Of a stretch of 64,000 nt of DNA, positions 1 to 64,000 are shown one piece after another. The notes under the pieces are model-generated. The model was not told where the DNA came from. It searched no databases and worked only from the letters and a program-made list of their open reading frames with translations. The translations under genes were made by a program, and so were the position numbers. Source of the DNA: a virus; the IMG/VR virus record IMGVR_UViG_3300013104_000002, positions 82,491 to 146,490 of that record, one strand, 5' to 3'. Position 1 is the first letter of the stretch. Each line of letters starts with the position of its first letter.

Positions 1-846
1 ACTATCTCTAAGTGGAGGATTCATTTTTACATCTTGAGAAAAAAACTTTTGCTTGGTTTCATTCCATAAATTTACAGGTATAGGTGCTATAAAAATATTT
101 ATATGGTAATATGCCCATCCAGATATATAAACATCATCTATCTTTATTCCACTTTTTATTTTTTTAAATTCATCCACATAAAATTGAAGAGTTTCAGGAA
201 TTTGTTCCCAATAATGCAAATTAGTGTCCCATTTAGGCACATTTTCCATATAAATTAGCATCTCATTTTTAGGTGGAGTTGTAAAATCTATATTTCTATA
301 ATCTAATTCTTTTTGTATTATTTCTGCATATTCAGGTATAGCTATAAGAACCTTATGCATAGATAGTGGAGCTTTTGCATCAGATAAAAATTCAATTACA
401 TTTACATTTTCTTCACCAAATTTAATATCTAAAGATTCAACAGCATCATCGATAGCATTATATTTTTTTTGCAATAGGTTATGAAAATCCATTTCTTCTA
501 ACTTCAAATCATTAGTTGCAATTTCATCTAATGAAAATCCATTAATATACATATCAATTCTGTCCATATGTTGGTTAATAACTTTATTAACACGTTTTAC
601 ATATTTTTTAAATTGGGGAAGTCTATGATGTTGATTTGCTTTTTTGGCAAAAAACTTAAGCCTATCGATTAAAATAAGTACAGACTGATCCTGCACCATA
701 AATTCATCTTTTTTAGGATTATAGGCTTTTCCATTTTCTATTTTTATGTCACCCAGTTCTGTCCAATCATTATCCTTTATATATTTTTCAGTTTTAAGCA
801 GAGATGGGGTGTACTTCTTTATATATTCATCTACGTATTCGCTCAT
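1..846 (-). CDS. 5' part of probable terminase large subunit (runs off window edge)
   Basis: ATG at 846, frame open to position 1 (not in the ORF track). Manual translation ends ...HYWEQIPETLQFYVDEFKKIKSGIKIDDVYISGWAYYHINIFIAPIP...NPPLRDS, resembling the pre-ATPase region of TerL in Bacteroidota phages; neighbours are HU/IHF-like and GroES-like genes. Walker A is not in the window. Confidence 0.55.
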   Translation of the reverse strand, partial: MSEYVDEYIKKYTPSLLKTEKYIKDNDWTELGDIKIENGKAYNPKKDEFMVQDQSVLILIDRLKFFAKKANQHHRLPQFKKYVKRVNKVINQHMDRIDMYINGFSLDEIATNDLKLEEMDFHNLLQKKYNAIDDAVESLDIKFGEENVNVIEFLSDAKAPLSMHKVLIAIPEYAEIIQKELDYRNIDFTTPPKNEMLIYMENVPKWDTNLHYWEQIPETLQFYVDEFKKIKSGIKIDDVYISGWAYYHINIFIAPIPVNLWNETKQKFFSQDVKMNPPLRDS

Positions 847-867
847 TTAATATCTTTATATTTACAC

Positions 868-889
868 TAAAAGGGACACGAAGTCCCTA
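868..889 (-). terminator. intrinsic terminator
   Basis: Minus strand reads GGGAC-TTCGT-GTCCC-TTTT, just downstream of ORF 898..1335. Confidence 0.65.
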
Positions 890-897
890 GTTAATTT

Positions 898-1335
898 TTA
901 TTTTTCTCCTACAATACTTTGATATTCCATAAATCTAGCTGATTGAATTGTTATATCTCTGTATTGTTGTTTATAGAATTCGTAAAGTTCTTTATCAACT
1001 GTTTCTCTTTTTCCATTTTTTATGGCGAAAACTGACTTTAATTTAAAATCCTTTATTTCTTCTGAAATTTCTTCAGGAATTTCTATCAGATCTTTATAAA
1101 ATAAGTAAGCATAGTAGAGTTTCTTTTGGAGTTCTAATAAATCTATTTTTAGTATATTAAGTACTCCTATTGTTTCGAATACTAAATCTATTTGTTCTTC
1201 TTCTGTTAGTCCTAAAGATTTTTCTGCTAGTTTTTTTCTCTCTTCGATTATATTTTTTTCACTTTCTTGGACATGATTTTTTAATTCTACATAGTCCTTA
1301 AAAGTTTGCTGAAGATTATTCTGTATTATATTCAT
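898..1335 (-). CDS. hypothetical coiled-coil protein
   Basis: 145-aa ORF in the minus-strand operon. Confidence 0.7.
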   Translation of the reverse strand: MNIIQNNLQQTFKDYVELKNHVQESEKNIIEERKKLAEKSLGLTEEEQIDLVFETIGVLNILKIDLLELQKKLYYAYLFYKDLIEIPEEISEEIKDFKLKSVFAIKNGKRETVDKELYEFYKQQYRDITIQSARFMEYQSIVGEK

Positions 1336-1527
1336 ATTATTCGAAGCTGTCTGTATAGTAATCAGTTTTTATTGTTTCTTTTAAAGCATTATAAATTTCT
1401 TCATCAGACATATTATAATACTTTTTCTTAGCTGTTTTTTCTATTTGAGTTAATTTTTCTCCTGCCGAAAATCCATCATTAATAATAAATAATTCTGTAA
1501 ATAATTCTACGATTGCTCCTTGTAAAT

Positions 1528-1842
1528 TTACGCTGTGCATTGTCCTGTGATTTTAATGATTCCTATTTTTTGATTTTTGTAACGGATTTCCATAACTTTT
1601 GAAACTTTTGTAGAGCATTCGTTGTAGGAAATATTAACTTTTTGAGTGTTTTTGTCTATTATTTTCTTTTCGCTAACTGAGCATTGGCAAGTTGGAACTA
1701 CGTCTAATAAACTTGAATCTTCTATTCCTGTTATTAGCAAATCTATAGAGGATTGACCTTTTTTAAATGTTCCAAAGTCTATTGTATAATTTCCATTCTC
1801 CTCGTAGAAATTAAATTTTTCTGTTGTGTTTTTTATTTTCAT
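1528..1842 (-). CDS. DUF1573-like Ig-fold protein
   Basis: DFG near the N-terminus, V-x-P-T-C-Q-C-S (cf. the SCGCT motif of DUF1573), beta-rich, ends I-K-I-T-G. Confidence 0.45.
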   Translation of the reverse strand: MKIKNTTEKFNFYEENGNYTIDFGTFKKGQSSIDLLITGIEDSSLLDVVPTCQCSVSEKKIIDKNTQKVNISYNECSTKVSKVMEIRYKNQKIGIIKITGQCTA

Positions 1843-1854
1843 TTTTTACTTATT

Positions 1855-2142
1855 TTAATCCCAATACCCTTTTTCACAATTATCTTCCATCAAAATTTTA
1901 TAATAAATACTACAAGACGAGCAAAAAGTACAGTTACCTAAAACATCATCTTCAGATTTCCCTGTAATCCAAGAATAAAAATCAGAAAGTTTCTTTAATA
2001 TTCTTTTTTTAATTGGAATTTTTTCTACATTTAAAGAGTTAAACTCGCAACCTTTACAAATTTTTCTTTTTCGTAATGTTTCCTCATCCTCTTTAGACTT
2101 TTTGAATCTGCTTAGAATGATGATTTTTATAGTTTTAAACAT
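1855..2142 (-). CDS. small Cys-rich putative zinc-binding protein
   Basis: ICKGC...CTFCSSC...C-x-K-G-Y-W. Confidence 0.55.
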   Translation of the reverse strand: MFKTIKIIILSRFKKSKEDEETLRKRKICKGCEFNSLNVEKIPIKKRILKKLSDFYSWITGKSEDDVLGNCTFCSSCSIYYKILMEDNCEKGYWD

Positions 2143-2163
2143 AATTCTTAATTTTGATTATCG

Positions 2164-2246
2164 GCGAGAGGTACTGAGAAAAAAGTAGTGACATAACTAA
2201 GATGTCGAAATTATTGCCTGAGCAACCTAAACATGCACTCTCTCGC
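2164..2246 (-). ncRNA. candidate structured intergenic RNA (multibranch hairpin)
   Basis: Closing stem GCGAGAG/CTCTCGC, extended by GTGC/GTAC, with inner hairpins TTGC-TCAG-GCAA and GACAT-N7-ATGTC on the minus strand. Confidence 0.35.
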
Positions 2247-2252
2247 TTCAAA

Positions 2253-2561
2253 TCAGTTTTCTATTTTCAATCTTTGATGCCCGCTCAACCAATGATGAAG
2301 CTGTTCTTCTGCTCTTTTATATTGTGGCGAGTTGTGGCTTTTTCTTAAGTTATCTATTTTTAACCTTTTATGGAGAAATGAACAGAATGCTCTTATGTGT
2401 ATCCCCATCTTTTCTGCTTTAGGGTCTTCCAGCTTTAAAAGAATAAACTTATAAAATGCCTTGTACAAATCCTCTACTTCTTCTCTAGGCATTTTTCTTC
2501 GTTCTGCATAACGATCTATTAAATCCTGCTCTGTATAGTATTCTATGAATCTACTTTCCAT
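2253..2561 (-). CDS. HU/IHF-like DNA-binding protein
   Basis: EQDLIDRYAERRKMPREEVEDLYKAFYKFILLKL...IHIRAFCSF matches the helix-helix/V-x-I-x-G-F-G-x-F layout of HU/IHF. Confidence 0.55.
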   Translation of the reverse strand: MESRFIEYYTEQDLIDRYAERRKMPREEVEDLYKAFYKFILLKLEDPKAEKMGIHIRAFCSFLHKRLKIDNLRKSHNSPQYKRAEEQLHHWLSGHQRLKIEN

Positions 2562-2911
2562 AATACGGCTAATAATGCTGTCTTATTGTTATGTATGTAC
2601 AGTTTTATTAACTGTTCGAAAATGTTGTGTAACTCTTTTCCGTTTCTGTGGTCTTTATTTATTAGAATTCCTTTGTCAGATAATCTTTTTATCAATTGAC
2701 CATAATTTTCTTTGGAAGTTTTGTAATTTATAAGGAATCTTTTTTTAGACTGTTCATTTACTCCTCCGCTTGCTAATAGTTCACATAATAAATCCAGTTC
2801 CCTGGCTGTAACATCAGCAAAATTAAATATACAGACTGTTTGTACAATCTGCCTTATTGCAACTTCTTTATTTTCAGAACTAATTAACGAGATACAGTCT
2901 TTATTATTCAT
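2543..2911 (-). CDS. putative winged-helix DNA-binding protein
   Basis: T-x-RELDLL...SKENYGQLIKRLSDKGILI pattern. Confidence 0.4.
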   Translation of the reverse strand: MNNKDCISLISSENKEVAIRQIVQTVCIFNFADVTARELDLLCELLASGGVNEQSKKRFLINYKTSKENYGQLIKRLSDKGILINKDHRNGKELHNIFEQLIKLYIHNNKTALLAVLWKVDS

Positions 2912-3200
2912 TGATCTTACAGAATATTCTTTTTGCAGTAGGTAGTGAATATGTGTCTTTTACTATACCAAAACCTTCTATTTTTATTTCTGGGTCTAAT
3001 CCATTTTGATTTACTAAAATAAAATCTCCTTCTTTTATTTCCAATTGCTGTCTTCCTACTTTTATAACTTCAAATCTACGTAGACCTTGTTTTTCATGGG
3101 GCATGTTACTATTACTCCATATATCATTTTCTATTTTTGATTCTAACTTACTTAACTTAAAGACAATTTCTTCACCTAAAAAATCTAATTTATCTATCAT
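2904..3200 (-). CDS. groES: co-chaperonin GroES-like protein
   Basis: 98 aa; FEVIKVG...EIKEGDFILV...G...IEG matches the GroES (V-x-A-V-G...V-K-x-G-D-x-V) signature. Confidence 0.55.
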   Translation of the reverse strand: MIDKLDFLGEEIVFKLSKLESKIENDIWSNSNMPHEKQGLRRFEVIKVGRQQLEIKEGDFILVNQNGLDPEIKIEGFGIVKDTYSLPTAKRIFCKINE

Positions 3201-3562
3201 CTCTTTTTAAATTGCTGTGTTTTAATATATTTAAATGCGCGTTCTTGCTTGTAATTATATGATCTGCGTTTAGTTAATTTATCTTCCCAGTAATTAGGAT
3301 CTTCTTGTATTTTAGTAACCATGTTAACTATTTTTTTTCGTATAGGTCTAACATAATATCCGTGAAAACTTGTTCGATAAATCTGTTTTATGTCTGTTTT
3401 GTAGAAAAATACTAGTAACCTTCTATTTTCGTAATCATTTAAAAGGCAAACTATAACTCCTTCAAATCTTAAAATAATCATTCCTTTTTTCTTTGATCGG
3501 CGTATCATTCTGTGAGTATAACCAAGAAGAAAGTAAAGATATTTATAATATTTTTCTAACAT
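3197..3562 (-). CDS. hypothetical basic protein
   Basis: First ORF after the minus-strand promoter at 3580-3612. Confidence 0.6.
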   Translation of the reverse strand: MLEKYYKYLYFLLGYTHRMIRRSKKKGMIILRFEGVIVCLLNDYENRRLLVFFYKTDIKQIYRTSFHGYYVRPIRKKIVNMVTKIQEDPNYWEDKLTKRRSYNYKQERAFKYIKTQQFKKR

Positions 3563-3579
3563 TTTTATTCTTTATATTG

Positions 3580-3612
3580 CAAATATAAGGTACTTATTTG
3601 ATATCTCTACAA
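3580..3612 (-). promoter_or_regulatory. Bacteroidota primary-sigma promoter for the minus-strand operon
   Basis: Minus strand TTG...TATATTTG (plus strand CAAATATA 3580-3587, CAA 3610-3612). Confidence 0.6.
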
Positions 3613-3749
3613 TTTTTTATGTTATATTTTTGTTAAACTTTTATTTTTCATTTAAAATTCATTTTTTGGGTCGAAAGTTTTGACAAATAATCTAATAGAT
3701 TTGGAGGTTAAAAAAATATTTTGTAATTTAGCGGACTAAAGAAAGAAAA

Positions 3750-4037
3750 ATGTATTATCAGGAAGAACAAAATTTAAGGAGCAGATTAGGATATTCAGAA
3801 TTTAACGAGATATTTTATGAGCTCTTAGATACTTATATAACAACATCATTGGTGCATGTAGAAGCAAATAAAGAGTTTTATGATGATGTAATTTTTAAGA
3901 TGTTTGATGTTTATCAAAGAGATAACAAAGAATATTCAGTTAAAGAATTAGTTTTATTTTTCCATATATTTCTTCACTCAATGTTTAAAAATAAACCAAG
4001 TACAGATAGAAATGAAGATGAAATAACTTTAATTTAA
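3750..4037 (+). CDS. hypothetical protein
   Basis: 95-aa ORF with an A-rich leader. Confidence 0.6.
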   Translation: MYYQEEQNLRSRLGYSEFNEIFYELLDTYITTSLVHVEANKEFYDDVIFKMFDVYQRDNKEYSVKELVLFFHIFLHSMFKNKPSTDRNEDEITLI

Positions 4038-4101
4038 AAATAAATTTGGAAGTTACAATTTAATTTCGTATCTTCGCGCATGTAAAGATGAAAGTTAGTA
4101 T

Positions 4102-4214
4102 TTATATTAGTTGTGACGATTTAATATAAGTAGAAAAAATATAAAAAGAAAAGTCCTTTAGAGAATCAAAAAGCAATTATCGTCACCCTGAATTGCTGGT
4201 TCTTTAGAGGCTTT
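4102..4214 (+). promoter_or_regulatory. structured 5' leader with complementary loops
   Basis: Two hairpins whose loops carry GTGACGAT (4113-4120) and ATCGTCAC (4179-4186). Confidence 0.5.
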
Positions 4215-4227
4215 CTCATTTTATACT

Positions 4228-5166
4228 ATGAACAAAATATTTAGATTACCATCAAGGCTTTTTTATGACCTATGGGACAAGGGAAATAACTTCTCTGGTC
4301 TTACTGGCGAAAAGCTTATTGCGGTATACTCTATTTTAAAAAGTTCGAGAGAAAAAGAAGTAAAATATTATTCATATAAATCAAAAAACAATAAAATAAT
4401 TAGTGGTTACTCTTTATTAAGAGCAAAGACTAATTTAAGTCTACATGTAATTCAAAAATATGTTCCTGTTTTAATTGAAATGGGACTATGTTTTATTGAT
4501 AAAAATGGAGATTTTGTTTTACTGGGTAATGAAAAGGTAAAAGAATTATATAACTGTACTAAATTAGTTCCTATTCGTATAGGAAGAAATTTAATTGATA
4601 CGGCGGATAATATTTTATCTGTTAAACTTTTTGCAGCCGAAAAACAACAAAAATTACAATACAAAAAAAGACTAACTCGAAGTGAAATTATAAAGCAAGG
4701 GGTTGATCCAAAAAATTCACAACAATTGAAGAAAGCTCAATCTGTTTTGAAAAGATTTGGTGATATTACTAATTTAAACGAGAAAACTGTTTTATCTGTA
4801 GAGGGATTTGCTGTTCTTAAACATGGCGCGGAAAATAATTTAAAAAATATTAAATCAAGCGGTAATTACATTAAAAGAAAACTTAAAATTAAGGGGCTTG
4901 TTAAAACTAAAAGACAATTTGAAAAAATACAAAAAATGTCTTATGAAGATTATCTTAATTTTAAAAAATTAGGAATGCTAACTTATAGACATACCTATTC
5001 AAATGGTTTCTTAGTAGAAGAAAAAATTTCATCGTTTTCACCTGTTGATTTAATTACTACAAAAGAAGAAAAAATAGTTGAACCTGTTATTATTAAATCT
5101 GAATACAATAATAAGCCTTATTTAGAGTTTGATATGATTGGGTTCTGGATTAACGGAAAAGGATAA
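4228..5166 (+). CDS. basic putative DNA-binding (HTH) protein, possibly replication/regulatory
   Basis: 312 aa, Lys-rich; LRAKTNLSLHVIQKYVPVLIEMGL is a wHTH-like segment. Confidence 0.4.
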   Translation: MNKIFRLPSRLFYDLWDKGNNFSGLTGEKLIAVYSILKSSREKEVKYYSYKSKNNKIISGYSLLRAKTNLSLHVIQKYVPVLIEMGLCFIDKNGDFVLLGNEKVKELYNCTKLVPIRIGRNLIDTADNILSVKLFAAEKQQKLQYKKRLTRSEIIKQGVDPKNSQQLKKAQSVLKRFGDITNLNEKTVLSVEGFAVLKHGAENNLKNIKSSGNYIKRKLKIKGLVKTKRQFEKIQKMSYEDYLNFKKLGMLTYRHTYSNGFLVEEKISSFSPVDLITTKEEKIVEPVIIKSEYNNKPYLEFDMIGFWINGKG

Positions 5167-5228
5167 AGCGTACCCTTGCTTTAAGTAGGTATAAAGTTTT
5201 TCCACGGACTATAAAAAACTTAAATAAA

Positions 5229-5260
5229 TTTGCATATTAAAAATAAATATATTATATTTG
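5229..5260 (+). promoter_or_regulatory. Bacteroidota primary-sigma promoter
   Basis: TTTG 5229-5232, 20 nt, TATATTTG 5253-5260. Confidence 0.7.
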
Positions 5261-5275
5261 CTTAAAATAAATAAT

Positions 5276-5749
5276 ATGAAAATAGAATATAAAAAAGACG
5301 GAATACAAATAGGAAAAGAATTTTTTAGTTTAGAGAATATTACTAAGAAATGTAATGAAGTAAAAGTAAATGAACAGGAATTAGTCATTTTAACTATGGG
5401 ATGGGAAGGAAGAGGAGGAAACGCTTACGAACAAAGAGTGTTACCTTTAAAAAATGCTTTAGAATTACAATCTATTTTACTAGACAGAGAAGTTTATTTT
5501 GGAGAAATTTGGGGAAAACACTCCGAAGTTTATGGAGATATGTGTAAAGACACTTTTGAAATAGAGAGAAATGAAAATGAAGTAAAAAAGTTTTTGAAAA
5601 GTCATCCTAGTGGAGTTGATTATAATCATAGCTTTATCGATACTTATACTAATAGAATAATGGAATATTTAGACGAAGATCCCGATAGTTTGCAAGAAGA
5701 TGAGAATGAAGAATTAGTAGATAAAATTTACTCATTATTAAATTACTAA
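5276..5749 (+). CDS. hypothetical protein (start moved to ATG 5276)
   Basis: The track's TTG start overlaps the promoter -7 box; in-frame ATG at 5276. Confidence 0.65.
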   Translation: MKIEYKKDGIQIGKEFFSLENITKKCNEVKVNEQELVILTMGWEGRGGNAYEQRVLPLKNALELQSILLDREVYFGEIWGKHSEVYGDMCKDTFEIERNENEVKKFLKSHPSGVDYNHSFIDTYTNRIMEYLDEDPDSLQEDENEELVDKIYSLLNY

Positions 5750-6024
5750 AATGTTATATAAGAGAGAAGAGTGGAAACAATATAGTGAAAGACTAAAATC
5801 CTGGAATTATACAGAAGAAGAAATAGAAGATATAAGAGAGGTTAGAGAAAATTTAGATAATTGTCCAGACGATCAATTTAAAGAACTTGTAGCGCAAGGA
5901 GTAGTAGTTAGAACGCGTAAATTAAAAAAGAAAAGAAATTACTACGTAAACGAGGAGGGTCAGTTCTTGTATTTAGACAGTTATAAACGTAAATATTTAA
6001 TAGCAGGGTATTTTAAAACAGAAG

Positions 6025-6357
6025 ATGATAACGGTAGTAAACAAGTATAAGCACAGTCCTACTGAAAATGATGTTTATATAGGTAGAGGCAGTATTTTGG
6101 GAAATATCTTTACTTCAATACAAGACAGGAAAACTAAAGCAGAGTTTGTTTGTAAATCGGTAGAAGAAAGTATAGAAAAGCATAAACAAAAATTGTTAAA
6201 AGATATTGAAAACAAAAATTCTGATATATGTACAGAACTAAATAGGATATACAAATTATCTTTAAAACAAGATGTAAATTTAGTATGTTTCTGTAAACCT
6301 AAAAAATGTCATGGAGACACAATTAAAGAAATCATAGAATCAAAAATATATGGATAA
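6025..6357 (+). CDS. DUF4326 family protein
   Basis: DVYIGRGSILGN-x-F...LVCFCKPKKCHGD. Confidence 0.8.
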   Translation: MITVVNKYKHSPTENDVYIGRGSILGNIFTSIQDRKTKAEFVCKSVEESIEKHKQKLLKDIENKNSDICTELNRIYKLSLKQDVNLVCFCKPKKCHGDTIKEIIESKIYG

Positions 6358-7988
6358 TAGGTTACAAAAATTAATTTCAACGCATAGATTAATCTGCGGG
6401 GAAGTATTTCACGAATTAAACGAACTGAGTAAAATAGATATATCTAAGTTCAATAAAATAGATAAAGAAGATATTGAAAAATCTATTGAAAATTTATCTG
6501 AAGAGTTATCGCTTAGAAAAGCGTTTTTGTCTGATTTGGAAACTTTAATAGACTAACTATGGATAATTTATTTATTGATGCCGCAGAAGATGCAATAGTA
6601 AAACACACAAGAATTATAGAAGAACTCGAAAATTTGATATCTATTAAAAGAGAAGATTTTAGAATAGTTGATAACCAAACGGAAAAAGAAGTCACTGGTT
6701 TAGATTTAAAAAGTTTTATAGAATTGAACATAATTAAGAAAGCCCGCACAATAAAAGAGAATATGGTAGATATTGAAACTTGTTATAAACAAATGGAACT
6801 TTTTAGTAAAATTTAAAAATCATGATGCACGTAAACGAATTAACATTTGAAGGAGAAACCCCTTGGATAAAAGCTATGAATGAGTCTAATTATTATTGGA
6901 CAAAATATTGCGACGAAAGTCTAAGTAAAGAAGAGCAACATAAAAACTTTACTTTATGGCAAGATATTAGAATGGATATTGAGATGGGACTTTATGGTAA
7001 TAATTCATAACTTAATGGGATATTGGAATTACAGAATATTAGTAGATATTTATTATAATGAAGAGTTTTTTCAAATCCATGAAGTTTATTATGATGATGA
7101 AGGTAAGGTAAATGGATATGGAGAAAATTCTGTTTCAATTTATACAGAGGAAGGATTAGATGGAGTTAAGTGGCAATTAGATATGATGAATAAAGCATTG
7201 GATAAACCAATTTTATGGGGAGGTGAAAGATTTCCAGAAGAATATAATTAATTTACTATGCCAGCCAAAAATAAAGAAACAGGAGAAAAACTACTTATAC
7301 GTAATTTTAAAGATGGCAGTAGCCACTTCTGGTGTGGATTTGCACATTTTTATCTAGATGAAAACAATAATCTTTTATGGGCATCTGGAGAACAAGATAA
7401 TCCACAGTACAGAACTGCTATGGAAGCATATATAAAACGCAATAAGAAGAGTTTTAAGCCACGTTTACAAGTTATTGAGGTTGATTATAGGTAAGTTATT
7501 CCTTTTGGAGCTGATAAAGGTAAACGAGTTGATGAGGTAGAGAAAAAGCTGTTAAAATGGATGTTACAAAAATATACATTCAAACCTGGCGAAGAAAAAC
7601 TAAAAGAAGAGATAATAAGATATTTAAAATGATAGCAACAAAATGTAAAAAGTGCCAACAAATAGGATATTGTGTTTGTAGATTTTCGGCAAAAATAGTT
7701 AAAACAGAAGATATTAAAGAACTAAAACAAATACTTTACGAATATTCAGGATATTCTTTTGACAGAATACTAAAAGAATGGAGTGATAATTTAAGTGTAT
7801 ATTCTCAAATAAATGATTAAAAATGAAAATAGAAATTACAGAAGATAAAAGTAATAAAATGATTTCAATATATGTATTAGACAAGTGTTTATTTGAAGGA
7901 AATTACTGGGATTTTGATAGAAGTGGAAAAGGATTTAAAAAACTTTTTGAAAGTGCGGGAATAAAAGTTGAAATAGAAGAAAAACCAT

Positions 7989-8384
7989 ATGAAGAGTGGT
8001 ATGATTAGAAAATATAGTAAAAAAGGATTAGAAAAACGTAAAGAAGAGCGAAAAGACTTTCCAGAATTTTTTCAGAAGCATATTGAAATAGCAAAAAATA
8101 AATTTTGCGAAGAATGTGGAGAAAAATTAAAAGGAAATTCCAGCGAAATAGCCCACATACTTCCAAAATCTTATTATAAGTCTATAAGTACTAACGATAA
8201 TAATATAATTTATTTATGCGGAATTTATTCAGAAAACCAATGCCATACAAATTTCGATAATTACGATGAAAAAAAATTCAAAAAAATGCATTGTTATTCA
8301 AAAATAAGTAGTATCTTTACAGAATTAGAAAAAGAAATTACAGAAAAAATAACTTATAAAACCTACGATAGGTATACAGATTAA
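7989..8384 (+). CDS. HNH-family (NinG-like) nuclease
   Basis: CEECG...EIAHILPK...NIIYLC...CH; directly upstream of recA. Confidence 0.65.
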   Translation: MKSGMIRKYSKKGLEKRKEERKDFPEFFQKHIEIAKNKFCEECGEKLKGNSSEIAHILPKSYYKSISTNDNNIIYLCGIYSENQCHTNFDNYDEKKFKKMHCYSKISSIFTELEKEITEKITYKTYDRYTD

Positions 8385-8386
8385 AT

Positions 8387-9364
8387 ATGGCTACATTAGA
8401 GGAAACACTTAAAAAACTGAATAAAAATAAAAAAGAAGAAGATAAAATCGACAGACTTGGAGATAAAATTATTATAAGCACTAAAACTTCTACTGGAAGC
8501 CCTTATTTAGATTACCTAACTGGTGGTGGTTTTGCGAATGGTGGATATAACCATATTATTGCTTCTGGTGGTGTAGGTAAAAGTTCAATATCCTTATTAG
8601 CATGTAAAGATACAATTGAGAGGCGAAAAAAAGTTGCTGTATATTTCGATGCTGAGGGAACATTAAATGAGTCGTATTTTCAAAGAATGAATGTAAATAA
8701 AGAAAATTTCATTCATATTAAAGGCAGAAATCTTGAAGATATGTTAGATCAAGCAGAAGCATTTGCACAAACAGATGAAGTAGGGATAATTGTATTTGAT
8801 TCAATCCCTATTTTTGTACCTACAGCAGTCCAAGAAAAATCTGCATCAGAAAACAGTATAGGAAATGCTGCTAAAAGATACACGGAACGCATGCCTATTG
8901 TTGAAGGATTTGCAATGAACAGAGATATATGTCTTTTAGGATTAACTAGTTATAAGCTTAACCCAGGCGCAATGGGTTCTGACCCGCGCACACTACCAAG
9001 GGGTGAATGGCAAAAAACTATGGCAAACGTTACTTTAGATTTAACTAAAAAAGAAATGCTAAAAGACGATAAAAAGAATATCGTTGGGCATATTGTAGAT
9101 GTAAGGGTTAAAAAAAGTAAAAATAGTGCTTATGATCCAAAAGCAGTTTTTAATATAAATTTTTATAATGATGGAGGATTTAATGAAATCGATGAATATG
9201 CTCAAATATTTACTGAATTAGAAATTGCTAAATCAGGAGGAGCTTGGATTAGTTTTCCAGATAGATTTAGTGAAGAAAAGAAAGTAAACGGCTTAGCAAA
9301 ATTTATAGAGTATTTAAAGGCAAATCCAGAAGATTTTGAATTTCTAAAACAACAAGTAGTATGA
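8387..9364 (+). CDS. recA: RecA/UvsX recombinase
   Basis: STGS-x-x-LD-x-x-x-GGG, Walker A GGVGKS, YFDAE, Walker B IIVFDS, V-x-K-S-K, C-terminal K-S-GGAW. Confidence 0.9.
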   Translation: MATLEETLKKLNKNKKEEDKIDRLGDKIIISTKTSTGSPYLDYLTGGGFANGGYNHIIASGGVGKSSISLLACKDTIERRKKVAVYFDAEGTLNESYFQRMNVNKENFIHIKGRNLEDMLDQAEAFAQTDEVGIIVFDSIPIFVPTAVQEKSASENSIGNAAKRYTERMPIVEGFAMNRDICLLGLTSYKLNPGAMGSDPRTLPRGEWQKTMANVTLDLTKKEMLKDDKKNIVGHIVDVRVKKSKNSAYDPKAVFNINFYNDGGFNEIDEYAQIFTELEIAKSGGAWISFPDRFSEEKKVNGLAKFIEYLKANPEDFEFLKQQVV

Positions 9365-9789
9365 GACCTTTAGAAGATATATTAAACGATTACGAAGAAT
9401 TAAGAGAATCTTATAGAAATTTTACCAGAACAGGAGATAGTAACAAAAATAGTCTTATAGAATTTCAGGGAAGATTTATAGATATTAAAGCTGATCTAAA
9501 ATATTGGAGAGTTAAATATACTCATGAATGGACTAGAAGGGACGACAAAGCTGCCACAGCGATCAAATTTAGAATAGCAGTTGCTATGACCAGAGGAGAG
9601 TACCCAACAGGAGACGAAGAAACTAAATTACCTACGATTACTAATGCTGAAAAATTAGCCAGTGGCTCTAAAGAATACAGAGAATTTGTGGAACAAAGAG
9701 GTTTTTATAAAGAATCTTTGACAAATTTAAGTGACACTAGAGAAGATATTAATTCGTATATTAACGAGATAAAAGACAGATTAAAATAA
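9361..9789 (+). CDS. helical protein coupled to recA (possible recombination mediator)
   Basis: Overlaps the recA stop; coiled-coil character; position resembles UvsY-like mediators (inference). Confidence 0.35.
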   Translation: MRPLEDILNDYEELRESYRNFTRTGDSNKNSLIEFQGRFIDIKADLKYWRVKYTHEWTRRDDKAATAIKFRIAVAMTRGEYPTGDEETKLPTITNAEKLASGSKEYREFVEQRGFYKESLTNLSDTREDINSYINEIKDRLK

Positions 9790-10292
9790 ATATGTTACAC
9801 ATAATCTACATATATGTAATAATTAATAGTTTTATAACTTCTAATTACTTATTTGACAGTTTCAATGATGATGGATTCTTAAAGAAGATACTTATTTTTC
9901 TGTTTTTATTCTTTTTTGGAGCGATTTTTATACTGTTATACTTAATTTTTCAAATCCCTATTTTTGAGTGGTTAAAAAATGAAATTAAATTTATATATCA
10001 TTTTTATTTAAGTGACTATTGGAAAAATGCGATAGAAAATAATGAAGAAAGAAGTAAAGAATCAGTACTAGAAATATTAAGTACTTTTGCAAAAAATAGT
10101 AATAAACAAAGCAAAAGACATAACAGATTAATACAGAATAGGTATGAGCAGATTTAAATGGTATAGAAAATTATTAGGAGGAACTTGGTACAAACATGAA
10201 AATACCTTTCAGTTACCAGGTTTAATATTTGATTATTTTTGGGCTAGATACAATGAATTAAATAGATATACAAAAGTAATAGATATAGAAGA

Positions 10293-10715
10293 ATGGCAAT
10301 AAAAAAGAATAAGATTATACATTGGAAATACGGAAATGAAATTATAGATGATATTTGTAAAACTCCAGAAGGAAGTATCTCTTTTATTTATAGAATTACT
10401 TTAGAAGATGGTAGATACTATTTAGGCAGAAAGACAATGAAAAAGCCTAATTATACTAGCGGTAAGATGAAAGGACAATGTAAAGGCGAGTATAGCTGGC
10501 GTAGTTATACAGGGTCTTCAAAAGAACTAACTGCACTAATTAAATCTGGAATAAAGTATGAAAAAGAAATTCTAAAATTTTGCTATTCAAAAGCTGAAAC
10601 TACTTATGAAGAAACAAAAACCATACTTTGTTCAGGAGCTTTAACAGATCCTAACTGTTTTAATTTTTGGATAAAAGCTACAGTATACTCGAAACACTTA
10701 AAAGAAAACAGTTAA
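10293..10715 (+). CDS. GIY-YIG family endonuclease
   Basis: FIYRIT...YYLGRK...WRSYTGSS...EIL...Y-x-E...N. Confidence 0.7.
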   Translation: MAIKKNKIIHWKYGNEIIDDICKTPEGSISFIYRITLEDGRYYLGRKTMKKPNYTSGKMKGQCKGEYSWRSYTGSSKELTALIKSGIKYEKEILKFCYSKAETTYEETKTILCSGALTDPNCFNFWIKATVYSKHLKENS

Positions 10716-10716
10716 T

Positions 10717-11184
10717 ATGAACTACGATAGTAAAGCAGATACATTAGAGCATATTAAAAGAGTAAGTGAATTACTAGGAGAATGTGCAATAAAATTAATA
10801 AAAAGAGCATCATTACATGATAATTCAAAATTAGAAAGCCCAGAAAAAGAAGGTTTTGATAAAATGACCCCTATTTTAAAGAATTTAGTTTTTGGCACAC
10901 CTGAATATACAGGATCTCTAAAAGAGCTTGAAGTAACCCTAGAGCATCATTATGCAAATAACAGCCATCATCCACAGCATTATAAAAACGGAGTAAATGG
11001 AATGGATTTGTTTGATGTCATAGAAATGTTTATGGACTGGAAAGCAGCAGGAGAAAGGAATAAGAATGGAGATATTTATAAGTCAATTTTAATTAATAAA
11101 GATAGATTTAATATTTCTGAACAGTTATGTGATATTTTTAAAAATACAGCCGATAATTTAGATTGGTATTTTGTAGAAAAATAA
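10717..11184 (+). CDS. HD-superfamily phosphohydrolase (DUF5662-like)
   Basis: H-x-x-R-V...HDNSK...HHYANNSHHPQH...EMFMDW. Confidence 0.7.
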   Translation: MNYDSKADTLEHIKRVSELLGECAIKLIKRASLHDNSKLESPEKEGFDKMTPILKNLVFGTPEYTGSLKELEVTLEHHYANNSHHPQHYKNGVNGMDLFDVIEMFMDWKAAGERNKNGDIYKSILINKDRFNISEQLCDIFKNTADNLDWYFVEK

Positions 11185-11249
11185 ATTAAAAAAGTCTTGC
11201 GTATATCAAATAAATTCCCTAAGTTTACAGTAATAAATAAAATATCAAA

Positions 11250-11954
11250 ATGAGAGAGTTAAAAAATGACATTCATTACAAAATCACTTTAGACGAAGAT
11301 CAAAAATTAGTTAAATCTGATATTTATGATAAAGAAATTGTTGTGATTTCAGGAAGAGCAGGATCAGGTAAAAGTTTAGTAGTTGCACAAACGGTACTTG
11401 ATTTAATTTTTAAAGGATACGTAGATAAGGTGTATGTAACCCGTGCAGCAGTTGAGGTTGGTAAAAGTTTAGGATTTCTTCCTGGTGAGCTTTCTTCAAA
11501 ATTCGATCCCTATATTGAGGCATTTAGAGATAATTTATATGCGTGTTATGATAAGAATAAAGTTGATAAGCATCTTACTCATCTAAGTGGAGGTGAAGAA
11601 AATAAAGACAAAAATGCTAATAAAACTACAGTTGCAAAAATTGAAGGTATACCAACACAATATATCCGAGGAAAAACAATAGGGAACAGAGAGGTATTAG
11701 TAATAGAAGAAGGTCAAAATTTAACTGAGTTTGAAATGGAGGCTTTATTAACTCGCCTAGGAAAAGGAGGTAGAATTGTAATTAATGGAGATAATGCACA
11801 AAAAGATATCAGAGAAACTTATACTGGATTAGATTTTGCTATAGAATTAGCTAAAAATATTGAAGGCATTGCTTATCATAAATTGAAATCAAATCACAGG
11901 TCAGATTTAGTTGGTAAAATACTAGATTATAAATATAATAAAGTTTCTAAATAA
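11250..11954 (+). CDS. phoH: PhoH-like ATPase
   Basis: GRAGSGKS, TRAAVE, LGFLPG, YIRGKT, EEGQN, TRLG, GD-x-x-Q-x-D. Confidence 0.92.
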   Translation: MRELKNDIHYKITLDEDQKLVKSDIYDKEIVVISGRAGSGKSLVVAQTVLDLIFKGYVDKVYVTRAAVEVGKSLGFLPGELSSKFDPYIEAFRDNLYACYDKNKVDKHLTHLSGGEENKDKNANKTTVAKIEGIPTQYIRGKTIGNREVLVIEEGQNLTEFEMEALLTRLGKGGRIVINGDNAQKDIRETYTGLDFAIELAKNIEGIAYHKLKSNHRSDLVGKILDYKYNKVSK

Positions 11955-11957
11955 ATA

Positions 11958-11989
11958 TTTGCATAATTAAAATAAAAGTATTATATTTG
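11958..11989 (+). promoter_or_regulatory. promoter of non-coding cassette 1
   Basis: TTTG 11958-11961, TATATTTG 11982-11989; nearly identical to the promoter at 44590-44620. Confidence 0.7.
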
Positions 11990-11998
11990 CAGTATAAA

Positions 11999-12424
11999 GA
12001 TTGAGAAAATAAAGTGTGGCTCTTATAGATTAGTTGCGGGTTGATCAGTGTTCCGCGTAAAAAATTAACGAGTCGGCGCAAGTTTAGCTTAGAAATAAGT
12101 TCCAAGTATCACGAAGGCTGGATTAAATAAACTAAAAAACTCTAACCATAATCAATTTTTAACAGAAACAGAAGTTGCCCCAAAATAAATATTCGTAACG
12201 TTAAATCGTAATAGGCGCACGAAGGAGTTATTCCGCGATATTTATCTTCTGTTTTTATTATTTTGCGCGAAATCTAAAAAATATAAAGATCAAGCAGTTG
12301 TATATATTTCAGAATTAGGATCGTAATTACGCAACTTAAAATAAGTAATTCAAAGAAGACTATGAGTTTTTGACGGTTGAGCCTTTAAAACTGTTCCCTT
12401 CCTGCCGATGAGAATGGCTTATTT
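11999..12424 (+). ncRNA. array of about four candidate structured small RNAs
   Basis: No ORF >=60 aa, locally higher GC. Consecutive closing stems: ~11999-12157; AAACAGAAG/CTTCTGTTT (12166-12254); AGTTGT/GCAACT (12296-12336); AAATAAGT/GCTTATTT (12339-12424). Confidence 0.5.
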
Positions 12425-12456
12425 GGGTTAAAATAATAAAATAACGTATAGAAAGT

Positions 12457-12490
12457 AAGGGAGTGAAAAGCTTGAAAGTAGCTCCCTTTT
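12457..12490 (+). terminator. intrinsic terminator closing cassette 1
   Basis: AAGGGAGT...GCTCCCTT followed by TT. Confidence 0.55.
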
Positions 12491-12638
12491 AAATTAAAAA
12501 TTATGACAAAATTCACTAAAGGCTTCACTTATTTTTATAATGGTCGGAAATTAAAAGATTTCGATGAGTGGGAAAAATATTTTAAGAAAGCTCCAACAAC
12601 AGTAACTACAATAATTAAAAACCTAGAAGTGCATTTAT

Positions 12639-13133
12639 ATGATTAATTTTACAGAAAGTAATACAGGAGGAATAATTTTTATTTCAAATTTAGGTTTTTC
12701 CACAGAACAAAGTAAAAAAGAACAAGAAATGGGACACCGATTATATGATGAAGCCAGAGAGCAACAAAATAAAATACAATATAAAAACTACTTAACTTCT
12801 AAAGAATTAAGTGACATGGAAGAAGTAAAAGAAACAGGAGTAAAACTAAACCAAGGAAAACCAGAACTATCTTTGTTATTTAAACAGTTCCCAAAAGCTT
12901 TAGAGGCAATTGCTAAATGTTCCGAATATGGTCATACTAAATATAAAGAAACAGATACAGATTATTTGAATTTTAAGCGTGTTCCAGGAGGAAGTAAAGC
13001 CTATGCAGATGCTGGATTAAGGCACAGACTTTTTAAGGAAGGAACAACAGATTTAGATAGTCAATTACCACATTCTTTCCATACTGCATGGAATGCTTTG
13101 GCGGAGTTAGAACTTATACTAGAAAATAAATAA
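12639..13133 (+). CDS. dATP/dGTP diphosphohydrolase (DUF5664-like)
   Basis: GVKLNQGKPELSLL...YG-x-x-KY...Y-x-DA-x-LRH...D-x-DSQLPH-x-x-H-x-AWNALA-x-LEL; the true start may be downstream. Confidence 0.8.
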   Translation: MINFTESNTGGIIFISNLGFSTEQSKKEQEMGHRLYDEAREQQNKIQYKNYLTSKELSDMEEVKETGVKLNQGKPELSLLFKQFPKALEAIAKCSEYGHTKYKETDTDYLNFKRVPGGSKAYADAGLRHRLFKEGTTDLDSQLPHSFHTAWNALAELELILENK

Positions 13134-13309
13134 AATTAATTATGAGACTAAAAGTCCATCTAATATCACAATCTAAGCCTGTAGAGCATATAGAAGTTAT
13201 AAATACATATATAAAATCAGGTATGTATTGTATTTTATTACCTAATGAAGAGGTATATAAATATCCAATGATAAATATATTTAGAGTAATTGAAAATTAA
13301 TAAAAAAGA

Positions 13310-13783
13310 ATGACAAAAATTAAACTATTATATCTAACTAAAGTAGGTATACGACCAAACGAAATCGGCGAAAAAAGAATTCAAAATGCTTTAGAAAAAG
13401 AAAAATCAGCAGGTAAAACAGATGGTATGCCTCTAAGTTTCTATATAGAAAATAATTTAAGACCGCCAGATGATGTTGAAGACGATCAATCAGAGATAGA
13501 TGAAGACGGAAATATTACTTTACAAGACCATGAAATGGAGTCATTTTATACTGAAGCTATTCTAAACCTGGAAGATTTCTCTATGGTAGTTGATGATGAA
13601 ATGGAAGGAGCAACCGTTTACACTAAATCAGGTGCTTTTATCAATGTTGAACAAGATTCAGATGATGTGCATGCCCAGATAGAGTATTTAAATAGAGGTT
13701 GGGCGGAAAGAGTTAAAGACTGGATTCAACAACAGATAAGAATATATAGATACAGAAAACAACAAAAAAAGTTGCACAAGTAA
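13310..13783 (+). CDS. acidic hypothetical protein
   Basis: 157-aa ORF. Confidence 0.65.
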   Translation: MTKIKLLYLTKVGIRPNEIGEKRIQNALEKEKSAGKTDGMPLSFYIENNLRPPDDVEDDQSEIDEDGNITLQDHEMESFYTEAILNLEDFSMVVDDEMEGATVYTKSGAFINVEQDSDDVHAQIEYLNRGWAERVKDWIQQQIRIYRYRKQQKKLHK

Positions 13784-13802
13784 AATAAAAGTAGTATATT
13801 TG
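13772..13802 (+). promoter_or_regulatory. Bacteroidota primary-sigma promoter
   Basis: TTG 13772-13774, TATATTTG 13795-13802. Confidence 0.65.
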
Positions 13803-13993
13803 CATTAAATAAATATAAAAATGGAAAGATTAGTAACACACACTATTGAAGAAAAAAGAGACGGAAAGAAGATAGTTAGAAATTTCTTCTTTAATGAAGA
13901 TAAGACAAACTGGCTAGAAAAAGCCCAATCTTACTTTACAAAACATCAAAAGAAAGTAGCAAAATTAAAACATAAAAATCAAATTAAATAAAA

Positions 13994-14716
13994 ATGGCGT
14001 TAGAGAAAAATTATCTACAACTTGAATTTGGAACGGGGTTGTTCTTCGACTACAGTGGTGAGGAGAAACAAGGTTATGAAAAACACACATCATCAAAAGG
14101 AAATGTGTCTTATAGAAAGTATTATAAAGACGGAGTATCAGGAGTATTAGAATCTGTTTCTATCTATCAGGGAAAATTCGGAAATCAAATTTCTATGAAT
14201 ATTAAAGATGGGGAAAAAGTATTTTATGTTCCTGTAGATATTGCAGACCAAAAAGGTAATGTCGATACATATGCGGAAAGCTTGACTAAATTATTACCTC
14301 AATTAGTAAAAGGTAAAACTGTAACTGTAAAAGCTTATAATTTTACTCCAGAAGGCGAAAAATATGCTAAAATTGGAGTTTCTATTACTCAAGACGGGGA
14401 GAAATTAAAAAGTGCTCTTACAAATGCTTATTACAAGGAAGGTAAACTGGTTGAAGGAGATATTCCAGCTATTGTTTGGAAGGAAGATGCTTTAGGTAAA
14501 AAGAAACCATCTGCGGTATCGTTAGAAGCCAAAAACGATTATCTACTTAATGTAATTAAGGAACAGACAGAAAGATTAAAATGGGTTCAAGGTGAAAACC
14601 AAACTCCAGATACATCCACTAAATCCGATCCAAAAGCAGTAAAACCTGTTGCTCCTAGCGACGCATTTGAACCAGCCACAAATGTAAATACTGATTATGA
14701 AAATTTACCTTTCTGA
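13994..14716 (+). CDS. putative single-stranded DNA-binding protein
   Basis: Beta-rich body, low-complexity linker, acidic C-terminal tip DYENLPF. Confidence 0.6.
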   Translation: MALEKNYLQLEFGTGLFFDYSGEEKQGYEKHTSSKGNVSYRKYYKDGVSGVLESVSIYQGKFGNQISMNIKDGEKVFYVPVDIADQKGNVDTYAESLTKLLPQLVKGKTVTVKAYNFTPEGEKYAKIGVSITQDGEKLKSALTNAYYKEGKLVEGDIPAIVWKEDALGKKKPSAVSLEAKNDYLLNVIKEQTERLKWVQGENQTPDTSTKSDPKAVKPVAPSDAFEPATNVNTDYENLPF

Positions 14717-14717
14717 T

Positions 14718-15243
14718 ATGAGTAATCAGATTTGTAAAAAATGCTTTCTAAATAAATCTTTTGAAGAATATTATAATCAACCTAATTCAAAATCAGGTAT
14801 TCAAACAACATGCAAATCTTGTGTAAAAGAAAGAGTAAAAATTAGACATCATAAGGTTAAGTCAAAACTCAGAATTTGTTGAAAAGGAAAGAATTAGACA
14901 CAAAGAGAAATACTCCAGATTAGGGTATAAAGACTCTCAAAAAGAATGGGATAAAGATAAACCTTGGAAAAATTCACGAATTTATAAATCTCTTAGAAAA
15001 AATTACCCAGATTTAAATAATAATCTTGAATTACACCATTGGAATTATAATGACGAATTTTTAGAAGATATTTTTATTTTAGATGTTAAGGAACACAAAA
15101 GTTTACATAGATACCTAAAATTAGATATTGAAAAAAGACTGTTTTATTTAGAAAATGGAACTTACTTAGATAGTAGAGAGAAACATAAGAATTTTATAGA
15201 AAGTTTAGATTTTAAAATTATTGAGTATACTCCTGTCATGTAA
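14718..15243 (+). pseudogene. frameshifted HNH homing endonuclease
   Basis: N-terminal CKKC...CKSC zinc ribbon stops at 14882; removing one base near 14855 continues into ELHHWNY...EH-x-x-LH and TAA at 15241-15243. Confidence 0.7.
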
Positions 15244-15275
15244 AAAGTGATGGGAGTTTAAATTAAAAACAAAAA

Positions 15276-15683
15276 ATGACACAAGAAAAAGAAATAGTTA
15301 ATAAATACGATTATATTTACGATAAAGATCAAGTAATTGCTATAAATGGAAACGCTTTATTAAGTTTTATGACGTTCCTGGAGCAAGTAGTTGAAAAAGA
15401 ACCAAAAATTGCCGCTTTAAGAGTTTACCCAAAAGAAACTTCTGAAATTAGAGATGAAAAAGGAGAATTGGTTAAGGTAGAGGTAAATTGGGAAGAGCAT
15501 AACCCAAACAGTTTCTTTTTTACTGCCGCAGATAATAACGGAGGTGTACCAATAATGACTGAAATAGCTTTAAAAGCCGAACAATTATTACATGCCTTTA
15601 CTTTAATTCACCAGGAAAATATCAACAACAAAATCGCCAAAAAACAACAAGATATAAATGCAGCAAACATTTTTAAAGCATAG
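15276..15683 (+). CDS. hypothetical protein
   Basis: 135-aa ORF. Confidence 0.7.
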   Translation: MTQEKEIVNKYDYIYDKDQVIAINGNALLSFMTFLEQVVEKEPKIAALRVYPKETSEIRDEKGELVKVEVNWEEHNPNSFFFTAADNNGGVPIMTEIALKAEQLLHAFTLIHQENINNKIAKKQQDINAANIFKA

Positions 15684-16019
15684 TGAATACCTGAAAAGAA
15701 TAAAAAAATTACTTAGTGCAGATTTTGTAGGCTGGGTAACAGAAGGTAGTAAAAAATCCCTAAAGATTAAGGTAGGTAAGAACGAGCATTATTTACCTCT
15801 TGAAGGGGAAATTATAAATGAAGAAACTTATAGAGATTTGATTACTAAAATACTAAGTCCCGATGAAAGAAGAGAATTATAAAAAACTATATACCTACCT
15901 GTTGGAGCAAGGAGAGATTCGTCGAATGAAAAGAATGACAGGAAATTGGGAGCAGGATCGCGAAAAATTTATTAAATACCAAACAGAACTAGAAAACCAA
16001 GCTAACATAATAAACGTAG

Positions 16020-17582
16020 ATGAAGCCGAATAATATATTAATTGACGATCAAAAATTACTAGATGAAGGGTTTATGTTATCTTGTTATGCTATTCAAAGG
16101 ACGTTAGGAGCAGAAGGAAGATTAGCTTTATTGGATAATGTAGATAAATTACCAAAATCAACCAAAGATGGTGTTGGAATTATTAGGCACATTAGATTTC
16201 CTAATAAAACAATGAATTTTGGAGCATTACAGGCTATTGCTGGCTCTCTAAGAACATTAGAATTATGTGGAGATGCAACTACTACGACAGCTGTCTTTAT
16301 GTTGGGTTACATGAAAAACATAAAAAGAAAGTATTTTAATAAAGCAGTTGAGAGAGGCATTCATATTGGAGTCAAGGAAGCTTATGAACACTTAGATATG
16401 TTATCAAAAACAGCTACTCCAAATGACTTGCTTAGAATAGCCAGGGTTGCGTGTAATAATGATGAAAAATTAGCCAATACTTTAATAGAGGCTTTTGATT
16501 ATGCAGGAGAAGATGGAGTAGTAAGCTATTCAGTAAAAGAAAATAAAGAATTTACGGAGTTTGTAGCAAGAGATGGAATGTTTTTAGACACTCATGGTTA
16601 TACAAGTCCCTTTTTTATTAATAAAGAAGATAAACAAGCTTGTTTTGAAGGAGAGAAAGTTGCTGTCATATGTAGTGCAACGTGGGAATACTCTCAACAC
16701 ATAATTAATCAAATCCAATTATTCTATAGTCAAAATATTCCAAGATCTACACCTCTTATAGTGTTTATTGAAAGATCTAACTCTGATATGACTGAAAAAC
16801 TAGTTTCTTTAAAGGAAGTAGGATTTAATATATGTTTAGTTGCAACTAGTGGATATGATGAATTTGAAAGTGAAACCCTTTTAAACGATGTGGCTAATTT
16901 TACAGGAGCTTCAGTTTACAATCCTAGGAATCCAGATTCAAAAGTAATCTTTGGGGTAGCAGATAAAATATGTGTTACCTTAGAAAACACCAGCATTGTA
17001 GTAAATGATGTTCCAAAAATATTTAAAGAAAGTTTAGAAAAATTAGAAAAATCTGAAAAACCAGACCCGAGACGTATAAAAAGATTAAAAACAAGAGCTG
17101 CTATAATTGAAGTAGGAGGTTTAAACTTACAAAATGCAGTGGAGATTGGAGACAGAATCGAAGATGGTATTGGAGCTATAAAAAGTGCTAAAAAAAGTGG
17201 TTTTGTTGTAGGAGGAGGAGCTGCTCTAGTCTTTATCAGTAATCTAATGACTAAAAGAATTAACAACAAGGAGGAACAAAGAGGATACGACTTAGTAAAA
17301 ACTGTACTTAAACAACCTATGTTAGCCATCCTGGAAAACTCTAATAGAAAACAGCCTAAATTTTATGAGTTCTGGAAGAAAGACTATTTAGGTGAGGCTA
17401 TGAAAAAATATGGAAGGGGTTATAATGCTATTACTGATGAAATTACTAATTTATTAGATGATGGTATTATTGACAGTAAATATTCTTTAAAAGTAGCATT
17501 GGAGTCAGCTACGGAAAGGGCAATACAGCAGTTAAATACAAGTATTATTATACACTTTCCAGAAAATCAAAGTTTAGATTAA
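16020..17582 (+). CDS. groEL: phage chaperonin GroEL-like
   Basis: TLG-x-x-G, TKDGV, GDATTT, G-x-DGV, GYTSPFFIN, IEVGG, RIEDG, G-x-V-x-GGG, GIID. Confidence 0.92.
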   Translation: MKPNNILIDDQKLLDEGFMLSCYAIQRTLGAEGRLALLDNVDKLPKSTKDGVGIIRHIRFPNKTMNFGALQAIAGSLRTLELCGDATTTTAVFMLGYMKNIKRKYFNKAVERGIHIGVKEAYEHLDMLSKTATPNDLLRIARVACNNDEKLANTLIEAFDYAGEDGVVSYSVKENKEFTEFVARDGMFLDTHGYTSPFFINKEDKQACFEGEKVAVICSATWEYSQHIINQIQLFYSQNIPRSTPLIVFIERSNSDMTEKLVSLKEVGFNICLVATSGYDEFESETLLNDVANFTGASVYNPRNPDSKVIFGVADKICVTLENTSIVVNDVPKIFKESLEKLEKSEKPDPRRIKRLKTRAAIIEVGGLNLQNAVEIGDRIEDGIGAIKSAKKSGFVVGGGAALVFISNLMTKRINNKEEQRGYDLVKTVLKQPMLAILENSNRKQPKFYEFWKKDYLGEAMKKYGRGYNAITDEITNLLDDGIIDSKYSLKVALESATERAIQQLNTSIIIHFPENQSLD

Positions 17583-17590
17583 CAAAGTTT

Positions 17591-17631
17591 AAGAGAAAAT
17601 GAGTAACTCAGGTGAAAATTTTCTCTTTTTT
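17591..17631 (+). terminator. terminator after groEL
   Basis: AAGAGAAAAT/ATTTTCTCTT stem plus T tract. Confidence 0.55.
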
Positions 17632-17632
17632 A

Positions 17633-17664
17633 TTTGTGTATATAAAAAATAATTACTATATTTG
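17633..17664 (+). promoter_or_regulatory. Bacteroidota primary-sigma promoter
   Basis: TTTG 17633-17636, TATATTTG 17657-17664. Confidence 0.7.
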
Positions 17665-18123
17665 CTATATTAAAATTAAAAATTATGAAAAATTACACAA
17701 GAGACGAGTTAATAGCATTTGGTAAAAATTGTTTTTATAAAGGTTTTGATAAAGGTTTTGATAAAGCAGAAAACTACGATGTTAATTGTTTCACAGCTTG
17801 GAGGGAAGAAATAGAAAATTTACTTTCTAACCTATACTCAGAAGAATGTTAGTACGCTTAGAAAAAATCAGAAAAACCAATAGTAGTCTAGTCATAGATG
17901 AAGTTGGTAAATTACTTGGTAAGATCAGAGAGGATTTGTTTATAGATTGTATTTTAGATAGAGATTTATTAGAGGAAGATGAATATTATTATTTTTGGGT
18001 TGATAAACATAAGCTAAATAAATGTTTGATAAAAATTATATAAAATAAAAATAAAATTATGTAACATAGCTAAATTTTAATAAGCTAGTTTTGCCACATT
18101 ATTAAAACAAATTAAAAACAAAA

Positions 18124-18882
18124 ATGGAAAAAACAAAAGTAACAACAAAAGAATTAATTGGAAGATATAAGTATTTATTAGCTGGCATTACAACTTTATT
18201 AATATTTTTTTCAGTAAGGTCATGTGTGAACAAGCAAAGTGCTATGTTGGCTGGAATTATTTCCAACCAAAAAGAACAAATAGCTAAGCTAGAGGACGGA
18301 GTAAAGGTTTCAGAAAATGATCGGCTTAGAATTAAAGATTCGGCGAGACTTGAAGACATTAAAGCACAAAAATATATTGCTTCACTACAAGACAGAATCA
18401 AAAACAGTGAGAATAAAGTCAATTCATTAGAAACTGACGCTAAAAAAGCTAAAGAAAAAGTAAAAAACTTATCTTACAGTGAATCAGCAAAAGAATTTAA
18501 TGAAATTTACAAAACAAATAATGCGGAAGCTTTAACCACTGGGGTTAATTTAAAAAATAATTTACCTAATTTAGTTCTTGAAACAGTAGTAGGAGCAAAT
18601 TACGCGCAAGATATCATAAAAGAAAAAAATACCCAGTTATTTGCAAAAGACAGTATTATTTTAAATAAAGATTCACAGTTAAAAAACTCATCCCTAGTTC
18701 TTCAAGCAACAGAAAAAAGTTTAAAAGATAACCAGGAACTAAATAAATTACAAAAAGAGTTTAGTAAAAATCTGGAAAAAGAGAATAAAAAATTAAAGCA
18801 AAAAAATACTTTAAATAAAATACTAGTACCCGCTGCTGCTGTATTAGGGATTATTATCGGAGTTAAAACATCTGGGAAATAA
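18124..18882 (+). CDS. membrane-anchored coiled-coil protein (spanin-like?)
   Basis: N-terminal TM segment followed by SC, long coiled coil, C-terminal hydrophobic segment. Confidence 0.4.
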   Translation: MEKTKVTTKELIGRYKYLLAGITTLLIFFSVRSCVNKQSAMLAGIISNQKEQIAKLEDGVKVSENDRLRIKDSARLEDIKAQKYIASLQDRIKNSENKVNSLETDAKKAKEKVKNLSYSESAKEFNEIYKTNNAEALTTGVNLKNNLPNLVLETVVGANYAQDIIKEKNTQLFAKDSIILNKDSQLKNSSLVLQATEKSLKDNQELNKLQKEFSKNLEKENKKLKQKNTLNKILVPAAAVLGIIIGVKTSGK

Positions 18883-19104
18883 TGAATTGCTTGACTTATT
18901 TATTAGATTTGTGGCGGAAAGGAGAAAGATTTAAAATCTTATATTCAGGAGATCATTGCATCGGGTATAATTCAGAAGATTATTTTGATTTTGGAAATTA
19001 CACTTATAAAAAATCTGAAACTTTTATCTCTTTAGAGAAATGCCACTCCAAAGAAACAGTAATTAAGATATTTGATTTACTACAAAAAGATATTGAGACA
19101 ATAA

Positions 19105-19617
19105 ATGAATACTACACATATAAAAAAATTAGAGAATAAACTGAATTCAGTGAAAGAAGTAGCGACTTTGACACAATTACAAGATGTAAATACTGATCTA
19201 ATATTAACTTTGTGCGGTAATAAAATAGGAGCAGGTAGTTATAGAACAGTCTATGAATATAATTTAGACTCAAAATATGTAATAAAAATAGAACCTAACG
19301 CTACAGACGCAAATATTACGGAATATATTTTGTGGGATGAAATACAAGGATTACAAAAAGAATTAGCTTGGGTTAAAGATTGGTTTGCCCCAGTTCTATG
19401 GATAAGTCCTAATAACAAAATATTAGTAATGCAAAAGACTGAGGAAAAACCTCAAAAGCAAAGACCTAGAGAAGTTCCTGCATTTTTCACAGATTTAAAA
19501 TACGATAATTGGGGATGGATAGGAAATAAATTTGTATGTCATGATTATGGGTTCATATATCGGTTTATAAAGTACGAGAAAAAATTTCAAAAAATTAAAA
19601 AAGATGCTTGGTGGTAA
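19105..19617 (+). CDS. minimal Ser/Thr protein-kinase-like protein
   Basis: IGAGSYR-x-VY Gly loop, VIK, helix-C Glu, DLK-x-DN catalytic loop, DYG. Confidence 0.75.
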   Translation: MNTTHIKKLENKLNSVKEVATLTQLQDVNTDLILTLCGNKIGAGSYRTVYEYNLDSKYVIKIEPNATDANITEYILWDEIQGLQKELAWVKDWFAPVLWISPNNKILVMQKTEEKPQKQRPREVPAFFTDLKYDNWGWIGNKFVCHDYGFIYRFIKYEKKFQKIKKDAWW

Positions 19618-20366
19618 TGAGTAAAACTAAAATTAAAGAAAATAAAACATATTCTACTATATCTTCGGGAACATTTATCGTTACTAAGTATATAGATTGC
19701 TTTAATATAGAAATCTTATTTGAAAATGGTTATAAAACAAAAGTTACGACTTCACAAATAGGAAAAGGAATAATAGGAAACCCTTACTATCCAAAAATTT
19801 GCAATGTAGGTTTTATAGGAGAGGGAAAATACAACTCTACAAACAGTAGGAAAATATATAAGACTTGGTCTTCAATGATTGAGAGAGTATATGGTAAAAA
19901 TCTTCCAACATACAAAGATGTAACTGTTTGCGAAGAATGGCATAACTTTCAAAACTTTGCCAAATGGTTTGAAGAAAATTATAACTATGAAACTATGAAA
20001 GATTGGTATTTAGATAAAGATTTGTTATCAGAAAAAACAAAAATATATTCTTCCGATACTTGCTGTTTTTTGCCACCCGCTATTAATTCACTTATAGGTT
20101 TTATACATTCAGATTTAACTATCAAAGAGTTAAAAAATAGATATTATATAAGAGTTATGGTGGATGGTAATAGAAGGTCATTTGGAGGTTTTTCAACAAA
20201 AGAAGAAGCTTTTGAAAGATACTTAACTGAAAGGAAATTACAAGCGTCAATTATTTTAGATAAGTATAAACAGTATCTTAGTAAGGTGATTTTAAAAAAG
20301 TTAAATAGTTTGGCAGATAATATAGATAAGAAAGTACACATTAAAATAATTAAGGACAATTTATAA
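19617..20366 (+). CDS. HNH-type homing endonuclease with AP2-like domain
   Basis: Y-x-x-W-x-x-M-x-x-R, VCEEWHNFQNF, LDKD, YS-x-DTCCFLP-x-x-IN; C-terminal G-x-F-x-T-x-EEA. Confidence 0.8.
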   Translation: MSKTKIKENKTYSTISSGTFIVTKYIDCFNIEILFENGYKTKVTTSQIGKGIIGNPYYPKICNVGFIGEGKYNSTNSRKIYKTWSSMIERVYGKNLPTYKDVTVCEEWHNFQNFAKWFEENYNYETMKDWYLDKDLLSEKTKIYSSDTCCFLPPAINSLIGFIHSDLTIKELKNRYYIRVMVDGNRRSFGGFSTKEEAFERYLTERKLQASIILDKYKQYLSKVILKKLNSLADNIDKKVHIKIIKDNL

Positions 20367-20369
20367 AAG

Positions 20370-21122
20370 ATGATTAAAACAAATTTTACTTACACAGATA
20401 CAGAAGATTACAAAACATGGATTAGTTTTTATCCAAAAAGAAATAAAGGAACAGGATTTTATTTATGTTATGAAAATAATGGATATTTTGATCCTAGACC
20501 TCAAATAAATACTAACGTAACAACTCTGGTAAGTCTAGTATTGCCATTTATCAGTTTATGGCTGATACCAATTACGATTATCTTATGGTTTTATTCTTGG
20601 GGAAGTCTGTATATTCATTTACCTTACGATACAGGTAGAAATAATACAGCAGAATCTAAAACTTATGGTTTGATGTTTTATCATATAGATTCTGGATTTC
20701 CTAATCAAATGTGGTTTAGACATTGGAAATCTTTTGACTTTCCTTGGGCTTATAAATTCCACAAAAGAGAAGTGTTACACAAAGATGGTTGGTACACAGA
20801 ACAAAAAGGAGATAATTTATGGGACAAAGAATTTTGGAAAGATCATCTTGTTGTAAATACATACCCTTATACTTACACTCTAAAATCTGGTGAAAAACAA
20901 AATACAACAGCCGAAATTTACGAAGAAAAAAGAACTTGGAAAAGATGGTTTGGATTATCTAAAATGACAAGACATTATATAGAAGTAGAATTCAAGGATG
21001 AATTAGGTGAAAGAGCAGGTAGCTGGAAGGGAGGCGTTATTTCAACAAGCCATTCGCTGAATAAAAATGAAACAGCTTTAGAATGTCTAAGAAGAATGGA
21101 AAATGAGAGAAAGTTTAATTAA
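20370..21122 (+). CDS. hypothetical protein with one TM segment
   Basis: 250-aa Trp-rich ORF. Confidence 0.65.
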   Translation: MIKTNFTYTDTEDYKTWISFYPKRNKGTGFYLCYENNGYFDPRPQINTNVTTLVSLVLPFISLWLIPITIILWFYSWGSLYIHLPYDTGRNNTAESKTYGLMFYHIDSGFPNQMWFRHWKSFDFPWAYKFHKREVLHKDGWYTEQKGDNLWDKEFWKDHLVVNTYPYTYTLKSGEKQNTTAEIYEEKRTWKRWFGLSKMTRHYIEVEFKDELGERAGSWKGGVISTSHSLNKNETALECLRRMENERKFN

Positions 21123-21699
21123 GCCTTTTTAAGACAAGAAAATAACATTAGGTATATCTAACTATCAAAAATATAAAACAATCTCTTAAAATGAAAGAAA
21201 TAATAGAAAAATTAAATAATGAGAATATAAAGCAACACTCATATGATTGGGAGGAAGACTTACCTGAAGAATTTTTGCAGTATTTTGAAAATGCAGAGTG
21301 TGTTGACTCAGAATTATATGTAGATAAACATAGATGGTATGAAACTTCAACTTCGGTTTATAAAATTGAAGATAAATTTATAGGAGTAGATGCAGTTACA
21401 GACGTATTTTCAGAGCAGATGGGTTATAGTGATTGCTATCATACTTTGTATTTCTTTGAAATGGAAGAGTTTATTACAACTTCTTACAAAATAAAGAAAT
21501 AATGACAAGAAAGGACTATCTAGAACTAAAACATAAACATGGTTCACGACATTTTGAGTTGTGTTATGAAGTATATTTAGAAGAAGCGCGCGGAAATAAA
21601 ATAGATAAAGATAATTTTGATCATTTATTTAGTATGTTTGTTAATATTACAGGTGGAATGCAAAGAATCATAACATTTCTGGACGAAAAATATAAGTAA

Positions 21700-22317
21700 A
21701 TGAAGAAAATTATACTCCATCTTTGTGCAGATTTAGGATCTGATAGTTATTTCTATCAAAAAGACGATAGTTACCAAGTTATAATGATTGGAGAGGACAT
21801 AGGAGTTGAGAATTACAACCCTCCTCAGAATGTTTACGGCGTTATAGCTAATCCAGTTTGTACTGAGTTATCAACAGCGAAAGGTTTCCATAAAGAAAAT
21901 GATTTAGAAAAAGGTATGTTTCTAGTTAATCATTGTCTAAGAATTATTAAAGAAGCCAAGCCTAAATGGTGGTTATTAGAAAATCCTGCAAATGGGAGAC
22001 TTAAAGATATATTAGGAAAACCTAAGTTTATTTACCAACCTTGGGAATATGGGAGTCCTTGGACAAAAAGGACAGGATTATGGGGAGAATTTAATATGCC
22101 TGAAAAACTCTATAATAAATGGGAATCAGTTCCTAAGAACGATAAAATATATGTACGACCAGGAAGACCTAAGCCAGCATTAGCTTTTTTACATAAATCA
22201 GCTATAGAAAATATACCAGAGTTTGAGCCTTTCAAAGAGTTTATTAAAAACGATGCAGATTTTAGATCACTATGTTCACAAGGATTTGCAAAAGAATTCT
22301 ATAAAAATAATAAATAA
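21700..22317 (+). CDS. DNA cytosine-5 methyltransferase-like protein
   Basis: Motif I variant ILHLCADLGS, motif IV ANPVCTELS, motif VI LENP, Q-P-x-x-YG...K-x-T-x-LWG. Confidence 0.7.
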   Translation: MKKIILHLCADLGSDSYFYQKDDSYQVIMIGEDIGVENYNPPQNVYGVIANPVCTELSTAKGFHKENDLEKGMFLVNHCLRIIKEAKPKWWLLENPANGRLKDILGKPKFIYQPWEYGSPWTKRTGLWGEFNMPEKLYNKWESVPKNDKIYVRPGRPKPALAFLHKSAIENIPEFEPFKEFIKNDADFRSLCSQGFAKEFYKNNK

Positions 22318-23437
22318 TGAAAATAGTACAGAATAAATTCACTTATAATCAAGAGACAGAAGAATGGATTTCTAATAAAACTTATTTAGGTTTAGGAACT
22401 GGAGATGATAAAAAACTCATAATTTATTTTGGAGACAAGGTCACTCTTATTTACTGGAGAGAAAAAAGAGGGTATGAAACCACCATTTTTCAAGGAAGAG
22501 AGATTGAAGAGTCAGAATTAGAAAAACTTTTTAATTTATTAGGAATAGAATGGAATATTTAGCACAACAAATTATAGAGGACTTTGAAGAGAATTATCCT
22601 ATTCCAACCTCATTATCTGATTGAAGAAGACAAGTCAGAAGAAATCTTATTATACATAACAGCCAAAAAATATATACAAAGACACGTATGAAAATAACAA
22701 AAACTAAAAAAGTAGAAACCATAACGGAAGAAATAGAAGTTTTAGACGGAACTTATTACTTTTCTTTAGGTTATAGAAATGAAGAACCTACATATTACTA
22801 TAAAGTTATTATAGATAGCGGTGATTGGGATGAAGGATTTGCCGATATCCATGTAACGAAAATAAAAGATGATTGGCAGGATTATTTTATTTCTCAAAAA
22901 ACATACTTTGAAAATGGATTAATATATGACATTGAAAACTATTTTAAAAAGGAAAATGAGTTTGATAATTGGTACGAAGATATCTCTGAAGAAGTTTTTA
23001 TTGGCGCAAAAGAAAGAGTAAAACAAAGATTATGTTAAGTAGGGAAGTAACTCGTAAAAATATCCAGGTAAAAGAAGACTCAGGGATACCGATAACAGAT
23101 TATATTCCACCTAAACCGATAAATAATATGACAGATAAAAGAATAGTGTTTGTACCAAAATATGAGCCTAGTTTTGAGACTAAAGAAAAATTAGATAAAC
23201 TAATGATAGACAAACAAGAAAGAATTAGATCTAAAGTGAAAGTCCTTTCAAATTTCTCACATGAGTTTATAAAAAGTGATGCTATGATTAATCCTATAGT
23301 TATACATTCTATGGAATTACTAAGACAAGGACAAGATGTTTATAAGGTTATGGAATTTATGACCAATGCATTTATAAAGAAAGATAAAGAACAATTCGAC
23401 TTAATCAAGCAATTAATTTCGGGAGAAAAGATAAATT

Positions 23438-23942
23438 ATGGGAACTTATAAAATGAATGGTAGACAAGTAAGTTACGGATCTTTTGAAGAACTCCAGGAA
23501 GTGTGTTCAACAGTGAGAAAGAAAATGTTTGAGTATATTACAGGTAAAATAGATGAACAACAATTTTTCACAATATATTGCGAATTAGAAGGATACCTTT
23601 TAGAGCATGGCTATACTAATGAAGAGTTTGATTACGATCTACCTGATTATGAACCGTTTTTAAATAGGGCGAAAAATTAGACACACAAGAACATTTACAA
23701 AAGAAGATATCGAAGATCTAGGATTCGAATATTTAAGAAAAGAAGGTGATAAAACCGTATACCTAAATAAAAATGGAAAAGATGAATGTATTTATTTTAA
23801 AGATGTTGTAGAAAACAATTACGGTAAATATGTAGCTATTGAAAATAATTGCGGGGATTTTTATTTTAAAGGTTGGATTACAGATAAAAATGCACTGAAA
23901 TTAATTTTAAAACAAATAGGAGTTTATACAATTTCGGGCTAA
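23438..23942 (+). pseudogene. hypothetical gene split by an apparent frameshift
   Basis: ORF stops at 23680; deleting one A of the A5 run (23672-23676) joins an ATG-less frame (IRHTRTFTKEDIEDLGF...) ending at TAA 23940-23942. Confidence 0.55.
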
Positions 23943-23946
23943 AAGA

Positions 23947-23976
23947 AAACCCTCTAAGTTAATTCTTGGAGGGTTT
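23947..23976. terminator. bidirectional terminator between convergent units
   Basis: AAACCCTCTAAG-TTAATT-CTTGGAGGGTTT. Confidence 0.75.
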
Positions 23977-23982
23977 ATTATT

Positions 23983-25209
23983 TTAAGTAAACTGTGTAAA
24001 CCATTTATCTGTTATATAATTATTTTCATCTATGAAAGTATCCACCATAGAATTTTTCATGGAATATAATAGATTTAGATGTTCTAATAGCTCTGTTTTT
24101 GTGTATAGTTTTTCTACTTGTTTTGCGGATTTTGTTTTTAGATATTCTGTGTAAGGTAGGAACACTTTATATTTCCACTTACATTCTGAATGATTTTGGT
24201 TTATATTGTTTGGATTCACTTCTCTTCCTGTGGAATTTATTAGTTGGTGTTTAACATCTAAAGTTTCAACTTGTAAATTTCCCGCCAAAAAAGATAATAC
24301 AGAAGAATCAATTTTCTGAACACCTAATTGTTTATCTGAAGACATAATAACTTTTTGACACAAAATGTTCAAGTTAATTGTAGAAAATCTTTTAAACAAA
24401 ACTTCTCCATTACACACCCAATCACCATTTAAAATTTTTTCTTTTGGATCCGTTATATAAATCTCTCCGTTAATTCTGTGTATGTTTTTCATATTTATTT
24501 TATATTTTCTGTTGGGTAAGCATTGATAATAGACTCTTTGTTAACTTTCCACATTTGGCGTGTTCCAAGTATATCATAGGATTCTCCAAGTTCTACTAGT
24601 TTATACTTAGACCCTTTTCTATCTGGTCTTACAAATAAATCAATTCTGTTTGTCTTACTAGCTTCTGATAAAGCTTGTTCTACGTGATATTTTGCAAATT
24701 CAATCATTGCTTTTTGCACTCCCTCCATTTGAGAAGTATCTCCATATTTACCAAAGACTTCATCTAACTTATCTAATAAGTAATTTTCTGCTGTCATATT
24801 TATTTGTTTTTATATTTTTATTTCGCGCGAAAAAGAATTAAACAGGAGGAACTAACTGCAATCCTTCAAATAATCCAGCTTCTAAAGCATCTTCATAAGT
24901 ATCGTACTCAATATTAAAATTAGGATTGCTGCCATTTTCACCAGTTTTTAAAATACTAACTAGGTATTTACTATTATATGGTAGAATTTGTATATGGATA
25001 TCATGGACTTCTCTAAGCCAACGTTGTAATAAAGATTGTGTTGGTGCCGAATACAACTCATCTTCAAAAAACTGTTCGGGATCAGAATAAAAGGGTAATT
25101 CTGGTTCAAACTTACCAAACTGATTATAACAACCATATCCTTTGACTAGAATGAGACCTTTTTCTTGTGCTAACTTAGCTGTTTCAAATTTTATTTTTTC
25201 TTCTTCCAT
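23983..25209 (-). CDS. three hypothetical proteins (23983..24492, 24495..24797, 24838..25209)
   Basis: Contiguous minus-strand ORFs downstream of the promoter at 25228-25259. Confidence 0.7.
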
Positions 25210-25227
25210 AATTTAATTTTTAAAACA

Positions 25228-25259
25228 CAAATATACAACATTAAAATAATATACACAAC
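25228..25259 (-). promoter_or_regulatory. Bacteroidota primary-sigma promoter
   Basis: Minus strand TTG...TATATTTG (plus strand CAAATATA 25228-25235). Confidence 0.65.
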
Positions 25260-25338
25260 AAAAAGTCCAAGAAAATACCCCACCTTATTAAAAAGGATAC
25301 CCCCCTGTTTATTAAAACCAAAAAAGTCGGTAGAAAAA

Positions 25339-25369
25339 TTGGAAATAAGAAATAATAATCGTATATTTG
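25339..25369 (+). promoter_or_regulatory. promoter of the Panacea gene
   Basis: TTG 25339-25341, TATATTTG 25362-25369; ATG follows 4 nt after the box, so the mRNA is near-leaderless. Confidence 0.6.
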
Positions 25370-25373
25370 TCAC

Positions 25374-25934
25374 ATGGATAAAATAAAAGCATTTGAGTAT
25401 TTAATTCTAAAATTAGTAGAATGGTACGGAGATAATAATGACATGGGAACTCTTAAGAGCCTAAAACTTCTTTGGTTTGTATCAGTTGTTGAAGCAAATA
25501 AAGATTCTAAAGATAGTTTAATTGATAAAGTATTTGATAATTTTCATGCAATGCCTTATGGACATGTTGAAAAGGATATTTATGAAGCAATCCGTGGCAA
25601 AAAAATAAAAAACATAGAGCTGAAAAGTAATACCGCCAATATATTAAATAAGGATAGAATATTAGAAACCGATAAAGAGATTAGAGAATTAATAGATAAG
25701 AGTATTGAAAAATTTAAAATATTAGCTCCTGAATATATAAACCTACTTTCGTTTGATCTGGTTATTTTAAGTCAAAGATGGTATTCATGGAAGTATTACT
25801 ATAAAAAAGCCAGACAAAAAGATAAGTTCTCAGAGAAAATACCAAATGAAATAATAAAAAACGAATTCAAATACTATGAGACTTATAACGAAAATGTTAT
25901 TTACAGACTTCTGTGTGGGAGGACTATACCATAA
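25374..25934 (+). CDS. Panacea/SocA (DUF4065) antitoxin-domain protein
   Basis: LK-x-LKLL-x-F, F-x-AMPYG-x-V-x-x-x-IY, S-x-x-LV-x-x-S-x-x-x-x-x-W. Confidence 0.75.
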   Translation: MDKIKAFEYLILKLVEWYGDNNDMGTLKSLKLLWFVSVVEANKDSKDSLIDKVFDNFHAMPYGHVEKDIYEAIRGKKIKNIELKSNTANILNKDRILETDKEIRELIDKSIEKFKILAPEYINLLSFDLVILSQRWYSWKYYYKKARQKDKFSEKIPNEIIKNEFKYYETYNENVIYRLLCGRTIP

Positions 25935-26719
25935 CTCTCCAATCAGCCAGGCACTTTTTCCCTCCATACCCACCTTAGTATTGTTTCGGTTTTATCTGTC
26001 CTTAGAAAGCCGATTTTTACTTTTCGTTTCCAGATTTATTTTTAGTTGTTAGTTACTTTTATTTTGTTTCTTAGTTACTTGCTTAGTTACTTTTTATCTG
26101 TTTTTATATTGTTTTTCGCAGAATTTTTTAGCTCCTGTTTATTTTATATTTTCATTAGTATAATTTAAATAGGATTTTTTGTTTTTATAATCAAATTGTT
26201 TTTGCCCGAAATTATAATATATGAACGCATGTGCGCGTACAATACGAAATTCTTTTTTAATATCCTAGTGTTTTTTATTTTTTATTAAGTTATTTTCGCC
26301 GTTTCTTTGTAGTGTTGAAAGGGTAGTGGGTTACTAACCAACTAAACAAAGTTCTTATAAGTAAAAGATTTTTAATAAACAAATTTATTTTTAATTATTT
26401 TTGTTTTATCTTTACAAAAGAATTAAGGATTACAAGTTATTTGACATATTGACAAGCGGTGTTACAAGTATCATATAAAGCTACTATTAATTTAGAAAGT
26501 GATTGCAGGGTGCGAACAAAGGTACACGCTTAATTTATCGGATTAAAACAATACTCTATTTATTAGAGAATCATATAAACATATATTAATGGCTTAATGT
26601 AAAGCCTTTTCTTATTCTTTTTTGTCGGCGAAATGCGGGAAAAGAAAACAAAGCCCTTGCAATTTAGTTGTAGCATCGAAGCAACGAGGGCGCAATTAAC
26701 AATTTAAAACAAAAACATT
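25935..26719. other. long non-coding region; candidate genome terminus/origin and early control region
   Basis: ~780 bp with no ORF, strong T skew, TTAGTTACTT x3 (26049, 26071, 26083), transcription diverges around it. Confidence 0.5.
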
Positions 26720-28566
26720 ATGTTAGATATTATAGTAATTCCAGCAAAAAGATTTTATTATTTACATTTAGAAGGTAATAAATACAGATTATTAGAGGAT
26801 ACAGGTAAAACAATCAATAAACATAGAATTATGTTAAACGTTGGCTATCCTAATGTAAAGACTTTTATAAAACAAAGTCAGGTTAATACTTTAAGTAATT
26901 GTGAAAGGTTATTCGAAGCTACTTTTAACAGACTACCAATTGACGAAAAAGGTTATCATATTGGAAAGTTTCACAAATTAGACAACATTGATTTTTTTGA
27001 AATGTTAGAAACTAAAAGAAAGTTATTATGCAAGAATTAGAAAACTTTTTATTTTTTATATCAATTATAGGCGGTTTAATTATCGCCTTTTGTGTATTCT
27101 TATATTATAAATCTAAAGACTAATTTCGGCAAAAAAGAAATAAAACAATGAAACTAACAGACAAAACACAAGTAATAATAGGTTTAACTATACTTATTAT
27201 AACAATAATAGCAGGATTTATTTCTTTGCTTTATGTAATTGAATTATTAACATCTAAATTTTAGTATTATGGAAGCAATAATATATGGAGTATTAAACAG
27301 TGAATTATGTTTAATAGACACTTCAAAAACTGAAAGAGGTGCAAAACAATACGCAACAAGAAACGGTTATAATTTAATCGGTTTTAGGATTGGTTACAAT
27401 GCTTTTATTTTAGCCGAAAAAATCAACGGTAAATGGGAGCATAAAGATACTGCCTATACAGCTAATATAGTTAACAACTAAAAACATTTTTTATGATACG
27501 AGAATTTATAATAGTAATAATAGGCTGTATTTTAGGCGTTTTTTCTATGACTTATTTTGCTTATAATGAGGGGCAAAAGAATAAAGAAAAGGAAATTATT
27601 AAAAGAGCATTACAAATAAATAAAGACTGCTACAATCAAACAGATTTAGATATAATAATTTTTAACGAATCACAATTATGAAAACATTAGATATAAACGC
27701 AAAGACTTGGTTTGACAAAGTAAACGGTAATAGTTATTTTAGTGCCGTTATTACAATAGATTACGGAACGCCCGAACAAAAAGAAATTAAATTGCCTTTC
27801 CAATATGGTTATGGTTCACAATATGAAAGTGAAGCAAAAGCCGTATTAACTGAACATAATTATATAAGTCCTTCTTATGGGCAAAATTTATATACTTATT
27901 GTTTAGAGAATAATATAATACTACGTTCAAATAATATTAAAAACTGCCGTAAAAAAGATTTAAAACATGAAAATAACTAAACACCAAACCAAAGAATTAA
28001 CTTACTATGAATGTGAACCAATTAAAGGCTATCATTTATTTGCTTTCTCTTTTATTGCACTTTTAAGAGATTTATTTATTGTATATAAACTAACTATGTT
28101 TAACCCTAAAACAATCAAGAACTAATGACATTTCTAAAATCACAAAGTACACTTGCATACAGGCTACTAAAGAACGAAAAAACAAAGCTTTATTATATTC
28201 GCCGTATAAAAGATAAAAAGACAGTTTTAATAGGCGACAACGACAAAGCAGAGCCGTTTATTTTATATGGTTTGGCGGAAAATAAAGAAGAAATAAAAGA
28301 ATTATTTAAAAATTAAATACAATGGAAAACGAAATAGTATTTGAAGATTGTGATACACCAACAACAATTGCTAAAAAGACGGTTGATATTTTTGTTGGCA
28401 CTAATGAACTAAAGCCACGACTTAAAAAGTTAGGGATTGATTACGTGAGAGTTCAGCGAGGTTTGAAAGTAGTTTATATTTTGCGGGGGAAACAAATAGG
28501 AAAATTAGAAATAACTTTATAAAAAAGATTATATTTGTATAGCAAACATTTAAAAACAAAAAAGAC

Positions 28567-28899
28567 ATGAAAGCAAAAATAAAAGCATTAGCAAATTTCT
28601 TAGATTGTAAAAAGAAAGAAATTGAACAAGGTTACAACGAAAACACCTTCGAACATGAAGGAGAAGAGTATCTTGTTGTTACAGATAGCGAAGCAGACGA
28701 TCTTTGGGAAGAGGATTTAGATAACTACATTGAAGAGTTTATTTACCCTCAATTTAAAGAAATAGGTTTACAGGAAAGATATTTTGACGAAGAGGCTTGG
28801 AAAAATGATGCAAAATATGATGGTCGAGCACATTCTCTGGCTCGATATGATGGTAACGAATACGAACAAGACGGATTTTATATTTATAGAACCAATTAA
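28567..28899 (+). CDS. acidic protein, ArdA-like C-terminal motif (candidate DNA mimic)
   Basis: Very D/E-rich; YFDEEAW-x-x-D...G-x-x-x-E-x-DG-x-YIY. Confidence 0.35.
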   Translation: MKAKIKALANFLDCKKKEIEQGYNENTFEHEGEEYLVVTDSEADDLWEEDLDNYIEEFIYPQFKEIGLQERYFDEEAWKNDAKYDGRAHSLARYDGNEYEQDGFYIYRTN

Positions 28900-30304
28900 C
28901 ATGCAACTACAAACCAAAATCGATTTAGAAACTAAATATAGGTTTATTTTTCGGCAAAATAAAATAACAAAAGCTGATATAAAAACCGCAAACAAAATAT
29001 TAATACAGTTAAAAAATATAAAGTCATGAACTGGAAACAAAAAATAAAAGCCTATTTAAGAAAAGGGAATATCGAAAGGGCGCAAAAAGATAAACAGGAA
29101 AGAGTCAAACAAATCTTAGACTTAATAAAAAAAGACAAAGACCCAAAAGAACAAATAAAGACTTTAGAGAGAGTAACAGAACGTTACAACCTCTACTTAT
29201 CAGATTATAAAAACAACGCCTTAAAAGAACTACAGACAGTTAAATACAGGGTTGAAAGTGAGGTCGATGTTATCGAATGTTATTTGGGCGGTAAAACAAT
29301 TTAAAAATAAAGATTATGAAACCATTTGATGAATTAGTAGAAGAAACAGTAAAAAGCCTTATTAATGGAAATACAGAAAACATTTTAAGTGATGATGTAT
29401 TTAAGGCAGTACAGAAAAGATTAAGAGAAATTAAAACTAATTGTACTCTAGTTTTAAAGCAAATGAAAGAATCAAAATAATTTAAAACTTATATTATGAA
29501 AACTAATAAATACACTATGTATTCCAGATGATACTTATTTAAAAACTGTATCTAATAATTTACAAGTCATTAAGGAATATTCTTTTTTTGATTGCACTGT
29601 TTCTTAATCACTAACATCTGAACTAAATATAAAATCATTTAACTTAATAGTTTTTATCATGCAAACACAAATAGACAATACAGAAAATAATATATTAATA
29701 GCAAAGTTCTTAGGCTGGAAAGAACAAACAGACCCAACAAGAAGATGGTTTACACAGTTCTTTAATGAGTATGGAGAGCGAAAAGGAGGAACAAACAAAG
29801 AACCTTTATTATTTCATTCTGATTGGAACTGGCTTATGTTAGCAGTAGAAAAGATAAACAGCTTTGAAAGTGGTCGTTTTACCGTTCAAATTAATTCAAT
29901 GGATACTTATATCCACGATTTAGTAAAAGGAGGTTATATTTTTCAATCTGAGTGTAAATGGCAAACTTATGAGCTTATTAATTCAGTTTATGAAGCAGTA
30001 ATAGAGTTTATAAAATGGTATAACGAACAACAAAAGGCGGGATAAAAGAATAAAACAGAAATTACTATGACAACAGACCAAATAAAAGAAAAGCTTTGCG
30101 AATATGATGAACGCAATCCAAACTACAATAAAGACTATCCTAAAGTAAAAGAAGAATGCTACTGCGATAACTGTTTCTATGGGGGACATTATTTAGCAGA
30201 AGAATTATTAAAAGTCATTGCAGAACTCGAAAAAGAAAAAGAAGATTTTAAAATTCTTGAAAAATGCTATCTTGGTATTGAATAATTTTCTATATTTGCA
30301 CCTT

Positions 30305-30562
30305 AAATCAATGTTTAACGGCAAAAAAACTTATTAAATGGGTTATATAGCAAGAGAAATAAGGACAAATAAGGTATATTATAGTAAAGGAGCAAACAAA
30401 TTAGCGGATAAAATAGGCTGTAACTACTCAACTATAACAAAATACTTCTCTAAACAACAAAATAAAGGAACGGAAAAGGAAATAAAAGGCTTTATTATAT
30501 CTGAAACAATAGATTTAACTAACCAAAACCGAGGAAATAATATAAAAATCAATGTTTAACGG
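30305..30562 (+). repeat. 17-bp direct repeat flanking a small HTH gene
   Basis: AAATCAATGTTTAACGG at 30305-30321 and 30546-30562. Confidence 0.8.
30338..30559 (+). CDS. small HTH (NUMOD1-like) DNA-binding protein
   Basis: ANKLADKIGCNYSTITKY HTH pattern. Confidence 0.55.
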   Translation: MGYIAREIRTNKVYYSKGANKLADKIGCNYSTITKYFSKQQNKGTEKEIKGFIISETIDLTNQNRGNNIKINV

Positions 30563-32934
30563 GAATAAAACTTCCTATTCGGCGCAAAATAAAAAATAAA
30601 ACAGATGAAAACAATCAAACAATGGTTAGAAACATTAGAAGAACCATACAAAACAGAAGCTTTAAATAACTCATACTCTTCAAATGAAGCTATAGAAGTA
30701 ATGTCCCTATCAGAAGCTTTGAAATGGGCTTTTACTTGGTCAGTTACCAATGAAGGTCACTACTATTGGTGTAATTTACATTCAATAAATCTAAATTCAG
30801 AAAGATTTGAACAGGAAAGTTAATAGGTGTACAACCCCAACCCACAATAAATTTGACTTTCAAACAAGGGCAAAAAAGTGAATTTAACTTAAAAACAACA
30901 AAAATCAGGCGAAAATAGTGATTTTTTACCTATTCAAATATAAAGTATGGTTATGAAAAATCCAAATAAGAAGTTTGATAAGCAATTAGACACAATGAGA
31001 GAAGAGGCTTTACAGTATTTAAAGTATCTGGTATATAATAAGTTTAAGCAAAATAAGACCTTAAATTGTTTTGGTTTAGCTATGGGTGTTTGCTTTTGGG
31101 TTGATTTAGATAATGAGGTATTATATGACCATGAGGTAAATGATAAGTTTGTACAGGAATTTATTCAGGAATGGGATGATGTGTTTAAGCTTACAGGAGA
31201 AGGTATTAAATGGTTTAGGGATGGTTCTGTTATTACTGATTGGTAACTATTGTTTATCCTGTTTTAATTTCTTTTTCGCGCGAATTAATCAATTAAACTT
31301 AATACTATGAAAACTATAATTAACATAGAAAACCACATTATAAACCGTTTAAAAATTTACTGTGTGGATTATCAAAGCATAAGAGGATTTAACACTAATT
31401 ATTTAATACATGAAGCTTATAAACCTGAATATTTAACCTTAAAATATAATACAGTTTTAATAGGTTGTAAAGGGCATGAAATAAGTGTAACAGAATTGGA
31501 TATTAAATCTTTAATAAAACTATTTAGATTTATTGTAAGAGGTGGTAATTAGTAGTATTTTTTATTTCTGTTTTAATTTTCTTTTTCCCGCGATTTAACA
31601 ACTAATAACAAAACAACATGAAAGACTTAATAATAACAGCTTTAAACGAAGCTAATACGATTTTAGAGAAAAGAGTACCACAAACAAATATAGAAGTAAA
31701 GCAGGTTATTATAGAGGATGTTAACCCCTTGGAACTGGTTAAATTTATGAAGAAAAATAATATTCCCGATAATGCTTGGTTCGGGGGTATTGATAACGGT
31801 TATGATGGTTTTAGTGATGTTTGTTTAAATTACGATGTTATTTTACCCACTACAGAAAAAGAGAAATTAAAATTTAGACAAGAAAAGTTTAAACAAATAG
31901 CATTTAAACCTGTACATGATATTCTAATTAGTAACGGTTATAAAAGAGTAGGGTTTAATTCAGGATTATTAAAACAGTTTTCTGATACTAATGTATTTGA
32001 TATGTTCTTTAATAAAGAATTTGATAGGCTTGTAGAGTATTATTCGCTATCTTTTATCCTTGCTTAATTTTCTTTTTCCCGCCAATTTTAATAATTAAAA
32101 TGAATATTTATGAACGATAGTGTATTAGATAGACAAAGAAAAATTGAAAAACTAGAAAATGAACTCCTCTTAATAAAGCAAAACTTTAGATTACTAAAGA
32201 GAAATGATAAAAATTATAAACAAGTGAGAGATAGTATTAATAATATGTATAATAAAATAGAGAATTTAAGACAACGTAATAAGCTTTTAATTTCTTTTAT
32301 CGGAGATTTTTAACTTTTAAATTATTTACTATGAAACTATCTATATCGACATTTAAAATACTGTGCCACTTATGGAATTACCCCGAAGAAGTTTTAGAAG
32401 ATAGAGAATATCTTAATAAGACTTTATTGGCTTTAAATAGTCAGGATATTAATTTCAGTAAAAAAGAGAAAGAAACTGCAATAAAAGAAATAACTAAACT
32501 CTTAGATGTATTATGACAAACTTGCAATTAAAAAACGACATAGAAAAATTGCTATCTTATGATATGTACTGTTATAGTGATATTACAACAGATTACTGCC
32601 CTGAACTTGGTTTTATATTAGATGTTAAAGATAATAGTTATTTTTACACTAATAAGCAGGACAGAGATAATGATGATTCAGAGATTATGAAATTATTAGA
32701 AAATAAATTTTACATGTAATGAACTTAAACGAAAGAATTTTAGAAAATGACTACCCTGTTAACTGGGGTTATTTGTATGTAGCTGATAACAGAATAATTC
32801 GTTCAGATATACAAGGTACAATTGCAGACTTAAAAAGAGATTTAAGAAGTCAGGGAATTTCTTGCACAGTAATTACTTTATGTGATATTGAAGGTAGAAG
32901 AAAATTGATGACAGAGTAAATCAGTCAAAAAACA

Positions 32935-32994
32935 GGCAAAGGCGAGGTGCAGTCCGAAATAATAAGGAAATTGGGTTCGATTCCCTTTTTGCCA
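32935..32994 (+). ncRNA. tRNA-like mini element (acceptor stem plus T arm)
   Basis: GGCAAAG/TTTTGCC-A stem and GGG-TTCGATT-CCC T arm; only ~60 nt, no proper D or anticodon arm. Confidence 0.45.
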
Positions 32995-35900
32995 CTAATT
33001 TAAAAACAACTTAATTATGAAAACATTTGAACTAATACCAACAAACGGTAGAAAATCGTTTTACGGAAAAGCAAAAGTAATAGAGTCAGAAAATAAAATA
33101 GAACTGCAAAGTTATGATACTATTGTAGCTCAAATTATTGATGGTGTGTTTACTGTAAATGGTAAATATAGCCTTACTACTGATATTCATATCAAGAGTT
33201 TTAGAAAATTTTATTCTGTTTAATCTTTTTATGCGCGAAAATAATAACTAAAAACAACGTAATTATGAAATCAAATTTCCAAGTTTTTAAAGAGCAAGTA
33301 GGTAAAACAAGAACGTTTTTGTCTTCATTAATGGCTGTATGGGAGTCACCAAGCCACGATTTACTAGCATTATTGTTACAGAATCTTAGTTTTGATGGCT
33401 CAGAATGTATAAATTACAATTTCAATAAAGACTTTAAGAAGTGTGAAGACATTGTAAAAGCTTTAAAGGAGTTAAAAGGGAGAAGCGAATCTTGTCCAGT
33501 AACACAATATATTTGTGAGGAAGTAGATTTACTTTATACAGGATATGTAGTAATGGGTAATTGTTAAGCTATGAAAAATTACAATCTAATAAGAGCAGAA
33601 AATAATGAGCTACAAAAATTGCAAAAATTTAAAAAGCCTTTCACAGATTTTGTAAATACAATAGTTTACTCAGGAGAAGAAACTGATGAAGATATGTGTG
33701 AATTTTTTCTATTACAGGACAGCGAAAAAGAATTCGAAAAGTTAGACATAGAAATAGAAAAAACAGCCTTAAAATTAGCCAGACTTTTGGAATTAAAAGA
33801 ACAAGAATTAAAAAACGCTATAATAAACATGTTATGAGTATGGACTTACTACAAGACGCATTAGAAAAAGTGACTTATGAAATGGCTTCAACAATAAAAA
33901 GAGGTCAGGAAATAACGTTAAATGAAAAATATACACTATATTTGTATGAAGCAGGACAAAGCTTAGTTATAGTGGAAACAGAAGACTGGAAAGAAATTTA
34001 CTGGGTACAATATAATCCAGAGAATAAAGCTATTGATTATGGAGGACTTTAAAATGGAGAACTTACATCAAATTAAGAATTATCTTGCAGAAGCATCAAG
34101 AAGAGCCAATGATTTTGCCGATCAAAATAACGTTGAACTAATGGAATACTGGAAAGGTCAAGTTTTAGGAATGATTAAGATAATCAATCTTTTAGAATTA
34201 GATATTAATACGGAATTTTATATAAAACAAATACCTTAAACTATGGAAGATTTAAACATTAAATTATTAGAGGGTTATTTAACAGAGGGTAAAGATAACA
34301 AAGAAATAGAAATACAAGACTATGAAGATTTAGGAACAGAGATAAAAGTTTGGTACTATTGGTATACTCCAAATTTAGAAACTATATCTTTATTTGATTT
34401 AATCAGTTTTGTTTATAGTAAAAATTCAGTTTCTTTTTAACCCCTTTTTTTCGCCAAAAAAACAATTTAAAAAATAAAATTATGACAACAGTAACAGTAG
34501 ATATAGCAGAAAAAGATTTATTAAATTATACAATAATTGATAATATGAATTTAGAAATGTATGACGAAAACGGTCACAACAATTTATTTAAACAATATTC
34601 TTTCACGCTTTATCAAAAAAGAATTATGGGAGATGATAAAGTTACAATGCAAATATCTTTACATAGATTTTTATTGTTTAAAGGTTTTGGATTGGTAAAA
34701 TAACTATGTTTTTATCTATTTTTGCCGAAAATTATACATACATTTACAAAAAATACTTATTATGAATGATAGAAATATAAAGTTTGCCGAATTTATGGGT
34801 ATTATAAATACAGATAAAGATTTAGGAAAGTGGTTTTTAGAAAATCCAAAAGACGAAGAAATAAATTTTTCCTTTGATTGGAATAAAGTACACGAACTAA
34901 AAGAGTTTATAGAGAGTCAATACGAGGTTTTTGTGCATATTTTAGGTAAAGGCTGTTTAGTTACTACAACTAACTCAAAATTATTAGAAGCTAACGATTG
35001 GAATGATTGTTTAGCAATGTTAGAAATTTCTCCTGAGGAAGTACAAAGTATAACAGGAATTGAATGGGCTAACAGGGTTTTAGAAATATTTATAGATAAA
35101 ATAAAAAGATTATGAAAAAAGAAATATTAAAAGCTATTATGGAAAGATATGGCTCTCTATCAACATTAAAAACAGCAATGTATGAAGATTTAGATACAGT
35201 TATTGTTAATCTTTCTGCTGACTTAGATGATGAATATTCAGAGGAGGAAATTTCAGATTACGTAAGTTTAATTCTATAAACTACTAAATTAACGCATATG
35301 AAAGATAGACTAACAGATTATGACAAGAATTTCAGTAGAAGAGGCAATTAAAAAATTAGAGTTATGAAAATAGAATTGAAGGACTTAATGAATGACAACG
35401 AAATGTTATCTCATATTTTTTTAGGGTGCATCAAAAGGGAGCATATTATTAAAATACGAGACAAATATGTAAATGGTAAAGATTGGAGAACTGAATCGGT
35501 TAAAATACCTGTAGAGATGAAAATAGGTGGGATTCCTGTAAACCCTAAAGAATTTTTTGATAGCTGGAAAGACCAAATGCAAGATATGATTTTTAAAAGA
35601 GCAAAATCATTAGTTTCTGAAAAGTTAGGTTCTCAAAAGATGATAGACATGCAGAATAAACTTCAAGAATATGAAGAAGTTTTAAAAAGTTGGGAATCAG
35701 AAATTAAGTGGGATGTTGAAAACCCTTTAAAATAAAATTTCAATATAAAAAAGGAAACTATGAGAAACTATTTATTATTCAGCCTAGAACAGGACATGCC
35801 AATAAAATGGTTTGAAAAGTTCGACAAAGAAGAAATTAAAACAGCTATTATTAATCACCTAACAGAACATAAAACTGATCAATTAGAATTTTGTCGAGAA

Positions 35901-36232
35901 TTTTCCGCAAAAGATTTAAAAAAGTATATAGGATATGAAATTATAGATTTCTATCAAAACAATAATAACAAGGTTTGTAAAGTAATCACAAAAGGAAATA
36001 GAGAGTTTTATAAACCGTTAGATTCATACAAATGAAAGAACAATTAAGAGCTTTAATCACCAAGTTAGAGCAGGAGAATAGAAACAGAAGTATTATTTTA
36101 GAAGATGATAATACTTTACCTGAAACACATTATAATTTACGTGTAAAGTATAACAATACATTATATATTATTAAACAGTTGAAAGAGATTTTACTTTCTT
36201 AATTTCTTTTTTCGCGCAAAAAACTTAAAAAC

Positions 36233-36607
36233 ATGACAACACAAACAAAATCAATAAGATATTTCCAAAAAGGAGACTATATAGTAAGAACTGCTCCCTC
36301 AAAATCGTATGGAGATAGAAGTTACATAGGAGAAAAGTTAACTTTTATAGGTATTGCAAATGGTAATATTTATTTAGAAAGGGAAGAAGATAATGTAATG
36401 ACAAAAATATTAGGAACAAAACAAATAGTTTTAGCTTTAGATATATGGAATGAAGATTGGCAATATTGGGAGAATCCAGAAGATTTGTTTGCAAAAGAAC
36501 CTATCTTAAATGAAAAATATTTACAGTATTTATTAGATAAAGCAGTTCTTGAAGAAAATTATGAGGAGGCAGAAAAAATCAAAAACCAGTTAAAAGACTT
36601 ATTATGA
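36233..36607 (+). CDS. hypothetical protein with C-terminal UVR (UvrB/C) motif
   Basis: LLDKAVLEENYEEAEKIKNQLKDL. Confidence 0.6.
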   Translation: MTTQTKSIRYFQKGDYIVRTAPSKSYGDRSYIGEKLTFIGIANGNIYLEREEDNVMTKILGTKQIVLALDIWNEDWQYWENPEDLFAKEPILNEKYLQYLLDKAVLEENYEEAEKIKNQLKDLL

Positions 36608-38968
36608 TAAGATATAGAATAACACAGATATTTGCGATGCTTTTAGTAATTACTTTATTTACTACTATTATTGTAGGGATAGCTTGGTTATTTAATGCGC
36701 AACCAGAAAATTTATATAAAATCTGGAAATTTTTAGGGGGTTGCTTGGCAATTGCTTTTGTTTTTCAACTTTTATTCGGCGTAAAAATAGATTTTAAATG
36801 AAACAGACAGACTTAGAAGTCCTAAAAAGACTAAATAACGAAATAGACAGACAAGAAGTAATACAGTGGTTTAATGAAAACGACATAGATTATTTCACTA
36901 TGACTGATTTAGAAATGTATATAACTTATATAGAAAAAAACTTATGAAAACAATACAATTTACAGGAACAGAAATCGAGATAACTAATTTAAATTTCGCA
37001 TTAGATATTTCAGATAACATTTTACCTAAACAAACTGAAACAAGAGTTTATCTTTTAACAGTGGAAGATAGTGATATTTCAGAAGAAAATATGAGTGATG
37101 GAGAATTTATGAAATTAGCAGAAGAAAAGGGAAGTGTTTATTCTTTAGAAGGATTTCAACAGGCTTTTAATTGGGAAGAAGTTAATAGTAGCACCGATGT
37201 TATTAGATTTATAAATGTAACTATTTAATTCGAGGTAAAATGGAAGAAAACATAAAAATACTACAGACAAAAATTAAACTACTACAAGATATTAAACGAT
37301 GTGATAAGACTATCCTATATAATCTTAAAAATAAAGCAGGTGAGATTATAAATATCTTAAACTCTACTCGTGATAAAGAGAGTACAGTAGAAAGAAATAT
37401 CTACATCCTAAGTAAAGAACAAAGACAGACTTTAGAAGATCTTCTATACAGTCTAAAGGCAGATAACTTAACTTCACAAAGAACAGAGCAACATGTTAAA
37501 GATTATGTGCGGGAAAAAGAAATAAAACAAGAAATATTAGACGGACTATGAAACCAATAGATAGATTAAAACAACAATACTATTATGTTCTTTATTATAA
37601 AATAGACGAAGAGGTAAAAAAATACAGGAAAATAAGGTATCAAGCTATGAAAGAGTTTTGTTTGGACTGTTCTTTACTTTCTCCCGCCGAAATAGAAGAA
37701 ATGGAGCGAAGCGTAGGTGTTGAACATTAAAGAAATAAGATATGAAAATATATTCAGAACAAGATTTAAGAGAAGCTTTTAGGGCAGGTAGTAGCTACGG
37801 TATGAATTATGTAAGCTGGCTTTCAGAAGTAAAAGATGAAGATGAGTACATTGAAAGTTTAAATCCTAAACAAGTAGATGAAGAGAAAATAAGTTTTACT
37901 TATTCTTTTTTGCGCCGAAAATTAGAATGGGAAGATTTTTGTGATTTAACAGGAATTAACTACTACGCTACAAGAAACGGGTTTGAAATAAAAGACAATG
38001 AGATATTTGAAATTACAGAATCAGAAGCTAAAGAATATGACTTAATTTAGAAGCTATGAAAACAACTTTAAAAGTACTACATAAGAGATTTAATAAACCC
38101 GAATTAATATTAGAGACAACTATAAGCAGTTTTAAAATTTCTCAAACAAGAAAAAGTAACAAAGGGATAGACTGTTTTCAATGGTTCACAGAAGAAAGAT
38201 TTAATAAAGAATTTAAATTTTTAGATTAATTATGATAACAAAATACATCAGACTATTATCTTACGATGAAGCTTGCAAAGTAATAGATTTCGTAAATGAA
38301 AACTCCAAACATTATGCTTATATTACTATGGGCGGTGTTGGAGTACAGACAGAAGATTGGGCAGATTTAGAGAAATACATACAAACATTTACAAAAAGAT
38401 ATAATATTTCCAGCGAGCATCCCTATAAAACGGAGCAAAGAATAGTGAGTAATTTAAAGAATTGTTTTGAAATGTAGAAATTATGATAAAAGAAAAAGAC
38501 AGATTTAGATATTCCCTACAGCCATTTAAAGGTTATAAATTTAGAGCTATATATTTAGTTGAAGATAATGAGACAGGTGAACAATTAACAAATGTAGATG
38601 TTTATACAAATTGTGAAAACAAACAAATTGTTTTATTAGCCTTTTTTCGCGAATCAAAGAAAAAATATCCTCAACCACTTACAGCACAAATAATTCATTT
38701 TACTTCAAAGGAAGAACAAACACTTAGAGATATATGGAAGCATTAAAAATATTTAAATATTACTCCGACATAGGATACGATGTATTTTTTACTAAAATTT
38801 TCGGTAAAGAAGGACTAAAAATGGTAAAAAGGTATAGTTATAAAGCTGAGAGATCATTGGTTTGCACCCAGATATTCGAATACTCTGAGAAAAACGACAA
38901 AGAACTAAGAGAATGTTTACTATTCATGTATAATGATATTGAAGAACAAGAAGAAACTGGTAATTACT

Positions 38969-39661
38969 ATGAAGAAATTTAAAACTATACTAGTGGGGTG
39001 TGAGGAAAGTCAAGCTGTCACTATAGAGCTTAGAAAATTAGGGCATATAGCTTACAGTTGCGATTTACTTCCTTGTAGTGGAAATCATACAGAATGGCAC
39101 TTACAAATGGATGTTTTTAAAGCTATTGAGGGTGGAAAGTTAATCACTGAATCAGGAGAACTGATTTTAATAGATAAATGGGATATGGGAATTTTCTTCC
39201 CAGATTGCACATACTTAACTTGTAGTGCAGAATGGGCATATAAGGAGCCTCCGTATCATCAGAAAGTAAAAGAGGATACATTAACAGGTAAAAAAAGAAT
39301 AGAAGCGAGAGACAAAGCAATAGAATTTGTAAAAGCATTATATGACTCTTACATCCCTAAAATAGTAATTGAAAATCCTGTAGGAGTATTAGGGACTAGA
39401 TTTATGAAACCAACCCAGACCATTCAACCTTATGAGTACGGAGATGATGCGAGTAAAAGGACATGTTTATGGATGAAGAATTTGCCTAAATTAAAACCCA
39501 CACAATATGTAGCCCCCAGAATAGTAAACGGTAAGGAAAGATGGGCTAACCAGACAGATTCAGGACAAAATAAATTAACACCAACAGAAGACAGAGCAAA
39601 ATTAAGAAGTAAAACTTATCCAGGAATTGCAAAACAAATGGCAATCCAATTTACTAGATAA
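38969..39661 (+). CDS. DNA cytosine-5 methyltransferase-like protein
   Basis: ILVGCEESQ-x-V, SCDL, FPDCTYL, IENP, IQPYEYG...SK-x-TCLW, RSKTY-x-GIA; start moved to ATG 38969. Confidence 0.7.
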   Translation: MKKFKTILVGCEESQAVTIELRKLGHIAYSCDLLPCSGNHTEWHLQMDVFKAIEGGKLITESGELILIDKWDMGIFFPDCTYLTCSAEWAYKEPPYHQKVKEDTLTGKKRIEARDKAIEFVKALYDSYIPKIVIENPVGVLGTRFMKPTQTIQPYEYGDDASKRTCLWMKNLPKLKPTQYVAPRIVNGKERWANQTDSGQNKLTPTEDRAKLRSKTYPGIAKQMAIQFTR

Positions 39662-39672
39662 ATGATAATTAA

Positions 39673-40236
39673 ATGCGTAAAAGAAGGACTAAAATAAAAC
39701 AGGGAGATGTATTTAATAGATTAACAATAGTTTCATTTGCATATTCTGACTCAAAAAGAAAAAGTTACTTTAATGTGATTTGTGAATGTGGGAACGAAAA
39801 AGTAATTTGTGGGGCACTCATGATTTCAGGAAACACTAAAAGTTGTGGCTGTCTTTCAAAAGAGATTAGGGCAAAAAAGAGAATACCCGAAAACTATTCT
39901 GAAATAACTTCCATTATTTTAGGTTATAAAAGACATGCTAAAGATAGGGGGTTTATCTGGGGATTAAGGCGAGAAGATGTGAAAATTATTATATTCCAAA
40001 ATTGCAATTATTGTGGAATGCCTCCCATGAATATAAAAAGAACTAAGAATTCTATAGGAGAAGGTTTACGTTATTCAGGAATAGATAGAAGAGACTCCCT
40101 AAAGGATTATACCTTAGAGAATGTTGTACCTTGTTGTAAGATATGCAACTTTGCAAAAAGCAACCTCACTTTTATAGAATTTAAAGCTTGGTTAGAAAGA
40201 ATATGTGAAAATATTAATAAATGGGAAAATATTTAA
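39673..40236 (+). CDS. HNH homing endonuclease
   Basis: CECG...KSCGC N-terminus; CNYCG...GIDR-x-DS-x-x-x-Y-x-x-ENVVPCC-x-x-CN-x-x-K. Confidence 0.85.
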   Translation: MRKRRTKIKQGDVFNRLTIVSFAYSDSKRKSYFNVICECGNEKVICGALMISGNTKSCGCLSKEIRAKKRIPENYSEITSIILGYKRHAKDRGFIWGLRREDVKIIIFQNCNYCGMPPMNIKRTKNSIGEGLRYSGIDRRDSLKDYTLENVVPCCKICNFAKSNLTFIEFKAWLERICENINKWENI

Positions 40237-42101
40237 ATATGAAAACAATAGAAATTTACGGCACATTATACTTAACAGTAACAGCCGACGAGGCACAGGA
40301 ATTACCTGATGAAGGACATGAAATATATTTACTTAAAGAAGATGGGAGTTTGGACGATATTAACTTAGAAAGTATTTTATACGAAAATGTAGAGTATGTT
40401 GTTAAAATCGGCGAAATAGAAGAACTAAGAAGCGAGTACGAAGAAGGACAACAAAACAGATTTAGAAATAATGTGAGAATGAGTTTTGAAGATTTTATAG
40501 ATCAAAAAGTTGAAATGTGTTTGATATGAATAAAGTAGATAAATTACTAAAAGCATTAAAACCTTGTACAAAAGCTCTTATGAAACTTTCATTTAAAGAG
40601 TTTGAGGTTAAAGATGGACAAAAACAAATAAGTCCTACAATAAGTAATCAAAATATATTAATAGAGGATTAGTATGCACCAATTGACATCAGAAGAAATA
40701 CCACAAGAAATAATAGATAGATATATTCCGCAAGAAATAATATTAAGAGAGAAACTAATTAGAAAAATAAACGAGATGTATCAGTACCATCCAGAATCTT
40801 ATAATAATGCTTGTAAAGGTAATTACTCTTTTATTCAGGATTTATTAGAGAGACATATTTTTCATTACTGTTAATTCTTTTTTTGTATAAATGGGAATTA
40901 ATCATTATCTTTACAATTTAATATTAAATAAGTAAAGTAATGGTGGTTCAGACCATCTAAGAGTTCGAAGTTAGAAAAGAATTTATATCGATTTAAGTAT
41001 AAAGCTGATATGATGAAGTTTTTAAATAACAATTTTTACGAATCAGTAAATGGTACAGTTTCTTTAAATCATAACTCCTTTAATTGTAGTAACACAAGAA
41101 GAGAATGGTTTGTTTGGTATAATGATTATGCTATAAAAAACACTCCTTTAAAAATTGTTTTAAAACAAATGGATTTTAGAGGAAGAAAATTTATATCCAA
41201 AAATAATATAATTAGTAAAGAAGATAAAAGATACTTCGCTTTTTCAGAAAAAGTAATTAGATTGATGTGCAATATTTACGAAAATGATGAAAGGACAATT
41301 CTACCAAGTAAGGCTAAAAAATTAATAAATCTCTTTGAAAAGAGAGGATTTAAAGATTTTGAACCTTCTGAAGAAGACTGGACATATATCAATGGTCATA
41401 TAGGAGATGGTATCTCTTTTTGGCACTGGAGTGATAGATGTAACTTTTTAAGATGTAAAGTAATTTTAGAATATTTTAAAAGAGAAGGATTATGTTAGAA
41501 AAAGCACAAGAACTTAAAGGACTACAAAGTCAACTTAAGATAAAAGATGTACAAATAACTGAGAAAAAAGCTCAGATAGGAGAATTACAAAGAGAATTGA
41601 ATGTTTTACAGAATTCGCGCCAAAAAATCTTAGACAAAATAGAAAGAATTAAACCTAAAGAACAACTGAGAGTAACAGAACACAGTCTTTTAAGATATAT
41701 TCAACGTGTGAAGGGTATTGATTTAAAAGAGATTGAAAAAGAAATACTCGAGGATACTAGTTTAATAGAAGCCAGGAAAACTTTAGATACAGATGGTAAG
41801 TTTCCTTTAAAAGATGGAGGAAGAGTTGTAATAAAAAATTCAACAATTGTAACTGTAGAAAAGTAAATTATGAAACATTTTATCTATTTTGAATCTACCG
41901 AGGGAGGTATGAAATCAAATAAATATTCATTTAAAGATAACAATATAGAATTTAATCTATTTGGTTGGATGAATAAAAAATCTGGATGTAATATTTCAGA
42001 TACTCAACTACTGAATTGGGCGAAAGAATGTAAAATAGGAGACTATTTTGAACATAGGATGGGGACTTGTGTTAGGGTAAGTAAATAAAAACAGAAATTT
42101 C

Positions 42102-42132
42102 TTTGGTAAATTAAAAAATAGTATTAACTTTG
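42102..42132 (+). promoter_or_regulatory. Bacteroidota primary-sigma promoter
   Basis: TTTG 42102-42105, TAACTTTG 42125-42132. Confidence 0.65.
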
Positions 42133-42149
42133 ACAAAATTATAAAAGAT

Positions 42150-42905
42150 ATGAAACTAAGTAAACCACTTATTTACCACGATTTAGAAACGACTGGTGTA
42201 TCAACAGAAAATGATCGTATAGTTGAAATAGCAGCAATTAAGTATTTTCCAGATGGAAGTACAGAGGAAAAACATTTTTTAATTAATCCTGAAATACCTA
42301 TCCCTTTGGGGGCAGCAGAAGTGCATGGAATAACAGACGATAAAATTAAAGACGCACCTACATTCAAACAGTTAGCGGTATCTATGAGATCTTGGTTCGA
42401 TGGATGCGATTTAGCAGGTTATAATTCAGACCGTTTTGATGTTTTACTTTTGTCAGCAGAATTTGAGCGCGCAGGACTAGAAGGAATAACTTGGAATCCT
42501 GCATTGTTAGATATTTTCACAATGTATAGAAAATTATTTCCTAATACGTTATCAGATGTTTACAAAAGATTGACAGGAAAAGTACTTGAAGGTGCTCACG
42601 GAGCTATCAATGACATAAGATCAACTAAAGAAATAGCAGATATTTTAATTCCAAGTATGATTGAATTATCTGAAACACCTTTGGAAACTGTTGTTGATTT
42701 TGATAATTACATGCAGGGTAGTAATAAGAGGTATGATCTTGCGGGAAAGCTATATAAAGATGAAGAAGGGGTTGTTAGGTACAACTTTGGTAAGGATTTA
42801 GGTAAATCAGTTAAAGAGTTCCCTGGCTTCGGTCAATGGATGTTAAACCAATCTTTCCCCCAAGAGACAAAAAATAAATTAAAAGAACTAATATATAATA
42901 AATAA
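42150..42905 (+). CDS. DEDDh 3'-5' exonuclease (DnaQ-like)
   Basis: DLETTG, GYNS-x-x-FD, HGA-x-x-D. Confidence 0.9.
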   Translation: MKLSKPLIYHDLETTGVSTENDRIVEIAAIKYFPDGSTEEKHFLINPEIPIPLGAAEVHGITDDKIKDAPTFKQLAVSMRSWFDGCDLAGYNSDRFDVLLLSAEFERAGLEGITWNPALLDIFTMYRKLFPNTLSDVYKRLTGKVLEGAHGAINDIRSTKEIADILIPSMIELSETPLETVVDFDNYMQGSNKRYDLAGKLYKDEEGVVRYNFGKDLGKSVKEFPGFGQWMLNQSFPQETKNKLKELIYNK

Positions 42906-43846
42906 TGGAAGAAAAAAAGTACCTTTACTGGGCGATACAATCAAGTCAATCAGTAAACCCAACAGAAGAACAATTAGAGCTTTTTCAAGCTAAATATAAA
43001 GAAGATTATGAACAAGATTTAGTTTATGAAGGAGAAGATCTTTTAGATAAATTTAGATTAAATGGTTTTAGAAATCCTTTATTCAGCTCTATTACTTCGA
43101 TCATTTTAGCTTTTGAGAACGGAGGAGAGATGAGAGTGAAATATATTACAGGAAGTGAGGCTGATTTGTTACAGAATTTTGTAAACCTATTACGAAACAG
43201 TTTTCAAGATTATACCCTTATTAACTTTGATTCTGAAATTTTATTACCGTTTTTAGGTGTTCGCCTACATAAGAACAATTTTATCAACTTAATCCATCGA
43301 GACTTAAAATACCAAGGCGGAATGAGAAGCTGGAACTTTACAGGAATCTCAATAAAAGACTACTACAAAGGTGGAGGTAAATATAGTTTCTCTTTAAAAG
43401 AGATTGCTTACATTTTAAATATTGACACACAAGGATTAATCAACCATCGTGATGAATTTACTTATGTAAATGCAGGGGATGAAGAAGCTTTAAAAATTTC
43501 GGCTATAAAACAAGTAGAAGTAATGGCTGAGATTTGGAGAAAATTAAATGAACTTCCAAAACTGGAAACTAAATTAATTGAAGAAACAGTTAAAGATGTA
43601 GTTGAAGAGGAAAATACAGGGAAAACTCTTCTTAAGTCTATTTATCGCGCCGAAAACATTGACAACAAAACAAAAGAAGAATTGAAGAACCTTTTGGCTA
43701 AAAAGAAAATTCTAAAAAAAGATAAAGCTATTATAGAAGAAATTCTGACATCAATTTACATCAGTAATGAAATGTTTAAAACAGATTCAGACGCGACAAA
43801 AGAAAGAAAAAAACAAGAAATTAAAGACTTACTAAATGAGTATTAA
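42905..43846 (+). CDS. PolB-type 3'-5' exonuclease-like protein, apparently degenerate
   Basis: I-x-SI...SE-x-x-LL-x-x-F...N-F...LPFL-x-x-R...SL-x-EIA-x-x-L-x-I; ExoI/ExoII acidic residues not evident. Confidence 0.45.
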   Translation: MEEKKYLYWAIQSSQSVNPTEEQLELFQAKYKEDYEQDLVYEGEDLLDKFRLNGFRNPLFSSITSIILAFENGGEMRVKYITGSEADLLQNFVNLLRNSFQDYTLINFDSEILLPFLGVRLHKNNFINLIHRDLKYQGGMRSWNFTGISIKDYYKGGGKYSFSLKEIAYILNIDTQGLINHRDEFTYVNAGDEEALKISAIKQVEVMAEIWRKLNELPKLETKLIEETVKDVVEEENTGKTLLKSIYRAENIDNKTKEELKNLLAKKKILKKDKAIIEEILTSIYISNEMFKTDSDATKERKKQEIKDLLNEY

Positions 43847-54880: not shown

Positions 54881-55294
54881 ATGAGCACTAAGATAATTGT
54901 TATTGGACAAGCACCTCCAGCCGTTACGCAAAGTTATCCTTACGACACTACAATGCTTTACAGTTGGTTTGAGGAACTAAGTATAAGTAAACAAGAAGCG
55001 CAAAATATATTTGAATTCGATGCAGTTTATGATCAGTTTCCTGGGTATGATAAAAACGGAGGACACAATAAGCCGAGTTTAGAGCAGATGGAAGATTATT
55101 GGAATCGCGGGCTAAAAGAAAAAATAGAAAAAAGTAAATCTATTTTAGTTTTAGGAGGAGTGGCTAGGGATTTTATAAAAACCAAACAGATAGATAAACG
55201 AGCTGTTTTTACTATTCACCCTTCAAAAAGAAATTACTCTTTATATAATAAAAATAAAGAAAATATTTTGAATCAAATAAAAAGTTTGTTATGA
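54881..55294 (+). CDS. uracil-DNA glycosylase-like protein
   Basis: IVIGQAPP (motif A), ILVLG-x-x-A, HPS (motif B). Confidence 0.7.
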   Translation: MSTKIIVIGQAPPAVTQSYPYDTTMLYSWFEELSISKQEAQNIFEFDAVYDQFPGYDKNGGHNKPSLEQMEDYWNRGLKEKIEKSKSILVLGGVARDFIKTKQIDKRAVFTIHPSKRNYSLYNKNKENILNQIKSLL

Positions 55295-55767
55295 GCAAAT
55301 ACATACCAGTAAAAGGAACTGCCACAAAATCCACTATGGAATGGACATGGGAGAGCAAACCAACTAAAAAAGAAACTTATATAAATCCAAAAATTGCTGA
55401 AAAAGAAAGAATAGAAAAAATTCCTTTAGAACACCTGACTTTTAAAGATATATACAAATTTCCATTTAAAAATAGCGGATATGGTCGGGTATATGATGAT
55501 GAAAATAACTTTATATTTCAATTTCATTTTGGTAATGAAGAAACACAAGAAAAGTGCCTAAAAATATTGAATGGAGAATTAACTGAATATAAAAGACAAG
55601 AAGTAGTTAATCAGCATGGTGAAATATTTATAAACGGACATTCTTTTATTTTAATTAGAGGGTGGGGATCACTTACAGGTGTTGGGGCTTATAATTTAAA
55701 TGAAGAGTGTGCTGCCAAGATTCAGGATAGCTTAGCAGAATTTATTGTAGAAAAATTACAGAAATAA

Positions 55768-55798
55768 TTTGGTAATCACAAATAAAGATGTATATTTG
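55768..55798 (+). promoter_or_regulatory. Bacteroidota primary-sigma promoter
   Basis: TTTG 55768-55771, TATATTTG 55791-55798; with the terminator at 56107 it makes 55823..56101 monocistronic. Confidence 0.7.
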
Positions 55799-55822
55799 CA
55801 TAATAATTAATATAAAACAAAG

Positions 55823-56101
55823 ATGAAAAGAAGAGAATTATTACAGTCAACATTAACAGAAGATAAGAATGTATCAACGCTGGTTACAAATGCTTTAGCA
55901 AAAGATGCAAAATTTATCAAAAAAGCTAAAAGAGACTTGGACGATGCTCGAGAGGAAGCAGAAGAAGCATTAGAAGAAAGATTAGCTTCAAACACTCCTC
56001 TTGACAAATCAGTTGTTGAAGTGCTTTACGCTAAAATCAAAGAATTAAAAGCAATCACTGCATTATACGAAGAGTTCGAGAAAGAGATTTTAGCAGACTA
56101 A
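55823..56101 (+). CDS. small coiled-coil protein, separately expressed
   Basis: Has its own promoter and terminator. Confidence 0.7.
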   Translation: MKRRELLQSTLTEDKNVSTLVTNALAKDAKFIKKAKRDLDDAREEAEEALEERLASNTPLDKSVVEVLYAKIKELKAITALYEEFEKEILAD

Positions 56102-56106
56102 TAACA

Positions 56107-56125
56107 GCCCTCTTCGGAGGGTTTT
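56107..56125 (+). terminator. intrinsic terminator
   Basis: GCCCTC-TTCG-GAGGGT-TTT. Confidence 0.75.
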
Positions 56126-56136
56126 AAATTAAACTT

Positions 56137-57492
56137 ATGAAAACATTATATTTTGTTACACCAACCATAATTTCATATCTAGATTTAGTTTCTATGGGAG
56201 GCTCTGATAAGGCTGATGATGCTTCTACTTTAGGAAAATATAATTCTGGATTAAAATTCAGCATGGCTCTAGCTTTACAGAATAATATAAAGATGATTGT
56301 TAGAACCTATGATAGAGAGTTTTCAGATAATCATGACCGAAAAAGGGAAACTTCTTATTTTGTAGGTACTTATATAGAGTCATGTGAACAAACCGAGAAG
56401 GAAAAAGAGTTGATTAAAGTCACTAAATCGGTTTTTTCTGAAAATTTTCATTCTGGTGTTTGTGATGATTATGGTGGGGGAGAGTACCCCGAAGAATATC
56501 TAAAGACAGGATTTTCTACTAAATTAGGTGTAGACTGGTCTTTATGGATGCTTTTGAGGGAAATCTACTCTAATATGGTTGATGAGAATGGATATTATTC
56601 AGAAGAACTACCAGAGATACATTATGGAACAGTTTTTAGTTTGTGTTTTAAAGAAGACTCAGAATTTGCTCAGATTTGGAATAACCGTCATCTTTATATT
56701 AACGAAAAAGAGCCTTTATTCAAAATAAGTAACTCTTTAGATATATTAGAAAACCAGGAAAACTATCTACGAATTTACAAACAGAACATTCTTGTTTACG
56801 AAGATAAAAAAATCCCTAGCCGATATGCATTTAATATTAAATTTGGCGACATAGATGAACGAAGAATTCTATCAAATGTTTGGAATATAGAGCAGGAAAT
56901 AGCTTCCCAAATAATGTCAACCGATAATGAAGATTTTTTAAAAGAAATTATCACACCTAATTTCAAAACAGAAGAAAAGGAATTCTTATCAAACATTGAC
57001 CCATATAAAAATGCCTCTGATTTAATTAATTCCATAGTGCACAAAGTTTATGAGAAAAATGAAGAGGTTAGATCTTATGTTTGGATTATTGATTCTATTA
57101 AAAAGAGAAAAGATTGTAAAATCGCGGGCAAAAAGATTAAAAACATTGGTGATAGCATCTGGTCTTATTCAAATACAGTTACAGTTGAAAGTCTTCCAGA
57201 ACCATATGCTGAACCAGATATTGAAGTTGAGGGAGAAATATTGGCTACACCTTTTTCTGCGGAAATTAAAAAATACTATAATTTTAATCTAGACGTTGAA
57301 ATAACAAAAGCTAAACTAAAAGGAAGTAAGTGTATTGCCGATAAATATAAAAATTGTTTAATTATAGACAATAATTTTTCAGTAGAAGATGACTTCCCAG
57401 AATTTATAGTGCAATATCTGGATCTCACCCAATCTGGAAATGTAATAACCAATTTAAGTAAATATATCTGTAATCTAATTAAAAAGAAATGA
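56137..57492 (+). CDS. GHKL-like ATPase-domain protein
   Basis: G-x-S-x-K...LGKYNSGLK and LLREIYSNMVDE. Confidence 0.55.
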   Translation: MKTLYFVTPTIISYLDLVSMGGSDKADDASTLGKYNSGLKFSMALALQNNIKMIVRTYDREFSDNHDRKRETSYFVGTYIESCEQTEKEKELIKVTKSVFSENFHSGVCDDYGGGEYPEEYLKTGFSTKLGVDWSLWMLLREIYSNMVDENGYYSEELPEIHYGTVFSLCFKEDSEFAQIWNNRHLYINEKEPLFKISNSLDILENQENYLRIYKQNILVYEDKKIPSRYAFNIKFGDIDERRILSNVWNIEQEIASQIMSTDNEDFLKEIITPNFKTEEKEFLSNIDPYKNASDLINSIVHKVYEKNEEVRSYVWIIDSIKKRKDCKIAGKKIKNIGDSIWSYSNTVTVESLPEPYAEPDIEVEGEILATPFSAEIKKYYNFNLDVEITKAKLKGSKCIADKYKNCLIIDNNFSVEDDFPEFIVQYLDLTQSGNVITNLSKYICNLIKKK

Positions 57493-57870
57493 GCGTAATA
57501 ACAACTGCCGACGAAAAACTAGAAGAAGCAAAAGAAAATATAAATATTGCTTATAAAAATATATTAACCGTATTAGATCCAGATACTTGGGGTTCAAATG
57601 AGTTTAACGCTTATTACCTAGATGATTTACATAAAGTATTGCTAAAATTACTAGAAATTAAAAGATTATTAAAATGCCGGAAATAATATTAGAAGAAATA
57701 GCAATGCCACCTATAAATAGAAAGTATCGAAAACATCCTTTAGATTTAAATGGTAAGCAGTGGGTGGTAAAAGATGGGTTAGAAGAAATATATAGAGGAA
57801 ACTTTGAAAATGCTTCTTTAATATGCTACAATTTAAATAAGAAATACTATAAAGAAAATCCCTGGAAATA

Positions 57871-58572
57871 ATGGAAAAAGAAATTAAATACTATAACAAC
57901 AGACCTGTAGTAGTTTTAGAAAAAGACAAAGATACGGATTTCTACAAAGTACTTGTAAAAGTAGAAATACAAGGTAAGAATTTAGATGATATTGCAGAAC
58001 AATTTAGAGGTTGCGATGCCTGTATGGTTGGACATAAAAGTAGTTGTTATTGTGATGATGAAGTAGCGAAAGCATATGATGTTTTGGACATTATTTTTAC
58101 CGATTACAATATTGATGAGGAAAATGTGTTTTTTGTTCGTGGAAAAGAATTAAAAGACAGACCTTTTGAGTGGAAGGAAAACGAGCAGTTGAGAGATAAA
58201 ATTAAAGGTAATAAAAATGTATTAGATGGTTTAATTGATATTGTGGCAGAAAATAAAGCTTTGATTAAAGAGCAGGAAAAAAGATTAAAAGACAATGAAG
58301 ATAAAATTAAACAATCAGACGCTGTAGTAGAAAACAGAAAATCTCTTAAAGAATTTGCAATAAAAGATTATGACAAACTAACTGCTGATATCAAAAAACT
58401 AGAGTCTCAGAAAAATTTAATCATTGTAGGTTCAGAAGTAAAAGTCGAGTACAAAGATTACCAATATCTATTAAAACGTGATGAGGAATTATCTGCACTT
58501 GAATCGGGAGGAGTTGATAATTGGGAATGGTATGGAGAATCCCTTAAAAATTATTTTGAAGATGAGGAATAA
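57871..58572 (+). CDS. coiled-coil protein with Cys cluster
   Basis: C-x-x-C...C-x-C; C-terminal L-x-ALE-x-GGVDNWEWY, a motif common in phages. Confidence 0.6.
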   Translation: MEKEIKYYNNRPVVVLEKDKDTDFYKVLVKVEIQGKNLDDIAEQFRGCDACMVGHKSSCYCDDEVAKAYDVLDIIFTDYNIDEENVFFVRGKELKDRPFEWKENEQLRDKIKGNKNVLDGLIDIVAENKALIKEQEKRLKDNEDKIKQSDAVVENRKSLKEFAIKDYDKLTADIKKLESQKNLIIVGSEVKVEYKDYQYLLKRDEELSALESGGVDNWEWYGESLKNYFEDEE

Positions 58573-58612
58573 TAAACAACTAATTTTAGAATCACAATTA
58601 GAAGAACAGAAA

Positions 58613-58999
58613 ATGAAAAACGATAATTACATAAATAATCTAGTAAAAGAAATTCATAGTAAGAACTTAGAAGCTGGTTGGTGGAACGATCCTGAAACAG
58701 GTGAAAGTTTATTAAATAATAGATTTACACCATATGTAATTGCCACAAAATTACTTCTAACCGTAACAGAAATAGCCGAAGCAACAGAGGGTTATAGAAA
58801 GAACTTAATGGACGATAAACTTACTGATCGTCCTATGTTTGAAGTTGAATTGGCAGATGCAGTTATTAGACTTTTTGATGTTGCAGGAGTTATGAATTTT
58901 GATTTAGGTGGAGCTATACAAGCTAAAAGAAATTTTAATGTTTTGCGTCCCGATCATCAAAAAGAGAACAGACTTAAGCTAAATGGTAAAAAATTCTAA
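58613..58999 (+). CDS. MazG-like NTP pyrophosphohydrolase
   Basis: TEIAEATEGYRK...DDKL...EVELADAVIR-x-x-D...K-x-x-x-N-x-x-R; start uncertain (58562 or 58613). Confidence 0.8.
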   Translation: MKNDNYINNLVKEIHSKNLEAGWWNDPETGESLLNNRFTPYVIATKLLLTVTEIAEATEGYRKNLMDDKLTDRPMFEVELADAVIRLFDVAGVMNFDLGGAIQAKRNFNVLRPDHQKENRLKLNGKKF

Positions 59000-60160
59000 T
59001 ATGAAATATTCCAAAATAGCAATAATAAGTAATGATGAAGAATTAACTGATAAGGTGATAAATAAATTGGTACTAGAAGGTTATGTAACAGAAGGATCTA
59101 TGACAAGAAATATGTTATTATATAATTACTATATCCCTGATTTTGATGTAATAGTTTCTCCGCTAGCTTTAGAAGTACATTATCCATCATATGAGGATAA
59201 TAAAATATACGGAGATGAATTTTTAAAAATGTGAAAATGAATAAAGAACTAAACATCAAGTGCCAATGTGGATCGGAAATAGTTAACTTAATGAGATTCC
59301 CAGATGAAGAAGAAACTTATTTAACTATTTACAGCTATAGCTCTGAAAGATATTCTTTTTTAGACCGTTTGAAGATTTTATTCGGCGTAAAAACAAGAAC
59401 AACAGACATAGTTTTAAGTAAAGAAGATTGGAATAAATTAAAACAGTTTTAAGATGAAAAAAGAAGTAAGAGCGTTATTTACTCTAACAAGTAAAGAAAT
59501 AGATGAAGCGTTTTATGATTTTTATGTTAGAAAATTCAGAGAGTCTAATTTGAATGCTACATTCTCACCACAAGATATAAAAATAGAGTTTAATGATTTT
59601 TTAGAAGTATCTTTAACAATAATAGAAGAGAAAGAGTTATGAAAGCTTTTAAAATCAAAAATGCTGAAGGTAAGTTCTCAACTGGCAGTCAAAATCCTAG
59701 ATTCACTAATCGAGGTAAAACATGGGGAAGTCTTCAAGCAATTAAATTACATCTAAGACAGTTTTGTGACCAAGGAGGTTATAAAATCGTAGATAGTATA
59801 TTTTATAGACATCACCAATGGGAGAATAATATTCCGTCAGATTGGATAGTAGTTGAGTTATCCGAAGATGGGTTAAAAGAATATCCTGCAAAACAATTAT
59901 ACCCACCAACAGAAAAAGAAAAAATATGGAAGCAATAGAATTAGTAAACATAATTTATCCTGAACACGACAGAACGAGTTGTAGTGACGAAGAATTAAGT
60001 AATTCATTTTGTTTTGAATTAGATGATTGGTACGAAGATAGTGATAAAATAAGTGAAAAGTATTTACCAAGATGTCGAAGATGCGCTTTATTACAAATAA
60101 GTCGCGGAAAAATAAAATTAACGGAAGAAAATAAAGAAGTAATTCAAAATTATTTTTAAT

Positions 60161-60522
60161 ATGAGCGAATTAAGAATAAACCCAGAAAAAGTATCTCATA
60201 TAAGAATACACGGTTTACAAGAAACTAATTATTTCTACAGACCAGAAACTATCAGAAAATACTTCTTCGGTCTTTTTAAGGAGGTAGAAAGAGAAGGTTA
60301 TTATATTACTGGAGGCTTAGAGGATATTTATGGTATGAATTTTCTGTAGAAGATTTTAAAGACTTTGTTTCTATGAGAGATATAAATGGTATATTGTGGA
60401 ATAATCCTAAAATAGAAATTTTCGTGGGAAAAGAGAGAATAAAAACAAAATATTTCAAAACAGTCAGTGATGCTAAAGAATACTGTAATATAAACTTTCC
60501 AAATGTAAATGTGGTTATTTAA
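60161..60522 (+). pseudogene. hypothetical gene split by an apparent frameshift
   Basis: ORF stops at 60349; an overlapping frame from ~60305 (YWRLRGYLWYEF...) stays open to TAA 60520-60522. Confidence 0.5.
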
Positions 60523-60619
60523 AGACATAAAATTCAAATTAACCGTAATATTTTATATTCTAATAATTATCTTAGAGATAGTAGTAATTTATTACGCAAT
60601 AAAACTAATATTTTAAATT

Positions 60620-61186
60620 ATGTACATCAATTATAATATCGTAAAAACGCATAATCTTGTTCCTGAGGACATATTTTTTCTTTGTGCAATAAAACAAACT
60701 GAAAAAGATATCTTAGAGATCATCCCAGAAAATGTTTTAAGCCGATATGAGGCACAATCTCTTTTGACAAGTATCAAAGGCTCAAAGACAGAAAATCCGC
60801 GCCATAAGATAAGATTATCCGATAAAGGTAAAAGTCTGTTAGAAGATTTAGAAACACCTGAAATTCTGGAAGAGGATATTAAGATATTTTCTTGGTTAAA
60901 AGACATTTATATATCGAGTGGGAAAGAATTAGGTAATCAAAAAAAGTCCAAATTATTTATAGCTTTATTTAGAGTTCATTCAGGAATATCAAAGAATTGT
61001 TTAGCATACTTATGTCAATCTTTTATAAACGATGAAAGTCAATTTGAATGGTCAAAAAAACTAGAATTTTTGTTGTTTAAGCCTGCAAATATGTATGAAA
61101 AATTCAATATCGAAGGATCAAGACTTTATCAATATTATATTAAAAATCAAGAGCAGTTTGACAATAAGTTTCAAACATTAAATTAA
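60620..61186 (+). CDS. hypothetical protein upstream of the helicase (possible initiator/loader)
   Basis: wHTH-like RLSDKGKSLL; 3 nt upstream of the helicase start. Confidence 0.4.
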   Translation: MYINYNIVKTHNLVPEDIFFLCAIKQTEKDILEIIPENVLSRYEAQSLLTSIKGSKTENPRHKIRLSDKGKSLLEDLETPEILEEDIKIFSWLKDIYISSGKELGNQKKSKLFIALFRVHSGISKNCLAYLCQSFINDESQFEWSKKLEFLLFKPANMYEKFNIEGSRLYQYYIKNQEQFDNKFQTLN

Positions 61187-61189
61187 ACT

Positions 61190-62323
61190 ATGAATGAAAT
61201 AATTTTAGATAAAAGAATCCGAAAAGTAGGAGAGGCAGCAACTGAAGCCTTTACCGAACTAAATAAAATACAGAAAAAAGAGAAGCTTATTCTAAGAACA
61301 GGGTTTGAGATGATTGACTGTCATATTGGGGGGCTATTGGCTGGGGATGCAGTTTTACTAGCTGGAGCTCCTGGCGCAGGAAAATCCGAATCTTTATACC
61401 GAATGATTGAGAGAATTATGAGCGTAGAAATAAATCCTATGGCTAGTAATTTTGTTAGTTTAGAGTATAGTATGGAAATGAAGATGCTTAACAAATTACT
61501 TAGATCTTCCCATAATATTTTAGGAAAGAAAAAATCATTAATATTATTTGAATCCTTCAATGAAGAAGAGGCTAAAAAAATAAAAGAATATTATGAAAGT
61601 TTACAGGATGATAGAAGGTATGTAGTCCAATCTCCTGTTACTCCAGATGAATTTTATAAAATGACTAGGGATTTTTGTTTAATAAATAAAGATAAAGAAG
61701 CCATACTGATTTCTGCCGATCACTTACTTTTATTTACGGGTTCTGATAAACAGTCAGTTTTAGAAAAAATAAGTGAGTACGTTAACTTATTAAAATTAGA
61801 ATTTAACAACGTTTATTTCCTTTTACTTTCTCAATTAAACAGGTCATATAATGCTATAATTAAAGCTAAATCTAATGAAATGATTCCTACTAATTCATTA
61901 ATTTTTGGTTCATCTTTTATGGAGCAATTAGTTTCCTATATTGTTATTATCACTAATCCTTTCAAACAGACAATTGATCAATATTTAAAAGTAAGTAAAA
62001 ATAGGTACGATTATTTGGAAGAATTTTATGGTGAAGAAGATAAAAATGAGAAAGTCTCGTTTAATACAATAGGTAATTTATTTTTCTTTGTAACAAAAAT
62101 TAGGGAAAGTGATAATGACTGGAAAAACTTGTTTATTACTAAGATGGATTTAAGTGATGAGGCTTTAAATAAAATGAAACAATCAGTTGAATCAACAACT
62201 ACAAATATTTTTACACCGAACTTTAGTACTTCTACTCCAGTATTTGAAAATCCAACAGTAGATTTAACTAAGTTTGAAACTTCTTTTAGTGATTTGAAAG
62301 GTAAAGACTCAAGTCCATTTTAA
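61190..62323 (+). CDS. dnaB: DnaB-like replicative helicase
   Basis: TGF-x-x-ID, Walker A GAPGAGKS, SMEM, DH, LSQLNR, K-x-R; acidic/aromatic C-terminal tail. Confidence 0.85.
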   Translation: MNEIILDKRIRKVGEAATEAFTELNKIQKKEKLILRTGFEMIDCHIGGLLAGDAVLLAGAPGAGKSESLYRMIERIMSVEINPMASNFVSLEYSMEMKMLNKLLRSSHNILGKKKSLILFESFNEEEAKKIKEYYESLQDDRRYVVQSPVTPDEFYKMTRDFCLINKDKEAILISADHLLLFTGSDKQSVLEKISEYVNLLKLEFNNVYFLLLSQLNRSYNAIIKAKSNEMIPTNSLIFGSSFMEQLVSYIVIITNPFKQTIDQYLKVSKNRYDYLEEFYGEEDKNEKVSFNTIGNLFFFVTKIRESDNDWKNLFITKMDLSDEALNKMKQSVESTTTNIFTPNFSTSTPVFENPTVDLTKFETSFSDLKGKDSSPF

Positions 62324-62437
62324 AATAAAGTGTGAAAAAGGGATTAGAGTAGCACATTTATCTCATTTCAGAATCCCTGCGGTTTAAACTCCAATACCCA
62401 AAGTTGTAATGACGAGTAATGCTGTAAAATGAGATTA

Positions 62438-62466
62438 AGGCAATCATTTATTTGGTTGCCTTTTTT
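62438..62466 (+). terminator. intrinsic terminator
   Basis: AGGCAATC-N8-GGTTGCCT-TTTTT. Confidence 0.7.
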
Positions 62467-62491
62467 ATTTTAGTAAAAATACCAGTTTTTA

Positions 62492-62523
62492 TTTGGTACT
62501 TTAAAATATTTGTCGTAGGTTTG
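62492..62523 (+). promoter_or_regulatory. Bacteroidota primary-sigma promoter
   Basis: TTTG 62492-62495, TAGGTTTG 62516-62523; implies the next ORF starts at ATG 62545. Confidence 0.65.
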
Positions 62524-62760
62524 TCAGGAATTAAAATTATAAATATGAAATCAGCAGTAACACAAATACTAGAAAACCGGAATAAAAACTTTGATGCTAA
62601 TAAATTTATAAAGTGGTTTGACGAGAATAGATTAAATCTACTCCAACTAGAAGAACGTCAGATTATAGACACCGCTATAGAATTTGGAATGCATGGAAAA
62701 GAAATGATGGAAGAAAAAGGTAAAGAATACTATAATTTAATCTTTAAAAAATAAATTAAA

Positions 62761-63096
62761 ATGAAAAAACTAATTTTAGCATCAGCAGTAATTATTACAC
62801 TATTATCTTGTAAGAAACCAACACAAGAAATACAACCAACTATCCAGGTAGTTACAGATACAATTGAAAATTTTAGAATTGTAAAGCATATCAAAGAAGA
62901 TACAGAAACTAAAACTTCTTATCATTATAAGTATGATTGGTTAAATGGAAAATTCAGACAACAACCAAAAATATCAAGTGAAACAAAATATTACATCATT
63001 TTCACGGATGGGAGTATGGAAGAAACAACCAAAGAGAAAGGAATGTTCTATGAAAAAGGAGATACAATAAAATACTATACTTACGTTTATAAATAA
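62761..63096 (+). CDS. small lipoprotein
   Basis: MKK-hydrophobic-LLS-C lipobox. Confidence 0.6.
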   Translation: MKKLILASAVIITLLSCKKPTQEIQPTIQVVTDTIENFRIVKHIKEDTETKTSYHYKYDWLNGKFRQQPKISSETKYYIIFTDGSMEETTKEKGMFYEKGDTIKYYTYVYK

Positions 63097-64000
63097 AAAT
63101 ATGTTAATAGGAAAACAAATAACAGGATTTAAATTCGAAGAAAAAGATTATCCAGAAATAGGGTGGATTGAGGAAATGGATTTATTAATTGGAAGTGTAG
63201 GTAAAATAATAATGGAGAATAAATTTTTGAAATGTTATGAAGTAGATTTTGGAAATGATCAAGTTTGGCATTATCCCGCAAAAGAAATTAGAAAATATTT
63301 ATTATGAAAACACCAATAGAGGAATTAGTTAAAGAGTTACAAAACGGATTTTTAGAAGATAGGTTTAATTGCCTAAGTGATATACTAATACTATGTGTAA
63401 AATACCAAAGCTTAGAAGAAAGAGAATTAATCAACGCCTTTAATAAAGGATATGATAATGCAAGAGAAAATTCCATAGGATTTAATGAAGAAATATCAGA
63501 TGGAGTGTCTTATTATAATCAAACATTTAGTAGAGAATAATTATGGGAATTATTTCAAAATTAGAAATAGAAGAAGGGAATATAATTAGTAAAAATTAGA
63601 AATTATGATTGATACATACAATAACCGCGACGAAAAAGAAACTGAAAAAACTTTTGAAGATTTAAAGTTAGAATTAAGTAAAGAGGACAATGAAATAATC
63701 GATAATTATATTCATAAGTATGTCCAAGCTAAGAACGAAGCTGATAACAGAGTTAAATATTCTAAACAGAAAGAAGAAGATGTTAAGTTGTTCTTTTCCC
63801 TTTTAGATTCTTTCTTTCCCGCCGATATGGCAAATATAGAGTTATTAAATAATTTGGCACAAAAAATAAAAAATAATTATGGAATTTAAAGGAACAAAAG
63901 ATTTATCATACTTTAAAACAAATGCAGAAGAAGACTATATGTATACACCAATATCTGTTTTAAGGTATATATCAGAGCTTGAAAAACAAGAATCAACTGA

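What the first reader, a model, noticed from the sequence alone, without database searches (positions are those of the whole stretch)
11958..12490. Two matched non-coding cassettes with a shared promoter: a candidate phage small-RNA array system
Seen: the ORF-free blocks at ~11990-12490 and ~44625-44885 are each preceded by almost the same promoter (TTGCATAATTAAAATAAA-agtatTAtATTTGCAGTAT at 11959; TTGCATAATTAAAATAAA-ggttgTAgATTTGCAGTAT at 44590). Each holds consecutive ~40-160-nt units closed by a terminal stem, and each has TTTTGCGCGAAA between units (12261, 44763). Cassette 1 ends in a terminator. Units 1 and 2 of cassette 1 share GC-rich words that are rare in this genome (TTCCGCG at 12051 and 12231, GGCGCA at 12075 and 12214, CACGAAGG at 12110 and 12218). 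Inference: these are polycistronic precursors processed into several stable sRNAs (decoys, antisense or anti-defence RNAs), sitting where such phages often keep tRNA clusters.
Basis: partly seen in the sequence, partly recalled or inferred. Interest (0 to 1): 0.8.

Follow-up and report, generated by a model that had tools for sequence, protein, structure and literature searches.

The report
Modular non-coding RNA operons in phage
Two gene-free blocks in this large phage of Bacteroidota bacteria look like small operons of folded, non-coding RNA modules (one tRNA-like) that sister phages swap with real tRNA genes; the folds are conserved, but transcription was not measured and the function is unknown.

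Summary
Both blocks are ORF-free. They lie behind near-identical promoters, which are ordinary Bacteroidota sigma-A promoters (-33 TTG, -7 TAnnTTTG) also found before many protein genes. TTTTGCGCGAAA is not cassette-specific; it belongs to a motif dispersed through the genome.

Cassette 1 (11994-12490) has three modules.
- Unit 1 recurs in two sister phages: 28 pairs, 9 with compensatory changes.
- Unit 2 recurs in three: 19 pairs, 15 compensatory.
- Unit 3 recurs in one: 49 pairs, 3 compensatory, none broken.

Phages whose PhoH protein is at least 90% identical carry the same promoter-driven block with shuffled content. In the closest one a genuine tRNA-Met sits exactly where unit 2 lies here.

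Cassette 2 opens with a 125-nt tRNA-Leu-like RNA. It scores 27.9 bits against Rfam tRNA (threshold 29) and has 65 nt where the anticodon arm has 13. The remaining unit of cassette 2 has no homologue.

No module matches Rfam and no ORF is conserved. Best reading: early stable-RNA operons of the tRNA-cluster kind, like T4's tRNA region with its extra stable RNAs. Expression, processing and any decoy or anti-defence role are untested. This scan has noted comparable modular cassettes in other phages.

The parts
11958..11989 (+). Promoter of cassette 1: -33 TTTG (11958-11961) and -7 box TATATTTG (11982-11989). Predicted transcription start about 11994.
   Evidence: Consensus and box position (-12 to -5) are taken from PMC9723704.
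11994..12163 (+). Unit 1 (module A). Terminal helix 11995-12004 with 12152-12161; inner helix GUGUGGCUC with GAGUCGGCGC; GC hairpin at 12035-12057.
   Evidence: Homologues in L070 (67.8 bits) and L063 (36.3 bits). Of 28 pairs, 9 changed on both sides and 94.8% of cells are paired; 0 of 500 shuffles reach this. The terminal helix appears in all three independent folds.
12166..12256 (+). Unit 2 (module B). P1 12166-12174 with 12246-12254; 5' bulge UUGCCCCAAA at 12175-12184; P2 12185-12195 with 12236-12245; conserved apical UAGGCGCACGAA at 12212-12223.
   Evidence: Homologues in G001 (46.7 bits), L007 (29.4 bits) and weakly L065. Of 19 pairs, 15 changed on both sides and 97.4% of cells are paired; 0 of 500 shuffles reach this. 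Independent folds give the same architecture.
12246..12275 (+). Junction motif copy: pyrimidine arm CTTCTGT, U-rich tract, GCGCG core, A tract.
   Evidence: The same motif occurs in L010, L064, L065, L070 and L076.
12293..12456 (+). Unit 3 (module C), a multi-hairpin domain. In L063 it begins immediately after the 3' end of a tRNA-Met.
   Evidence: Conserved in L063 with 18 differing columns out of 203. Together with the hairpin below: 49 predicted pairs, 3 with compensatory changes (12316/12435, 12404/12418, 12405/12417), 1 one-sided change, none broken.
12457..12490 (+). GC-rich hairpin plus a short U run: a probable weak terminator or 3' stabiliser, 12 nt before the ATG at 12503.
   Evidence: Identical in L063. 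Not called by the simple scanner.
44589..44620 (+). Promoter of cassette 2: -33 TTG and -7 box TAGATTTG (44613-44620). Predicted transcription start about 44625.
   Evidence: PMC9723704.
44630..44754 (+). tRNA-Leu-like RNA: 7-bp acceptor stem, Leu-type D arm, perfect T arm, and 65 nt where the anticodon arm has 13. No CCA is encoded and the discriminator base is U.
   Evidence: RF00005 27.9 bits, against a threshold of 29. It is the only ARAGORN hit in the genome when introns are allowed. Fold; comparison with the phi4:1 tRNA-Leu genes.
44747..44777 (+). Junction motif copy (U-rich tract, GCGCG, A tract) directly after the tRNA-like 3' strand.
44788..44882 (+). Unit B: a 95-nt domain closed by a perfect 10-bp stem, ending 18 nt before the ATG at 44901. 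No homologue was found.
   Evidence: Sister locus L076 has a different ~110-nt stem-closed unit in the same place.

Best explanation
The two blocks are small operons of stable non-coding RNAs in a ~146-kb phage of Bacteroidota (probably Flavobacteriia) that is distantly related to Cellulophaga phages phi4:1 and phi17:2.

How it most likely works:
- Host RNA polymerase with sigma-A starts about 5 nt after a consensus -7 box. This step is inferred.
- It transcribes a string of independently folded modules, each closed by a helix between its own 5' and 3' ends. The folds are shown by covariation for cassette 1.
- Cassette 1 holds three such modules (A, B, C) and ends in a hairpin.
- Cassette 2 holds a tRNA-Leu-derived RNA whose anticodon arm is lengthened so far that normal decoding looks implausible, followed by one more stem-closed domain.

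The modules behave as interchangeable parts. Sister phages keep the promoter and the position but combine modules A, B, C, another module (X) and genuine tRNAs differently. Recombination probably occurs at the repeated promoter and at the pyrimidine-arm/U-tract/CG-core motif, but this is inferred.

Also inferred, not shown: tRNA-processing enzymes (RNase P, RNase Z) cut at the tRNA or tRNA-like modules, and the terminal helices protect the released RNAs. This would resemble the T4 tRNA cluster with its two extra stable RNAs. What the non-tRNA modules do is unknown.
For: Non-coding, behind a promoter:
- Both blocks are ORF-free with consensus promoters.
- There is no protein-level similarity to relatives in any frame.

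Covariation:
- Module B: 15 of 19 pairs changed on both sides; 0 of 500 shuffles reach this; slid controls give 2-5.
- Module A: 9 of 28 pairs; 0 of 500 shuffles; slid controls give 0-1.
- Module C: all 7 of the 18 differing columns that fall in predicted pairs keep the pair.

Module shuffling among phages with PhoH at least 90% identical:
- L063 has A, tRNA-Met, C.
- L070 has A, X and a junction-motif hairpin.
- L075 has X, other sequence and tRNA-Met.
- L007 has B, a hairpin and a tRNA.
- True tRNAs in these cassettes score 54-73 bits.

tRNA-like element: 27.9 bits with a Leu-type D arm and a perfect T arm.

Precedent: intergenic regions were transcribed more strongly than most genes in the Cellulophaga phage phi14:2 (10.1101/2020.03.07.982082).
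Against: - There are no expression data.
- Folding energies are no better than shuffles.
- Each module has only 2-4 known copies, and the alignments for modules A and B were fitted to the tested structure, which inflates pair counts.
- The tRNA-like element and unit B have no homologue in related phages. Relatives lack cassette 2 altogether.
- Several relatives lack any cassette after PhoH (L006, L068/L069), so the RNAs are dispensable.
- The hairpin 12 nt before the next gene, and unit B abutting a start codon, would also fit a leader or attenuator role.
Confidence: 0.68

Rival explanations
1. Decaying remnants of a tRNA cluster. The blocks are what is left after tRNA genes were lost or corrupted. 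They are still behind their old promoter but have no function of their own.
For: - Relatives hold true tRNAs at the same site, and phi4:1 has 23 tRNAs.
- This genome has no bona fide tRNA.
- The tRNA-like element falls below the Rfam threshold. It has A where G18 is expected, U as discriminator and an interrupted anticodon arm.
- Cassette content is very variable, and the cassette is absent in some relatives.
Against: - Compensatory changes maintain helices in modules A, B and C across phages, which neutral decay would not do.
- Apart from the tRNA-like element, none of the modules resembles a tRNA.
- The promoters are perfect consensus copies.
Confidence: 0.12
2. Cis-acting leaders. The blocks are long structured 5' untranslated regions or attenuators that control the downstream genes (12503 and 44901) by regulated termination or translation.
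For: - Both blocks run straight into co-directional genes with no other promoter.
- The hairpin at 12457-12488 ends 12 nt before an ATG, and unit B ends 18 nt before an ATG.
- In many copies the junction motif lies 15-35 nt before start codons, and in some it sits between a sigma-A promoter and the gene.
- Possible alternative pairings of the motif exist (12253-12273 with 12421-12441).
Against: - The same modules precede unrelated genes. Module B sits before a different gene in G001 and before a tRNA in L007; module C follows a tRNA in L063.
- tRNAs are embedded among the modules.
- 500 nt of independently closed domains is unlike known attenuators.
Confidence: 0.12
3. DNA-level shuffling cassettes. 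Only the repeated promoter and the terminator-like junction motif are conserved. They act as recombination points, as with PeSL elements of T4-type phages, and the sequence between them is cargo of no RNA function.
For: - The promoter and junction motif recur at module borders in many relatives while the bodies differ.
- PeSL precedent: PMC2839356 and PMC4122927.
- In relatives the cassette 2 site is an insertion hot spot holding a homing-endonuclease-like gene and a TnpB gene.
Against: This does not explain compensatory base changes inside the modules, or the conserved single-stranded motifs UUGCyyyAAAA and UAGGYGCACGAA. It is compatible with the best explanation as the shuffling mechanism rather than a true alternative.
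Confidence: 0.06
4. Small-peptide genes hidden in the blocks.
For: Short TTG/GTG frames exist: 12041-12130 (29 aa), 44709-44813 (34 aa) and 44765-44851 (28 aa).
Against: - None starts with ATG.
- Homologues differ by insertions and deletions, and by start-codon loss, in those frames.
- No tblastn match to relatives.
Confidence: 0.02

Closest known systems
T4 tRNA gene cluster with its two extra stable RNAs (species 1 and 2, also called RNAs C and D). This comparison rests on my own knowledge; it was not retrieved here.
   Same: - Lies in the early region and is transcribed by host polymerase.
- Strings tRNAs together with non-tRNA structured RNAs of unknown function.
- Is dispensable and variable among relatives.
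   Different: - There is no sequence or Rfam match.
- This phage has lost every true tRNA and keeps only a tRNA-like RNA and unrelated modules.
- The host is Bacteroidota, with a different promoter type.
- Co-processing with tRNAs is inferred only from sister phages.
tRNA (Rfam RF00005), type II tRNA-Leu
   Same: Acceptor stem, U8, Leu-type D arm (GGUGGAAUUAGUAGACAC), long variable arm, and a T arm with GGUUCAAGUCC.
   Different: - 65 nt replace the 13-nt anticodon stem-loop.
- The score is 27.9 bits, below the 29-bit threshold.
- A stands at the G18 position, the discriminator is U rather than A, and both candidate anticodon loops lack U33.
PeSL promoter-terminator motifs of T4-type phages (PMC2839356, PMC4122927)
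   Same: Short conserved promoter and stem-loop sequences are repeated at the borders of segments that are swapped between close relatives.
   Different: - Here the cargo is non-coding RNA modules rather than genes.
- The promoter lies at the 5' border and the stem/U-tract motif at the 3' border.
- Recombination at these sites was not demonstrated.
Bacterial Y RNA-like YrlA (RF02553) and tRNA-scaffold RNAs
   Same: The T arm, D arm and acceptor of a tRNA are joined to a long helix that replaces the anticodon arm.
   Different: - No YrlA match in the window.
- In YrlA the RNA ends lie in the long helix. Here they lie in the acceptor stem.
- Whether a Ro60-like (Rsr) protein is present in the phage or its host was not examined.

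Membership tests
tRNA (RF00005) | Score at or above the Rfam gathering threshold (29 bits) | tested here: not met
   27.9 bits, E 7e-4; same score in the whole-genome search.
tRNA (RF00005) | 7-bp acceptor stem, D arm and T arm with the conserved T loop | tested here: met
   cmscan alignment and fold. The acceptor stem has two G-U pairs. The D loop reads AG where GG is expected.
tRNA (RF00005) | 5-bp anticodon stem with a 7-nt loop and U33 | tested here: not met
   65 nt stand in place of 13. The fold gives a 10-bp helix, a 9-nt bulge and an inner hairpin with loop ACAGG. Standard ARAGORN finds nothing, and the intron mode reports an arbitrary 'Asn'.
Phage tRNA-cluster stable RNAs (T4 type) | Non-tRNA structured RNAs lie in one transcription unit with tRNA genes | tested here: inconclusive
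   Met in sister phages: L063, L075 and L007 have tRNAs between or beside the same modules. In this window only a tRNA-like element is present. Co-transcription itself was not measured.
Phage tRNA-cluster stable RNAs (T4 type) | Processing by RNase P and other tRNA enzymes into discrete stable species | not testable with these tools
PeSL-like shuffling motifs | A composite terminator stem-loop plus early promoter is repeated at the borders of exchanged segments | tested here: inconclusive
   The promoter and junction motif recur at borders, but not as one composite unit, and exchange points were not mapped.
Intrinsic terminator (12457-12490) | GC-rich stem, short loop and a U tract of at least 5 | tested here: inconclusive
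   The stem is 7-8 bp with 4 G-C pairs, the loop is 16 nt and only 4 U follow. The scanner reports none. The hairpin is fully conserved in L063.
RNA anti-CRISPR (solitary repeat unit), proposed for 12297-12335 by another first-stage note | Similarity to a CRISPR repeat of the host group | tested here: not met
   A GTTG...GGAnnGTAAnnAC...AAC pattern gave 16 single hits in 401 genomes against 17 for the reversed control, with no arrays. The pattern was my own, built from Cas13b repeats as I recalled them, so this is a weak test.
YrlA / Y RNA-like (RF02553) | Match to the covariance model | tested here: not met
   No hit at E up to 10 in 44560-44920 or 11900-12560.

The most novel reading that the evidence does not exclude
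The modules are trans-acting counter-defence or takeover RNAs carried on a swappable platform.
- The tRNA-Leu-like RNA could be a non-decoding decoy or scaffold. It keeps the parts read by tRNA-processing enzymes, and perhaps by tRNA-targeting defence nucleases, while displaying a new hairpin.
- Modules A, B and C could be protein-binding RNAs. Conserved single-stranded motifs such as UAGGYGCACGAA would be the binding sites.
- The mix would be reshuffled between sister phages under host selection.
Probability: 0.15. Interest if true: 0.85.

Novelty: new variant of a known kind. Interest (0 to 1): 0.55.

Why it matters
Phage tRNA clusters are usually read as codon-usage aids or as spare parts against tRNA-cutting defences. 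This locus shows that in one phage lineage the same promoter-driven slot is filled interchangeably with true tRNAs, a tRNA look-alike that probably cannot decode, and at least four unrelated structured RNAs absent from Rfam.

That points to a pool of small phage RNAs that is exchanged like gene cassettes and whose functions are unknown. It offers three new candidate RNA motifs with covariation support, in a host phylum (Bacteroidota) where phage non-coding RNAs are almost unexplored. It adds a further case to the modular phage RNA cassettes this scan has met in phages of other hosts.

Tried and rejected
- Rfam at gathering and at E-value thresholds found nothing except the sub-threshold tRNA hit.
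- blastn of both cassettes against 50,697 phage records gave no match.
- IMG/VR pattern scans found no real homologues of the tRNA-like element, unit 2 or unit 3. Unit 2 matched only G001, plus two chance coding hits.
- The metagenome pattern scan for expanded tRNA-Leu-like RNAs gave 12 loci. One pair (L038/L040) has the same 125-nt layout (38.2 bits) but comes from an unrelated phage, and its insert does not align.
- The genome scan with the same pattern found mostly partial tRNA-Leu duplications.
- Pseudogene test: six-frame peptides against relatives gave nothing.
- Other ORF-free gaps of G000, G001 and G002 share only the promoter and junction motif with the cassettes.
- nhmmer and covariance-model searches found no extra copies of modules A, B, C or X.
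- Junction motif as the 3' arm of a hairpin in all its copies: not supported for the five most pyrimidine-rich copies that I tested.
- No sigma-factor or T7-like polymerase gene was found that could explain the motif as a phage promoter. The sigma search rang in its control genomes, but the T7-type polymerase search rang in none and so says nothing about absence.
- CRISPR-repeat idea for 12297-12335: chance-level hits only.
Logan contigs could not be searched as whole records.
- The MAFFT alignment of the three module B copies was out of structural register, so I aligned them with a single-sequence covariance model instead.

Full report
**Setting.** The window is the right-hand 64 kb of a 146,490-bp IMG/VR virus with direct terminal repeats and about 30% G+C. 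Its nearest cultured relatives are Cellulophaga phages phi4:1 and phi17:2 (Lightbulbvirus), with DnaB 45% identical. phi4:1 carries 23 tRNA genes at the start of its rightward gene array. This genome has none by standard ARAGORN. Cassette 1 lies between a PhoH-like gene (11250-11954) and a dGTP/dATP diphosphohydrolase-like gene. Cassette 2 follows a gene (43836-44585) whose relatives carry a PD-(D/E)XK nuclease domain.

**The observation.** The two promoters are real and match each other far beyond chance: 2 hits against 0 expected. They are standard Bacteroidota sigma-A promoters, with a -33 TTG and a -7 box TAnnTTTG that occupies -12 to -5 (PMC9723704). Close variants lie 15-25 nt before many protein genes in this phage and its relatives, for example at window 5230, 13772, 17634, 42103, 50036, 55769 and 62493. 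Predicted starts are about 11994 and 44625. The second lies 5 nt before the tRNA-like acceptor stem.

TTTTGCGCGAAA does occur in both cassettes. It also occurs at 36210(-) and as four near copies. It belongs to a family of T-tract/CG-core/A-tract sites found in dozens through the genome. Many of them lie 15-35 nt before start codons, and some lie between a sigma-A promoter and the gene. So it is not a cassette-specific spacer.

The GC-rich words shared by units 1 and 2 are real. CACGAAGG occurs only twice in the whole genome, both times in cassette 1.

**Cassette 2.** Positions 44630-44754 score 27.9 bits against Rfam tRNA, whose threshold is 29. The acceptor, D and T arms align, and 65 nt replace the 13-nt anticodon stem-loop. 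It is the only ARAGORN hit in the genome when introns are allowed.

The D arm is of the tRNA-Leu type, the T arm is perfect and the variable arm is long. The anticodon arm folds as a 10-bp helix, a 9-nt bulge and an inner hairpin. Two readings of that arm are possible:
- Read as a 5-bp stem with a 7-nt loop, the inner hairpin carries CAG (a Leu anticodon) at its centre.
- The bulge (AAUAAAAU) resembles the UAA anticodon loop of a phi4:1 tRNA-Leu.

Either way U33 is missing, and the discriminator base is U. I consider normal decoding implausible and call it tRNA-like, not a tRNA.

Relatives with 69-88% identical nuclease genes have no cassette at this site. Some carry other insertions there instead, such as a NUMOD3-type endonuclease or an IS605 TnpB. 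The closest relative with DNA available (L076) has a promoter, the junction motif and a different ~110-nt stem-closed unit, but no tRNA-like element.

A 125-nt element with the same layout exists in an unrelated AT-rich phage contig (L038, 38.2 bits). Its insert is not alignable with this one.

Unit B (44788-44882) is closed by a perfect 10-bp stem. It has no homologue, so it remains unverified.

**Cassette 1.** Relatives at 85-88% PhoH identity mostly have a promoter-driven ORF-free block at the same place, but with different content (L010, L064, L065, L009). Some have none (L006, L068/L069). Members of the 90% PhoH cluster gave the decisive comparisons:
- L063 has the same promoter, a homologue of unit 1, then a genuine tRNA-Met (73 bits) exactly where the window has unit 2 plus the junction motif, then a homologue of unit 3 that starts at the tRNA's 3' end.
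- L070 has unit 1, then a different module (X), then a hairpin ending in the junction motif.
- L075 has module X, other sequence and a tRNA-Met.
- Unit 2 recurs in G001, before a protein gene. It also recurs in L007, directly behind a sigma-A promoter and followed by a hairpin and a tRNA.

**Structure evidence.**
- Unit 2 (module B). Three independent folds give the same design: P1, a 5' bulge UUGCyyyAAAA, P2 stacked on P1, and an apical domain with UAGGYGCACGAA. A covariance model built from the window copy alone finds the G001 copy at 46.7 bits and the L007 copy at 29.4 bits, with all pairs standard. On that alignment, 15 of 19 pairs changed on both sides and 97.4% of cells pair. No shuffle in 500 reaches this, and slid controls give 2-5.
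- Unit 1 (module A). All three folds pair the first bases of the transcript with the last bases of the unit. The model-based alignment has 28 pairs, 9 changed on both sides, and 94.8% of cells paired. No shuffle in 500 reaches this, and slid controls give 0-1.
- Unit 3 (module C). There are two sequences with 18 differing columns. Seven of these fall in predicted pairs and all keep the pair: three compensatory pairs and one G-U to G-C change. None is broken. With two sequences this is suggestive only.

Three caveats apply. The alignments for modules A and B are fitted to the tested structure. Copy numbers are small. Folding energies are not better than shuffles.

No module matches Rfam. No frame is conserved, and there is no protein-level similarity to relatives.

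**The junction motif.** In the cassettes its pyrimidine arm pairs with an upstream purine arm, and the two arms co-vary between phages:
- ACAGAAG with CUUCUGU in the window and in G001
- CAGAAGAAA with UUUCUUCUG in L010
- ACAGAAAG with CUUUCUGU in L064
- CAGAAGAAG with CUUCUUCUG in L065
- AGAGAGG with CCUCUCU in L070

The arms enclose 40-170 nt and are followed by a U-rich tract. This looks like a terminal stem plus a termination or processing signal. The five most pyrimidine-rich copies elsewhere that I tested show no such upstream arm, so the role of the motif is unresolved. I found no phage sigma factor; the search for a T7-type polymerase was uninformative because it rang in no control genome.

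**Interpretation.** The evidence fits promoter-driven operons of stable, independently folded RNA modules of the tRNA-cluster kind, with modules and tRNAs exchanged between sister phages. The closest precedent I know is the T4 tRNA region with its two additional stable RNAs (from my own knowledge). The repeated border motifs recall PeSL-mediated shuffling in T4-type phages (PMC2839356, PMC4122927). High transcription of intergenic regions has been reported for a Cellulophaga phage.

Rivals, with my odds:
- tRNA-cluster debris, 0.12, argued against by the covariation.
- Cis-acting leaders, 0.12, argued against by the modules' changing neighbours.
- Pure DNA shuffling sites, 0.06.
- Peptides, 0.02.

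Function is unknown. The decoy or anti-defence reading remains possible at about 0.15.

**Related notes in this scan.** Another first-stage note proposed a CRISPR-repeat mimic at 12297-12335. My pattern test gave only chance-level single hits in 401 genomes. The scan has reported comparable modular RNA cassettes with tRNA-like parts in phages of other hosts. I did not test those claims.

Noticed in passing
window 24821, 26199, 27124, 31272, 32073, 34445, 34719, 36207, 37906, 38642 and others: A dispersed motif (pyrimidine-rich arm often CTGTTTT, T tract, 4-7 C/G with CG, A tract) recurs dozens of times. Many copies lie 15-35 nt before start codons, and some lie between a sigma-A promoter and the gene. 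Its function is unknown; candidates are a phage promoter, a regulator site or a termination signal.
   Followed up: partly
window 44586-44900 and loci L030, L032, L034, L036, L076: The site after the gene at 43836-44585 (relatives carry a PD-(D/E)XK nuclease domain) is an insertion hot spot. Relatives carry there a NUMOD3-type endonuclease gene, an IS605 TnpB gene, small ORFs, or a different non-coding unit.
   Followed up: partly
window 26053-26719: This is the largest ORF-free gap of the genome (667 nt). It shares 62-77% similar stretches, some internally repeated, with an 831-nt gap in relative G002 (100563-101393) and with gaps in G001. It could be an origin or another RNA locus.
   Followed up: no
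L038:1379-1503, L040, L039:1336-1467, L043, L045:459-592 and 607-751: Metagenomic phage contigs hold other tRNA-like elements with 50-70-nt expansions, often inside tRNA arrays. L039 also has a weak YrlA (Y RNA-like) match at 632-738, at 34 bits against a threshold of 69.
   Followed up: partly
window 44624-44633 and 44806-44815: A perfect 10-nt complement links the 5' leader and start of the tRNA-like RNA to a segment inside unit B. It could be a long-range or intermolecular pairing, or chance.
   Followed up: no
window 12503-13133: The 47-aa and 164-aa ORFs after cassette 1 correspond to one longer gene in relatives: 204 aa in L006, 227-307 aa with a dGTP_diPhyd_N domain in L063, L070 and L075. 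The gene may be split or mis-started here.
   Followed up: no
G000:C1:6577-6635 (outside the window): A second weak tRNA-model hit: 23.4 bits over 59 nt.
   Followed up: no
window 11996-12010 and 44628-44640; L070 and L063 cassette starts: Module A and the tRNA-like RNA begin with nearly the same bases (A/G)UUGAG(A/G), which form the 5' strand of their terminal helices. Module A also holds AGAUUAGU, which resembles the tRNA-like D loop AAUUAGUA. This may be remote common ancestry or coincidence.
   Followed up: no
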